Shown piece by piece: positions 1 to 64,000 of a DNA stretch of 64,000 nt. The position numbers were made by a program, and so were the translations under genes. The stretch covers positions 118,978,001-119,042,000 of the forward strand of contig NW_024704742.1 of assembly GCF_018977255.1 (NCBI RefSeq), in the 5' to 3' direction. Each line of letters starts with the position of its first letter. Position 1 is the first letter of the stretch. The DNA comes from Callorhinchus milii (lineage: Eukaryota). The notes beneath the pieces were generated by a model. The model did no database searches and was not told the DNA's origin. It saw only the letters and a list, made by a program, of their open reading frames with translations.

Positions 1-249
1 AGAGTTTCAGCTTTAGTACTGTTTTAGGGATTGTTTACCAAAAGATGAATAACTTGAGAGCTAAGCACCAATGGTATGTGGATTGTTTGATCACAGTTTA
101 CATTTTCAAACTGCAGAAAATGTCATAATTAAATAGAAAAGTGGATACAATTCATATAGATAGCACCAGGTCAAACTTTCACATCTTGGTTTGGAAACTT
201 GTTTCACTTAAATTACATTATCGCACACAATTTGATTTGGAGTTGTCCA

Positions 250-367
250 GCATTGTATTACCTTGTGATGTGTACATACTCTATATTGTATGACCTTGTT
301 ACTACCTGGTGTGTACATACACTATATTGTATTACCTTATAATATGATATACTCTATATTGTGTTAC

Positions 368-395
<28 letters not shown>
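250..395. repeat. Short tandem duplication of the CDK7 exon 7 3' end and donor site
   Basis: Recurring tattgtattacctt and ccttgttactacctg.tgtgta units; 294-320 copies 367-393. Confidence 0.75.
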
Positions 396-7156
<6,761 letters not shown>

Positions 7157-7194
7157 CACTGCCGGCCGCCAGGCAACCAGCGGCGCCGCTTCCG

Positions 7195-7260
7195 CTCAGC
7201 GTCACTTCCTGTCCCCCCCCCGCGGAGTCACGTGGCGAACCCAGCCCCGCCCCTAGCAAC
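7195..7260 (-). promoter_or_regulatory. CDK7 CpG-island core promoter
   Basis: Just upstream of the ATG: ETS-like cacttcctgt, USF-type E-box gtcacgtgg, GC box gccccgccc, X-box-like cctagcaac. Confidence 0.7.
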
Positions 7261-8163
7261 CGTCTCCTTCACCAGACTCTCCCCTAGCAACCGTCACCTT
7301 CACCAGACTCTCCCCTAGCAACCGTCACCTTCACCAGACTCTCCCCTAGCAACCGTCTCCTTCACCAGACTCTCCCCTAGCAACCGTCACCTTCACCAGA
7401 CTCTCCCCTAGCAACCGTCACCTTCACCAGACTCTCCCCTAGCAACCGTCCTTCACCAGACTCTCCCTAGCAACCGTCTCCTTCACTAAACTCTCCCCTA
7501 GCAACCGTCACCTTCACTAAACTCTCCCTAGCAACCGTCACCTTCACTAAACTCTCCGCTACCAACCATCACCAACCTCTCCCTAGCAACCGTCACCTTC
7601 ACTAAACTCTCCCTAGCAACCGTCACCTTCACTAAACTCTCCCTAGCAACCGTCACCTTCACTAAACTCTCCCTAGCAACCGTCACCTTCACTAAACTCT
7701 CCCTAGCAACCGTCACCTTCACTAAACTCTCCCTAGCAACCGTCACCTTCACTAAACTCTCCGCTACCAACCATCACCTTCACTAAACTCTCCCCTAGCA
7801 ACCGTCACCTTCACTAGACTCTCCCCTAGCAACCATCACCTTCACTAGACTCTCCCCTAGCAACCATCACCTTCACTAACCCCCCCCCCACTGCAACTGT
7901 CACCTTCACTAAACTCTCCCCTAGCAACCATCACCTTCACTAGACTCTCCCCTACCAATCATCACCAACCTCCCCCCTAGCAACCGTCACCTTCACTAAA
8001 CTCTCCCCTAGCAACCGTCACCTTCACTAAACTCTCCCCTAGCAACCGTCACCTTCACTAAACTCTCCGCTACCAACCATCACCAACCTCCCCCCTAGCA
8101 ACCGTCACCTTCACTAAACTCTCCCTAGCAACCGTCACCTTCACTAAACTCTCCCTTAGCAAC
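7250..8163. repeat. Minisatellite of ~30 units of 30-31 bp (ccctagcaaccgtcaccttcactaaactct)
   Basis: Directly visible tandem array; 25 exact cctagcaac cores counted by hand, plus variant units. Confidence 0.97.
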
Positions 8164-8309
8164 AGAGGAGTGGTCATCATGAAGTGGTTTGATTGTGAAG
8201 TTTTCTTGAAGTCAATGTGTTCAGATACGGAGCCAGTGGACTCTGGCGAGGATTTTGCTCACAAAATATACATTTTACAGTATATCCTGTGAGGAGCTTC
8301 GAGACACCA

Positions 8310-8568
8310 CCATTGATGGTCGGTCATTTCTGCCAGTCTGCCCCCACCCTCTGGAACTCCATCCCCCAGTCCCTCCACCTCAACCCTCCCTTGCTCCTTA
8401 AAGACCCGTCTCAAGGCACTCTTATTCGACCATGCCTTCGGTTATCCTCCTTCCCCCCCTGCCCTCCCCAATCCCTGACCACCAGCTCGTCTCTGAAACA
8501 CTGAGTGTCCAGTGCCTTGGGAGATTCTCCCGATGTGAAAGGTGCGATACAAATGTAATTTTGTTGTT
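8310..8568 (+). mobile_element. L2 LINE 3' fragment
   Basis: SAPTLWNSIPQSL motif and tail gtgaaaggtgcgatacaaatgtaattttgttgtt. Confidence 0.8.
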
Positions 8569-8574
8569 CATAGA

Positions 8575-8900
8575 ATTATACAGCATAGAAGGAGGTCATT
8601 CGGCCCATCATGTCTGTGCCGGCTCCTTTAAAAGAGCTCTCCAGATAAAGCCCACACCCCCGCTCTCTCCCCATAATCCTGCAAACTTGTCCTCCCCAAA
8701 TAATTATCTGCTTCTCTCTTAAAAGTTATTATCGAATCAGCTTCCACCGCCCTTTCGGGCAATGCATTCCAGATCCGAACAACTCGCTGTGTGAAAAAAT
8801 TTCGCCTCACCTCCTCACCTCCTCTCTGTTTCCTTTAACAACTATTTTACCGACCCATCCGCCATTGGAAATAGTTTTGCCTTGTTCACCCTATCAAATC
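8575..8900 (-). mobile_element. CR1 LINE 3' fragment
   Basis: RRNFFTQRVVRIWNALPERAVEADSIITFKRE matches the CR1 ORF2 C-terminus; CR1-type 3' UTR follows. Confidence 0.85.
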
Positions 8901-9450
8901 AGGATAGTGTCTCAGAGCACTTAACAGTGGCGGAGCCTGACTCCGAGCCGGGGGTTGGGGTGGGGGAGAGGTGGCGGTAAGCACAGTCAAAGAGGAAAGT
9001 TTTCAGATGGGACTTGAAAGAGGGTAGAGAAGGGGCAAGGTGGAAGGATTGAGGGAGAGCGTTCCAGAGTTTTGGGGCATAGTGGCTGAAAGTGCAACCT
9101 CCATGGTGGGGCGGAGGGTGCGAGGGATGAGCAGGACGCTGGTGCCAGTCGAGCGGAGGTGCCGTGTGGTGGATTGAAGAGTGAGGAGGTCAGAGAGGTA
9201 GAGGGGTACCAGAGAGTGAAGGGATTTGAATAAATGTGAGGATCTTGAAGTTGATCCGTTCGGTGATGGGGAGCCAGTGGGGCCTGGCCAGAACTGGTGA
9301 GATGTGGGTATGGAGTTTGGTCTAGGGGCAGAGTTCTGAATGAGCTGAATCTTTTGAATAGTGGAGCTGGGGAGACCGGCGAGGAGTGCGTTTGAGTAAT
9401 GCAGGCAGGAGGTGTCAAATGAATGCTCAAGGGTTTCGGCTGCATTTGGC
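8900..9450 (-). mobile_element. L2 LINE 3' fragment
   Basis: LHYSNALLAGLPSSTIQKIQLIQNSA motif. Confidence 0.85.
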
Positions 9451-10484
9451 TGCAATCCCTACATTTAATAATAATAATAATCCTTGCATTTGATATGGTG
9501 CCTTATCAGGTTTTTGAGACGCCTCAAAGCACTTCTAACAAAAAACACAAATGGACTTAAAATAGCTATAAATCATTCATTTTGGACCTACTCCCTTATG
9601 TTTTATTAATTTGTACATCTAAAAATATTTTTTTCATTATGTTAAATATTCATAAAAGAATTCTGGGCTCATTTTTTTTGCCCCTTCTGTCTTTAGTACT
9701 GTAACCAGGGGGAATTCACAAGAAACTGCTTGCAAAGTGTCTACTGGTGTGATTATATAAATAAGTATTATGAGATGCATGTGTTCCCTGGTGAGATTCA
9801 ACCTGTTCCTGTGTGTTAGGAGCTGCTTGATCCACTTGATATGTGGATGAAAATTTGTAATTGCTGTGCAGAATCATGAGCGTGAACCCACAATTGACAC
9901 CCACAGCTTGATGATGTATTTCCTCAACCCCCACAATTCTTGAATCGAGGAATCACATAACACACAAAAAAAATCAACGGATGTCTTGTCCTTTTAAGTA
10001 CTTCTGGTTTCTACCACTTCAGCATCATATCCAAAAGCTCCAATAACATTTTAAACTCCAGATTATTTTTCTGTTCTTATCACTGTATTGTTGGCTTCAT
10101 TTGTATCTTTTGTTAAAAAAAATTCACACATGAAAAAATAAATATATAAATCAAATTTGGCAATGTTAACAAGACACAATTGCAAGGTATATTTTTATAT
10201 ATCAGGAGTCCTTACATGGGAAAAAATATGAAATGTTACAAAACCTTACTGTAGCATGTCCATTCAGGAGAAAGAAAATTGATGGAAAACACCTAAAAGA
10301 CAAACGATGGCGTTCCAAATGCAATATGCTCATTTTTGTTTCTTACTTTGAATCAAAAAGCCTCATGCATTGTTGAGACAAGTGGACATATGGGAGGATA
10401 AAATATACTGTTTGCTTTTAAATTAAAACATTCATTATTTTTACGCGTTTCAGTGATGTTGGTTAAAACATATTCCGGTTTCTT

Positions 10485-11215
10485 GTCCGATGGTAGGGCG
10501 GGGGACCTGGAGCAGGCTCCCTACTGAACGGAGGGAGCGGACAGGTTGATAGGGGGTCAGCAGGTCAGAGATGTAGGAGGGGGTGAGGCCGTGGAGGGTC
10601 TTGAAAGCGAGGATGAGATTTTTGAATTCTATCCTCTGAGAGATGGGGAGCCAGTGGAGCCTGGTGAGGGTAGGGCTGATGGGATCACGGAGCCTGGTGC
10701 GGGAGAGGACACGAGCTGCAGAGTTCTGGATGATCTGCAGCTTGTGGAGGGAAGAGTTGGAAGAGACCGACAAGGAGGGAGTTTCCATTGTCGAGCCTTG
10801 AAGTGACGAATGCGTGTATGAGGGTTCCGGCGGCATTACAGGTGAGGCAGCGGCAGAATTGGGCAATGTTGCGGAGGTGGGGGAAGGCAGAGTGGCTAAT
10901 GGCACACATATGGGGGAGAACAACAACAACAAGATTCCATCTATAGAGCGCCTTTCACGTCTGGAGGACGTCCCAAGGCGCTGAAAGGACAGTTGAAGGT
11001 CGAACAAGACGCCCAGATTCCTGACTGGCTTGGTGAGGTGGAGTGTGAATCCGTGGATGCTGATGCTGCCGGTGCCTGAGGTGCGGAGGTGCTGGCACGA
11101 GCCAATCAGGAGAGCCTCAGTCTTGTTAACATTCAGCTGTAGAAAGTTGGCTCTCATCCAGGACTTGATGTCAGACGTCAGTTGTCCTGGAATTGAAGAT
11201 GGAGGCAGAGAGCCA
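10485..11215 (-). mobile_element. L2 LINE fragment with an inserted L2 3' tail at ~10920-10985
   Basis: MRANFLQLNVNKTEALLIG, VRNLGVLFD and IQNSAARVL..LHWLPI. Confidence 0.9.
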
Positions 11216-11270
11216 GAGTTGAGACTCTATCAAATGCACTCTATCAAATGCAAGGGTGATTAATATTATT

Positions 11271-11299
11271 ATTACTTCTTGGCCTTTTCGCTCAGATCA
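11271..11299 (+). other. Degenerate fragment of the U2 snRNA 5' end
   Basis: attacttcttggccttttcgctcagatca versus U2 atcgcttctcggccttttggctaagatca (24/29 by eye); similarity stops there. Confidence 0.55.
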
Positions 11300-11639
11300 G
11301 ATATTCAGGACTATAACCAGAAAATTGATTGACTTAATCGAGTTGGGAGAACAGATATGGGACTGCACTGTCTTTTGTTAGTTTGAAGCCCGGGTTTCGG
11401 TGTTTGAGAGTGTGGGTTTCCTCGATACTGGTTACCTTTGGGGCAACTCACATTCCATTTTGCCCACAAAATACACGGTAAATTTACTTTACAATATATT
11501 TTGTGAAGTGTTTGAGACGTCTCAATGATGTGATAAGGCGCGATTTCAAATATAAGGATTATTATTATTAAAACGGAATGTAATTTGGATAATTCTTCAC
11601 GAGAGAAGGGGCAACCTAGCTCACCGCATAACTAATAGC

Positions 11640-12056
11640 AATCCTTGCGTTTGATAAAGCGCCTTATCATGTCTTCAAGACGTCTCAAGGCGCTTCATAG
11701 AATATACTGTAAAGTGAAATGATTATATTTGGTCGGCAAAAAGTGGCAGCCAATTGCGCACAGCAGTGTCCCCAAACAGTCGTGGGTTGAGTGACCAAAT
11801 TATTATTTAAAAAAAAAATGTTTTGAAGGGATCATTACCCCCGGAAAAGCATAAAGCATTCTGCCAATCAACTAACAACTGGGTTCCTACTTACTGCTAG
11901 GAAAACAGTAAGGAGTAAGGAAAGTTGTCCAAGGGCTCATCCTGGCCAGGAAGCCAACACAACAACAACAAGATTCCATTTATTGAGCGCCTTTCACGTC
12001 GGGAGGACCTCTCGCTCACGAGGCGAGTGCTCTAACCACTAAACTCCAGGACTCCA
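11640..12056 (-). mobile_element. tRNA-derived SINE (long) interrupted by an L2 tail at ~11960-12010
   Basis: Conserved SINE head, body and tail; embedded caacaacaagattccatttattgagcgcc. Confidence 0.85.
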
Positions 12057-12160
12057 CAACCTGCTTCAGGCCCTAACACAGATATTGCCAATATCTTAAC
12101 CTTTTGGCAAAGGCGACCTCCAATCTTTCAGCATCTTGCAGTTGCTGCTCTCGTCAGTGA

Positions 12161-12177
12161 GACTCCCCCTGGTGGCT
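12161..12177 (-). promoter_or_regulatory. CTCF motif candidate
   Basis: Minus strand reads AGCCACCAGGGGGAGTC, close to the CTCF core CCASYAGRKGGCR. Confidence 0.45.
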
Positions 12178-13859
12178 CTCCTCAGGGCCCATTATTTACG
12201 CGAGCCTTCAACATGCCCCACAAAACCTTGCAGGTCGGAATATTTAAACAGTCGTGTTGAGTTTGCTGATATTTCTTCCAAGGTGCCGACCGGGCGGAGT
12301 GGTTTCCCCATCGGTTAGAAAGGACGTCGAAATATATTCGCAGGATGGTTCACGTGGTGGTAAACGGTAGCACGTGAATGCCGCCTCATTGTATGTAAGA
12401 GGCGGGGTGTGCGGCATGGTGCGAGGGTGGCTGGGGCCGGTCATCTCCAGTATGCTCTGGTTTCTCTTCAGATCGTATAAATCTTTCGCCTTTTACTAAA
12501 GATTTCCGTGGAGAGGAGCATTTACGAGTTTGAAACTAATTTTTTTAGGCTCTGCCTCGGCAGAGCTTCCCTCAGTAACAAAGAACAGACTCTCACACAC
12601 ACGCTACCCCTGGCCCCTCACTCACTGTCCCTCCCTCCTGACACTACCCCCACAGCTCAGGTCCTAATCCCTGACTGTCCAGAGGTCCTCCTGCCCCCCT
12701 CCCTCCATGTAAATGCTCCATTTATACAGATGGGATCTGTTGTTGTTCCCTGTCTGACCCGTGTCCTCCTCCCGACGACAACTGTCCTCCTTCAGCCCAA
12801 GAACCAGGTTATATGTCCCTGTCCCAGCTTCTTTTTTTATATGTATGTTACTGAGTGAGGTTAGAACCGCTCGCCTCCATCAACCGAATATGTTCCACTT
12901 AGGGCACAAAGGTTGGCCCCGCAGACAAGCCCCGATTTTCCACCCCCAAAACTCTTCTAGGCCCCAAATTGTCCATGTGGACCTGAACCAAGTCTTCACG
13001 ACCACCCGAGCAAGTCAGGTAACCCCTTCTATGTAACCCCTTCTCAGTTTCAAAACTGATCCAATCAAATCGCCTTCAGCCACCTCCCCCTTCCCCTCCA
13101 CTCTTTTTCCCAGTTCAGGCTTCCACTCAGTCTCTGTAAAGCATTTTGAGAATGCCCAGGCACTATGTAAATGCAAAATTTCCCCCCCCCCCAGCGGAAA
13201 TGATAGGTTAGAGGTCTGCCACACTGAAATCCCTTTCCACTTGAAAGTAGCTTTTATCTTCAATGTATCATCTTCAAATTTCAATTTTTTTAAACAAATC
13301 TGGTAATTGTAGAGTGGACCCTTGGTCAGTTATTGCTACATGTAAAATACAAACACACACGAAATTCAGCAGATATTGGTTGGCAATATCCATATCTTTC
13401 GAAGCTCCTATTGGAATATTTTCAAAAGGGTGTTTTTTAAAGCAGTCATTCCACTTTACGTTAAATTCTGTGAAGCTCTTTGAGACATCTCGATGACGTG
13501 AAAAGCTTTATATCAAATGCAAGGATTATTGTTATTTTAGCAATTATAGAAAAGATAAATGTTGAATTTCTGACAAATAAATAAAATATTTAATAAAATA
13601 AATATTTCTCTACTAAAATCATTCAGCATTAATTTACATAGATTGGTTCCACAACACCTAAAAAACATTCTAGTCGCAACTTGAAAAACAAGTGTAGCAT
13701 GTTGAGCAAAATATATTTTACTAAAGTTAACCTTACTGTGATGAGTTATAACAAAATATTACACTATGTAACATTCAACTGCAGCATTTTCAAGTTTTAA
13801 AAACCCAGATTGTTGTGTATAGTACATTACTTGTATCAGTGAAGTGAAAGTATAAGTAA

Positions 13860-14395
13860 TAACAACAACAAAATTATATTTGTATTCCACCTTTCATGTC
13901 AGGAGGACGTCCTAAGAAGCTGGACAATCAGCGTTTCGGACCTGAGTTGGGGGTCGGGATCAGGCTGGGTGGAGGGCAGAGGGATGAGGGTGACCGAAGG
14001 CACAGTCGAAGAGGAGGTTCTTGAGAGGGGTCTTGAAGGAGGCAAGGGAGGGGGCGAGGTGGAGGGACTGCAGGATGGAGTTCCAGAGGGTGGGGCAGTG
14101 TGGCTGAAGGCCCACCTGCCAATGGTGGGTTGGGCGTGGTGGGGGAACTTGAAGCAGACTGAAACCCACTGAGTGGAGGGAGCGGGCAGGTTGGTAGGAG
14201 GTCGCAGAGGTAGTGGGGAGGAAGGCGCTTTGAAAGTGAGGACCAGGATCTTGAACTGTATCCTCTGTGTGATGGGAAGCCAGTGGAGTCGGACGAGGAT
14301 GGGGTGATAGGGTCACGGAGCCTGGTGCTGGAGAGTGACGTGAGCTGCAGTCTATGGAGGGAGGAGTTGGGGAGACCAACAAGCAGGAAGTTTGC
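13860..14395 (-). mobile_element. L2 LINE 3' fragment
   Basis: PTLWNSILQSLHLAPSLASFK..LFDCAF; (GTT)n tail. Confidence 0.85.
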
Positions 14396-14585
14396 ATAAT
14401 AATGTAATATTCTCACCACAACTCCCAAGATTACTCCCACTCACTTTAAGGGCTCATGTGCAAATATCATGAAGCTTTTGAAAGTTTGTAATCCGTTCTA
14501 TAACTTTTCCCACCAATCTGTGATTGAGGATACAATTAAGTTTTCTCAGATTTTCTCAGTCAGTCATTATTTCGCCCACAAATAT

Positions 14586-15425
14586 ACAACAACAACAACT
14601 TGGATTTATATAGCGCACTCCATGCCGGACGGCGTCTCAGAGCGCTTCACAGTAACGGATCCCGGGGCCGAGTCAGGGGAGGGGGAGGAAGGTGACCAAA
14701 AGCGCGGTCGAAAAGAAAGGTCTTCAGCAGAGACTTGAAAATAGGAAGAGAGGGAGCGAGGCGAAGGGAGTGAGGAAGGCAGTTCCAGAGCCTCGGTGCG
14801 TGGTGGCTGAAGGCATGGCCGCCGAGGGTGGAGCGGAGGACTCGGGGGACGAGGAGGAGGCCAGACCCGGAGGAACAAAGGCAATGGGTACTGTGCTGAG
14901 GAGAGAGGAGGTCAGAGGGGTAGGAGGGTGCAGAGGAGTGCAGGGACTTGAATACAAGGGTGAGGATCTTGAAATCGATCCTCTCTGGGATGGGCAGCCA
15001 GTGCAGACTGGCAAGGACTGGGGTGATTGGGGAGCGGAGTTTCGTGCAGGTGAGAATGTGGGCGGCAGAGTTTTGAATGATTTGGATTTTATGGATAGTA
15101 GTGGATGGAAGGCCGGCGAGGAGGGCGTTAGAGTAGTCCAGCCGAGGTGATAAAGGCATGGACCAGGGTTTCAACGGCTTTTGGGGAGAGGTATTTGCGG
15201 AGACGGGCGATGCGTCGGAGGTGGAAGAAAGCGGTGCTGGTGAGGTACCGGATGTGGGGGAGGAAGGATACTTGGGGGTCGAACCTGACCCTAAGTTGCG
15301 TACGGGTTCGGAAAGTTTTAGTGGGAGGTTGGATAGGTGGAGGAGGTGAGAGCCGTGAGATTTTAGATGTTGACGAGAGCCAAAGAGTATGGCTTCCGTT
15401 TTGTCAACGTTCAGCTGAAGGAAAT
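14586..15425 (-). mobile_element. L2 LINE 3' fragment, relatively young
   Basis: RLDYSNALLAGLP..IQNSAAHIL..LHWLPIPERIDFKIL..APRLWNCLP; (GTT)n tail. Confidence 0.92.
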
Positions 15426-17618
15426 TTGCTCTCAATCAATTCACTTTACAGTCTGTTCTGTGAAGCGCTTTGAGATGTCTATAAGACCTAAAAAGCGCTA
15501 TATCAAATGCAAGAATTATTATTATTATTACGTGAAAGAAAAAGTAAAATATGCAAGATATCGTTTATGGTTATGTTTAGATCCAAGACAGACCTTAAAG
15601 ATGACTGGTTTGTTGTTAAAATTGTTGCTTAGAATCTTGGTTTCTGAAGTAAATGGGCACAATTTATGAATACATTTTACAACACAATACCGTATGTTAC
15701 GATTAAAATATAGGTTGTGTAATGCTAAAGTAGTTAGAACAGTCCTATGAGTAAGATGTAATTAAAGATCGCTTTTATGAGTACGCTTGTCATTGAAAGT
15801 ACAATGAGAGGGTTGCACGATGCTCATCCAGAAGAAAGGACAGGGAGTAGAAACTTCGACCACACAATGAACGGAAGATAACAGGCAGAGTGCTGGCCAA
15901 AGCTCCAAGGTCGTGGTACGGAGTGCTAAGCAAGAGGAATGTGGTGTTCACGTGAAAGAACCTTATATGGAAAGAGGAAAGAGGAAAAAAAGCATGAAAG
16001 AGCCACGGGATGTGCACGTGCACAGTATGTGGTAAAGGACAATTGGACAATTAGTTATGAATAAGGGTGAAAACTGGGACTCCTCGCTTCGCTGGTGGGT
16101 CCGTAGCTGTGAACGTGCTGACCATAGAAGGAGAAGTCCTCCAGTTATCTGGTAGTATTGTTTTGTTACACGCTGATTACTATTGCTGTTATTTGGGTTA
16201 CCCAGTAGGGAAACTGACTTATGAGCTTTTTACATTAAATAGAATTAGACTTTAGTTTTGTTTAGTCTTTATTCTTTACACCATATAAGACAACAAAAAT
16301 ATTAGTTTATGTCCAAGTTTTAATTAACATACACATTTCAATTCTTTATCTTAACTGATTTTGGATTCATGATTTTGTTGAACACACAATAATATTTCAG
16401 TAACAAAAAAAATCCACTTGCAATGGTTTGTGTCCATATCTATATACCCTCCCACCACCAACAATAAAATGTCCTTGTTTTTGTCCATTATATCACTCCT
16501 ACATTTAGCTGTGACTGTTACTAATTTCATATGCAGGCAATGAAGTTATACTGAAAATACACAATTCCTCAGTTTTCTGCATCTCGATGCAAGAGTGCTA
16601 AAAATATTCCGTGACTAATAGTGTTACAGCATTAATCTGAATATAAAACACCAAATCCTTCACCTAATTAAAAACATTTTACTGCCATGGTTCAGCACCA
16701 ATTTTCTTTTAATTTTGAAAAGAACTGCAAATTCACATATGAATAGTTCACAATGGTCAATTCAGCAAAATAGTTAAAAGTAATTTTTAGCCTATTTCAA
16801 AGAACAAAGGTGGACAATGCCAAACCATAAATTTGTATAACTAGGTATCGAATCCTATCAAAAACATATATCTGTTTATTTCATGAATAAGAAAGCAGCT
16901 GGACACTGACAATTCCAAATTTAGAATTAAAAGGTTGGGGCCTGAAGACCAATATCTAATTTTCTGTAATCTTGAGAATATACTTAGAAAAACAGATTTT
17001 TAAAAATGTTCTGTCTGCATACCTGGTAATACATTTTAACATAAGAAATCAGAGATTTTTCTAAACTTTATAAATCAGTTTAATTTAAAAAAAGTTCAGT
17101 TAAGAATTCAGCTCATATACTAAGAATGAGAGACAACTTGCATTTTTATAGTGCTTTATCATGTTAAAATGACTTGTTAGTGTTACCAATGTCTGTTAAA
17201 TGTAATAAACGGTAATAATTTATGGTTAAACACAAAACACTCCTTACAATTTACAACACTTTGAAAGAAATGATCAGAAAATTAGAAAAATGGTCTTCTC
17301 TGAATTTTATTACAACCAGAACACCCAAATAAGTTAAAATATACAAAGATGCTTACCAGACCTTCCCATGCACATCACACGAGACAGTTCAAGTATCATA
17401 CCGAGATGTCTTTGACATTACAATTTATAACCGTTGTGTCCTTTATTGAACATTATATACACAGCTATTGATCTTCTGAGCATTTATTTCGCAAAATGGC
17501 AAAAATGGTTACACGAATTGGCAGATATTGTGTATGAACAGCTTCAAAGTTGCATAAAGTCAGCAACCAAAAGATAATAGAAGAAGCCACTGATATGTGA
17601 TAGAAGTATGAGGTCAGC

Positions 17619-20600
17619 TTATTCAGGTCCACCACGCTGTAAAAGAAGGATTACAGCAGTAATTATGCAGTTCAAAACATTTCAAAATATTTTGTGCCTT
17701 ACAAAGATTACATATTACAAGGGATACTCTAAGTTCAAGAGTCTGAGAATTAAAACATTAAATAGCTATTTCCAGTAAAATTCATTACATGCATTTTATC
17801 ATTATATTCATACTTCAATATCTGTACAGAAACAAATTACACAAACGCAAGAATACATTCATTTATTAATCATAATACCTTATCATGTTGGTGATGCACC
17901 TTAAAGCACTTCACAAGATTTTACTGCGAAGTGTAGTGGCTACGTATTTGTAGGTAAATGCAACAGCCAATTTGTGCATTGCAATGTTCAACAAACAGCA
18001 AGAAGTGATTGACCAATTCTATTTGGGGGATTGTTGGCCAGAACACTGGGAGAAATTCTCTTCAGTACACATGTTCCCATAGTGGAACTGATGAAGATGA
18101 ACATTTTGTAATTTACACACAAGTTATTAGGGTAAATCAATGTTTCCTGCAATAATAAAAGTAACTGAATTATTCCCTGCGGACATGGCTACAGCAGTTT
18201 CAATTGATTTTTCTGTGCAATTTACATTTTGCTCATGCCACAGTGGTTAACTGCAATTTCAGTGCAGAGAATTCTATAAAGGCACAGAGCTTAACATAAA
18301 ATAATCACCTTTCAAATAAATTATTGCATTATGATGTTGGCAAACATTAGTTAAGCCTTTGGAATTTGTAAATAAGATACAGTGAACATGCTACCTAGGC
18401 TCACCTGGATATACTCCATTTCCTCTAAGGGTACTGGTCGCCTTCGATATTTCTGCGGTAATGCTTTTACTAGATCTATAGTGTCAGGTCTACCAGGCAA
18501 TCGGTTAACGGGTGTTGATGCTGGTACTGGTGAACTTGATGCTTTAGGGTGTTGTCCTTGGGATTCTGGCATTTCCATGTTCAATGATTTGAGAGCTTCT
18601 TGCACTATGCAGTTAACAATATAAAAAAATGTTTTTAGATTTCTAAGCTCGTAGCCTTAAAGTAGAACCATGAGACATTAAGAGCACATATGTCCTTATA
18701 TGCTTCCTACTTTATTTCAGTTTTAATCTGCAGCAGTAACATTTCAAGATACGTAGTAATCAACTTTAATCATGGTATTTTTGTATGTATATACCACTTG
18801 GATAGAAACAAAACATGCATTCATAGTCATGGTGAGAAACAACAGTTTACAAAGAATGACACCAAATTTCATTACTAGATTTAGAAAGGTTATCTCAGAA
18901 CCTTGTAAAAATTGACAAACATGTTTCATATAAATTAAGTACAAATAAAGCACTAATCTTTATTAGTAGCACAAAGCAGTCAACTAAAAAATAAAGCTTC
19001 ATTAACATCACTATACCAGTGTCTATTTTATTATTCGTTACTGTAATATTTTAGCTTATGTAATAAGAGACCTTATTGAGTAAAAATGATACAGTTACAC
19101 ACCTTCCCATTACTGGAGGCTTACATTTGGATGTAAAGATTAAAACTCAAAATCAAAAGCATCTCTTGGGTCTGTATGGTATTCCCATACAGTGAGACAT
19201 TGCAAATTTCCAATAGTTAAACAAGGAGTTAGTTATTAATAACACTGCACAGTAAAATGGAATACAGAAAAGTATGGCACAGTTTCATTTGTCAATATTA
19301 AAGAAAGGACTCAATAAAATCTCTTTAGGCAAATAAAATCTTTGATCATCAAAATGATTTTACTGTTATGTTAAACAGACAAGAGAAAATGAACTGAACC
19401 ACTTACCACTGGGTTGAGGCCAGGCTTTCCTATTGGGAAATTTAATTAATTGAGCACGTGGTTTCACAACCTGCAATAACATAGATTTTACGTGCACAAA
19501 CTTGTAATAGTCCACATCTTCATTGGTGAATACAATACAAAATTACATTTGTATTGTACCTTTCACGTAGGGAGGTCATTCCCAAAGCACTGGACAGTCA
19601 GGGATTTGGAACCGAGCAGGAGGGGAATTGGGGTAAGGAAGGGTGGAGGGCAGTTAGTGTAAGAGGGTGGCTGAAGGCACGGTTGAAGAGGAAGGTCTTG
19701 AAAAGTGCCTTGAAGGCGGCAAGGGAGGGACTGAGGCAAAGAAAGTATGGGATGGAGTTCCAAAGAGTGTGGGCGGAGAGGCTGAAGTCCGACTGCCGAT
19801 GGTGGGGCGGGCTTGGCGGGGTTACATAGAGCAGGAGGGAGCGAACGAGTTGATAAGGGGTTAGCAGGTCACTGAGGTTGGAAGGGGCAAGGCTATAAAG
19901 GGCCTTGAAAGCGAGGATGAGGATTTTGAGCTCTAATGAACAATTAATCTGAACGACTGTTAGCCAGGACACTGGGGAACTCTTTTTTTTGAATAGTTCC
20001 ATGGGATCTTTAATCAGCTGTAATAACAATAGGCAGAAGGCATCCTGGTTAAATTTAACACAAAAAGCACCCTATAAACAAAAGACATTTGTTCCAGTCT
20101 TTCGGTCTTCCTCTAATTGTTCTGATTTCTTTTTGTCACCTTTTCTATTTCTCCAATCTCAGCGTTTCTTTAAATTCAGCCTCCTTTCAATCACCCACTT
20201 CATGACTCACTAAACTAACATCATCTTCGCCCACCAAGGAAGCTGACAAAGATCGGAATCAAAGATTTCTCTACATCAGTGACACTTGTGAATCAGTACT
20301 CAAGTGGTGATTCAAGTGAGCCAACTAGGACAATAATAGATGAGTAGAGTATGTTACAGAATTTCAGCATTGAGCACAGGGAGTCAGGCTCAGCCACTAT
20401 TAAGCGCTCTGAGATGCTATCCTGCGTGGAGGGCGCTATATAAGTGCAAATTGTTGTAGTGGTTTTAGGTCAAATCACAGCAATGTCCTTCCACAATTTG
20501 GCAGACTCCCAAAACAAAGCAGTGTACAGTTCTGTAAAAGTCCAGTAATTTTGTCGCATTTTAACTTATATTTGGACAAAGCATTTTAGATGAATTAAAC

Positions 20601-23454
20601 TGAGAAAATACAAAACTAATCTGTAAACTGAAGCAATTTGCTTAAAGAAATAGTAGAACACACACATATATTATATATACACATATATATATAAGTGCGC
20701 TCTGCAAAAGTCAGCTTGCAAAAGAAATAGGGCTTTCTTTTGTGAATACCACACATTTTATCAGAATATGACATTCTTCTAGGCTAACATCAGGCACTTT
20801 AAGGGACACAAAACTAGAGCTAAGCCAATTTGGTTGCCAGGCAAATAAAATGCTAATTGATTACAATTTCCTAAGTATCTTTTAAGAAAATGTTTTGTTT
20901 AGCAATGACAACTTGTACATTTAATAATGTTGCCCGATATCATTCCAATAAAGTTGATACCACAGCTGCTCAAGTCATATGGTACACTGACTAATTCTGT
21001 ACCTGCACTATTATATCAAAGTCCATATTTAACTCTGAAGTTCCTTACTTCCTCTGCTTACTCCTTCTGCTCGGCAACCTCGAGCTTTCACCTCACCTGT
21101 CTGCACCACCATTGGTAGTCAAGCCTTCAGATTTTTTTGTGAGGGCTCGATTGATGGGCATACCAAGTTTGGTGCAGGTGAGGATATGGTGGCAGAGTGG
21201 TGGATGAGTTGGAGCTTGTAAATAAATGATGGAGCTAGACCATCAAGCCCCTAACCTTTGGAACTCCCTCTACCTCTCAGTCGTGTCCATTCTCTGTCTT
21301 AAAAAGTCCTGGCTTAAAACATACCTCTTCGAAATTGGCTATGGTCATGCTCACTCTCCCTTTGATTGGCTTTCGTAAAGCATGTTGTTAACATGAAGGG
21401 CAGTTTGCTGCCTTTCTCTCTGTAACTGTAAAAAGGAACTAGGGGCTGAAGCTCAGACTATGAGCTGCCGTAAGGTCACTCGAGATATAACCAAAGAGCG
21501 TCCCGAAAATGCATGTACAGTAAACGTGTTCATGTACGGTGCACATCGGGGCACCCTCCGAAAGCAGCAAGTGGGGTGCGTGTGGGCACGCACATGGATG
21601 GGGTGCACCCAGGGGCGACTCCCGACTGTTTTAAAGGGAGGGTCCCAAAAAACGTGTGCAAAAACCCGTGTGGGTGGGGGAAGGAATGTACCGTAAACAA
21701 CGGAACATGTTTTTGTATCGGGAGGAAGGGGAAAATTGTAACAGAAGATGTTGTGTTTATTTTGGATCTTCTGTTGTACCAAATATTATATTTATAAATA
21801 AATACTTAAAAAAAAATGATCTGCCATGGGATGGGGGTAATTTTATAATAATAATATCACACCAGACTACATTGTGATATTTATCACACCAGACTACAGA
21901 TCAGAAGCTGTTTTCCTACTCGTTTACCACCTGGTGAAAATAAATAAAACCTGTGCCACAGGTAACTATCGCCCTTGGTGTCTTGGGTCAGGTGAACTGT
22001 AGGTGAAAGAAATCAGTGACCTGAATGTCCCAGTGACAGGCCGCTGCTCCTCCGGTAGCTAACTCACTGATTCACACACAGACGGTCACAGCCATTTATT
22101 ATAAATAAAAACAACAACAACAAGATTCCATTTATTGAGCGCCTTTCACGTCGGGAGGACGTCCCAAGGCGCTGTACAGTTGGGTCAGGACCCGAGCAGG
22201 GGGGAAATGGTCAGGGTGAGGGGAGGAAAGGGAGGGAGCGAGGAGGGGGTAGAGAGTCGAGAGGGGAGCTGAAGGCACAGTCAAAGAGAAAGGTTTTGAG
22301 ACCGGCCTTGAAGGAGGAAAGGGAGGAGGCGGCGAAGGCACTGGGGGATGGAGTTCCAGAGCCTCGGGGCTGAGAGGCTGAAGGCCCGACCACCGATGGT
22401 AGGGCGGTTGGGGCGGGGGATGTGGAGCAGACCGGAGCCAGAGGAACGGAGGGTACGGGCAGGTGGGTAGGGGGATAGTAGGTCAGAGAGGTAGGAGCGT
22501 GCAAGGCCGTGAATGGCCTTGTAAGTGAGGATGAGGATCTTGAATTCGATCCTCTGGGGGATGGGGAGCCAGTGGAGGCGAGCGAGGGTGGGAGTGATGT
22601 GGTCCCGAAGCCTGGTGCGGGACAGTACACGAGCTGCAGAGTTCTGAATGACCTGCAGTGTGGAGGGAGGGGCCGGGAAGGCCGGCGAGGAGAGAGTTCC
22701 CATAGTCCAGCCTTGAAAACACTCTGCGTGTGGAGTTTTTACCGAAATGATTCAGACTCGCACCGTGCGGGTTGGGAAGGAGGGTCCGCCGGGGGCTGGG
22801 CTCACACTGGCCGGGGTTGGGGTGAGGGTCCCCGGGTTGAGGGGGAGGTTCCCGGGGGTTGAGGGGGAGGTTCCCGGGGGTTGGGGGGAGGTTCCCGGGG
22901 GTTGGGGAGAGGGGGGTTCCCCGGGTTTGGGGTGAGAGTCCCCGGGGTTGGGGGGTGAGGGTCCCCGGGTTGGGGGGGGGTTCCCCGGGTGGGGGGTGGG
23001 GGGGTTTCCCGGGTGGGGGGTGGGGGGTTCCCCGGGTTTGGGGGGGGAGGGTCCCCGGGTTGGGGGGAGGGGGGTTCCCCGGGGTTGGGGTGAGGGTCCC
23101 CGGGTTGAGGGGGGGTTCCCCGGGGTTTGGGGGGTGAGGGTCCCCGGGGTTGGGGGGAGGGTCCCCGGGGTTGGGGGGAGGGTCCCCGGGTGGGGGGGTG
23201 GGAGGGTCCCCGGGTTGGGGTGAGGCTCCCCGGGGTTGGGGGGAGGGTCCCCGGGGTTGGGGTGAGGCTCCCCGGGGTTGGGGGATGAGGGGCCCCGGGT
23301 GGGGGGGTGGGGGGGTTCCCCGGGGTTGGGGGGAGGGTCCCCGGGTGGGGGGGTGGGGGGGTTCCCCGGGGTTGGGGGGAGGGTCCGGGCCGCTCGCTCT
23401 TACCTGAATGACCCTGACGCTGGCCGCCATCTTACTGCCCCAACCACTCCCCAT
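17619..23454 (-). CDS. MRPS36: MRPS36/KGD4, adaptor subunit of the 2-oxoglutarate dehydrogenase complex
   Basis: Exons 23454 (or 23430/23463)-23404 (..GSKMAASVRVIQ), 19470-19407 (VVKPRAQLIKFPNR..), 18604-18405 (..PDTIDLVKALPQKYRRRPVPLEEMEYIQ), 17636-17619 (RGGPE*). Phases join; the C-terminus EEMEYIQRGGPE is diagnostic. Start codon ambiguous. Confidence 0.93.
19530..19930 (-). mobile_element. L2 LINE 3' fragment
   Basis: KILILAFKALYSLAPS..SAHTLWNSIP..FKTFLFNRAF. Confidence 0.85.
22110..22712 (-). mobile_element. L2 LINE 3' fragment, young
   Basis: RLDYGNSLLAGLP, IQNSAARVLSRTR..LHWLPIPQRIEFKILIL; tail gggacgtcctcccgacgtgaaaggcgc..(gtt)n. Confidence 0.92.
22810..23385. repeat. G-rich minisatellite (~20-23 bp, ggggttggggg(t/g)gagggtcccc) at the start of MRPS36 intron 1
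   Basis: Directly visible array of G-runs and C-runs. Confidence 0.95.
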
Positions 23455-23570
23455 TGTTGGCATTTCCCGGCATCTGCTTCCAGGTCACTGACCCTCGAGT
23501 CCCGCCCCCGCCCTGCGCATGCGTCAACCTTCAATCACACCTGTCAATCACGCGTAACCTTGGCAACATC
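23420..23570 (-). promoter_or_regulatory. MRPS36 promoter region
   Basis: YY1-type AAGATGGCGGC over an ATG (23423-23433), GC box cccgcccccgccc, NRF1-type tgcgcatgcg (23514-23523), X-box-like gtaaccttggcaac (23554-23567). Confidence 0.7.
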
Positions 23571-23789
23571 AGCGCCATTGCCGCTGGGGCTGAGATGAGC
23601 AGAAGGAGCACATTTCAACCCTTAACTTAATGTTTTTTTTCTCTCTGAGTGCACGTGCTATGTTCATCTCACGCGTAATTTAAGATGTGTGTATTATGAT
23701 TGCCGGTTACGCTTCTTTATTTGAAGAAATATACGAAAACCGTAGCGCTGCTCATGTTCGGAAGGAATTCTCTTTGCTTAAAATAATTA

Positions 23790-24290
23790 TAAATTGGTCC
23801 GCGACTCAATCCATGACTGTTGGTGGGACACTGCTGTGCGCAATTGGCTGCCGCGCTTCACCCTATAGTCGATGCGCTGTATACTATCTGGTGAAGCGCT
23901 TTGGGACGTCTTGAAGACGTGATAAGTCCTGTAGCTCAGTGGTTAGAGCACTCGCTTTGCAAGTGAGAGACCTGAGTTCAATTCCAAGCAGGTCAGGGCG
24001 AAACCTTGGGCAAGTTTCCTTACTCCACACAGAGCCTAATAATAATCCCTCCAAAACCAAAAACAATAATAAATTGGTCATTTTCAATCCATGACTGTTT
24101 GTGGGACATTGCTGTGCGCAATTGGCTGCCGCGTTCACCCACAAATATACAGTCAATTCACTTTACAGTGTGTTCTGTGAAGCGCTTTGGGACGTCCTCC
24201 CGACGTGAAAAGCGCTATATCAAATGCAAGGATTATTATTATTATTATTATAAGGCGTTATATCAAATGCAAGGATTATTATTATTACGA
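23790..24290 (+). mobile_element. tRNA-derived SINEs: a tail fragment followed by a full short-subfamily copy
   Basis: Head at ~23927; tail gggacgtcctcccgacgtgaaaagcgctatatcaaatgcaagg(att)n, with its end duplicated. Confidence 0.9.
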
Positions 24291-24294
24291 TCAG

Positions 24295-24670
24295 CCTGGC
24301 TCAGTTGGTAGCACTCTCTCCTCGAGTCAGAAGGTTGCGGGTTCAAGCCTCCCATCGGAACTTGGATTCACATACTCCAAGCTGACACTGCAATGCGGTG
24401 CTCGGGTGTTTTGCATCGCTGGAGGTGCCATCTGCCGATTCCAGTTGACATTAAAGATCCATGACATTATTCAGAGAGTTTTTCCCCGTGACCTGTCCAA
24501 CAATCCTCCAAATAATTTGTCATTTCTTTCACTGCCATTTGTGCGACACCCCTGCACACAACTGGACTGCCATGTTCATCTACAAGTACAGTTGCACCAC
24601 ACAGTAAATCCTGTGAAGGGTTTTGGGACATCTTTCAAATGTGAAAGATGCTAATAACAAATGCAAGAAT
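24295..24670 (+). mobile_element. DeuSINE (SacSINE1-like)
   Basis: Head ggctcagttggtagcactctc..gagtcagaaggtt..ggttcaag and Deu-like core gctgacact..tgca..ggaggtgcc. Confidence 0.75.
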
Positions 24671-25012
24671 CAACATTATAATTGGCAAAAAGATTTATTG
24701 ATGTTGTTGGTCCTAGGCCAGGTAGGAAAAGTAAAAGCAGACAGGATTATTTGACAATTATTAGGACCATAACATATACATTAACTGATCATGATGGCTT
24801 TTGAAGTTTGCTCAACTGTAGATTTTAATAATCCTTGCATTTGATTGAGTGGTTCACCCCAAGGGTAGGTCTCAAAGTGCCTTGTGATTGATTTACTGTA
24901 AAGTGTTGTGACTGTATTCTGCAGGCAAATGCAGCAGCCAATGTGTGTCCAGCAATGTCCCACAACCATGAACCAATTTTATCTGGGGGGATTGTTGTCG
25001 TGTCAATAGGGA

Positions 25013-25300
25013 CTTACTATCCCCCTACTTACCTGCCCGTACCCTCCGTTCCTCTGGCTCCGGTCTGCTCCACATCCCCCACCCCAACCGCCCTACCATC
25101 GGTGGCCGGGCCTTCAGCCTCTCAGCCCCGAGGCTCTGGAACTCCATCCCCCAGTGCCTTCGCCGCCTCCTCCCTTTCCTCCTTCAAGGCCGGTCTCAAG
25201 ACCTTTCTCTTTGACCGTGTCTTCAGCTCCCCTCTCGACCCCCTCCTCGTTCCCTCCCTTCCCTCCCCTCACCATTTCCCCCCTGCTCGGGTCCGTGTCA
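25013..25300 (+). mobile_element. L2 LINE 3' fragment
   Basis: Near-identical to the reverse complement of part of 22190-22480. Confidence 0.9.
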
Positions 25301-26077
25301 TACTGGTCTTAGAGTGTTAATGTAATCAGTGTCTCCAAGCACCTCCTGTTTCCCTTTGTTTCGTGAGATGTTTTCAGACCAGCAATGTCCAAATGTATTT
25401 TTCAATCAAAATGTTTAAGGTGATTAGTCGATCACCTTAGCTCATTATCCCTCTTTCCAGACCACACTAATTCATTCATTTATTATATTAATCCTTACAT
25501 TTGATATAGCGCCCCACCACATCCTCCAGACGTCTCAAAGTACTTCACAGAATATACTACAACGTGAAGCGACAGCATGCCCCCCAGGTGAAACATTTAC
25601 ATTCCAACAGCAGTCAGATCTAGTTTAACAGGAGCACCAAAATGGAGCAAGAGTCATATTGTAGTTTTATTTTGATATAGTGGAAAATTAGTACAAAAAA
25701 GGTTTATTTGGAAATAATTTATCTTATTCTTGCTTCACCTCTCTAAGCCATATTGACTAAGTATTAACTAAGTGTTAGTTAAGTATTTGTTAAGTATTAA
25801 CAACAAATAATGACAACTTGCAGGCATTAAAAATCCATTAAACATTATTGTTCACAAATACTGTAGCTCTTGTAACCAAATGAAAACACCATAACAATCA
25901 TTTTATTTTAGCATACAACACAAAATCAGAGTATTTACAATTCTTGTTTAAAACTAAGAATAGAAGTCAAAGAATGTGAAGATTTCCACTCAAGTACAAG
26001 AAAATAGTTTTGGGAGTGATTTGGTTATAACGTTTCCCACTCATAAGTATCAGAAACGATTAAGTTCTTAAATGTGT

Positions 26078-29000
26078 TCAGTCAAGTGGATTCTTCTCCA
26101 GTTGCAAAATAAGTTCCTTTAATTTAGGATCCTTGGCCCAGTTTACTCCACTGGCAAGAATGATACCCTGCAAAAAAGTTTAGTACTTAGAAACATTTAA
26201 GATAATCTTAGAGAAAAACAAAAGTATTGTTTCACAATTTTTAAACAAATTGCAGATTTGCAGTTTGGTTCGATGACTCGTTTTCAAAAATAAAGTGCTA
26301 GTTCAGCATTCAGCCTTGAAAGATAGTTTTGACATTTAAACAAATTACACTTATTGTATGAATGCATGTAGGAAAACCTGAGCTGGGGGTCGGGATCAGG
26401 GAGGGTGGAGGGCGCGGGGGAAGAGGGTGACCGAAGGTACAGTCAAAGAGTCTTGAGACGGGTCTTGAAGGAGGTAAGGGAGGGGGCGAGGTGGAGGGAC
26501 TGCGGGTGCAGCAGAGTGGCAGAAGGCCCGCTTGGCAATGGAGGACATCCCAAGGCGCTGGACAGTCAGGGATTTGGAGATGGTGGAGTGTGGTTGGGGG
26601 TGGGGTGGTTAAGGAGGTGGTGATTAAAGATACAATCAGATCAGAAGTTATAGTTGATGTCCTGTACCTGTAAAACATTTTGAATCAATGTTACAGTCTT
26701 CAGATGTTCTAATAAGTTTTTTTTGGCACGTTTTGGAAGCTCATTTTCCATTTCTTGTAGCAACTGCTGCTGCTTCATCTTCTCAGTCCTTCTTTCCTTC
26801 AAGACATCTTGCATCGTTTGTTTTAACACTTAAAGAAAAGGAAAAGATTCTTTGCATCAATACCATGAAAACAACAGAAAACATTTCTAGTTTTAGTTTT
26901 ATTGGAAATGGGACGAAGTTTCCAATGTTTATGATATACACATATTGCTATGTACCTCTAGAGAAAAAGGAAGTGTGAGGTATCTGCAGGGACAATGATT
27001 GTACAGCAAAGAGACAGAGAACGTCAGAGCTATGAAGCACTGCGAACTTGGTAGGTGATCAGTTTACACCCTTAATCCTGCACACACTGATTTCTCAAAT
27101 AGCTACAAATGAGAATGAGATTTGCAAGGCTATTATGATGGCCACAGTGAGATTAATGTGCCAATATTTAGAGACCAGGGGGGCAACCAGATCCCAGGTA
27201 CCATACCCAAGCAGATGAAAGCAGAAGAACAACAACATTACATTTGTATAGCGCCTTTCACGTCGGGAGGATGTCCCAAGGCGCTGAAGGGTAGATAAAA
27301 AGAAAAAATAACATTTTCTAAGAAAGCATACAACAGTGACTCCTTTTGAGCACAAACAAAATGGACCACATCACTGATTTAATTCTCTGCTCTGCTCACT
27401 TCCCAATCCATGCTGGCAGGAGGTTGCTAGGAAGAGGGTAAAAACATTGAACGTGTGCTTACTTGAAGGCAATACCTTATGCTCCTGCCAGGTGGCTAAA
27501 AGGTGCATTAGTAGGTCTTGGAACAGAGTGCCCATATTCTTATCAAGATGTATGCCCAGGCACATCTAATCCGTGGAAATAAATTCCAACATAAAAAGTG
27601 AGTATTCTACAGTTATTTACTGTGTAGTCGGTTCACAAGAAAATTTACAATAACAAGTTGTAAACTGTTAAGGGAAATATATGGTGGGGTGGTTGTTGGA
27701 AAATCTCACTTACCTGTCAAATATAATTGTATGGATAACTAAAGAATAATTAAGGGGTGATGAACCACAATAATAGTCAAACAAAATATATAAGTTTCCC
27801 TATCTGTGCAGTAATTGAATCTGGTGAAGATTTATAGATTTTCAATTACTTAGCCTCTGCTTTTGAACTTCAAGTACTTTGTTTTCCAAAGTGCGGATTT
27901 CCTACAAAAAAACAAAGCAACATAAAATCAGTAATAATAATATTTGCATTTATATAGCGCCTTATCACGTCTTCAAAATGCGGCAACCAATTGCGCACAG
28001 CAGTGTCTCACAAACAGTCGTGGATTGAAGTGATAATATTATTATTATTTGAAGGAATTATTATTCCTGGAAAAGCAATCCACCAATTGACTAACAACCG
28101 GGTTCCTACTTACTGCAGAGGCGTGTTGAGTAAGGAAACTTGCCCAACATTTTGCCCTACTGGGAATCGAACCCAGGTCTCTCACTTATGAGGCGAGTGC
28201 TCTAAGCACTGAGCTACAGAACTCCAGGAGTAATGTGTTTACACAAAGGTCTCTTCTGGTGTTTTAACATTAAAGTACAAAGTAATCCTGGAATAATTTA
28301 ATCATTTCAATGGTGAATGATTACAGTAAAAATGTCAACATTCACTTATCTCACAGAACCTCACTTGTAAACTATTGGTTACTAAATCAAGTATAAATGT
28401 TAGCAGAGCAAGGCCTCTGAATGTCTCTCTATCATTTACAAATGAATACCACTGGATGGAATAAACATAGAACATGATTTTGTTTGCTTTCTAGGAATGT
28501 TTCCAGAGTTTCTTCTACATGAAAATTATGTCCTGGGTAAAACGAAAATTGTACAAGACTTTTGGGGAAAAAAAGCACATCAAAGCACAATCCAAAACAT
28601 TGACTCAAAGTGAAAGAAAGATTGGCAGGTAAAACAACTAAAGAGCAGTGGAAAGTCTTCAAAGATGAGATAGCTCGGGGACAGAATAAATACATTCCCA
28701 CAAAAGGGAAAAGTAGGGCTTCCAAACCTCCCTGGATGACAAAGGTAATTGTATCTAGAATGAAGCAGAAAAAGGAGGCGTATGACAAATGTCAAACCCA
28801 AGATACAGAAGGCAACCAAATAGAATATAGGAAGAGCAGAAGAGGTTTGAAAAAGGAATGGCCTCTTTTTGTGCTGTACGATTCTATGATACTGACCCAT
28901 CACTAGCAAAATGGCTACCAAAATACCTTGGACCCTCCCCTCCCAAACAAAAATGGTAATGCACACAATGGTACTTACTTTCTGGTTTGCTACAATCTCA

Positions 29001-32000
29001 GAGCAGAGCTCCACGGACTTATTGATTGTCTGCATTATCAGCCTAAAAGAATCATATAACAAACGAAAATCAGTCTTCAAGAGCCATCAGAATTAGAAAT
29101 CTGCACAAAGCTCCACTGATTAACAAACATTGTAAAGCAAAACTCCAGAATCCATTCCAGCTATTCACCCCCAACTCTTAAGCCCTCTGGGACTCTACCC
29201 AGTGTGAAGGGCACTATATAAATGCAAGTTGTTGTTCCCATACAATACCTTTTAACGGATGCACCAGCTATCTTTGTCTCGGAAGTATTCCCATCCCCAA
29301 CTAGACATTTATTCAGTTTATCAAGTTCCTTTTTAGCTCACTACTGCACCAATTACTTTAGTGTTTGCCTACCCATTACTCTGTAGAAAAATATAATTCT
29401 CAAGTTTTGTTTTATGCTCGTTAATATCAACTCCATGATTTCTCGTTCCTTGTTCATACTCCAAGTCAAACAGCCTGATTACATCTAAATAACATCTGCA
29501 GATCAGCCACATCAATGATTTATACAAGGTCAGGAAAACTTGTTTCTAGCTAAATTTTATCACTGCTAAACTACTGAGGTGGGAAGAGCAACGCAGTGAT
29601 ATACCCGCCTTCTAACAGCTGCCTTTGAGTTTAGTACCATCTTTATTTCTAATTCCATTCCAGGTCACTAGCACTAGCACTATTGTGCTGGTCAAACGTA
29701 ACATGACCTGCACAATAGTTCTCAATATTTTTATGGGATCGACATATGTAACGCAATGGAAACTATGCACTTCTTGTGCTCAGTATAATATAATATAATA
29801 ATCCTTGCATTTGATATAGTGCTTTTCACGTCGGGAGGACGTCCCAAGCGCTACGCAGAACACACTGTAAAGTGAATTGACTATATTTGTGGGCGAACGC
29901 GGCAGCCAATTGCGCACAGCAATGTCCCACAAACAGTCGTAGATTGAAAATGACCAATTTATTATTGTTTTGTTTTGGAGGGATTATTATATATATAATT
30001 ATGCCTTTGGGGAATAGGTTATATATATACACATATATATACACACACTCATATATATATATATATATATAAAATTGTTGTTGTATGTCATCATGGTCTT
30101 GTTGGATCCTAAGTTACAGAATGCTTACATTACAAAACACTCATAGATTTAGTACAACCTTTTATGCAAAATGGTCCTGTGATGAAGGGTACGTTTAAGA
30201 TAATTATTTATAACAAAATTCCCAAACAGGAAAACGGATAAAAAATGTTAGATGGGTTCACATAAATGGAGACAAACTAGGTTTACATAAAAAATGCCTT
30301 TAAAATACTGGACTTACTTCCCTTCAGCATCTTCCTCCTGAGCTTGTTCTCGGAGAGCATGTGTGACCTGGAGCCTGTAAAACATCATATAATGTTTCCT
30401 CAGAAGGACAGCAACTGGAAAGTTTCTTTTAGAGCCCCCACAGTTTCCTCCTGCTGCTGTACTTTGGACAAGAACTTGAACATCAACATAGTCCAGTCAT
30501 AATTTTAAGCAAGACTGTTGCAATCAATGTCTGTGGGAACATGCCACATTAAGGCTGAGGGTTAAAACTTGCAACTTTTTATTTTAAAAAAATCTTTGTC
30601 TCCCAATAGTTATAATCCTTGCATCTGATTATAGCAGCTTCCCATCAAAATATGTCAAAGGAGTTTATTGAAAAGTGTAAATTTCAATCAAATTCAGCAG
30701 CCGTCATTGGGCACAACAATGTCCCACAAACAGCTCTGAAGTGAATTACAACAAAATGGCTCTAAAGCTTTACAGTAATTACAGTCAAGTCACCCTTTTC
30801 TGGGACACCTAACAGCCGTTAATGCCAAGAAAGTCCTATGAATAGGATGAAGGGCAGTTAATTTGAAGGATTGTCCAGGAAACTGGGAGAACTTGGACTC
30901 TTTTCACATTGAGCCATTGGCTCTCAAGTGACCAGGTCTAAAAGACCTTGGACAATTTGACAAAATGGCACCTCCAACCACGCACCACTGCCCCAGTACT
31001 GGTCAGGTTGTGAACTCAAATGGGGCCTAAACCCACAACCTTTGACCTGGATGTTAAAAGGAACCAACTGAGTCAACCTGATAGAGAATAGTCGAGGTTT
31101 GTTGCTGTGTAAACTGCCAATATTCTTAAATAAACCTTCAAAACACGCAGAATGTCACATTATAAAGTGATTATACACTAAAACCCTGGCTAGCTGGGGT
31201 TTTAGTGTATAAGGTGGGGAGATGATCTGATCTGATATAGGGGGAGCATAAAAATGTTTGAACAGAACAATCAGAGAGCAAAGTGCATTTTCTCCAGGTG
31301 AACCCTTATATATCATGCTGACTGGTAAACCTCAGCTCCAGCCCTAGAACTCCTCAGAACCAAGGTCTTGCAAATCGGCATAATGCACAGGAGTAAATAC
31401 CCTATAATCATAATATTTGCATATGATATAGCACCTTATCACGTCTTCAAGACGGCTCAGTGCTTCACAGAATATACTGTAAAGGGAATTAACTGTATAT
31501 TTTAAGGGCAAAATGCGGCAGCCAATTGGGCACAGCAGTGTCCCACAAACAGTCGTGGACTGAGTGACCAAATTATTCTTAATTTTATTTTTTTGAAGGG
31601 ATTATTACCCCCGGAAAAGCGATCCACCAATCAACTAACAACCGGGTTCCTACTTACCCCTAGGTAAACAGAGGTGTGTGGAATAAGGAAACTTGCAGAA
31701 GGTTTCGCCCTGCCCGGGAATTGAACCCAGGTACTCTCGCTTGCGAGGCAAATGCTCTAATATGCACCAGCAACATACAGTGAACTCTGCAGGACTCCAC
31801 TATATGTTGCTGATCACATTCTGTTGGTTATGCCATTTTTCAACACCACAGTTCAACACGATAATCTTAAATTAAGTGAATCACAAACAACCAAAATAGA
31901 GTTGTCACTAATCACTGCAAATGCAAATGCCTTTTCTAAGAGACCTGGATTTCATACCTGTGTAACATCAAAGATTTGTTCTGGAAGGAAACGGACGCAT

Positions 32001-35000
32001 CTTCTAATTCCTTTTCGATTATTTCAATTCTGGAAGGATTTAAAAGAAGAAAATAGCCATCTTTCCACAAGCAACTAAGACTATTTTTCATACCCTGAAA
32101 GATTTTATCTACAGTCCATCATATTTTTAAATGTTTAGTGTATGAAAAGCACTAAACCAGCAATATTTCTATTATGTACAACTCTATCTGCTGCCATCTC
32201 CCCATCAATGCAGCAGGCTATTCAACGAACAATGGAAGTGAACAATTTTTGAATTTAGTCTTAATTTGGAAGCTTGTTTTCTGCAAAAAAATGGTAAAAC
32301 CAAGTGGAATTTCAAACTTCAAATCATCCAAACTACTGTATGCAGAACAGCTTTAAGGTTTCCGCATGATATCCAAAACATTTGGAAAATGGCACAACAA
32401 TATTAAAAACCACAGTTGAGAAAAGCACTGAAAGAAAATCTACATTTGATTTTAATTAATAAAATAGTAAACTGTGTAAACGTACGTTTCCTTCAGATCA
32501 CCTTCTGATGTAGCCTCTGTATTAGTTTCAACACCTAACAATCAAATAACAGATACTCATTAGATTTAACATCTAAAGGATACAAGATTACAGAATCCCT
32601 TATTGACCATATTTAGATCCAAGGCAAGAGAGGAAGTGTTTTGTGACCGTTACCTTATTCTGACTTAATAATTTATTTTGTTTTTAATAAGGATTTAATA
32701 ATCTTTTGTACAAAGTTTTCAACCTGCCATAAGTCATTATCTCAGAAATTATTCTATGAAGAAATAACTCTATATTTAAAGTGTCACCATAACAGTTGTT
32801 ATTTGATGTGCCACTAAAATCTAATTATCATGTTTTAGATATCCTAGTACGTGGATATCTAAAGAAATTGGGCATGGAATTGTCACAAGTTAGTCAATAA
32901 TTAGATGCCCAACTGAGGTGAGACCTAGAACTGTATGTTGTCCCTCCTTGCTCACAAAAACACAAAACCACTGTAAAAAGGCCTTTTGAAGAGCATCCTC
33001 AATAAAGATCTGAAACTAGATTCCTTCACTGGATAATGGTGCCCAGGGAACTAGGGCAGGAAAAGAAGTACACAAATAAAGATTAACATCAAATTTGCTA
33101 CAATTGGCTACAATATGAGCACTAGAGTATTTAGTCAGTCTATGGTAGACCATCTGACGTATTTCAGTCATACATTTTACCACAAATATTATTTAAGAAT
33201 CAATTAAATATATTTGATCAAATAAGTTTAAAATATTTAGACAGCCCTGAAGCTCACCAACGTGTACTTTGACATACAATGCAAAATATCTTACAAGCTT
33301 TCACATGAGTCTCGAGTTCCACAGTCTGTTGGATTATTTGGTCCTTTAACCTATCAGAGAAAAAGAATACACATAAGAGATCATCAACATGCATTTTGTG
33401 TTGGGTGCATCAGTAATAGGACCAACTGAATTAAAATCCTCATTCCAGACTATGTCCCTCATCTATGCATTTATCACATCCAGGCTCAACTATTCCAAAG
33501 CTCTGCTCACCAGACTTCTTTACTCAATTCTTCTTCACACAAGATGCAGACTGTCCAGAACTCTGCAACCCATGTCATTTCTCACACTAGGTTCTGTGAG
33601 CCTATCACTCCTATCCTCACCCAGCTCTTACTGGCTCTCATCCCCCAGAGGATTGAGTTCAAGATACTCATTTTCACCTTTAAGTCCCTCCAGTCTAACT
33701 TTATCTCTGTAATCTCCTTAAATTGTAATGACCCTGCTGTTCCATTTGCTCAGCGAACAACAGCCTGCTTCAGTCTCCCCATCTTTTGCTCTGATAGATG
33801 AAAGTCCTATTTTAGCCTATTTGCAGTCATTCTCTGGACCTCTAGCTCAGGTGCTTAACCAGGATTGTTAAGTACCTTGGGATGTCCTCCCTACATGATA
33901 GAAGCTATGTCAACTTGCACGTACTTAGTACTTGACTGCAGGAAGAAACACTGAGATTCCCAAATAAATCAAGATATCTACATTTCTGAATATTTACAAT
34001 TAGATGGTAAATCTGGATGCTTAAAACGCTGAAGACAAATCTGGGACGGTTCAGACAAGATTTTAAAATTAGAAGACACTAGTTAATAAAAAGTGATATC
34101 GAGAAGTTCAGGTAACAATTATTGCTGCTACTTACCACACGAGGTCTACAATGGAATTCATACAGGTAGGATTTTCGTGAACATTTTTTGGCATTGAGTG
34201 GAAGTTGTCAATTGTCAGCTGCCCTTGTTTCTCATGGGAGCTACCAGGTTCTTGGAGAACATGGGTCTCTGTTCTGTTTCTAAAAGTATAGGGACAAGCA
34301 AGTTAATCAATGATGAATGGCAAAGAAGTTTCATTTTTATGAAGCTTTTTTTAAAATTGTAAATGTCAGCAACAACAGGTAGAATTAGAAATAATGCTCA
34401 AGTTTTAAAAAAAAGGGCAGGGACAATACATTGCATATTAAGTAGCAGAATAATCACCCAAATAATAATCCTTGCAAGGGTGGAGGCGCTATCTCGCCAC
34501 CGCCACCCTCGACTTCAGGGCAGGACTATTGACGTCTTGGCTAATTGTCTGTCTGACATCAAGTCCTGGACGAGAACCGAGTTCCTCCGGCTCAATGTTG
34601 GCAACACGGAGGCCCTCCTGCTTGGCTCCCGGCAGCGCCTCCTCACCTCACTATCGCCATTCGTGGCTAAACTCTTCACCTCACCGCGGCAATCTGAAAC
34701 CTCGGGGTCCTTTTCAACCCTCAGCTATCCTTCAAACCCCACATTTGTGCCGTGACCCCGTTCCGCCTTTCCACACCTCTGCAACATTGCCCACCTCCGC
34801 CACTGCCTCTCACCGCAGGCCGCCGAGACCCTGATCCACGCTGTCATTACGTCCCGGCTTGACTACACCAACTACCTACTCAAACAAACCCGATTGCCCA
34901 ACGTCCCGGAACATCTTTCTGACAATAAAAGGCGCTGTACAAGTGTAATTTGTTGTCGTTGCATTTGATACTGCGTCTTATCACGTCATTGAGGCGTCGC

Positions 35001-36410
35001 AAAGCGTTTCACAGGATATACTGTAAAGTACAGCAAGTAGTTAGTGAGCAACTTCTTTGGTTGGCCGACAAAATAAATGTTTGAATGAAAATAGGTCTCG
35101 AGTCGTGGCATAAATCTTCGCTATTTTGTTATTTCGGTGATTATTCTGCACCACTGCCCTACATCGTTGACATCCCGATTGCCAGACATGCTCCCTCCCG
35201 GGAGAGGGATGGCGGGAGAGCGACTGACCTCAGAGAGAGGGAAAATAGTTACAACGATTCACAGAGGCTGTGGGTGTGAGGAGGCCGTTTGGCTGCTCCA
35301 GTCCCTGTCGGGGTTTACACTCCACACCTCCCCCCTCCCTCACACACACACACCCCCTCTGCTTCCCTCTCCCTCCCTCCCAACCCTCTGCTCCCCACTC
35401 CCTCACACACCCTCCCAACCCTCTGCTCCCCCCTTCCTCACACACACACTCCCCCTCTGCTTCCCTCTCCCTCCCAACACTCTGCTCCCCCCTCCCTCAC
35501 ACACACACCCTCTGCTCCCCACTCCCTCCCTCACACACCCTCTGCTCACCCGCCCCTCCTCCCAACCGTCTGCTCCCCACTCCCTCACACACCCTCCCAA
35601 CCCTCTGCTCCCCCCTCACACCCCTCTCTGCTTCCCTCTCCCTCCCTCTCAACCCTCTGCTCCCCCCTCCCTCACACACCCCTCTGCCCCCCCCTCCCAA
35701 CCCTCTGCTCCCCCCCCCCAACCCTCTGCTCCCCCCCTCACCCCCTCTGCTCCCCCTCCCTCACACACACACCCTCTGCTTCCCCCTCCCTCCCTCCCTC
35801 CCTCCCTCCCAACACTCTGCTTCCCTCTCCCTCCCACCCCTCTGCCCCCCCTCACTCCCCTCTGCTCCCCCCCTCACACCCCCTCTGCTCCCCTCCCTCA
35901 CACACCCCCTCTGCTCCCCCCTCCCTCACACACACACCCTCTGCTTCCCCCTCCCTCCCTCCCTCCCTCCCTCCCAACACTCTGCTTCCCTCTCCCTCCC
36001 ACCCCCTCTGCTCCCCCCCTCACCCCCTCTGCTCCCCCCTCCCTCACACACACACCCTCTGCTTCCCCCTCCCTCCCTCCCTCCCTCCCAACACTCTGCT
36101 TCCCTCTCCCTCCCACCCCCTCTGCCCCCCTCACTCCCCTCTGCTCCCCCCCCTCACACCCCCTCTGCTCCCCCTCCCTCACACACCCCCTCTGCTCCCC
36201 CCTCCCTCACACACACACCCTCTGCTTCCCCCTCCCTCCCTCCCTCCCTCCCTCCCAACACTCTGCTTCCCTCTCCCTCCCACCCCCTCTGCCCCCCCTC
36301 ACACCCCTCTGCTCCCCCCCTCACACCCCCCTCACACCCCCTCTGCTCCCCCTCACACCCCCTCTGTTAACGTTTCTAACTGACTCCGCGGCGGCTCCAA
36401 CTTACTCCAT
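26078..36410 (-). CDS. CENPH: Centromere protein H, ~249 aa, 10 coding exons
   Basis: Exons 36410-36406, 34279-34136, 33350-33295, 32534-32486, 32029-31958, 30374-30318, 29042-28979, 27901-27850, 26828-26668, 26167-26078. All phases join (750 nt). C-terminus IQNVLQGIILASGVNWAKDPKLKELILQLEKN matches CENP-H; synteny with MRPS36 and CDK7. The first mini-exon is less certain. Confidence 0.9.
26370..26600 (-). mobile_element. L2 LINE 3' fragments
   Basis: Same pattern as other copies (gggtgaccgaagg..gtcttgaaggagg; ccaaggcgctggacagtcaggg). Confidence 0.7.
27930..28226 (-). mobile_element. tRNA-derived SINE, long subfamily
   Basis: A/B-box head and body in reverse complement. Confidence 0.88.
28590..28860 (+). 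mobile_element. CR1 LINE ORF2 internal fragment
   Basis: WKVFKDEIARGQNKYIPTK..KPPWMTK..KKEAYDK, typical of the CR1 endonuclease-RT linker. Confidence 0.7.
29798..29990 (-). mobile_element. tRNA-derived SINE 3' half, short subfamily
   Basis: Matches the body and tail of 39190-39510. Confidence 0.85.
30612..31075 (-). mobile_element. Degraded DeuSINE-like element
   Basis: atggcacctccaac..gcactg..cagtactg..aacccacaacc..accaactgag, the reverse complement of the Deu core and head. Confidence 0.6.
31171..31212. repeat. 42 bp near-perfect palindrome
   Basis: ttatacactaaaaccc tggctagctg gggttttagtgtataa. Confidence 0.9.
31410..31798 (-). mobile_element. tRNA-derived SINE, long subfamily
   Basis: Conserved body; head interrupted by a short insertion. 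Confidence 0.88.
33445..33920 (+). mobile_element. Old L2 LINE 3' fragment
   Basis: LIYAFITSRLNYSKALL, VQNSATHVI..PQRIEFKILIFTFKSL. Confidence 0.8.
34480..34960 (+). mobile_element. L2 LINE fragment
   Basis: LANCLSDIKSW..FLRLNVGNTEALLLG; SRLDY motif; L2-type tail. Confidence 0.85.
35326..36365. repeat. C-rich complex minisatellite (ccctctgct(t)ccccc(tccc)n..cacac) in CENPH intron 1
   Basis: Directly visible higher-order tandem array of ~1 kb. Confidence 0.95.
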
Positions 36411-36760
36411 CTCAGCAGCTGCTCGCGCGGCCTCACAGGTCCCGCCCACCACCCCGCCTGGCTATTGGGCGGCTGGTCGAGCTGGGGGGCGGGGCCTGTA
36501 GGGAAGTCCGCGTGTTTATTGGTGAGCGGACACGTCAGTTGCACCAATCACCGGGATCCGCCGCCCGATTGGTCCAGGCGCCCAAACCGAATCTGCCGCC
36601 TCGCGCCGCGGTCGCGCCTCTGACAAACACCAGGGCGGCCAGTCGAAAGTCGATTGCTTCGATGCGTGGGTGAACGCCGTCGCTCGGGACTCGATTGTTC
36701 AGGCGCCGGTCAGCGGGTCCGGAGCGGCGGCGTTTGAATTTAAAGCGGGAATCGGGGCGG
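36411..36760. promoter_or_regulatory. CpG-island bidirectional promoter (CENPH and the plus-strand gene)
   Basis: Four CCAAT/ATTGG boxes (36464, 36518, 36544, 36568), GC box at ~36484, CHR TTTGAA at 36733-36738 preceded by a GC-rich CDE-like run. Confidence 0.72.
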
Positions 36761-36769
36761 TCAGACCAG

Positions 36770-37080
36770 AGCGGCGGGGGATCAGGGGATCAGGGGCGGC
36801 GGGGGATCAGGAGCGGCGGGGGATCAGGGGATCAGGGGATCAGGGGATCAGGGGCGGCGGGGGATCAGGGGATCAGGGGATCAGGGGCGGCGGGGGGTCA
36901 GGGGATCAGGGGCGGCGGGGGGTCAGGGGATCAGGAGCGGCGGGGGATCAGGGGATCAGGGGCGGCGGGGGATCAGGGGATCAGGGGCGGCGGGGGATCG
37001 GGGGCGGCGGGGGATCAGGGGATCAGGGGCGGCGGGGGATCAGGGGATCGGGGGCGGCGGGGGATCGGGGGCGGGGGGAG
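36770..37080. repeat. G-rich tandem repeat (ggggatca / ggggcggcgg units)
   Basis: Directly visible. Confidence 0.95.
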
Positions 37081-37409
37081 CGCTCCGAGGCGGCCCTGAA
37101 GGATGCAATGCAAATGCAAGTTGTGCACTAAGATTGAAGGGTCAAAGCGGTGCCACCGCCGTGTGCGGCTCCAGGAGAGGAATTGTGGTAAGAACGGGGA
37201 TAAGGCAGCGCCGGACAGTGAGGGCGATCCTGTGAGTTGGCGTTAGACCAATCGAGAACTTGTTCGCGTTAGAGAGAGACACAAAAAAGTCAACGGGAAT
37301 ATGACCCCCAAGTCTTAAAAATGATAAGAAGCAGAGATCGAGGAGGTTCATGTTTGAAAAAAAAATCTGTTGGACTTGGACAGTCAAAAGCAGATTTAGA
37401 ACGACATGG

Positions 37410-38395
37410 AACGGATGTGGGGATAGAAAGGATAGTTGAGGGTCAAACAAGACCCCAAGGTTCCGGACTGGGTCAGCGGGAGGGTGGGGTGTGCGCCTCG
37501 GATGGTGATCCGTCAGCGCCTGAGGTGAGGAGGCGCTGACGGAGCCAATCAGGAGGGCCTCAGTCTTGTTGATGTTCAACTGTAGAAAGTTTGCTCTCAT
37601 CCAGGACTTGATGTCTGACAGACATTCTGTCAGGACAGCCTTGGTCCTGGAGTCAAGGGTGGAGATGAAGTGGAGACATTGTGAGTCGTAGGATCTGAAC
37701 CATTCAAGGACAGAACCGTGAAGGTTGAGGTGAGAAGAGAGACGGTGGAGGAGAATAGAGTGGTGAACGGTGTTGAAGGCAGCAGAGATGTCGAGGAGGA
37801 TGAGGAGGCAAAGGGAGCTCCGGTCGCAGATGAACAGAATGTCATTTGTCACTTTGACCAAAGCTGTTTCTGTGCTATGGACAGCACAGAAACCCGAATG
37901 GAGGGGTTTGTGAAGGGAATGGCGGGAGAGGAGGGAGCGAAGCTGGGAAGCAATGACTCGTTGGAAAGGGATGTTGGAGTTGGGAAGGTAGTTTAAGAGC
38001 AGGGATGGGTCCAGGGAGGGTTTTTTAAGGATAGGAGTGATGACGGACATTTTTAAAGGGGTGGGAATGGTGCCAGTGGACAGGGAATGGTTTATGATGT
38101 CTGTGAGTAGAGGGGCAAGGAGCTGGAGCTGAGAGTTAAGGAGCGGGGTGGGGATGGGGTCGAGGGAGCAGGTGGTCGATTTCATGCAGATTATAGCAGT
38201 GGTGAGAGAGGAGTGGGAGACAGGATAGAAAGTGTGAAGGGAGGGATGGGTAGGGGCCGGGATGTGAGGGAGAGACGGGGAAGGGTTAGTAGACAGAAGG
38301 GCAGAGGCAGCTGAGTGGATCCCCTCGGCTTTGGGTGTAATATTGAGGGACCTATGGAATACTGCTCCAGTGATACTGCTCCAGTGGAACATAAA
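37410..38395 (-). mobile_element. L2 LINE ORF2 fragment (RT N-terminal region)
   Basis: TTCSLDPIPT, PILKKPSLDP, HSTETALVKVTND, LLDISAAFNTV, FLQLNINKTE, VRNLGVLFD; internal deletion present. Confidence 0.92.
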
Positions 38396-38516
38396 GTGGT
38401 CTGTTATCTTGGAGAGGGGAGGAAATTGCTAAGGATAAAATAGTGAACTATGTTTGAATCAGACTAAATAATCCAACCTTTGTATTTTCTAGGTTCAGTA
38501 AGTACAGTGCCACACA

Positions 38517-41500
38517 ATGCCTCGTACTCTTAGATCAAGCAAGTTTCAAGAATCAGATAGTCCTCCATATCAGGAATGTAAAAATCTCCGAGCAGGAGTG
38601 AAAGGGAGACTTGTGCATCTCTTTGAAACTGAGAGTAGAAAGAAAATCTGGAAACTTCCTGTTGATAAAAGTAAAGATGCATTTACTCCACGACAGCGGA
38701 TGGTTACACCACTGATCTCCAAAGCACTTAATCACCTGATGTAAGTATATGCGTTGAATGTGGAAAAACTTTCAGACAAGCTTCAACAATCTAAATCAGT
38801 TCTGCAGTCCCAGGGGAGCCTCTAAGCAATTTGAAAACTCCAAAGGAATTTTGGGTGCTTTGAACAAGAAAATTACACTCAATGCAACATGAAGGAAAAC
38901 AACTGGCCTTAGACCCAGATGTTTTTTTAAAAAAACGATCTGCCAAGAATCCCACTCAAATTTCCTTATTGGAAAGTAGACGGTGCTTGCCAACCTAATC
39001 CCACCAATAATCATTGCCTTGATAGAAAGGGGGCAATTATTGTACAGATAGTTTAGAAAGGTGAAACTGTAAACTAATTATACATGATAATCAGATGTCC
39101 CTGGACTTTTTGTTCCTTCCTGTGATATAATGGATTGATTATCAGTCCTAATGGACACGCAAATTCGTGAAGCGTTCCATATTTTTTTTTGGAGTCCTGT
39201 AGCTCAGTGGTTAGAGCACTCGCTTTGTAAGCGAGAGACCTGAGTTCAATTCCAGGCAGGGCGAAACCTTGGGCAAGTTTCCTTACTCCACACGCCTAAT
39301 AATAATCCCTCCAAAAAACCAAAAACAATAATTAAATTGGTCATTTTCAATCTACGACTGTTTGTGGGACATTGCTGTGCGCAATTGGCTGCCGCGTTCG
39401 CCCACAAATATACAGTCAATTCACTTTACAGTGTGTTCTGTGAAGCGCTTTGGGACGTCCTCCCGACGTGAAAAAGCGCTATATCAAATGCAAGGATTAT
39501 TATTATTATATATATATTATTGATTAAATCTACGGTTGCTGACTACTCTGCCCCACCGCTTTCTTCAGATGACAGCAAGCAATTTGGATTGTTTTACCTC
39601 GGGACTATGTCCCCATTTCACATATCCCTCTCTTGAGTGCTTGGAGGTTGCTTTGCTTTCATTCAGCACAGGCTTAGCTAATGTAATGACATGCCAGTTG
39701 GATATCTCATTGGAATATTACCCTCAGAAAGTGTGCTGAATTTCTTAAGAACTCAGACTGTAAATCATGTTGGTACTTGATTTGTTGAAAAAATCATCAA
39801 ATCAAGGAAAGCCTCACTTTTCAAGGTTCCTGTGTAGCATTATTAATAATGTTTCAACATAGATTAGTCTAATGAGCTCAGTTGGGTCGCTTTCCTGCCT
39901 CTGAGTTTAGACTTCAATTCAGACTTGGGGGTGTGCTGCATTTTGGAGGTGCTAATCCTTCAGATGAGGTCATATCTGCCTGTTGCAATGGATGTTAAAG
40001 ATCTCATTGATACTATTCCAAAAGAGAAAGACGTTCCTGGCCAAAAATCTGATAGCTGTGTGCAAATTGGCTGCCGCGTTGCTATAAAATACAGTTACTA
40101 CTTCACAGTAAATGCTTGAGACATCCTCCCAACATGAAAAACTGCTGTATCAAATTAAAAAATGTAAGGATTATTAACTTGAAGGATAGATAAAACTTCT
40201 TCGAAAGTTTTGTAGTGTATGAATTTCTTAAAAAGTTTTTTTTTTATAAAACAGCTCCAATGTTGAAAACCACCATAAAGTACCAGAAAAACCTGTCAGT
40301 CCTAATCTCGCAATACTTAGAATGACACCAGGTGGGTTGTTAATTTAATAAGGTAACTATATAAACTTTTTAGATATCTACAGTATCCTGAGGGCTTAAA
40401 TGCAGAGTGAACTCTCCCTCAACCCCACCGCCTTCCCCTTCTCCCTTTTTCAAATCCAGCCTGTAAACCTTCCTTTTCGACCGTGCTTATGGTCACTCCC
40501 CCCCACCCGCCACGGTTAAGCGCTCTGAGACTCTACCCTGCCTGGAGGACGCTATATCAGTGTAAGTTGTTGTTGAACTATATCAGGGTTGTTGCTAGGA
40601 TTTCAGTGAATGCCCAAAATGTGTCTGCGTTCAATACATGATTTTCAAAAATAGATGTTTGTTCATAAGACTAGACATTTTAAATGAGGCCATTCAGCCC
40701 ATTGAGGGTGTGCTAATGCTTGTTCATCCATTGGAGCTTACTACATAATCCCAATTTCCAATTGAGTTGGTATTTTCTCCTATTACCTGCACTTTGCTCT
40801 CTAATATTTAGAATCGTACAAGTATAACAAAACATAGCCATTGTCTGCCAAATTGTGGGGTCCGAAGTAAATCTGAGAAGTCTTTAATAGTTCCCCTATT
40901 GGACTGCCATTGGACTAGTGGGTAAAGATCATGTAGACCAGAAGGCCCCAGGTTGAATTCCTGATTTATCTCAAGTTAGCTGATCTCAACTAGGCCTACA
41001 GTTGGGGCATTAGAATTAATGTCAGTGCCATGGGCTGATGCGAGAGGAAATCAGCCATGGTCCTTGCACCTAATTACATGCTGATCCCTGCTGGGTGAAA
41101 GTTAATGTCTTAATTTCTCAGTTTGTCTGTGATTCCTCTACCACCCCTCCCCCCCCCCCCCCATGGGGTCAAATAGTTCTTTAGCACACACTATCCAGCT
41201 TTAATATGATAGGTGACTTATTGGGGCAGGAAGCAGAAGGCTCCTTCTCCTGGTGCCTGCAAAATTGTTACCCCGGAAACAGTAAGTGCAATTGGGAGAA
41301 AACAATCAGAAATTACAGCAGAAGAGGTGTCAGCCCATTGAGGCTAGGGTCACACTTGTTCATCCATTAGCCCTTACTTCTCTAATCCCAATTCCAAATC
41401 ACACTTTTGGTTACCTTTTCTCCTGCCTCCCCCCCCCCACCCCCCAGCTCACACTCCCAGTCAGCTCTGTGAAATGCTTTGAGACGTCCTCCTGACGTGA

Positions 41501-44500
41501 AGGGTGCTATGGAAGCATGCAAAAAGTACTGATGTTGAAAATTGACAAGAGAAAAGGTCTCTTACCTTTTTTTTGGTGGGTTTGAACAGGTCAATGTCTT
41601 CAACAGAAAAGAGAGATTTTACAGGAAAAACATCTGAAGGCCAAATCTTCAGTGGATAAGATTCCTGTGGGAGGAGGGGTACGTATGACTGTGCTGTAAA
41701 CTTTTCTTCATGATAGCCTACATATCATCTGAAGACTGAAGTTGCCGTTTAATGTGGATGGATGTTTACACAGACATAGATGCACTTTACTGTTAAACTC
41801 ATTGGAGTGGTAAGCTTTAACCCACACAATGAATTACAGATTGCATGTCTGCTGTTGCAGGGAGAAGCTGATTGGGATCCAGCCACTTTTAATCTGGAAT
41901 TGGGAGATTCCCCCTTGCAAAACGCCTGCCTTCTAGTGGCTGTGATGAAATGCTGTCATTGGGAAGAGGAGCAGATCCTCTTCCTTTCTTTGGGTGCAGA
42001 AAGACTTGGGGAAGGTGCAGTGTGTTTGCAGGCTAAGACTTAGTGGAATTTCAGGGTTCAGCACCTAATGACTTGGGAGGAAATTGAGGCCATAAATGTT
42101 CCTTTGCAAGAATCCAAATTGAGGTTCATGTCATTTTAAAATTCTGAAATCCTAAATCCACAGCCAGTGACAAGACTTCTGTCATTATTTATTTATTTAG
42201 GTTTTTAAAGTGGAAAGAAACTCTTAGTGTAGACATTAACAGCATTGGTAGAAATAAAGCAATCTCTGGCCCAAGATGCCTCATGTTCTTAGGATCAAGG
42301 CTATTGTCTTAAAATGTAAGATTGTGTGGAACTTTCAAAGACCATCTTAAATTCAGACTTGCTTTCAAAGATTTTCTGCAGTTTTGCGGTTCAGTGGAAA
42401 ATCTGCCTCGAAAGAGAGTTGGGTATTGGAGGTATAAATAAAGGTGCAGTTTGGCTCAGTTGGTAGCAGTCTTGCCACTGACTCGGAAGGTTGTATGTTC
42501 AATTCACACATCAGAACTTTTAACTCGAAGGCTGACACCCCCATGCAATGCTGAGGATGCCTTGCATTGTCGAGAGCGCTGTCCTTCAAATGTGATGTTA
42601 AAAATGTTTAACAATGTCTGCCTGTTGAGGTTGACATTAAAAGTTTCATGACACTATTCAAAAAGAGAAGGGAGTTAATTCCAGTGTCCTGGCTAGTGAT
42701 TCCCAGGTAAAATTAGTCATTCACTTCATTGCTGTTTCTGGGACATTGGTGTGTGCAAATACAGTCACTACACTTTACAGTAAAATCCAGTGAAGCATTT
42801 TGAGATGTTTCAATGTGATACGGTGCAAGTCATTATGATCATACGATAAACATTGTAGTGCCCATTGGTTGGCACCAGCATGGGAAAATATATCCTAGAA
42901 GAATCTTTTTTAAAAACAATCTTTCTGATATAGTTGGGACGTTTTCCCGATGGGAAAGATGCTATACAAATGTAATTTGTTTCAGTTGGTTAGTATCCAA
43001 AGACCCAACAGCAGGAGGTAGTATTAATTCTAGTGGGGGGAGCAACCTCAGAACTCGTGTAGTCAAATTATAGTTCCCCCCGCACCCCCCAAAAAGTCAA
43101 TTCAGAGGCATAATGAGAGTAATTTATCAAATCTCCACTTTCTGATCAAACAATTAACTTTTGCGTTTGCAGGTCAGTCTATGGCCAGAGATGGATAATA
43201 TGAGGCTGAGTAAAGGAGAAGTGGTCACCGTGACTTTATTATCTTTGCTGCTATGTTTTTCAGTTTTCCTCTTGTTTAAATACTTGCACGGTACGTACAG
43301 TATTCCTTTTGATCCCAGAAGGTCCTGATAATAATCCTTGCATCCTATAAAGTACCTTATGTTATCAGAATGTCTCAAAGCACTGCACAGCATTTTACGA
43401 TAAAAGGTAGTCACTGTAAATCTCACTTATAAATGTAAACAATAAAAATCTAATATTAATCCAAGAAATTTGAACACAGCCCATAGAGGTAAATTGAGTT
43501 ATTCGATCCACCTGGTCTGTGCTAGTGTTCATAATTCACACAAGCTTCTATACCTATTCCTTTCCTACACTCAATATTCCCTTCTCCATCAACCCTTCAC
43601 TGTGACACTTCACCACACAGCTTTTTTTCTTCTAAAGGTTAGTCTGTGATGTGGCTAAAGAATCTGCACATATCACAGAGATTTTATTAGACGTTAGCAA
43701 GTAGGAAATAACTTTTTGGGGGGGAAATGAAGCTCTGAGCTCAGGAGAATGACTTTTCTCATCTGATTCAAGTTCTAAACAATTGAGATAGGATTGATCT
43801 ATTGATTTTTTTTTGATAGCACTCTTGCCTCTGGTTCAAAAGGTTGTGGAATCTAGGCTGAGTTTTGAATGCAGCACTGGGGGAAGCTGCATTGAAAGAG
43901 GCGTCATCTTTTGGATAAGACAATAAAACAAAGTCCTGTCTGCCATTCCTTCTGGTGCACGTCAAAGATCCTATTCATTTAAAATGGTCAACAATACTCC
44001 CAAGTTAGTTGGTTATTCACAGCAATTTAGGTAAACAATAATAAGAGAAGGCCATTCAGCCTATTGAGTCTTTCCCATCAGTTTACTGGATTTTGGCAGA
44101 TCTTTTAATCCTAAATCCAATGCCCTGTTCTTTCACCATAACCTTTAGTCCTCTACTACCCAGTTATCTGACTATCTTTGTTTTAAACATCACTATTGAT
44201 TGCTTCTCTACAGCTTTCTGGGGCAGAGCATTCACTGCATGGGATATGGGAGCATGTTAGTTTGTAAATGGCTGCGTGTTTGTATTGAAAAACAGATACT
44301 ACACCTGACAATAATTACTGCAAAGTGCTTTGAGTTATTTTAACAATGATGCATTAATAACAATTTAAGTGCTCTCTTTTTAAACCACTTGCTTCTGCAC
44401 TCAGGGCCTCTGCTGTTGAGCCTCGATCACTATGCCAGGACAGTGAGGGCATTCCATGGGCACCATCCAATTATAAGCCAGTCAGGATCGGCACTCAACC

Positions 44501-47500
44501 AGTCACTCGTAAGGTGGCACAAGCATTTCTGGAAGCTGATGGTGAGTTTGTACATTTAAAAAAAAAAGTGTGAGATTCATGAATGGGGATGATTCACTAG
44601 TGCAAATGTTTCATTCAGAAAGGATGAAATCTTGTTATACTATAATAATAAAATCCTTGCTTCTGATATGCCTTGACATGTCGTTGACCTGGCTCAAAGC
44701 GATTTACTTGATTTAGTGTAGCGTGTATGACTTTTGCAGGTGAATTGACAGCCATTTATGCACAATGATATCCACAAACAGCCATGAATAAATGATCAAT
44801 TTTATCTGGGGGATTGTTATCCAGGACACTGGCACAATCTCCTTTCTCTTTTTGAGTAATGCCATGGGATCTTAAACCGGCAGACAAAACCTCGGTTTAA
44901 CATCTCATCCAAAGGACAGCACTTCTGATAATGCAACATGCTCCCAGGAATGTATTGGAGTGTCAACCTAGAATATGTGTTCAAAGTCCTAACGTGTGGC
45001 TTGAAATCCACAAATCTTCTGACTCAGAGATGAATACTACCAACTGTACACTATTAATAATAGAAAATCTCAAAATCTGAAACGACAGTTAATCATTTTA
45101 ACCATCATTTTCCATTTCCATGGATAAAATCCAAGACTTGGCCATTTACTCCAATAGCTTCCAGCTACTTTATGATCTAATTTCATGTGATTGACATGAC
45201 AGTATCTTGATTCCTCAAATATCTGTGGTGTTCTTAATTCTGCATTAAAGATTCATGCAGTGCATTAAGGTCTACAAGTCAGTGTTTTTATCACAAGTAC
45301 AACACGGTGAAATTACTGTACCATGTCCCCCGGAGACGCCGTATAATGCCTTGTGTGATGTAGTTACACCTCCTCAGCTTCGGTGACTGGCTGAATCATG
45401 CCTCTCTCAGTAACGTTAGTCACGGGTGCACATGCTCAGATGTATTGTAGAGGCCTCTGGTCTGGATTGCACTGGGGCCTCTCGCCCTATTCTGTCACAG
45501 GATTGAGCAGGAGGTCTCTGCAATTGTAAGTCCCATCTTATAGGACGAGTTATCCGAAGTAAGTACTTGCAAGAATTTCTAGAATGAGACTTGTTACGTG
45601 TTAAGTGGAGTGACCAGGAAAGTGGAGTCCCTTATTAATATTTTGCATGGGAAGCAGATGCTGATATAGACAGCTTGGCTACTTTAGTAGTGACAAGTTA
45701 AACCTGGGACTTCTTATCGGGAGTTTAATGTAGTTCTATTAAAACTTTACAACCTCATACAATGAATGGCCAGAAAAGGCATCAGTGCCCCCTAATGACA
45801 GGAAATTCTTACTGCAACTAGTTTATTATTATGATGATGATGATTTCCAATGGTAAGAATTTCCTGTCAGTGGGGGGCACTGATGCATTTGGTGTAGTAA
45901 TAATAATCCTTGCTTGTGCCTTTCATGTCCTGAAGCCATCTCAAAGTGCTTCATAAGATTTCACAGAAATGTGCAGTGACTGTATCTTGTAGGCAAACGT
46001 GGCAGCCAATTTATGCATAGCAATGTCCCACAAACGGCCATGAAATGAATGATCTTTAATGTCCACCTGAACAGGCAGGCGGCACCTCGGTTTAACGTGT
46101 TATCCGAAAGACCACACCTCCAACTGAGCCAGGCTGGTTTGTGTTAAATCTTAGTCTCAAAAGTGCTTTGTTGGATTTACTACGAAGCGTAGTGACTATA
46201 TTTGTAAGCAAATGTAGGAAACTATCAAGACTAGAATTTGAACTTGATTTGTTAAGGTTGCTATCACGATAACTTACTGAATGGCACTTTGAAGGACATA
46301 TTTCTCTGGCGTCAGCCTGAAGTGTTCAAATATTTTACTGGCATATACAATTTTTAATTGACAGGATGACATCCAGAGGAACTTTGAAACATCCTTGCAC
46401 CGAGCTCATGTGACCTATATTCTGTACGTAATGATGTACATTGCTGGAATAGGAATGTTGCTTTACTACCTGGTGGACAACATGATTAAGAAAAGCAGAC
46501 TTACTCCAAAGAGAACCAAAATCTGGTACGTCTTATTCTCTTGATTTATAAAGGTGACATACAGATAAACTGCAGTTTATAGCATGACTATACTGTGGAC
46601 TCGTGCTACACTGGAAATGCTAATATTTCCAACTACACAACCTGCAGAAAGTGACATCAGTGACACAGGTGGATGTAAAAGGACTGCCCTGCCATTGCTA
46701 TTTCAAAGACACCTACAGTCTTTCTACCAATTAACTTGGTTTATATGTCCTTCCAAATCAAAATGTCAAATTACACTAAAATCCTGTTAAGGTTCCTTTA
46801 ATACAGTTATAATACAGTTGTGCTTTTAAGGAGGAACAGCTGGATTCCTGCACACTTTCAATAACAAGATCCTTCCGGGTCATCAGGTTACTATTGCTGT
46901 TCCTTCCTGCACCGAGGAAGTGATGACGGCATTAACCTGATGACCAGGTTTTTAAAATACAAGGAGGTTTGTGCACATATGTCCAACCTGCATTGAAGTG
47001 ACATCAATGATGATCTGATGGCCAGGAAGCTGGCCGCTTTCTGCATAAGAGTGGGTATGAGAAGATCACAGGGATACAGAGGTGCTAGGGTGTGAAGGGA
47101 TGTATAGTTGAAGATGAGCAACAGCTAGAAGGGCAGTCCAGTCCTACCAAGTCTGGTACAATAGAGTTTTCCTTCTTGTGGAGTGGAGGTGGGGGGAGGG
47201 CAGGGTGCAGGGAAGAGAAGGTGAGCATTAGTATTGTACCTTATTACGTTTTGTTCTGCATATAGGGTGACTCTCTTGATGGTCACTTCAACCTGGACAT
47301 TTCTCATGATAAAGCTGCTGGTGGCTGCACATCACTTGGAACGTGGAATTGAGGGCACCGTATACAGACTGATAGAGGAACTGGTACAGTATTTACTGTT
47401 CCTTATAGTTGCTTTATGATCTTTTCAACACAATGTATATTTGGCGCTAGCTACAAACAGTCAGGTTTGCAATGGAACTCTTTATAAATGTATACATTTT

Positions 47501-49091
47501 TAATTCTAAAGTGTTTTCCACTGGTGCATGTGGCTATATTGTCTGAAACATTTTAAGATGGGGCGGGAGTGGGGAGGGGAGAAGGGCAATGCACACACTG
47601 ACCTTACATAAGCATTTGGATGCAGCAGATTCCCTTTTTAAGACTACAAATTGCTAGCTTCAAAATGAATACTGAAATCAAACATTATTTTCACGATTTA
47701 AGGCCATGCTCTGAAGGCTTTTTTTGAGATTGTTCAAGATTCGATGCAATTTTGAATAACCCTTTTGGTACTGTAGCTGGAAAGCCAGAACACAATGAGT
47801 TTGTTTCAGGGAAGGTGCAGCTGAAAACTCTGCTCTTCCCCAGATTCTTCCAATTAGAATCAAAAGACCCGGAGGGGAGATAAGTAGAACATTTTTTTTT
47901 TACACAGCGAATTGTTACGATCTGGAATATACTGCATGAAAGGTTGGCCAATCCATCACGCAGCTCCTCCGCTCGACTGGCACCAGCCTCCTGCTTGTCC
48001 CTCGAACCCCCTGCTCCACCATTCGAGGTCAGCCACTGTGCCCCAAAACTCTGGAATACTCTCTCTCAATCACTCTGCCTTGCCCCCTCGCTCCCCTTTT
48101 TCAAGTCCTGTCTGAAAATCTTCCTTTTCGATCGTGCTTACAGTCACCTCCCCGCCCCCACCCAACTCAGAGTCAGGCTCCGAGTCGGGTGGAAGCAGGA
48201 AGGTAACCGTAAGCACGGTTGAAAAGGAAGATTTTGCTCTCTCTGCTCAGCGGGCTCTGGCCTGCTTCACGTCCCCTGCCTTGCTCGCCCCACTATTGGC
48301 GGATGGGCTTTCCACCATTCTGCCCCCACCCGCTGGAACTCCATCCCGCAGTCCCTCCACCTCGCCCCCTCCTTTGCCTCCTGCAAGACCCTCCTTTGAC
48401 CATGCATTCAATCTCCCTGCTTCCCCCCCACCCCTCAGCTCGGGTCCGTAACTCTATATATGCAGGGCCTTGGGACGTCTTCCCGACGTGAAAGGCGCTA
48501 TATATATGTAATTTTGTTGGTGTTGTTAAGTGCACTGAGTCTCTACTCTGCGTGGAGGGTGCTATATAAGTGCAAGTTGTTGTGGAAGCAGATGCAATAC
48601 TAACTTTCAAAAGAGAATTTGATAGGTACTTGAAACAGAAAAAATTGTAAGCATTTGGGGAAAGAGCGGGGGAGTGGGACTAATTGCATAGCTCTTTCAA
48701 AGAGCAGACACGATGGGTCAATGGCCTCCTTCTGTGCTGTAAGTTTCTATGAATTAACTATGCAAGTGAGTCTTGTATTGAAAATATGTAATTTATGCTG
48801 TTTCTAAAACCACGCGTAACTAAAGCATACTTTTGTATAACATTTCAGGCTGAACTAGCTACGAGTGGCCTGGACCTTCGCTCTTACCACAACATTGTCA
48901 CCTATTGGCGATTCCGATGCCTTCCTCCAACAACCCGTGGAACTTTGTACATCTTCGGCTTAGTAAAAGTCCACGATGTCTCCTTTTATTTTCAGTACTA
49001 TAGCCTGCCAATCATTACTGCACTGTGCACACCAGTCATCAAGCTTTTACTGGCACTGAAGGACATCTACAGCAGGCCACGAGTTTCTTGA
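38517..49091 (+). CDS. Uncharacterised multi-pass membrane protein (~388-413 aa)
   Basis: GT-AG exons 38517-38740, 40255-40331, 41590-41678, 43173-43290, 44405-44541, [optional 45451-45525 or 45544-45558], 46365-46525, 47266-47383, 48849-49091 join in frame without stops; 3-4 hydrophobic helices; AATAAA at 49406. Confidence 0.75.
39190..39510 (+). mobile_element. tRNA-derived SINE, short subfamily, full length
   Basis: A/B boxes, body, L2-like tail and (att)n. Confidence 0.92.
39875..40177 (+). mobile_element. Degraded DeuSINE-like element
   Basis: gctcagttgg..ctctgag..gtgctgcattttggaggtgc..cagatgag..gttaaagatc. Confidence 0.65.
40905..41100 (+). mobile_element. Ancient SINE-like fragment, family uncertain
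   Basis: gaccagaaggccccaggttgaattcctg..gttagctgatctca..aaatcagcca; B-box-like motif. Confidence 0.4.
42450..42830 (+). mobile_element. DeuSINE (SacSINE1-like)
   Basis: ggctcagttggtagc..gaaggttgt..ggctgacac..tgcattgtc..ttccagtgtcctggc. Confidence 0.72.
44645..45045 (-). mobile_element. DeuSINE (SacSINE1-like)
   Basis: gccatgggatctt..cctcggtttaacatctcatccaaaggacagcac..ggagtgtcaaccta. Confidence 0.75.
45779..45886. repeat. Inverted repeat with 34 bp arms and a 40 bp spacer
   Basis: 45779-45812 versus 45853-45886: 32/34 Watson-Crick complementary. Confidence 0.9.
45900..46135 (-). mobile_element. DeuSINE, internally deleted
   Basis: tttaatgtccacctgaacagg..cctcggtttaacgt..accacacctccaactgagcc. 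Confidence 0.7.
47860..48750 (+). mobile_element. CR1 3' end interrupted by L2 3' fragments (47945-48582)
   Basis: CR1 FFTQRIVTIWNILHERL breaks at ~47945 and resumes at ~48580 (VEADAILTFKREFDRYL, then 3' UTR); L2 APKLWN..LAPSL..FLFDRA lies between. Confidence 0.8.
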
Positions 49092-49974
49092 ACAAACGAC
49101 TGTGCTTTTAACTTCTTCCAAAATGATTGTATTACACTGCTATTCTGAGTTTTAACTGTAATCCACATTACATTTAGTGTATGTAATCTGCTTTACTCTT
49201 TGACCACGCCTACAGTCACCTTCCCCCTCCCCCTGGTTAGACCTCCGCCATTGTTAAGCGCTCTGAGATGCCACCCGGCATGGAGGGCGCTCTATAAATG
49301 CAAGTTGTTGTTGTTTAACAACAAGCAACTCGATTAACCTCCATTGTGGTCAATTCGAGAATAGTCTTATTCCTTGGGTTTATCACTCATTTGCTGGTCT
49401 CCATAAATAAAAATGTAGCCTCGTCTAAAAATAAGATACCAAAAAAAATGATCTTCCAGGGCTAAAGTTTTACATTAGTATTTTGTGATTCAATATCTTT
49501 ATACAAGATTTTAAGCAATATTTTTCTTTGTATAAACAGGCCAGTAATTTGAAATGATTCCCACATCTAATTATGAAAGAAATCTTGCACATCTTACTCA
49601 TGCAAATGACAATTTCTATATCGCCTTTGTGTGACAACTATCTTGAAGTGCTGTAGAGAATGGAATTAACTAGAAATAAAAGTTATCTCGGTAAACATGG
49701 CAGCTAAGTGTACCAGCAATATCCTAGTCACACTGTGATACATTGCCAATTCCAGAATCTTTTGGGGTAAGTTTGAAGGCGGGAACATAAACCAAGATGC
49801 CCAGGGGAAGAAAGCTCCACAATTATCTGCTCAAGATATAGCACACGCTCACATTGCCAAGTTCATTCAGAAATTATAGGAACATAAAGCTCTCATTCAG
49901 TGAAGTTCTTTCTCCTACAAACTTCATAAATGTATCCTATCATGGGCTTTCCCCCCCATACACACATAGAACTG

Positions 49975-50340
49975 GAGTGCCAGTTTAAACTATGGGTTCA
50001 AAATCCTGATGTGAATCTTCTAACCTGGGGCCAAGCTTACAGTTCTGGCCTCCTTTCCTTCATTTATGCGATTGACCAGACAAGTCTATCACAGCTGTTT
50101 TGGCTCACACTGCAATCCATTTCTGAGGAATACTGCATTGTCAAGTGCAATCTTCTGGCTAACAATCCTCCAGATAAAATTGATCGTTCACTTCATTGCA
50201 GCTTGTGGAACTTTGCTCTGTGCAAGTCGGCTACTGCATTTGCTTAAATAATAGTTTCAACAACTTATTATTATAGAAAACTCATGATTCACTCAAACAT
50301 TTCCATGTTGTGGATACTATATAAAATGTAAGGACTATTA
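49975..50340 (+). mobile_element. Degraded DeuSINE-like element
   Basis: ggctcacactgcaatcc..ctgaggaatactgcattgtc..aacaatcc.ccagataaaattgatc. Confidence 0.55.
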
Positions 50341-51339
50341 TAAATAAATATGGCAGCTAGGAAGTTAACCAAAAAGCAGAAAAACTGAAACACATGAAAT
50401 AATTTCCCAACACATGGCCAACAATCCCTCAGCTTGTAATTGTCTTTTCTGTTTCAAATGTAAAGCTCTGAGTAATATCTGTGGAAAAAAAACTGTCAAT
50501 GGTGGATGTTTCTGGGGATTCTACTTCTAGTAATAATTGCAATATTAACATTTATTTGTGTTCTTGTTGGCTTTTGGTTATTTTAGTCTTGATTTTGTGC
50601 AATTCCCTTCATTTGATTAATCCATAGGTTTGAGTAATAATTCCAGTCATGTGACGGGAATTGGTATTATGTGGTTCAATTTTTCAGCCGTCACTGAAAA
50701 GATTTCTGATACTGAGCTGTGAAACACAGCCCACTACATGTAATGCTTGTAATTTGCCTTTTGGCTTATTAGTGTTGGATCCTTGGCATTATTGTGTTGC
50801 TGCTAACTACGCCTCACCAGGATCTCAGAATCAAAGAGCTTTCTCCAGCAGCTGCCTTTTCAAAACTGGACACCTAAGTAAGGACAAGTGCTGTGCATAC
50901 ACATACTGCACATTATACTACATCAAGCACTGTGGGACGCTACCCTACATGAGGGTCCGTTATATAAATACAAGTAGTTTTTATATTGTCTAAACATCCC
51001 ATAATTAAAGGAGTTGTAATGTCAGTACATTGCTATACAATTTACATTTTTATAGCACCTTTCATATGGGGAGGATATCTCAAAGCGCTTGGGCACCCGA
51101 GCTGTGGGTAGGAACCAAAGTGGGGGGGGAGCATAGGGAGAGGAAAAAGATGATAAAAAGCATAGTCAAAGAGGTACATCTTGAGTAAGATGAGTAAACA
51201 CCCACAATGCCTGTTTCATTTCTTAAATTTGTGCATACAGCATTCCCAATGATACAGCACAGCAAGTCTAAAATAAAAGCCCCAAGTGGAATGTGCTTTT
51301 TTTCTACCATAATTTCTAGGATCCTGTGACTCGTGGCAA

Positions 51340-51545
51340 AATATTAGGCAAATTTCTTTACTCCACACGCCTCTGTTTACCTAGCAATAAGTAGGAACCT
51401 GGTTATTAGTTGATTGGTGGATTGCTTTACCGGTGGCAATAATCCCTTCNAAAAAAAAGAATAATTTGTTCACTCAATCCACGACTGTTTGTGGGACATT
51501 GCTATACACAGTGATAAGGTGCTATATCGATTGCAAGGTTTATTA
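51340..51545 (+). mobile_element. tRNA-derived SINE fragment (long)
   Basis: ttactccacacgcctctgtttacctagc..cactcaatccacgactgtttgtggg; contains one N at 51450. Confidence 0.85.
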
Positions 51546-51880
51546 TAAGCCGAGAAACTATTTCTTAAAACAGGAGCTGGAATGACCATAGCTATCGAAA
51601 TCCTGAAGTGCTAAATGTTATTCCTGTGTTGCGTTTGTCACACAAGGGTTCATGTTAACAAACTAGAATTTAGTGTGTCTGTCATTGTCGTCTGAATCTT
51701 CATTTGGATCAGTTTAAGACTTTTCTTAAATTACCAGTTTGCACATTGGACGTGACAAGGTTACAGCGGATAAACACCTTCAATCATGCGTACAACAACA
51801 GCAACTTGCATTTATATAGCATCTTTCTCCAGATTCGACGTCTCAGAGCAGTTGAATGCAGTTGTACTGCATTTCTCGAG

Positions 51881-54800
51881 TTACTTCCCCTCACAGAAGG
51901 TGAGCAGCAGGCTGGTCTGCCCAGTGGTACTTTGCCACAGGGGTAGCATATTCACATTGTAACCAGGACACTTGACTGACATATTACATCTCCAGCTTTC
52001 CAGCTTTCTAATCACTCGCTGGAGCTCACGGTTGAGTTTTTGCAGTGCCTGGTTTTCCAGTGTGGTCATGTTACACGCTCTCACAATCGTGTCTCTCTCC
52101 CGACTCACACAAGCCAATTCTTCTTCAAGTTCTTTGATTCTGAAATGGATCAACAATATTTTTAGCAATTCAATTTTTTTTGTAGAACCAGTGGCAGTTG
52201 TGAATAAAAAAAAAGTTAAATCACTATTTTATCTTTTACTTTTCCTTCTCCTTTTCTGCCAAGAAACACTTATTACCCCCACAAGAAATGGGACACAGCT
52301 GCAGAGCTCTGCTATGTAGCTCAGAAAGCATCCGGGAGCTGCTATAGATATAACAGCTCAGGTTATGTTGCCCTCTGATTTCCCAAGTTAAACCTGTCAC
52401 AATAAAAACAAATCAGATATTATAGTGCCTTTCACATCGGGAGGACATCTCTAGGCGCTGGACAGTCAAGGATTTGGACCCGAGCAGGGGTTGGGATAAG
52501 GGGTGGAGGGTAGGGAGGTTAGGGGGTAGGAGGGTGGCTGAAGGCGCGATCAAAGAGGAGGGTCTTGAGACAGGTTCGGTTGAAAAATGTCAATTTGATT
52601 TCATCCTTCGACCCATTTGATCTCATCCTTCCATCTTACCGTCTTTCCCTTTAAAGCAACAAGGCTAAATTAGGCATCACCCACCCTTCCTGTAGCTCAG
52701 TGGTTAGAGCACTCGCTTTGCAAGCGAGAGACCGGAGTTCAATTCCAGGCAGGTCAGGGCGAAACCTTGGGCAAGTTTCCTTACTCCACACAGAGCCTAA
52801 TAATAATCCCTCCAAAAAAAAACAATAATATATTGGTCATTTTCAATCCACGACTGTCTGTGGGACATTGCTGTGCCAATTGGCTGCCGCGTTCGCCCAC
52901 AAATATACAGTCAATTCACTTTACAGTATATTCTGTGAAGCGCTTTGGGACATCCTCCCGACGTGAAAAGTGCTATATCAAATGCAAGGATTATTATTAT
53001 TATATTCTGTTATAGCAGTAGTGCGTCTTCATGACAAAAAATATAAATTCATCCTGTGGCCAACTGGAGAGACTGACACTTTCCCAGCATACGAGTCACA
53101 TTCAAACAAACATTTACTCAGCTTTTATATTTGAGAAACAATTTGTTTTCAGCATTACCTCTGTAAATATTCCTTCCTCATATGCTCCACTTTCCTTTGT
53201 AACTTCAGATTGTCTTCTTTTAGATTTTTTTGAACCTCCTTTGGAAGCAGGAAGACTTCTTTCAAGACTTCTTGTTTTATAACAGACAGCTGTCCTACAA
53301 AGCCAAAGATTGATAGACAACAGCTCACAGCTGTGAACATTTAAACCATCACTTTCAACTATTTAAATTGTTTGCTAACGGGCAGCTGTCCTACAAAGAA
53401 AAAGGTTAATGGACAACAGCTTACACTGTGAACATTTAAAATGGAGCTTTCAACTATTATTGGAAAAACAATACATTAAAAAAAACTTTAACAATGTTGC
53501 TTTATTTAAAATAGAAATTTACAGCAGAGATGAAGGCCATTCAACCATCACAAATTGACTGTTGTGTTTACCTACAAAATACAGTTACTACACTTTACAG
53601 TAAATCCTTTGAGGTGCTTTGAGATGTCCTCCTGACATGAAAGGGACGATATCAAATGCAAGGATTATTATTTTATTATCTTATCTGTGCTGAAAGAGCA
53701 AATACAGCTTTAAAATACAACTTTCAATTATTATCATAAAATCCATTCAGTCCTATTCACCTGCTTTCCCCACTCTGCAGAGTGTTCCACTTTAGATATC
53801 TATCTTGTTCTCTTTTGAAAGCTAATATGCATCTTGCAGCACCCAGAAGGACATTCCGCATCCTAGCACCTCTATGTGCAAAACAAATTCTCTTAATCTC
53901 CCCCTTTGGTCCCTTGCTAACTACTTTAAATTGATGCCACCTAGTCACTGACTCACTGACCAGTGGAAGTAACTTCTTCAACGAAAATCATATTTTTTGT
54001 AATGTGTTTGTACTGACACAGCCACGGGAGGAAGAATTTATTGGCAATTCTGAATGTTCAATGTTTTCTTAAAGCCCTTATTTTCTTTTACCTTCAGTGA
54101 TCGAGTTCTTTTCTGTATGCTTTGAAATCATTTTCGATATTGAATTCTTCCTTCCATACTACTCTTCACTTTTAATTTGCTCTTTTATAAATCGGCCATA
54201 TTACACTTCATTTCCTGACTGAGAAGCCCCAGTGGTGATCTGCTCTGAGACCACTCATTGCAATTAGTGAACTGGATGCCAGAACTGTGTAAGAAACTGA
54301 CTTGGCCTTTCGTTTCTAGTAAGAGACTTCTCCCAAGCAATCTAAATTCACTTTACAGTATATTCTGCGAAACGTTTTGAGACGTCTCAATGACATGATA
54401 AGGTGCTATATCAAATGCAAGGATTAATGTTATTAATAATAAATAAAATTAGAATCTCAGTGTGCTATGAATTATAGATAAGACCATTTATCATTACCAT
54501 TGATTGTACAGGCGATCATCTCAAGGTGCTTCACAGGATTTACTGTAAAGCGTAGTCACTGTGTATTTAGTAGGCAAAGGTGCAGTGAATTTGCCTATAA
54601 ATTCACATTAACTACGCATTACCATGAATCCTGTAAAGCTTTTTCAGGTGTGTCAGCAACATAAGGCACTAGATCAAATAGATTCAATGTGTGTTGTGCT
54701 GATAAACCTGCAAAGCCATCCACACTGAAATACAATGGAGTCCTGTAGCTCAGTGTTTAGAGCGCTCGCCTTGCAAGCGAAAAACCTGGGTTCGATTCCC

Positions 54801-57800
54801 AACAGGACAAAACCTTGGGCAAGTTTCCTTACTCCACACACCTGATGATAATCCCTCAAGAAAAAAACCCAATAATAATTTAGTCACTCAATCTATCCTG
54901 TGAAGCGCTTTGAGATGTCTAGAAGACGTGAAAAGTGCTATATCAAATGCAAGGATTATTATTACAATGGGAAAACATTAGTTGATCCAGATTCTGTAAA
55001 AATATTTTTTGCATTTGATATAGCACCTTGTAAGTCAGGGGGTTGTTACAAAGCGCTTTACAAGATCTACTGTAAAGTGTATTTTGTAAGTGAACGGAGC
55101 AGCCAATTTGCACACAAACAACCATGTAGTGAAAACATTGTATTATAAGCACTTTGGGATGTTGCAATATTTAAGGATATATAAAAATGAAAGTCTGTCT
55201 AATTAGGGAATATCCAAAAGTTGGAAAGTTTGGTTTATAATAATTATTGTAAAACTCAATTGCTGTTCATTCCTTATTTACCTGTAGATGTGCATTCCTT
55301 TTCTTCAATAGCTGCTTGAAGAGTCTGAGCAAGATACCAGTATCCAATCTCACCAAGAACATTGCAAAATGATTTGAACACACGGGAATCAGCATTTCTA
55401 ACAATTTCGAGAAGTTTGGCCACCTTTAGCTCAGCCAAGCCTTCCAACTGTATAAAATACAAGCAGATGCATCACCTTGCTTGAAACCTTCCAATACAAT
55501 GGATTTATTAAACTGTATATAATAACATAGTATTTAAATAGACCTTACATGTGATGTTGTGCCTTATGTCGTTGAAACGGTTCAAGGCACTTTACAAGAT
55601 TTACTGTAGAGGGAAGTGACAGTGTCTTTTTTAACCAAACACCACAGCCAATTGGTACCCAGCAATATCCCACAAACAGCCATGAAGTGAATGATCAATT
55701 TTATCTGGGGATTGTTTGCCAGCAGCACATTGGGAGAAACTTCTCCAAATAGTGGATCTTCGATATTCATCTGAACAGGCAGATGGGACCTTGGTTTAAC
55801 GTTTTATTATGCCTCTTTGATGACAGCAGCCTCAATAATATAGCTCTCCAGCAGCATTGCTTTGGAGTGTTAGCCTAGTGAGCGCAAATACATGACATAA
55901 GGCTTGAACTCACAACATTCTGACAGAGGCAAGGGTGCTACCAACTGAGCCAGGGTGATACACTGTTATCAGATATTCATTATCAAGCAAATCCACAGTT
56001 AAATATTCAAAGAAAATAAATCTCTGTGAATTTATTATTAGTCTAATGCTACATAAACAGAGGCAATGTAGACCGCGGTGGAATTTCTCCTCATAAATTC
56101 TAATTCTACTCTCCTGCTTAGTTTGTAGCAGAGATTTCCACATTTCAATCGACCTTTCTAACCCTGTAACTCTTTTTGTGATTGCTGTATTTTAAACATG
56201 TACCTGGAGCCAAAGAGACAAGGGAAATCCAATACTTAGCTGCTCTGTGTTAACTGATCTCCTGAATTCAGATTAATTGGCTACTCATTTCATTGTCGTT
56301 TACGGGATATTGCTAGCACTGATTAGGGACCTTATTTGTTTATACTGTATAATGTCATTCACTTTCATTTCCAATCAGTTTTAATTTGTAAAGCGCTTTG
56401 AGATTTATTTTTACCTGAAAGACATTATATAAATCCAAGTTATTATCTAGGAAAATGGTTGGGGGAGGTGAGAAGAACATCATTCATGTTATATCCCTCA
56501 GGCCAGGAAAGAAGACTTAATCTTAATCTGTCCTCCCAATTTAAAAGGCGTTATATCAAATGTAAGGATTATTATTAATAATAATTCAGCGTCTGTTAGT
56601 ACCTATAGAAACTATATGTAATCCATTAGAAGAAATGTGGTTAATGAATCCAGGAGTCTTCATGTTCCCACTGCATTGTATAAGAGATTTATCACAATTC
56701 CCTTCACAACAAGGTTCCAATCATGGCCGTGCCACCACAATGAGGGCCTAGCAGTTCCCTGTGCAGTAAAATCAGACACCAAACCACTAAGAACCCTCAT
56801 GCTGAGAAATTATGCCACATATCTCAGACACAATATGAAGAAAACATTTAAAAAGGGACAGAGGAAATCCAAAATGATCCTACCTCAATCTGTCCTATTT
56901 GATCCGTAGTCAAGACTCTCTTTTCTTTCAAACTCCGGTACAAGGGAGTTGACAATGAAAGCTTTTTGACGATGAAAGGGAAGTAGGACTCAATGACACT
57001 GGAGTGGAGGTTGGATGCAACTTCTCGTTTAGCAGTTTTTTCACCTAAATTCATCAGGGATAAACATAATTATTAATCCACAGTGACAGAAGTAATCATT
57101 TAATAATAAGAATAATCCTTGCATTTGATATAATGCCTTATTACATCATCGAGACACCTCAAAGCACTTCACAGGATTTACTGTAAAGTGTATTGACTGT
57201 ATATTTTATAGATGAACTTAGATTTTACTTCAATTCAACAAGTGAGACAACTCACATCAATAACAAATATCCTTGATCTGGCATGTACATCGTCAAATGT
57301 AAACCAGGGATCCCAAATTACATATTGGGGTTCAAAGTCCTCTTATTCGGAGAATGGAGATCTAATACTGACTGCAAATATATCCAACATCAATAATATA
57401 CATTAATAAATCAATACCTTTGAATACCGGCTTTCATGGTGTGAGAGTCGCAAAGCCCTTCACAAGCTGGGGGTGGGAGCCGGGGAGGAAGATGCAAAAG
57501 ATGACGAAAACATGGTCAAAGAGGTATGTTTTGAGATGTGCCTTCAAAGAGGGAAGTGAGAGAACAGGTCAGAGGGAGCCAGAATGGTATTCCAGAAAGA
57601 GGGGGCAGAATGGCTGAAATATCTCAAGTGGAGTAGAGCAATTACATTGCATGAGGGCTTCCTAGATGGTGGACTGTGATCTAGAACTGAACTACAATTT
57701 GTCACTTAATCCAGATTGTGTACATCATGACAACAACTGGAACAGGTCACCAGTGAAGGTGGTCAAGGCCAGGAAGCTGGATTCATTTAATAGTTTGGTG

Positions 57801-58717
57801 CTGTAATGAGAAGGTTAGAGGATAGGTATTCGTGAAGTATTACTATCAAATAACAATAATAATCCTTACATTTAATATAATGACTTTCGTGCCAGGAGGA
57901 CATCACAAAATATTTCACAGGATATATTATAATGTGTAACCACTGTGTATTTTGTAGGCAAATGCAGCAAAATTGGTCATTTACTTTGAGCCTGTTTGTG
58001 GCACATTGTTGAGCAATTTGGGCACAGCAATGTCCCACAAATAGCCGAAAAGTGAGTGACCAATTTTGGCCAGGACACCAGGAAAAACTCCCTTCACTTT
58101 TCGAATTGTGCATTTAATGTCCACCTGAACAAGCACAGAATCTGCCGTCCTTCAGGTTAATGTCTCATCTGAAGGACGGCACCTCCGACAATGTACACTC
58201 AGCACTGCATTGGAGTGTCAGCCAAGACTAAATCAGTTCAAAGCAGTATTTGTGGCTTGAACCCACAACCTTCTAACTTAGAGGCGAGAGTGCTAGCAAC
58301 CTGACACACAAATGAGCAAATAATCCAAAATAAAACTCCTGATGATTTCAGCAACATTAATGGGTGAGGTAAGTGGACTGACCTCTATGTAGAACTGTAC
58401 TTTCTAATACAATCTCAAACTTCTCAATTTCATTACATCATCTCGAAGGCTGCTGTGGATGTCAATTAATTCTATATTTAGCATCCCTGTAAGCATTTAG
58501 ATTGTGACATATTACAGCATTCGCAAAAAAACAGCAACTCTCAAAAATTTTACGATTACCATTCAATTGGACTCAGGGAGAGACTTTATGTCTCTAAGAC
58601 AGAGTGCAGAGCAATACTGCTTCCACAAAAGGCACATGAAATAGCATCACAATCCAGTAACTTACAAACAACTGGCTGCTCCTTAAAGGTTACTTTCTTT
58701 TTGAACGATCTCGACAT
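51881..58717 (-). CDS. Uncharacterised CARD/death-fold plus coiled-coil protein (257 aa)
   Basis: Exons 58717-58666, 57044-56884, 55447-55282, 53294-53159, 52139-51881 are GT-AG and phase-consistent (774 nt), with an in-frame TGA just upstream of the ATG. IESYFPFIVKKLSLSTPLYRSLKEKRVLTTDQIGQIE..KVAKLLEIV..VFKSFCNVLGEIGYWYLAQTL has the CARD pattern; heptad-rich C-terminal half. Confidence 0.72.
52688..53003 (+). mobile_element. tRNA-derived SINE, short subfamily
   Basis: A/B boxes, body and tail; very similar to 23927-24250. Confidence 0.92.
53750..53980 (-). mobile_element. Old CR1 3' fragment
   Basis: TRWHQFKV..KGEIKRICFAHR..FKREQDRYLK, a degenerate CR1 C-terminus. Confidence 0.6.
54737..54965 (+). 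mobile_element. tRNA-derived SINE, internally deleted
   Basis: Head ggagtcctgtagctcag and tail tatcaaatgcaagg(att)n. Confidence 0.88.
55545..55955 (-). mobile_element. DeuSINE (SacSINE1-like)
   Basis: gcaagggtgctaccaactgagcc head; ggagtgttagcc core. Confidence 0.72.
57855..58300 (-). mobile_element. DeuSINE (SacSINE1-like)
   Basis: gtctcatctgaaggacggcacctccgacaatg..cagcactgcattggagtgtcagcc. Confidence 0.78.
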
Positions 58718-60084
58718 CGCTCAAGTATATTCTTGGAATGAGTTGATTTTTTTCTTGTGAGAAGAGCAAAATTTTATTTATTTTATTTATGGTGGCTGAA
58801 TCTCCCAGTGCAGCTTGGCTAATGCTCCGCTGTGAATCTGCTGGCCTCTGGAACAACAGCAGCTCTGCAATCAGTCGGGTCCATCCACTTTGGCTCCCAA
58901 TATCAAGCGTCACCCTCACTCCAGGTTCCAGTTAACCTGTGTAGTGAACGTTTCTCTTTCTCTTTGTCAAAATAACAAAACGTGTTTCCACGCTGACCCC
59001 TGTAGTTGGGACTTGTATGTGTGGTTGCTAAGTAGCCTATGGGGGTTGCTTAGCACAGCTCTGCTCAAAACATTGAGACCAGGAACACAGAAACCTCAAA
59101 ACAAACAAGGAGCAATCCAAAGGACATCCATCCATCCACCCACCCCCCCTTTCACTGTCATTCTGAATGTCTCATACTATAGTTCCCAGTGGGTGAGTTT
59201 GGAGGAGAATGAAGAGGAGAGAGATGATTTGACTGCCTTATTTGGATATAGTAATAAAAGCAGCTACTGAACTTGCATAGAACTGTAGCTCACAAGAGGG
59301 GAACAAAATAAAATAGGTAGGGGAAGGAAAAAGGAGAGAAGAATAAGAACATAAGTGGGGTGGGGAGGGGGGTGGGGGTGGAGGAAACTTAAAAGAACTA
59401 AATCCCTCAACACCCTAAGGAAAGTAAGGTAGATATAGCTAGATTATGACTAATAATAATTCTTGCATTTGATATATTGCCTTATCATTTTGTTGAGACA
59501 TCTCAAAGTGCTTCACCAGCACCTATTGTAAAGTGCATTTTGCATAAAGTGCATGACTGTATTTTGTGGGCAAAAAAGGAGCCAATTGCGCACAGAAGTG
59601 TTTCATAAATAGCTGTGGATTGAGTGATCACATTTTTTTTCATTAGAGTTCATATTGAGAATTTTTCTGAGTATTGGGTTAAAGCCATTTAAAAGATTAG
59701 AACAAACAAGACTTGAAAAATCACAAGAGCAGCTTTTTTTAAAAAAAATCAAATAACTGATGATACTTCCACCCATTTCCAATGGAGCAATATTGCAATA
59801 CCACATTTTGGTCTTTTGACTAGATACTAAATAATTCAGTAAATATAAATTTGGACGAAGAAACCCCTTTAAATCTTATACTTCCAGAATCCCCACCTTA
59901 CCATATACTATCCATATCAATCAAGCTGAACATTCAAAGGCAATGATATTAAGCAGGTTAACAAATCCACTACTTGCAATTCATTCTCCAGTTACTGGTC
60001 TTCAAAATATAATTTGTCCAATGTTGAGAATATTCTAGACAGCTTGTCTGGTAAAGATTAAGAGAAGTTACTTTGGAGGAGGTA

Positions 60085-60412
60085 CTAATAATAATCATTG
60101 CATTTGATATAGCACTTTATCATGTCTATGAAACATCTCAAAAGCGCTTCACGGAATATACTGTAAAGTGAATTGACTGTATTTTGTTGGCAGAACACAG
60201 CAGCCAATTGCACACAACAATGTCCCACAAACAGTCGTGGATTGAGTGACCAAATAATTATTATTTTAAGGGATTATTAACCCCAGAAAGCGATCCGTCA
60301 ATTAAGTAACAACTGACTAACAATTGCCTAAGGTTTTGTGCTGCCCAGGAATCAAACCCGGGTCCCCTTGCTTGCGAGGCGAACCCTCTAACCAATATGC
60401 TACAGGACTCCA
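60085..60412 (-). mobile_element. tRNA-derived SINE
   Basis: Reverse-complement head gctacaggactcca and conserved body. Confidence 0.88.
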
Positions 60413-61231
60413 TTTTAGTATTAGTAGTAATGAATTAAAAATCGTCATTTCCCACCCCCTCCCCCAAGTCTGCACTCACCAACTTCAGGTTACTCAGAAC
60501 ACGAGCACACAAACAGACACCTGTAAGGAATTCAGAAAGCTGCACTGAAATGTAACTATTTTTCTGAACAAATTGAAATCCTGCAGTGCAGTTATTTTGA
60601 GCTCGTTACAAGTTTACTCACCTAAAAAATTAAATCGTGGGCTCAGAAAATGCTGTAGATAGGAAGATTTTGCACTTATTTGCATTTGAAATTAATATAC
60701 ACATTTAAAAATATATATATACTTGTATTTCATAGAGCGCTTTATCATGTCTTCAAGATATCTCAAAGTACTTCAGAGTATACTATAAAGTGAATTGACT
60801 GTATATTTTGTATATATGTATAGGTACAGCTGGTTTGAAGGGTCCAAATTTGACTATCCAGCACCTTGGGATGTCAGCTCGATATGTAAGGTACAAAACA
60901 AATGTAATTTTGTATTGTTTTAAAAATGAATTAGGCTATTCAGACCAGGCCATCATGTTTGTGCTGATGTTTCCTCCCCCATTAAAGCCGCTTATACAAT
61001 CGCCTGTGGTGACGTTATATTGATTTGAAACTGAATACTGTGGTTTGCAGTGAAACTATTGCACTTGACAAAGAAGAAACTCTTACTACTGGATCACAGG
61101 ATTCTCAGACACTATCCTGTGTGAAGGGCACCATATAAAAGCAAGTGATAAGATTTTTAAGATTATAAATTCTGACTTTTACAAAGCCATGGGCTACTGG
61201 CTTTCTTATCAGCCATCTTAATTTAAGGCAA

Positions 61232-61350
61232 AAGGCAAAGTTTCATCAGTTCTAACAAAAGGTCATAGATCTGAAACGTTAACTAATTTTCCTCTCTGCA
61301 TGAATGCTGCCTGACCTGCTGCGTATTCCCAGCAACTTCTGTGTTTATAC
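61232..61350 (+). mobile_element. Single arm of the Penelope-like repeat seen at 672-912
   Basis: aaaggtcataga.ctgaaacgttaactaattttcctctctgca..gctgcctgacctgctgcgt. Confidence 0.6.
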
Positions 61351-62214
61351 TTAATTAAAAAATTTTGTAAGTCACAGAACCAATGTATTCAAAGACTTCA
61401 GTCTAAACCATCTACATCAATCAGTAATTTCAAACAAACCTCTTCATCACACATAGTGAATAGAGGAATCGGGATAAGGAAACTCAGGTAATTTTATCCT
61501 CCCTACCCTGGATGATGTAAAGCTAGAACCAATTTAACCTCCTGAAACCCTGGCTGGGAATCAGTAAACTCAGCGCAGAACCAATGAGCTCATGTAAGCT
61601 GTAGCTCTATTCACTAAACCATCAAGGTTACCTCATGGCTGCAAATCTGAGTTTAGCAGCATATTAATCTTTTTTTTATCAATAAAAAAGATCAGTACGG
61701 CAGAGCTCATCTTCTGTCCTGTTATAAAATCACAACATGCAAACCTGTATGACACTGTACATAGCCTCTCCTCTTCTACCCCTTCCCCCACAAGTTTTTG
61801 CCATTTAGAGAAAAATTGAAGTGGAGCATAAATCTTATTTTAATCCAAACAGAAATACAAACCAGGATTGTTGTGTGAAGCGATTTCTAATGTGAAGTAG
61901 GGCAGTTCATTCTATTTCAAGATAAACAAGGTTAAAGTAGCCAAGTTATTGGTAATATGCAACTGAAATCTACAGATCCTTTCATGTGCACAATGATTGA
62001 GGTTATAGTAAGAGTCAGTTACACTAATTTCAAAAATCTGAAAATCATTGAAATCTGCAAACTCCAATTAATAGGGATGAAGAGTATTCTTTTAGTGCTA
62101 ATCACTAACTCTAGAAACCTGAGCTCCAATAGAGCTTCCAGCAGCAGTGTTAGTTGAGCCTTGTTCTGCAGGAGTCAAATAGTTGCTAACTGAGCACGAT
62201 TTTACAAAACCCAA

Positions 62215-62445
62215 AGTGATCCAGCATCAGCAGGCAGACCTTTAGCCTCTCTGCCCCTACCCCTTAGAACATCATCCCACAGTCCCTTCACCGCACCCCC
62301 TCCCTTGCCTCCTTCAAGGCCCATGTCAAGATCTTCCCCTTCAACTGCATCTTCAGTCATCCTTCTACCTCCACCCTTCCTGCCCTCCAGCCGTCCTGAT
62401 CCCAACCCCCAGCTCGGTGCGCATTCTTGACTCTTCAGCACTTTG
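62215..62445 (+). mobile_element. Old L2 3' fragment
   Basis: cctttagcctctctgccc..cccttgcctccttcaag pattern shared with other L2 copies. Confidence 0.65.
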
Positions 62446-62740
62446 TGGAGTCCTGTAGCTCAGTGGTTAGAGCACTCGCCTTGCAAGCCAGACACCTGGG
62501 TTCAATTCCAGGCAAGTTTCCTTACTCCACACGCCTAATAATAATCCCTCCAAAACAAAACAATAATAAATTGGTCATTTTCAATCCACGACTGTTTGTG
62601 GGACACTGCTGTGCGCAATTGGCTGCTGCGTTTTGCCCACAAAATATACAGTCAATTCACTTTACAGCATATTCTCTGAAGCGCTTTGAGACGTCTAGAA
62701 GGTGTGAAAAGTGCTATATCAAATGCAAGGATTATTTATT
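62446..62740 (+). mobile_element. tRNA-derived SINE
   Basis: A/B boxes, body and tail. Confidence 0.9.
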
Positions 62741-62874
62741 ATCTGTGATGTCCTTCCAACATGAGACACAACACATATGTAATTTTTGTTGTTGTGAAAT
62801 GGCAATACATCCACCCATCAAATTCTTGTTCTTGAATAGAAATTTAAGGAAAGATTTTTTTTAAAAACAAATGA

Positions 62875-62898
62875 TTTATTGAATATTTAGATTAAAAA
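62875..62898 (-). promoter_or_regulatory. CCNB1 3' UTR: CPE (TTTTTAAT) and polyadenylation signal (AATAAA)
   Basis: Minus strand TTTTTAAT at 62898-62891 and AATAAA at 62880-62875, ~50-70 nt after the stop codon. Confidence 0.6.
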
Positions 62899-62950
62899 TA
62901 GTAGCTACATTTTAAAAAACATGCCTGCAACTCACACAGATAAATACCAA

Positions 62951-64000
62951 TTAAGAAAATTGATGTTTCAAGTAGAGGAGGGATTGAGACAAGTTCAAGA
63001 TTGTGGGAGATGTCAGCTGAGAGATGGTGCTGATCCTCAATTGGTCGCTTCCAGCATATTTATGCTTAACACTCTGGATAAGTAAAGAAAAAACTATCAA
63101 CACAAGAGCAGAAGGGATTATACAATTGCATAGCATTACTGTCTGCTGAGAAATGTACTGCAAAAAAACAGTGCAAGAGATCTGACTTGTCAGATTTTCT
63201 GGATCATTTTAAGTTTATACTACACTTGACAGGCTGTTGGGATCAATTTATATAATCATCAAAAAATTAGCCCTGATTCTGCAAGTCAGTTTAGATTCTA
63301 ACAATTGCCTTTTCAATTCAGACCAAGTAGCTGTCATCAAAACTAAGATCATTTATTGTAATTGAAAGACAAGTGTCTGCTGTAGGAAGAAACCCATCAC
63401 CATGTTCAAATATCCAAACTAGACAGTTCTACATATGTATACCGCCTATGCACAAACTTCCTGGTCTAATGGAGTGTTGTTTCCCTGGAGGGATGCAACC
63501 CACTTATCCATTCCAGAAAGTAGTCAAGGTGTAGAGATCCCTGATGGTTGGTACTGCAAACTAGCTGAAGTAATATAGCTTGCTGATGCGTACCATCTGG
63601 AAAACTTCCTGCTGCTTGTCCAGCTAGGACCACTCTACCCATTCAAGCTTTGGATTGCAGGCTTAACAGGATCTGTGTGGCAAGAATTCCTACTTCCATT
63701 TACTGTACACAAAGTATTATAGGAAGGGCAGATGCATGGTTACTGTACCTCACATGAATTCAATCTTACCATGTGCTTAGTGATTCTATTATTGACCTGT
63801 ACAACATTCTTAGCCATGTGCTGCATCACTTGAACCAATTCATCTTCTTCATATCCCATGTAGTGTCGCAACAGTGGGGACTGGAAAGAATTGTAGATTC
63901 AGTCAACGTTTTCATTGCAAGAATTAGATCAATGCTTGTTAGTACAGACAAGAACTGGTATCAATCTATTTATATACTTACCCATTCTCCGCAACTTAAC
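62951..64000 (-). CDS. CCNB1: Cyclin B1 (B-type cyclin), last three exons; 5' part lies outside the window
   Basis: Exons ..64000-63982 (..GEW), 63880-63770 ([37 protein letters not shown]), 63073-62951 ([20 protein letters not shown]). Matches the cyclin B C-terminus; B1 rather than B2 is assigned from synteny with CENPH. Confidence 0.88.

Follow-up and report, generated by a model that had tools for sequence, protein, structure and literature searches.

Several proteins dock on PP1 through a short motif of the form basic-V-[TS]-F, set in a disordered segment and followed by a hydrophobic pair, with a phosphorylatable residue at the x position. RRP1B carries a validated PP1 motif of this kind, 683-KVTF-686, according to passages of PMC9813921, and passages of PMC5005033 describe RVTF in RepoMan (CDCA2) and RVSF in Ki-67 as PP1 motifs with a phi-phi pair downstream and an x residue under Aurora B control. 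PP1 also acts on a cell-death protease, since its dephosphorylation of caspase-2 is reported in a section of PMC7290664. In the literature that we searched, no PP1 subunit combines an RVxF motif with a CARD or another death fold. In this work we have investigated a gene of Callorhinchus milii, LOC103177861, within a window of 64,000 nucleotides (the whole stretch of DNA that was analysed). Its product shares with RRP1B, RepoMan and Ki-67 the basic-V-[TS]-F motif in a predicted disordered segment and the phosphorylatable x position, and in many orthologues hydrophobic residues follow downstream; unlike in those proteins, the motif stands in one chain with a CARD and a short coiled coil, and its docking on PP1 is predicted.

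LOC103177861 is a genuine gene of five coding exons on the minus strand (Table 1), whose 774 nt specify 257 residues and a stop codon. All four introns are of the GT..AG type, the reading frame is intact and the product matches XP_007890418.1 letter for letter, so that the gene is already present in RefSeq as an unnamed prediction, 'uncharacterized protein LOC103177861'. A preliminary description of this DNA had proposed the same five exons and 257-residue frame, with a CARD-like region at about residues 30-115 and a coiled coil behind it, and each of these proposals was borne out. The Pfam profile PF00619 (CARD) matches residues 43-115 at 31.7 bits (cut-off 23.9) and is found at E<=0.01 in 31 of 33 orthologues, and the AlphaFold2 model predicts a six-helix death fold at residues 27-125 with pLDDT mostly of 84-92. 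The same model contains a single 80-residue helix at residues 145-224, a predicted coiled coil in which the a/d heptad positions are hydrophobic at 13 of 22 sites in the best register and at 11 of 23 in the next best, the remaining five registers having 1-7 such sites. Residues 1-27, with pLDDT below 50, are predicted to be disordered, and in most orthologues the C-terminal tail finishes in an alternating hydrophobic pattern. Family searches with the coiled coil gave generic, sub-threshold matches only; matches to HEAT repeats were rejected as amphipathic-helix noise. No Pfam match was obtained to Peptidase C14 in the C. milii protein or 32 orthologues, nor to NB-ARC, PDZ, SH3 or GUK/MAGUK domains among 33 family members, and the AlphaFold2 model has no membrane helix resembling the C-terminal anchor of CARD19. 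The family lacks, in these respects, the marks of DLG5 (PDZ/MAGUK domains) and CARD19, both named in the preliminary description as proteins for comparison.

Table 1. Features of LOC103177861 and its immediate surroundings (positions within the window)
Feature	Position	Strand	Basis
Coding exon 1, ATG, residues 1-17, contains the RVxF-type motif	58666..58717	-	tblastn with shark and coelacanth orthologues
[KR][KR]V[TS]F PP1-docking-type motif, residues 7-11	58685..58699	-	orthologue alignment, disorder prediction, complex model
Proline and hydrophobic pair, residues 15-17, predicted second (phi-phi type) PP1 contact	58667..58675	-	alignment, complex model
Coding exon 2, N-terminal half of CARD	56884..57044	-	joined to exon 3 in X1 contig
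Coding exon 3, C-terminal half of CARD	55282..55447	-	phase-0 intron before exon 3 in caspase-9 register
CARD, residues ~27-125, exons 2-3	55286..57018	-	Pfam, structure model, fold searches
Coding exon 4, linker and first part of coiled coil	53159..53294	-	gene model; tblastn with shark and coelacanth orthologues
Predicted coiled coil, residues 145-224, exons 4-5	51983..53241	-	structure model, heptad count
Coding exon 5, remaining coiled coil, tail, TAA stop	51881..52139	-	gene model; X1, X2 and X3 contigs
C-terminal tail (residues 232-255), beta hairpin predicted with low confidence	51890..51961	-	pLDDT ~50-55; orthologue alignment
Pyrimidine tract and AG directly 5' of ATG, inferred splice acceptor	58718..58755	-	sequence only
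AATAAA, candidate polyadenylation signal, ~340 nt past stop	51539..51544	-	X2 contigs extend down to 51606

The gene was said to lie between CCNB1 and CENPH. CENPH is indeed one neighbour (mapped exons 32534-25944, minus strand, its first exons being outside the map) and a cyclin B1-like gene the other (exons from 63743 upward, minus strand), with the nuance that this cyclin belongs to a tandem pair and has diverged more than its partner. The putative acceptor directly in front of the ATG would imply an upstream non-coding exon. A coding-looking stretch at ~54040-54300 was rejected as an exon because it is single-copy and each of its three frames is interrupted by stops. Shark and ray isoforms have an additional exon of 25 residues, to which intron 3 gave no match, the best scores being no better than those of shuffles.

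Orthologues are 37-63% identical across jawed vertebrates and occur in sharks, rays, coelacanth, lungfish, bichir, sturgeons, gar, bowfin and amphibians, among the last both Xenopus laevis and X. tropicalis; LOC105946425 and LOC108707279 are Xenopus orthologues. The sequence searches made named none from teleosts, birds, mammals or other amniotes. Two amphioxus proteins (P0046, P0051) and a ray paralogue (P0044), all of them uncharacterized, have the same size and the same order of CARD and coiled coil and form one clade with the family in two trees (support 95/97 and 99/97), but the N-terminal motif is missing from them. With the ray paralogue as query, no counterpart was found in the C. milii genome. 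As the preliminary description supposed, this is a small uncharacterized protein: we found no paper describing the family in the literature searched (six family RefSeq LOC identifiers; topic matches judged by title and start of abstract), and it is also absent from the passages of PMC5978004 and PMC3621764 that we consulted.

The sequence [KR][KR]V[TS]F stands at residues 7-11 in 33 of 37 orthologue rows; in the other four the homologous first exon is missing or the start is different. Throughout the 33 rows, which are related to one another and not independent, V and F are invariant and both preceding residues are basic, while x is T in 32 rows and S in one. Residues 6-11 are the best-conserved segment of the protein: their mean column conservation is 0.81, whereas the two flanks reach 0.34 and 0.33 and the CARD 0.67. 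By chance the strict pattern appeared in 0.22% of 100,000 shuffles, and a loose RVxF pattern in 34%, or 4.4% within the first 30 residues. Downstream there is a proline in 23 of the 33 rows and a hydrophobic residue at F+6 in 26, at F+5 in 18 and at F+7 in 17, the arrangement being weaker in sharks, rays and sturgeons; in the complex model, residues 15-19 touch PP1. This model, built with a stand-in PP1 from another animal, scored 0.86 against 0.01 for the best control, with run agreement of at least 76% and a partner pLDDT of 56-57. The modelled contacts fall on residues 169, 242-243, 261 and 288-297 of PP1, a surface which we take to be the RVxF groove. Among microbial pairs, 51 of 78 solved and 2 of 108 mismatched ones attained the pass mark; among eukaryotic pairs, 71 of 105 solved and 2 of 126 unrelated ones did so. 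Peptides are a class outside this benchmark, and the pass may reflect likeness to the many solved PP1-peptide complexes. Taking alignment and model together, we consider it quite probable that the motif docks on PP1; its basic run could instead act as a nuclear localisation signal. The motif, the most conserved feature of the protein, had been overlooked in the initial reading of the sequence.

From which CARD does this one derive? Its phase-0 intron stands in ungapped register with the intron of the caspase-9 prodomain, likewise of phase 0, and no other shift scores positive. In two trees, drawn without the CARDs of Apaf-1, caspase-2 and RAIDD, it is sister to caspase-9 (93/86 and 96/86). The structure comparison likewise gave the highest Z to the caspase-9 CARD (15.4, rmsd 1.9, 101 residues aligned), followed by Apaf-1 (13.9), the tandem CARDs of MDA5 (13.2), CARD9 (11.1) and BCL10 (11.0); Foldseek placed Apaf-1 first, with natural CARDs bunched at E 5e-4 to 7e-2. 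We infer an origin from an initiator-caspase prodomain. Unlike caspase-9 and Apaf-1, the protein has no protease or NB-ARC domain, and its CARD is 15-20% identical to theirs. The arginine-bearing basic face of the caspase-9 CARD has a functional role. The arginines that directly follow the intron in caspase-9 correspond to family columns 76, 77 and 81, where mostly P/A/S, E/D and A/S are found, so that this face is not kept. The CARD exons of Apaf-1 and caspase-2 were sought in the C. milii genome and not located; the NB-ARC exons of Apaf-1 are followed by simple repeats that contain an N gap.

A death-fold CARD, a predicted coiled coil and a predicted PP1-docking motif thus occur in one protein, and because of this combination its likely task would be to bring PP1 to cell-death proteins. 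We tentatively propose, at a little short of an even chance, that it is a PP1-targeting subunit whose caspase-9-like CARD likely aims PP1 at a CARD-bearing cell-death protein. According to this model, the N-terminal motif would recruit PP1, the coiled coil would mediate dimerisation and the CARD would bring the phosphatase to caspase-9, Apaf-1 or caspase-2; that the partner is an apoptotic CARD is possible, though somewhat more doubtful. Phosphorylation of Thr10 by a mitotic kinase may then release PP1.

Could the CARD of a PP1-targeting subunit serve a purpose other than apoptosis? It might support self-assembly, contact immune CARDs of the RIG-I/MDA5 type or, via the coiled coil, belong to a germ-cell, ciliary or centrosomal structure. 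The alignment, the shuffles and the complex model are the same evidence for such a subunit, and the loss of the caspase-9 basic face, the similarity to the MDA5 tandem CARDs and a conserved surface of the CARD's own (K44, Y53, R54, T63, Q66, G68, E71, E73) would all suit it. PP1 dephosphorylates the CARDs of RIG-I and MDA5, as passages of PMC10807198 report. However, the intron, the trees and the best folds lead to the caspase-9/Apaf-1 group, and the matches of the coiled coil, generic and sub-threshold, also weigh against this reading. We regard a non-apoptotic subunit as somewhat unlikely.

CARD-only proteins provide a precedent for a decoy manner of action on initiator caspases. A caspase-9-like CARD without a protease domain might in the same way be a catalytically dead prodomain that dampens or scaffolds initiator caspases, the motif being mainly a localisation signal and PP1 binding incidental, and it accords with this that the amphioxus relatives and the ray paralogue keep CARD and coiled coil without the motif. 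A nuclear signal, however, would not need an invariant V and F or a conserved proline and hydrophobic pair downstream, and the identity to the caspase-9 CARD is low (14 of 59 residues around the intron). A decoy seems improbable to us.

The preliminary description implied kinship with the CARD9/10/11/14 scaffolds of BCL10. Like these, LOC103177861 has a CARD in front of a coiled coil, and passages of PMC5978004 state that truncated CARD-CC proteins signal from CARD and coiled coil alone; a minimal scaffold of this type would nucleate BCL10 filaments and NF-kB signalling. An Atlas feature search ranked CARD9 clusters highest, at 0.86, which is under its 0.9 bar. In the phylogeny the best trees place the CARD apart from CARD9/11-type CARDs, yet a grouping with CARD11 was not significantly worse in an AU test (p=0.177). 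Neither the protein nor the family profile matched CARD9 or CARD11 structures at E<=1, whereas, as a control, half of the C. milii CARD11 CARD matched them at 5e-29. The family profile gave at most 0.6 bits on the four CARD11-type half-exons of the genome compared with 14.7 on the caspase-9 half-exon, and in the three CARD9/11-type genes inspected the CARD intron is of phase 1 and lies later by about 9 profile positions. The protein also differs in its 257 residues, its lack of PDZ, SH3 and GUK domains and a coiled coil of only about 80 residues; CARD11 and CARD9-like genes sit elsewhere in the C. milii genome, as the preliminary description had supposed. The protein probably falls outside the CARD9/11 group, since the intron site, two trees and the best structural fits point to caspase-9 and Apaf-1, and a CARD9-like scaffold is quite improbable.

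Spliced transcripts, which the preliminary description had suggested looking for, may be represented in part. The exon 2-3 junction is joined exactly in one transcript-type contig of run X1 (record 7, depth 3.4), so that at least one of the four junctions is found among the matches listed, the RNA status of X1 being an automated guess and none of the runs being on record as RNA. Contigs of X1, X2 and X3 overlap exon 5, and contig read depth over the gene is dominated by interspersed repeats. A pseudogene or spurious gene model, which this single low-depth junction and an X4 contig running through exon 1 into intron 1 might suggest, is largely refuted by the conservation among jawed-vertebrate orthologues and, with the frame and splice sites intact at a single genomic locus, is exceedingly improbable; the gene is probably not an orthologue of CARD9/11 either.

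Returning to PP1 and apoptosis, we can also outline a fuller history, unlikely as it is to hold in its entirety. The family may be an offshoot of the caspase-9 prodomain that has existed since amphioxus and acquired the PP1 motif in jawed vertebrates, teleosts and amniotes having lost it independently of each other. As a dedicated CARD-guided subunit, the protein would direct PP1 to the apoptosome or initiator caspases, with phosphorylated Thr10 as an off-switch in M phase; in frog eggs it might be the adaptor, so far missing, through which PP1 controls initiator caspases. To our knowledge, it is unclear how PP1 is directed to caspases, and the family is a concrete candidate for this role. With orthologues in Xenopus, egg extracts allow a direct test. 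It appears to be an undescribed chordate CARD family, one which, provided that the inferred losses are genuine, work on mouse, human and zebrafish would overlook.

LOC103177861 is an intact and conserved gene whose product carries a CARD and an N-terminal motif, and whose CARD is interrupted by an intron shared with caspase-9. The preliminary description read it as five exons encoding 257 residues; every intron is GT..AG and the 774 nt of coding sequence give 257 residues and a stop. With exon 2 as the sole query, one protein was returned among 22 candidates, a 257-aa protein of the same sequence (XP_007890418.1, 'uncharacterized protein LOC103177861 [Callorhinchus milii]'), so the exon reading was right and the gene had already been predicted in RefSeq without a name. 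It is single-copy: a genome search gave five matches, each one of its own exons. The gene also lies, as proposed, between CENPH and cyclin B1, a location from which we draw no functional evidence.

Coding exons of LOC103177861 and other features of the region (window positions)
Feature	Position	Strand	Basis
Coding exon 1	58717-58666	minus	translated sequence
Coding exon 2	57044-56884	minus	translated sequence
Coding exon 3	55447-55282	minus	translated sequence
Coding exon 4	53294-53159	minus	translated sequence
Coding exon 5	52139-51881	minus	translated sequence
CENPH exons	32534-25944		
Tandem cyclin B1-like pair, exons from 63743	63743-64000, and L003-L004 (G000:C1:119041743 to about 119055200)	minus	
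Apparent CDK7 first exon	6944-7195	minus	
60-aa frame	46362-46541	plus	
Rejected stretch in intron 3	54040-54300	minus	

In the adjoining stretches a pair of cyclin B1-like genes stands in tandem; their matching exons are 70-78% alike in DNA, and human cyclin B1 is less closely matched by the copy nearer the CARD gene (E 1e-21) than by the other (7e-26). An intronless CENPH copy with stops, a processed pseudogene, lies elsewhere in the genome (L001, G000:C4:26374577-26375129) and aligns in order with seven of the window's CENPH exons. The apparent CDK7 exon, which we name presumptively from its peptide, sits in a CpG-rich stretch and has no Pfam match. It agrees with the chicken order CDK7-MRPS36-CENPH (PMC3621764). 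The 60-aa frame includes a hydrophobic segment; its Glycophorin_A match is sub-threshold (E 0.004) and probably due to chance. The stretch in intron 3 is coding-like and single-copy with a GT donor; it was rejected as an exon because of stops in all frames, and it did not match the extra exon of sharks.

Is the gene transcribed? Contigs of four runs (X1-X4), guessed to be RNA, were compared with positions 50000-60500. The preliminary description had made the gene depend on spliced transcripts, and record 7 of X1, RNA by this guess, joins 55281-55447 to 56884-57042 with zero mismatches, thereby spanning the exon 2-3 junction. X1, X2 and X3 also have contigs that cover exon 5 or the 3' end, and one contig of X4 runs from exon 1 into intron 1. 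At least one of the four junctions was thus seen among the contig pieces listed, at a low depth (2-18) and in tables swamped by interspersed repeats.

Orthologues made up 24 of 957 scored candidates in a single-sequence search and at least 44 of 7,999 in a profile search. The named ones come from sharks, rays, coelacanth, lungfish, bichir, sturgeon, paddlefish, bowfin, frogs and newts, each labelled uncharacterized or hypothetical. Exhaustive HMMER with the 257-aa protein (P0001) against 1.84 billion representatives gave 23 matches at E<=0.001, which brought in gar, a paralogue from rays and two proteins from amphioxus that share the architecture; two unnamed multi-CARD proteins, four HEAT-repeat proteins and the nameless P0041 and P0048 were also among them. 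The ray paralogue (P0044, P0071) has the CARD and coiled coil with the N-terminal motif absent, and as a query found no match in the Callorhinchus milii genome. No teleost or amniote was named among the matches listed in the single-sequence, length-limited profile and HMMER searches, which we take as 'not found', short of proven loss. A chicken table in PMC3621764 lists no gene in the 4.75 kb SLC30A5-CENPH gap, in a gapped assembly with CCNB1 unlisted too. No publication on the family was found in the literature searched under six LOC ids and by topic, and the accessible part of PMC5978004 gives four CARD-CC paralogues in jawed vertebrates and mentions no short member. The family is real and, as had been suspected, undescribed in the literature searched.

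The proposed CARD was confirmed by Pfam on residues 43-115 (31.7 bits, cut-off 23.9), with a match at E<=0.01 in 31 of 33 orthologues. An AlphaFold2 model built on an 18-row alignment (pTM 0.39) has residues 1-27 disordered, six helices in 27-125, a linker, a single helix at 145-224 (pLDDT mostly 89-98), which accords with the coiled coil already predicted, and, at low confidence, a beta hairpin at 232-255. Some shark and ray isoforms (P0003, P0006, P0007, P0008, P0011-P0013, P0015, P0016) carry 25-30 additional residues between CARD and coiled coil, an insert not found in the Callorhinchus milii genome or in bony vertebrates.

The preliminary description implied kinship with CARD9/11, and here our results point elsewhere. 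Neither P0001 nor the family profile matched CARD9/CARD11 structures at E<=1; by comparison, the CARD11 encoded in the genome matches them at 5e-29 with its first CARD exon. Scanning the genome with Pfam turned up at least 33 CARD matches. When the family CARD profile was scored on 160 frames from 30 of its CARD loci, the top score was 18.5 bits, and a caspase-9 half-exon reached 14.7 bits vs at most 0.6 for four CARD11-type half-exons. The CARD intron is in phase 0 and, ungapped, in the same register as that of caspase-9 (14/59 identities around it; positive score on either side at shift 0 only). All three CARD9/11-type genes inspected, the names CARD9 and CARD10/14 among them being presumptive, carry their intron in phase 1 and about 9 profile positions further along. 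In trees of 94 columns the family formed a clade with the ray paralogue and the two proteins from amphioxus (95/97 with 37 rows, 99/97 with 29), and caspase-9 was its sister (93/86 and 96/86) among rows that lack Apaf-1, caspase-2 and RAIDD, since their CARD exons could not be located in the Callorhinchus milii genome. A grouping of the family clade with two CARD11-type rows was not rejected by the AU test (p=0.177). VIA against 48,161 chains placed caspase-9 CARDs at the top (Z 15.4, rmsd 1.9, 101 aligned; Z 15.2), followed by Apaf-1 (13.9), MDA5 (13.2), CARD9 (11.1) and BCL10 (11.0); Apaf-1 led the natural proteins in Foldseek with narrow spacing; caspase-2 was best in the Atlas structure search, and CARD9 clusters in its feature search (0.86, under the tool's bar). 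On balance, the family CARD groups with apoptosome-type CARDs. Caspase-9 arginines after the intron have a role in binding Apaf-1. They align with family columns holding mostly P/A/S, E/D and A/S and are not kept, so simple mimicry of caspase-9 seems unlikely from these residues.

Other CARD loci deserve mention. The Apaf-1 NB-ARC exons (L134-L136, G000:C5:55003001-55033000) lead into a long simple repeat with an N gap; a search upstream of them found no CARD exon, which may be missing from the assembly. A single-exon CARD (L018, G000:C22:5623039-5623260) has its best PDB matches in caspase-9 (E 1e-4) and was weakly placed near caspase-9 and the family in one tree. Two identical, presumably BCL10-like CARD exons 19 kb apart (L015, L016; G000:C5:17056161, 17075188) are either a recent duplication or an assembly artefact.

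The preliminary description overlooked the motif [KR][KR]V[TS]F at residues 7-11, of the PP1-docking RVxF type. We counted it on 37 orthologue rows, with each species represented once except X. laevis, which has both its copies; duplicate isoforms and aberrant models were excluded (P0002, P0007-P0010, P0023, P0024, P0049, P0070; P0074 in place of P0056). It occurs near the N-terminus in 33; in the remaining four (Heterodontus, Hyla, Bombina, Rhinophrynus) the gene model begins downstream or differently, and neither the ray paralogue nor the amphioxus proteins have it. Conservation peaks at residues 6-11 (0.81, against flanks of 0.34 and 0.33, CARD 0.67, coiled coil 0.62). V and F are present in 33/33 rows, and the x position holds T in 32 of them and S in the last; downstream there is E at F+2 in 22 rows, P at F+4 in 23 and a hydrophobic residue at F+6 in 26. 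In 100,000 shuffles the strict pattern arose in 0.22% and a loose RVxF in 34%, so our argument rests on conservation rather than presence.

The genome's own PP1 genes are intron-split, and we therefore modelled residues 1-32 of P0001 with an animal-like metagenome PP1 (L059; 240/260 identities to local PP1 exon frames, colinear with human PP1-alpha 1-300). Scores were 0.86, 0.86 and 0.85 vs 0.01 for the best control, with run agreement of at least 76% and partner pLDDT of 56-57; the mark is reached by 51/78 solved and 2/108 mismatched microbial pairs, and by 71/105 solved and 2/126 unrelated eukaryotic pairs. Residues 7-12 contact PP1 168-169, 242-243, 261 and 288-293, residues 15-16 contact 293-295 among the pairs listed, and PP1 74 and 78 are also at the interface; we take these to be the RVxF and phi-phi pockets. 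Since similar complexes are solved and peptides lie outside the tool's tested classes, the model score indicates likeness to solved complexes, not binding. PP1 docking is a prediction, and we consider PP1 binding likely.

Earlier reports describe comparable proteins. RRP1B binds PP1 via 683-KVTF-686 (PMC9813921), RepoMan RVTF and Ki-67 RVSF, each with a phi-phi pair, contact PP1, and phosphorylation of x by Aurora B weakens their binding 25-30-fold (PMC5005033). PP1 is likewise reported to act on caspase-2 in mitosis (PMC7290664) and on RIG-I/MDA5 CARDs (PMC10807198), and caspase-9 to be inhibited by Thr125 phosphorylation (PMC11766951). By inference, the LOC103177861 protein would work like RVxF-type PP1 subunits, whereas it resembles CARD9 in outline only. 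A dimer may present two CARDs and two PP1 molecules, with phosphorylation of Thr10 as a possible off-switch. Could it be recruited to an apoptotic CARD protein? Such a partner is conceivable, though we would sooner doubt it than assume it. Perhaps, as our best and still tentative explanation of the whole, the family supplies a PP1-targeting CARD subunit for an apoptotic CARD protein.
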